Assembly: GCA_046497275.1 (NCBI GenBank)
Contig: JAWOFX010000065.1
Location: 1 to 6,524, forward strand
Source of the DNA: Promethearchaeia archaeon
GTDB taxonomy: Archaea > Asgardarchaeota > Lokiarchaeia > Sigyniarchaeales > SOKP01
Reading direction: 5' to 3'
DNA: 6,524 nt
Positions 1-6,524 of this stretch are shown here, one piece after another. Position 1 is the stretch's first letter. Every line of letters begins with the position of its first letter. The translations under genes and the position numbers were made by a program. The notes beneath the pieces are model-generated. The model did not search any database and was not told where the DNA came from. It worked only from the letters and a program-made list of their open reading frames with translations.

Positions 1-2
1 TA

Positions 3-200
3 GATGTAGAAAAAGCCAAAAACAAAATGATTGAAGGCGATAAGCTAAATCAAATAGATCAAGAACTAAATGATGTGCAGCGAGAGTTTGATAGAGCAAG
101 AGATATCCTTCTCAAAAAAATTGAGCAATTCCTTGAAGTGAGAAAAGAAATAAATGAACTATGGATTAAATTGAAAGAAAATACCGCAAAACTAAGTTAA
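3..200 (+). CDS. 3' end of a coiled-coil protein (5'-truncated by the window; 65 aa visible)
   Basis: Frame 3 is open from base 3 to TAA at 198-200 and reads DVEKAKNKMIEGDKLNQIDQELNDVQREFDRARDILLKKIEQFLEVRKEINELWIKLKENTAKLS. It is E/K-rich with heptad-like hydrophobic spacing and is followed by oligo-T tracts. Not in the supplied ORF track. Confidence 0.8.
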   Translation, partial: DVEKAKNKMIEGDKLNQIDQELNDVQREFDRARDILLKKIEQFLEVRKEINELWIKLKENTAKLS

Positions 201-207
201 ATCTATA

Positions 208-237
208 AATCTTTTTTTCTAATCTTTTTTCTAATCT
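208..237 (+). terminator. Duplicated oligo(T) tract, putative archaeal terminator of the upstream CDS
   Basis: AATC-T7-CT (208-220), AATC-T6-CT (221-232) and a partial AATCT (233-237) begin 7 nt after the stop at 200. U-tracts are the established archaeal termination signal. Confidence 0.5.
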
Positions 238-277
238 GTAAAATGAATATAGAATTTTAACTTAAATTTAATAAATT

Positions 278-298
278 TAATTATATATTATTTATAGT
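278..298 (+). promoter_or_regulatory. Possible TATA-box region for the 355-795 gene
   Basis: TTATATA (281-287) and TTTATA (291-296) lie about 60-75 nt upstream of ATG 355. The background is extremely AT-rich, so specificity is low. Confidence 0.25.
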
Positions 299-354
299 GT
301 TAGGATAATTATTTTATCAGAAATTAATAACTAAAAAAAGAAAAAAGATTTAAA

Positions 355-795
355 ATGGCAGATGAGTTTAGTAGTTTTCTTGCATCAGCGAAAAAGGAAC
401 CTATTGAAGAAAAAGTTAATCAATTCGGTGAGATCGTTGAGAAAATCATGAGTATTGTCTTGCGCATCCCAGATTTAGTTGATCAATCACTTGCAAATAT
501 CAACCAAAAGATCTCAAATTTAGAAACAAAGGTCTCCTCATTAGAGACACAAGTGAGAGGATCAGCACCCGCAGCAGCAACAGCTTCCCCAAGTTCAAGT
601 CCTGCTCAGAAGGTGCCTAGTGGCCCACCTGGAGGTCCGCCCGGAGGCCCACCAGGAGGCCCACCTGGGGGACCACCATCGGGCCCGCCCGGAGGTCCTG
701 GCGCAGCCCAACAGAGACCAGCTAGCCCAGTCTCACTTAGAGGCGCGATAATGGGGGAACTGAAAGAGCTCTTTGCAAAGAAAAACCAGAAATAA
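355..795 (+). CDS. 146-aa protein: N-terminal helix and coiled coil, Ser/Ala/Pro linker, (GPPG)n repeat, C-terminal WH2/C/FAB-like amphipathic helix; candidate actin regulator
   Basis: ATG 355 to TAA 795. Regular heptad at V42/L46/I49/I53/L56/V60/L63/V67; six GPP(G/S) units; C-terminus SLRGAIMGELKELFAKKNQK. The CDS is well supported; the function is inference. Confidence 0.9.
   Translation: MADEFSSFLASAKKEPIEEKVNQFGEIVEKIMSIVLRIPDLVDQSLANINQKISNLETKVSSLETQVRGSAPAAATASPSSSPAQKVPSGPPGGPPGGPPGGPPGGPPSGPPGGPGAAQQRPASPVSLRGAIMGELKELFAKKNQK
622..702 (+). repeat. Coding 12-bp tandem repeat (GPPG x4, GPPS, GPPG, partial GPG)
   Basis: Units: ggcccacctgga / ggtccgcccgga / ggcccaccagga / ggcccacctggg / ggaccaccatcg / ggcccgcccgga / ggtcctggc. 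By hand count 64 of 81 bases are G/C, in an otherwise AT-rich window. Confidence 0.95.
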
Positions 796-1001
796 TTGTA
801 GTTAGCTATATAATTTTCATTTATCTTATTTTAGTTCTATGGTTAAAAACAGAGAATCTATTTCAATGAAATCACATACTTTTAATACTCAATAAGCTTT
901 TTATCTATTCTATCCTATTTTAAAACAACTCGGTTATATCAACAAAATTTAAAAGATAAAACATCTAATATCAATTATAAGGGATTTTATGAGGGAAATC
1001 T

Positions 1002-2744
1002 GTGAAAAGTTTTAGAATGCTCTTCGAAACGGATATAAATGTAAAAGCTTCTCATGATTTAGAGAGACAAATTTTGGAGGTTCTTTCATTAGCTCGAGTT
1101 ATTAATAATTATTATTATAAGAAAGGACAAATTCAAAATAAAATTAAACCATTATTAGTAAAAAAATTCAGAGAAGAACTGGAAATCATCGAAAAAAATC
1201 GAGATTGGTTATTTGGAATTCCCTCTGTTTTAGACAAAGTAAGTCAAGATTTCATTAGTAAGAATGATTCATTTCGCTTTCCAGACAGCATTATTCTTTT
1301 TGAAGCATGGATGAGCCTGGGTATGAGAAGTTTATATCCCCAAGTGGCATTACATTTTAAATTTCCAGGATTTTTAAAAGGAGAAAAAACACGTCATATT
1401 TTTCAATATATCTTTTCTACATCACGAGGATTAGCATTTCCAATCTATTTTCCACCAGAATTTTATGATTATAATCCTCCATTTTTGAAGTATTTAAATC
1501 CTTTTTTTAAATGGGTTTATAAAATTTGCCATTATTTAAATAAGATCATTTTTAAAGTAGAGAAAATGTTTAATTCAAAACGCCACCATCCAGGCGAATT
1601 CGAATCAGTTATCATTTCGAAATATAATGATAATGTCTATAAAGGCATAAATACCTTATTTCATGGATATTTTACGAATGAACCCAAAACATTAAGCCAT
1701 TTCGCATCATTAAATGAAGTATTAAGAAATGTTATTTTCTGCTATAGAATTGGAGATCATGCTGTTGAAGTAAAAATGGATAATAATTTTCCGACGATGG
1801 GGGTTCCGTTAATCTCTAATACTTTAATTAAAAAGAGATATGAAGTTGATTTCTATTCCTATATTAAACATTTGATGACTATAAATAATCTATTGACAAA
1901 AAAAATAGAATATTATAGGAAAAAACGAAAAAAATTAATTAAAGCCCTCAGTTTGATTGATCAAATCAAATTCTGGCTTCATATTTCCAAGAAACTCTCT
2001 CTTCCGGGACAACACTTACCACCTAAATATGCGGAAATAGAAAAATATCATAAACATAAACATTTAATTGAAAAATTAAGAACTTTATTATGGGTCACTC
2101 CACTATTTACCCATACCATACACAGTGCTTCTCGAGTAAGAGAATCATTCAAATTCTCGAGAAGCATCGAAGAAGTATCCGAATATGAGTATGATCTCGA
2201 ATCTTCTAAATCCATATTTTTCACATTTATATCATTATATGAAAAAGAGGAGGAATTTGAATTTATAGATGAAGATGTTGTTGCAGGGTTTGAAGATTTA
2301 CGAGATATGATGGCAAAAATGTGGCTATATTTTAAGGAGAGACACCTAAAGTATGCCCTTAGAAGCTTGAACGATATTGCTCGCCTTCCCATTGAGAGTG
2401 AAAATTATAAAATAAAGGTAGAAGAAAAAATAAAAAAATTAATTCCAATCATTGCTATTTATGAGATCTTTAATAGACCTCTCTCCGAATCTGTATATCC
2501 TGATGCAATTCCCCAAACTAAGAGATTTGGTGCTTATTTAGCCAAATTTCTCACTTCAAGATATAATATAGTTGGTTTAAACCTTATCAAATTCTTTAAT
2601 AAATTAGCATACAGAAATTGGGCTCATCTTATTAAACAAAAAAAGTTATCTTTTCAAGAATTCTTTACTTTCATCTTTAATTTAGATATATGGAAATATA
2701 TACCAGATAACATAAAACAGATTATTTTAGATGATTCCATATAA
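1002..2744 (+). CDS. Hypothetical protein, ~580 aa, Lys- and aromatic-rich, apparently mostly helical
   Basis: Long uninterrupted ORF in AT-rich DNA. GTG 1002 has a GAGGG SD-like motif at 991-995; an alternative ATG lies at 1017; TAA at 2742-2744. No catalytic or family motif recognised. Confidence 0.88.
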   Translation: MKSFRMLFETDINVKASHDLERQILEVLSLARVINNYYYKKGQIQNKIKPLLVKKFREELEIIEKNRDWLFGIPSVLDKVSQDFISKNDSFRFPDSIILFEAWMSLGMRSLYPQVALHFKFPGFLKGEKTRHIFQYIFSTSRGLAFPIYFPPEFYDYNPPFLKYLNPFFKWVYKICHYLNKIIFKVEKMFNSKRHHPGEFESVIISKYNDNVYKGINTLFHGYFTNEPKTLSHFASLNEVLRNVIFCYRIGDHAVEVKMDNNFPTMGVPLISNTLIKKRYEVDFYSYIKHLMTINNLLTKKIEYYRKKRKKLIKALSLIDQIKFWLHISKKLSLPGQHLPPKYAEIEKYHKHKHLIEKLRTLLWVTPLFTHTIHSASRVRESFKFSRSIEEVSEYEYDLESSKSIFFTFISLYEKEEEFEFIDEDVVAGFEDLRDMMAKMWLYFKERHLKYALRSLNDIARLPIESENYKIKVEEKIKKLIPIIAIYEIFNRPLSESVYPDAIPQTKRFGAYLAKFLTSRYNIVGLNLIKFFNKLAYRNWAHLIKQKKLSFQEFFTFIFNLDIWKYIPDNIKQIILDDSI

Positions 2745-2794
2745 GACTTTTTATCAAACGGAAGTGCTAAATTCCAAATAGTTAATAAATAAAG

Positions 2795-3379
2795 TTAAAA
2801 TTCTAAGAAACCAGGATCTTCAAACACATCATCAATATCCCTCTCTTTTTTAATATCGCTCTCATCATGTTCGCTGAATAATGAATCATCATCTGTTTGA
2901 ATACCGTGCTCAAGTTCCTCGGTTTCTAAGTTAAGCAGCGCGTCTTTCTCTAATCGCTTGTATTTCTCTGCTCGTTGCTTCCATTCGTTTACTTCATCCA
3001 TGTCGATATCTTCCTCCTCGTCTAAAAGTTCAGCAGCTTTCACCTTACTTAGATCTGATAAAATTGAATATGCAAATGCCATTTCTCCCCATTCTCCCTT
3101 CTCCTTGAGTTTTTTTACTCGTTTTTCTAACCGTTGGAGTTCCTGATCCGCATAATATATATCGATAAAGCTTCCGAAAGCATCTACTGGTTCTGAAATC
3201 GAATTAATTAACACTTCTTTCTCTAAACCACAATGGCCGCATTTCACCGTAGCAAATCCCCCGCCTTTTTTAATATCTTTCACTTTTACTGCCTTCTCTC
3301 CGCAAGATGGGCACGTAAATATCTTAGGAAGCTTTTTAACTCTCCTATAAGTGGTCTGCTTTCTTTTTCTTCGTCCCAT
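2795..3379 (-). CDS. elf1: Transcription elongation factor Elf1 (ELOF1 homolog) with a long C-terminal extension
   Basis: Basic N-terminus MGRRKRK, then LPKIFTCPSC...VKCGHC (C23/C26/C47/C50 zinc ribbon) and EPVDAFGSFID, matching the Elf1 pattern (F-x-C-P-x-C ... C-x-x-C ... EPVD-x-Y/F-x-x-W/F-ID). Residues 78-194 are additional. Confidence 0.93.
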   Translation of the reverse strand: MGRRKRKQTTYRRVKKLPKIFTCPSCGEKAVKVKDIKKGGGFATVKCGHCGLEKEVLINSISEPVDAFGSFIDIYYADQELQRLEKRVKKLKEKGEWGEMAFAYSILSDLSKVKAAELLDEEEDIDMDEVNEWKQRAEKYKRLEKDALLNLETEELEHGIQTDDDSLFSEHDESDIKKERDIDDVFEDPGFLEF

Positions 3380-3587
3380 TTTTTTATAATCTCTTTAATA
3401 ATTGAATTAAAATTTAGTAAGATTTCTCAAAATAACAAGAATTCTAAATCATATTATAAATAAGAACGAAAATTAAAAAATTTAACGCTTTCGTGAAGGC
3501 TTCATTCTTTCCGTAAAATTTTTTAGGAATCGTGCACTAAAATAATTACTCTTTTTGGCTAACCCATAATTAATTATTAAAGAGAGA
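3380..3587. promoter_or_regulatory. Divergent promoter region between elf1 and the three-gene + strand cluster
   Basis: A 208-nt AT-rich gap between head-to-head genes. It holds a minus-strand TTTATAAT (3453-3460) and a perfect 12-bp palindrome ATAATTAATTAT (3566-3577). The individual elements are weakly supported. Confidence 0.45.
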
Positions 3588-4694
3588 GTGGATAATAGGA
3601 TGGAACATAAAAGCTTATCATTGGAGTATGATAGAGATTTAATCAATCGAATTCTCGATGATGAAAATATGCGATATATAGTACTTTTCTTATATATTAT
3701 ACGAAACGATTTATTTCGAGATTTGAAAGATGAAACCCTGATTGAATCATATAATCGTGTGTTAATTTTAGACGAAATCTATAAAGCTAATTTGTTGACT
3801 TTTTGGGATGATGAGTTTTTAGATATAGCTATCGATCTGGGATTAATTAAAAATATTAGGACAAAAAGGGAATTTGAACAAAAAGATCAGGATTTTATTA
3901 TTAAACTCGGAGAAGAAACAATCACCATCGAAGGAGATACTGTAAGTGTGCCAGCAGATACACTCTATATGATGATAACAAAAAAATATAAATCAATAAA
4001 CAGACGAGATTTCAATTTAGCGTTAACCAGGCTAAAAAGTGTTCGATGCGAAGTTTCGGGTGTAATTCATTCGTTCATATTTCAGATAAGTGAAGAAGAT
4101 TATGCTATCTCTGATGATTTATATTATATTTTAGATCAATTTGGAAATGTGTACCAAACAATTAAAATCGAACATACTGTTGAGGGGTTTTCCGAAAGAT
4201 TTAATCAAATATATGGAAAGCTATTAGAATTAATAGAGATATTTGATCCTGTTCTTAATAATAAAAAACCTATGAGAAAAACTAACGAAGCAATTGAACA
4301 AAATAAGGATATTATTGAATTTTTAAAAGAAGAAAGAATTGGTTTATCAGATAAATTTAATATGAGTAAAATTGATAAAAATGAAAGTATGTTTAAGGAT
4401 TGGTACTCACGCTTAACTCAATTATTAAATTTTCGCTATAACATGCAAAATATAGATAAAGAAATTAAAAACATAAAGAGTTATTATTCTGGGAAAGAGA
4501 AAAAATATAATTATTTAGAGTTTATTGAAATGGTTTCGTTTAATGAAGATGAAATTGTTGATCGAATTAGAGAGGATTTAATCTCTCTAAGAAAAAAGAT
4601 AATTGAAATTAATGATGTAATATCAAAACTATCAAAAAAGCAAATTAAATTATTAAATTTAGATTTTGAAAGATTTTTAATTGAACAAAGTTAA
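3588..4694 (+). CDS. Hypothetical protein (364-368 aa), probable winged-helix region(s) followed by a helical or coiled-coil C-terminal half
   Basis: GTG 3588 or ATG 3600 to TAA 4692-4694. SVPADTLYMMITKKYKSINRRDFNLALTRLKS...FIFQISEEDYAISDDLYYILDQ reads as wHTH helices 2 and 3, wing and following helix. The C-terminal ~150 aa have long amphipathic helices. Fold call made by eye. Confidence 0.85.
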   Translation: MDNRMEHKSLSLEYDRDLINRILDDENMRYIVLFLYIIRNDLFRDLKDETLIESYNRVLILDEIYKANLLTFWDDEFLDIAIDLGLIKNIRTKREFEQKDQDFIIKLGEETITIEGDTVSVPADTLYMMITKKYKSINRRDFNLALTRLKSVRCEVSGVIHSFIFQISEEDYAISDDLYYILDQFGNVYQTIKIEHTVEGFSERFNQIYGKLLELIEIFDPVLNNKKPMRKTNEAIEQNKDIIEFLKEERIGLSDKFNMSKIDKNESMFKDWYSRLTQLLNFRYNMQNIDKEIKNIKSYYSGKEKKYNYLEFIEMVSFNEDEIVDRIREDLISLRKKIIEINDVISKLSKKQIKLLNLDFERFLIEQS

Positions 4695-4707
4695 AGTGAA
4701 TATATCA

Positions 4708-5688
4708 ATGAAATGTCCCGCTTGCAATATTGAGATGGAGCCTCTAGTAGATGGAATATTTCAATGCCCAAAGTGTAGGAAAATAATAAAAGCAAAAGGC
4801 GAAGAAGAAAAAAAAGAAGAAAAGAAGATTAGTGAGGGAGACATTCAGGATGGAGAATATTTTCATCAACATGCTAGTATAAATAAAAAATATGAATTAT
4901 GCGAATCGGGTATAACCGTACACAAAACAGACAACAGATGGATTGCGGTTTTAATATGTCATAATGCATATTTAGAGGCTGAAAGATATGTGCGAATATC
5001 GTGGTGGAAAAAATCTTTTTATAGACATGGTGGGATGATGAAAATATATGAAGAAGATGTTATGAAAAATCTTATCAAAGCATTGAAAAAGATAGATGAA
5101 AATTTTGATGAGTTTTGGACATTTAAAGGAAAATTCAGAGAAAATAAACTATTAACAGAAGAGGATAAATTAAGAGAGAAGAAATTAGATCTGATGAAGT
5201 TTAGGATTATTGAAAATCGTACATGTCCAAGATGTGGAAAAAAAATGGATAAAGAAAAAGCTCATTATGAATGTCCTCATTGTGGTGAAATTGTAATATT
5301 AGAGGGTTATAATCAACCAATCTTCAATATTTCTCCTTCGGATCTAAAATTGAATTTTCAAGCTAATTTTCCAATTAATTTTTATTTACCTGTAAGTGGG
5401 ATCACAATTAAATGGTTAATGGGCGAATGGAAAGCGCTAGTAATAATATATTCGAAAGATAATCCCAATAAAAAATGGTTAAGATTTTACTGGTGGGTGA
5501 GAGATTTAGAAAATTTAGTAAAATATGGTCATCGAGAGATCGGAGAGAGCTCCAAATTAGGCTGGAAAGCAAAAAAAGGAGCTGGAAGTACCAATTTGTA
5601 CAATAAAGATTCAATAAAACCTTTAATAAAGGCTCTAGAAAAAATATCAAAAGAAATGAATTGGAATCTAGAAGATGAGAGAGAGTAA
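4708..5688 (+). CDS. Internally duplicated protein, 2 x [C4 zinc ribbon + PC4/PUR-like beta-sheet-helix domain]; putative ssDNA/RNA-binding protein
   Basis: ATG 4708 is preferred over TTG 4681 because it starts directly at MKCPAC and avoids a 14-nt overlap. Zn ribbons are CPAC..CPKC and CPRC..CPHC. Both halves share Y-x(3-4)-SGIT[VI]-x6-W-x-A-h-h-I...[YW][VL]R[IF]xWW...LIKAL[KE]KI. Confidence 0.9.
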   Translation: MKCPACNIEMEPLVDGIFQCPKCRKIIKAKGEEEKKEEKKISEGDIQDGEYFHQHASINKKYELCESGITVHKTDNRWIAVLICHNAYLEAERYVRISWWKKSFYRHGGMMKIYEEDVMKNLIKALKKIDENFDEFWTFKGKFRENKLLTEEDKLREKKLDLMKFRIIENRTCPRCGKKMDKEKAHYECPHCGEIVILEGYNQPIFNISPSDLKLNFQANFPINFYLPVSGITIKWLMGEWKALVIIYSKDNPNKKWLRFYWWVRDLENLVKYGHREIGESSKLGWKAKKGAGSTNLYNKDSIKPLIKALEKISKEMNWNLEDERE

Positions 5689-5693
5689 AAAAT

Positions 5694-6524
5694 ATGTCAG
5701 AAAAACAAGATCCAACATGGACTGAGTTATTAAATTCATTCACAGAGGGAGTAGATAACGCTATAGCACATTTAGAAGAACGAGATATAGAAAGAATTCC
5801 TGGTGCAAGAGAGGCGCTTTTAAGACGATTAAATGATATGAAAACCCACTTCCCGAAAAATAATGGAGAAATATTTAAAAAAGCAATAAATGATAAAATT
5901 CAAGAAGCATTTTTTCCTAATACTAGAGATTTTGCTGAAGCATTTGCCCAAATTCTGAAATCACGAACTCATGAACAAGATTTTATAATTAATGAATTAA
6001 TTAATGGATTTGTAACTTCTCGCGCAAAAGCAATTGCCTCAGGTACACAAGTTCCTGTGATAGATCGATTAGTAGAGGCTTTTAGTAGTAGAAATGATTT
6101 TCATATTGTAGATCATCAATTTTTTGCATTATTTGGTGATCCAAATAAACCTAGAAAATATGTTAAAAAACAATTAGAAGAATTAATAAATCTATTTGGG
6201 TTAATTTCAAAAGAACTTGTAGTTGAGAAAGATGTAAGAAAAAGTGAAAGAAAAGTTTATACATTTTATACTTTTCCCGATGACATATTGGCAATTTTAG
6301 AGGAGAAGTATATTATTATTGATGAAGAATTAGGATATGCATACGTATCCGAAGCTTTTGACAGAAATGTATTTATTTGTATGTTTTTAGCTAATGTTGC
6401 GATAAATTGGGATAATTTAAAGAAAATTGGTGGAGAATATACTATAAATGGTATTTGTGCGATTTTTGCTCTCATCTTATTATTAAGTTTTATGCCGAAA
6501 GTATCTGTAAGCGAAGATAATCCA
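5694..6524 (+). CDS. Hypothetical protein, 3'-truncated (277 aa visible), with an N-terminal helical region and a probable winged-helix segment
   Basis: ATG 5694 lies 5 nt after the upstream stop and the frame stays open to the window end (MSEKQDPTWTELLNSFTEGV...SFMPKVSVSEDNP). It is missing from the ORF track, presumably because no stop lies in the window. Confidence 0.88.
   Translation, partial: MSEKQDPTWTELLNSFTEGVDNAIAHLEERDIERIPGAREALLRRLNDMKTHFPKNNGEIFKKAINDKIQEAFFPNTRDFAEAFAQILKSRTHEQDFIINELINGFVTSRAKAIASGTQVPVIDRLVEAFSSRNDFHIVDHQFFALFGDPNKPRKYVKKQLEELINLFGLISKELVVEKDVRKSERKVYTFYTFPDDILAILEEKYIIIDEELGYAYVSEAFDRNVFICMFLANVAINWDNLKKIGGEYTINGICAIFALILLLSFMPKVSVSEDNP

Follow-up and report, generated by a model that had tools for sequence, protein, structure and literature searches.

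The 146-residue protein encoded at positions 355–795 of the window (the whole 6,524-nucleotide stretch of DNA analysed here) is a genuine, conserved small protein of Asgard archaea. We compared the profile of its family with that of the C-terminal tails of an Arf/RagA-like GTPase, and the match indicates that the protein is a free-standing copy of the GTPase tail in which the spacer is longer and rich in proline. The N-terminal part of the same module is also built into Ras-like GTPases and gelsolin-domain proteins. We tentatively favour the reading that the protein is an adaptor that forms oligomers and whose flexible arms each carry a docking helix at the end, drawn from an Asgard module family common to small GTPases and gelsolin proteins.

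The window comprises the entire 6.5-kb contig C131 of a genome of 3.85 Mb with a GC content of approximately 28% and a completeness of 98.9%. The features of the window referred to below are as follows, where f1 is the window's own family and f3 is another Loki family.

3–200, + strand: 3′ end of the upstream coiled-coil gene, whose product is approximately 210 residues long in relatives and matches no Pfam family; it adjoins the 146-residue gene throughout f1 and in one f3 genome.
355–795, + strand: the whole gene, with an ATG start and 146 codons plus a stop; a conserved family.
355–390, + strand: N-terminal acidic/aromatic motif M-A-D/E-E-F-x-x-F, of which A2, E4, F5, and F8 are invariant in the family alignment.
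394–561, + strand: conserved helix K-x-P-x-E-E-K-x-N-x-F-G ... I-P-D-L-V-D-Q-S-L leading into a heptad coiled coil, residues 14–69 (AlphaFold2, hhalign, and profile matches).
562–615, + strand: Ser/Ala/Pro linker, residues 70–87, predicted to be disordered (pLDDT below 50); its columns are variable among orthologues.
616–699, + strand: (PPGG)n tract, residues 88–115, encoded by a 12-nucleotide tandem repeat and variable in length and composition.
715–792, + strand: R-P-A-S-P-V-S lead-in and basic amphipathic end helix L-R-G-A-I-M-G-E-L-K-E-L-F-A-K-K, residues 121–146; near-invariant.
2795–3379, − strand: Elf1-like zinc-ribbon gene whose product has a long acidic extension at the C-terminus, the sole neighbour kept in both f1 and f3.

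The structure predicted by AlphaFold2 from an alignment of 33 sequences contained helices at residues 2–12, 17–69 (a long helix), and 125–145, with disorder at residues 70–124. The pLDDT was above 90 for residues 21–60 and approximately 81 for the terminal helix (residues 125–145). Inspection of the sequence revealed a 4-3 heptad spacing of the hydrophobic residues at positions 42, 46, 49, 53, 56, 60, 63, and 67. The DNA of the Gly/Pro tract is a 12-nucleotide tandem repeat of 4.8 copies at positions 622–678 (TRF call, 622–695), and the tract sits in a GC-rich islet (42% vs. approximately 27%). These results indicate that the modules listed in the preliminary description, namely a coiled coil, a disordered Ser/Ala/Pro linker, a Gly/Pro repeat, and a terminal basic helix, are all present in the 146-residue ORF. 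Sub-threshold Pfam matches to Muted and BLOC1_2 (BLOC-1 subunits) and to CLZ were treated as coiled-coil noise, and a match to DUF7201 (PF23831; 20.3 bits, E 4.8e-4) was rejected, as it covers the coiled coil only and lies below the curated cut-off of 27 bits.

The searches yielded more than 190 homologues of approximately 145 residues each (E 1e-48 to 1e-37), all without an assigned name and with sources labelled Promethearchaeota, Lokiarchaeota, or Thorarchaeota. The family was confined to Asgard archaea in these searches, and an atlas look-up matched Asgard clusters only. The family profile matched 243 of the 400 genomes of the phylum; it matched 123 of 134 genomes in f1 and 13 of 14 in the sister family, which includes closed genomes of 6.0 and 4.4 Mb, and no match was obtained in several Asgard families (0 of 31, 0 of 22, and 0 of 12 genomes). 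Pieces of the gene were also found at 99% identity or higher in salt-lake metatranscriptome libraries from three studies, in which DNA carry-over is possible.

Among Loki-type sequences, residues 1–46 and the final 25 residues are near-invariant; variation in length and sequence is seen in the Pro/Gly tract, in the Ser/Ala/Pro linker, and on the surface of the coiled coil. Orthologues from other classes lack the PPGG repeat and show the same order of an acidic/aromatic start (D-D-D-F-I-x-E-E-F-E-W in the Thor version), a helix, a coiled coil, a P/A/S/G-rich spacer, and the end helix. The spacer ranges from approximately 25 to more than 60 residues and also differs in composition. The proline tract takes the form of (PPGG)n in the window, is Ser/Ala-rich in Thor, and is absent from the GTPase tails, and the orthologue in an L. 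ossiferum-like genome (G138) carries three A-P-P-P-P-P-G-R runs. This variation in length and composition fits the role of a flexible spacer. The E-L-K of the end helix is invariant in Loki, Thor, and the other classes and in all contexts, so the C-terminal helix is conserved among homologues. The modules, including the terminal helix, are all conserved among Asgard homologues, but the proline tract is not conserved in kind.

As had been supposed from the sequence, the host is an Asgard archaeon carrying Lokiactin, which is 96–100% identical within the window's family. Lokiactin was present in 88 of the 90 high-quality genomes of the phylum, and the homologues are thus not concentrated in lineages lacking actin. 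Actin is also present in the Asgard families f13, f16, and f18, in which the profile search found no member of the 146-residue family. The distribution does not discriminate between the readings considered below, because actin is equally present in families without the protein. Directly 3′ of the second Lokiactin paralogue of the window's genome lies a 410-residue gene (L003:2874–4106, + strand; contig C84 of G000), the C-terminal half of whose product resembles a TrmB-type winged helix by eye.

We searched the window's own genome (G000) in six frames using one profile for the N-terminal part and another for the end helix. One other carrier was found, a 414-residue ORF on contig C47 (G000:C47:27799–29040, − strand; locus L042:2001–3242) whose C-terminus was matched by both profiles in the right order and which terminates in the end helix, giving only two modules in this genome. 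Pfam identified this ORF as a Gtr1_RagA/Arf-like GTPase, and it is conserved at full length in relatives. The profile of 30 orthologous GTPase tails aligned with the family profile over residues 17–144 with an hhalign probability of 95.9% (E 6.2e-9). The 146-residue protein conforms to the pattern of the tail module, P-x-L-x-x-K-(L/V)-x-x-(F/L)-G, followed by the coiled coil and a terminal (V/I)-(L/M)-x-E-L-K-x-L-F-x-K-(K/R). The helix, the coiled coil, the end helix, the order of the parts, and the E-L-K-x-L-F-x-K-K ending are thus shared with the GTPase tail. The 146-residue protein differs from the tail in standing alone, in having an additional acidic/aromatic motif at its N-terminus, and in the long (PPGG)n spacer that replaces the short conserved linker. 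The literature searched on actin regulators, profilins, and Arf GTPases of Asgard archaea contained no description of the module. In regard to the C47 GTPase, the 414-codon frame contains no ATG, GTG, or TTG before the P-loop, and its first ATG is at codon 159, which could reflect an unusual start codon or a sequencing problem.

With a combined profile of the N-terminal part, we also searched 1.84 billion representative sequences irrespective of their length. The carriers were seven Arf/RagA-like GTPases, two Ras-like GTPases, a zinc-ribbon protein (P0193), an LRR protein (P0222), and gelsolin-domain proteins. P0193 and P0222 possess both the N-terminal module and the end helix, which is internal in P0222. 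The gelsolin fusions bear the N-terminal part only, without the end helix; the helix and coiled coil corresponding to residues 14–69 constitute the module common to the GTPase tails and the gelsolin fusions. The gelsolin domain of P0141 matched the Lokiarchaeota 2DGel (PDB 7WHG; E 9e-11) and also human gelsolin, and P0167 matched the Thor ProGel (PDB 7C2F; E 4.5e-4). P0240, a metagenomic protein of 560 residues (locus L122:2630–4562), consists of a Ras-like GTPase followed by two gelsolin domains that flank the helix/coiled-coil module, and it ends in a PYPY/zinc-finger segment. A GTPase switch and actin-binding domains are joined here on a single chain; a frame-split version is present on an independent contig. 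Some Asgard gelsolins, the group that includes 2DGel and ProGel (PMC9433394, PMC7444086), thus contain the N-terminal helix/coiled coil (P0141, P0167, and P0240), whereas the 146-residue protein has no gelsolin domain.

The proposed link to the Asgard actin system stands in part, since the N-terminal module is fused elsewhere to gelsolin domains and small GTPases, as judged from the profile search and the PDB matches. The gelsolin fusions are the only verified tie of the module to the actin system, and an indirect one. The module was not found in the gelsolin proteins of the window's genome, and one search with the last 42 residues found no longer proteins carrying them, which is weak evidence. 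A gelsolin-domain protein of this genome (G000:C180:11182–12030, + strand) is 53% identical to the gelsolin part of P0141 and is encoded approximately 4 kb from an actin-family gene (C180:16325–17407).

In the adaptor reading that we favour, the 146-residue protein would be a free-standing copy of an Asgard-specific tail module composed of a helix leading into a coiled coil, then a flexible spacer, and finally a basic amphipathic end helix. The coiled coil is predicted to oligomerise the protein, and it may also pair with the Arf/RagA-like GTPases, Ras-like GTPases, and gelsolin-domain proteins that share the helix. The Pro/Gly-rich arms would serve as flexible spacers of adjustable length, and the helix at the end of each arm may serve as a peptide to which one conserved partner, with F-actin as one candidate, would dock. 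The whole would act as a multivalent adaptor in a network of small GTPases and gelsolins, concerned with the cytoskeleton or trafficking. The invariance of E-L-K across classes and contexts fits a specific protein contact of the end helix. Furthermore, the protein probably belongs to the Asgard cytoskeleton or trafficking control network, because its parts are built into small GTPases and actin-binding gelsolin proteins. Against the adaptor reading, the gelsolin fusions carry the N-terminal part only, the module occurs only twice in this genome, the gene neighbourhood, which is not the same in Loki and Thor, offers no clue to function, and the chemistry of the helix is equally compatible with lipid binding. 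A widespread, expressed, and strongly conserved protein of this kind is a candidate for a missing adaptor that would link GTPase signalling with membranes and the cytoskeleton; should its partner have nothing to do with actin, the module would nevertheless represent a new means of targeting GTPases in Asgard archaea.

The compatibility with lipid binding leads to a second reading, which we consider unlikely, in which the amphipathic end helix would anchor the coiled-coil protein and the tail-bearing GTPases to the membrane via a flexible linker and replace the lipid anchors of eukaryotic small GTPases. Amphipathic helices target MinD and FtsA to the membrane, and eukaryotic Ras and Rab carry their membrane anchors at the C-terminus. 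The end helix of the GTPase tails occupies this same site, and in the 146-residue protein this basic amphipathic helix lies at the terminus, behind a flexible linker. It has a net charge of +2 to +4, a HeliQuest-type discriminant of 0.95–1.7, and a hydrophobic moment of 0.29–0.39. The positive charge and the moment lie in a range shared with bacterial membrane-targeting helices, although the moment is only of middling size. However, lipid-binding helices normally keep amphipathicity only and not specific residues, and the residue-level invariance observed here, which includes an acidic residue (E-L-K) and extends to the preceding R-P-A-S-P-V-S, is unusual for such helices. Moreover, the helix is internal in the LRR protein P0222 and in a protein of 697 residues (L128:691–2784, + strand; G143:C1 at approximately 1.210 Mb), in which the end helix (T-L-R-G-G-M-T-E-E-L-K-T-L-F-S-K) comes after an internal proline-rich tract and the C-terminus bears a transmembrane segment. 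The latter protein, having a transmembrane anchor of its own, does not require the helix to reach the membrane. The residue invariance and these two contexts point rather to a protein contact. A role of the end helix as an MIT-interacting motif was also considered and rejected, as the helix profile matches no ESCRT-III gene in this genome.

The preliminary description had tentatively placed the protein in a proto-WAVE/WASH/Ena-VASP class, that is, an oligomer whose proline tract would recruit profilin-actin and whose end helix would bind G- or F-actin, so as to nucleate, elongate, or bundle Lokiactin. We regard this reading as slightly more doubtful than membrane anchoring. The parts list of a coiled coil, a Pro-rich tract, and a basic helix fits it, the genome encodes Lokiactin, which like the end helix is extremely conserved, and the fusions of the N-terminal module to gelsolin domains are in its favour, as are the three A-P-P-P-P-P-G-R runs of the L. 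ossiferum orthologue. The niche is also free, as gelsolins and profilins are the only Asgard actin regulators in the literature (2025 preprint). The absence of the family from the actin-bearing f13, f16, and f18 counts against it, as do most of the comparisons that follow.

The WH2 motif of WASP and WAVE proteins is an amphipathic helix followed, at a fixed spacing, by L-K-K-T/V. The 146-residue protein resembles this arrangement in that an amphipathic helix comes after a proline-rich region, and its L-K-Q-L, at the position of L-K-K-T/V, is faintly like L-K-K-V. However, inspection of the sequence showed that the I-to-G and G-to-L distances are each one residue shorter than in WASP/WAVE and that the distance from the helix to the L-K motif is two residues shorter, at two places. 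The helix predicted by AlphaFold2 continues through L-K-Q-L. WH2 (PF02205) was not matched by the whole protein at a Pfam E ≤ 1 or by residues 105–146 at E ≤ 10. In regard to WAVE/SCAR and WASH, Pfam detected no WHD/SHD, WAHD, C, or A regions, and the C-terminus has no acidic tryptophan-bearing segment.

Ena/VASP proteins consist of an EVH1 domain, a proline-rich region, and an EVH2 region with GAB, FAB, and a tetramerising coiled coil (PMC10340426). The 146-residue protein shares with them a predicted coiled coil, a proline-rich region, and a short basic helix. In contrast, it is only 146 residues long and gives no Pfam match to EVH1 (WH1) or VASP_tetra, and its coiled coil is N-terminal and not C-terminal. 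Searches of PDB sequences with the family profile and the C-terminal profiles gave generic trimeric coiled coils and chance matches, and no VASP or WH2 chain. The GAB of human VASP (WH2-like, K-L-R-K) did not score above shuffled sequences with any of the helix profiles (−4.5 to 0.8 bits). Neither a WH2-type actin-binding helix nor membership of the WAVE/WASH/Ena-VASP class is therefore borne out.

The FAB of human VASP (residues 259–278) binds F-actin, and the GAB is a different peptide (PMC10340426). The FAB scored −1.5 bits against the Loki-type helix profile of the window, so that the Loki helix is unlike the FAB. We defined a Thor set by taxonomy (70 Thorarchaeota orthologues with 38 distinct helices and the consensus G-G-x-S-M-M-G-E-L-K-x-L-L-A-A-R-R-R-K-A), against whose profile the FAB scored 5.2–6.4 bits. 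A total of 0.3–1.3% of composition-preserving shuffles scored as well, and the best unrelated match among this genome's own ORFs reached 6.9 bits, which places the Thor score at the noise level. A score of 13.8 bits obtained from six hand-picked distant orthologues was discarded, since it fell to 5–6 bits with the 70-sequence set. The resemblance of the Thor ending G-G-x-x-M-M-G-E-L-K-x-L-L-A-A-R-R-R-K-A to the FAB speaks for an actin-binding factor, and it may be taken as a statistically weak lead for the Thor helix, no more.

The claim of a profilin-binding proline-rich region is likewise unsupported, as the tract is not conserved in kind and is missing from the homologous GTPase tails. As cited in PMC8410842, Loki profilins reportedly do not bind polyproline, and Heimdall and Thor profilins bind it weakly. 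A conserved profilin-recruiting role is unlikely, and a flexible spacer fits better, because the tract varies or is absent and because of these Loki profilin data.

Co-immunoprecipitation of Lokiactin in L. ossiferum has been reported (2025 preprint). The locus tags of this organism follow the coordinates of G138 (actin 03343 at 3.925 Mb and 2DGel2 02589 at 3.040 Mb), and the Elf1-like gene just upstream of the orthologue encodes a protein with a monoisotopic mass of 24.01 kDa, the mass given for GNAMCCOK_02218. From this calibration and the mass of the neighbour, we infer that the orthologue (16.13 kDa) is GNAMCCOK_02219. The protein bearing this tag was detected in 16 of 16 proteomes with a mean log2 of 18.5, yet it was absent among the co-immunoprecipitation entries listed, which span log2 ratios from +10 to −1.06; 841 further entries exist. 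If the mapping is right, the protein is made and did not co-purify with Lokiactin under those conditions, which is weak evidence against stable binding. GNAMCCOK_02218, the counterpart of the Elf1-like protein by mass and position, was modestly enriched (log2 1.36, adjusted p 0.034). An Arf enriched in the same experiment was considered as a carrier of the module and rejected, as it is without the module and the profile matches only the orthologue in G138.

An extension of the actin reading, which we judge improbable, is that the end helix would be an archaeal forerunner of the Ena/VASP FAB, the free protein an oligomeric Lokiactin filament binder or elongation factor, and the helix a means of recruiting the tail-bearing GTPases to actin. 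If so, the Ena/VASP logic of coiled coil, proline arm, and FAB, coupled to GTPases, would predate eukaryotes. Least probable of all is a self-contained switch, in which the end helix would fold onto its own coiled coil (as autoinhibition or a bundle) and the free form would compete with or regulate the GTPase tails: the N-terminal module and the end helix do co-occur in the same order in four contexts (the free protein, the GTPase tails, P0193, and P0222), but AlphaFold2 showed no confident packing of the two (the protein reached a pTM of 0.29, and the GTPase tail with its short linker 0.39), the helix is missing from the gelsolin fusions that carry the N-terminal module, and the long proline-rich spacers suggest reach and not fold-back.

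The gene neighbourhoods of the Loki and Thor orthologues have nothing in common. In the window's family, the array runs from CutA1, a nucleotidyltransferase, two radical-SAM genes, a GNAT gene, and a Pelota-like gene through the coiled-coil gene, the 146-residue gene, and a gene without known function to the Elf1-like gene on the other strand, further genes without known function, and an AAA ATPase. The Thor array (L135:467–6389 and 70 other Thor loci) has phosphoglucomutase on one side and a PIG-L deacetylase, a GT4 glycosyltransferase, and a BshC-like gene on the other, and looks like a bacillithiol-type thiol pathway. No gene for actin, profilin, gelsolin, or another cytoskeletal protein was found near the 146-residue gene in either the Loki or the Thor neighbourhoods, and synteny with actin-system genes is thus lacking in both. 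The extension of the Elf1-type zinc ribbon comprises approximately 120 residues and is acidic and coiled. The remaining + strand regions of the window (1002–2744 and 3588–6524) hold ORFs of 580, 368, and at least 277 residues without a Pfam family and an ORF of 335 residues with zinc-ribbon matches only. The block at 3588–6524 is syntenic across the family and continues in relatives with a 438-residue gene of no known type and the AAA ATPase.
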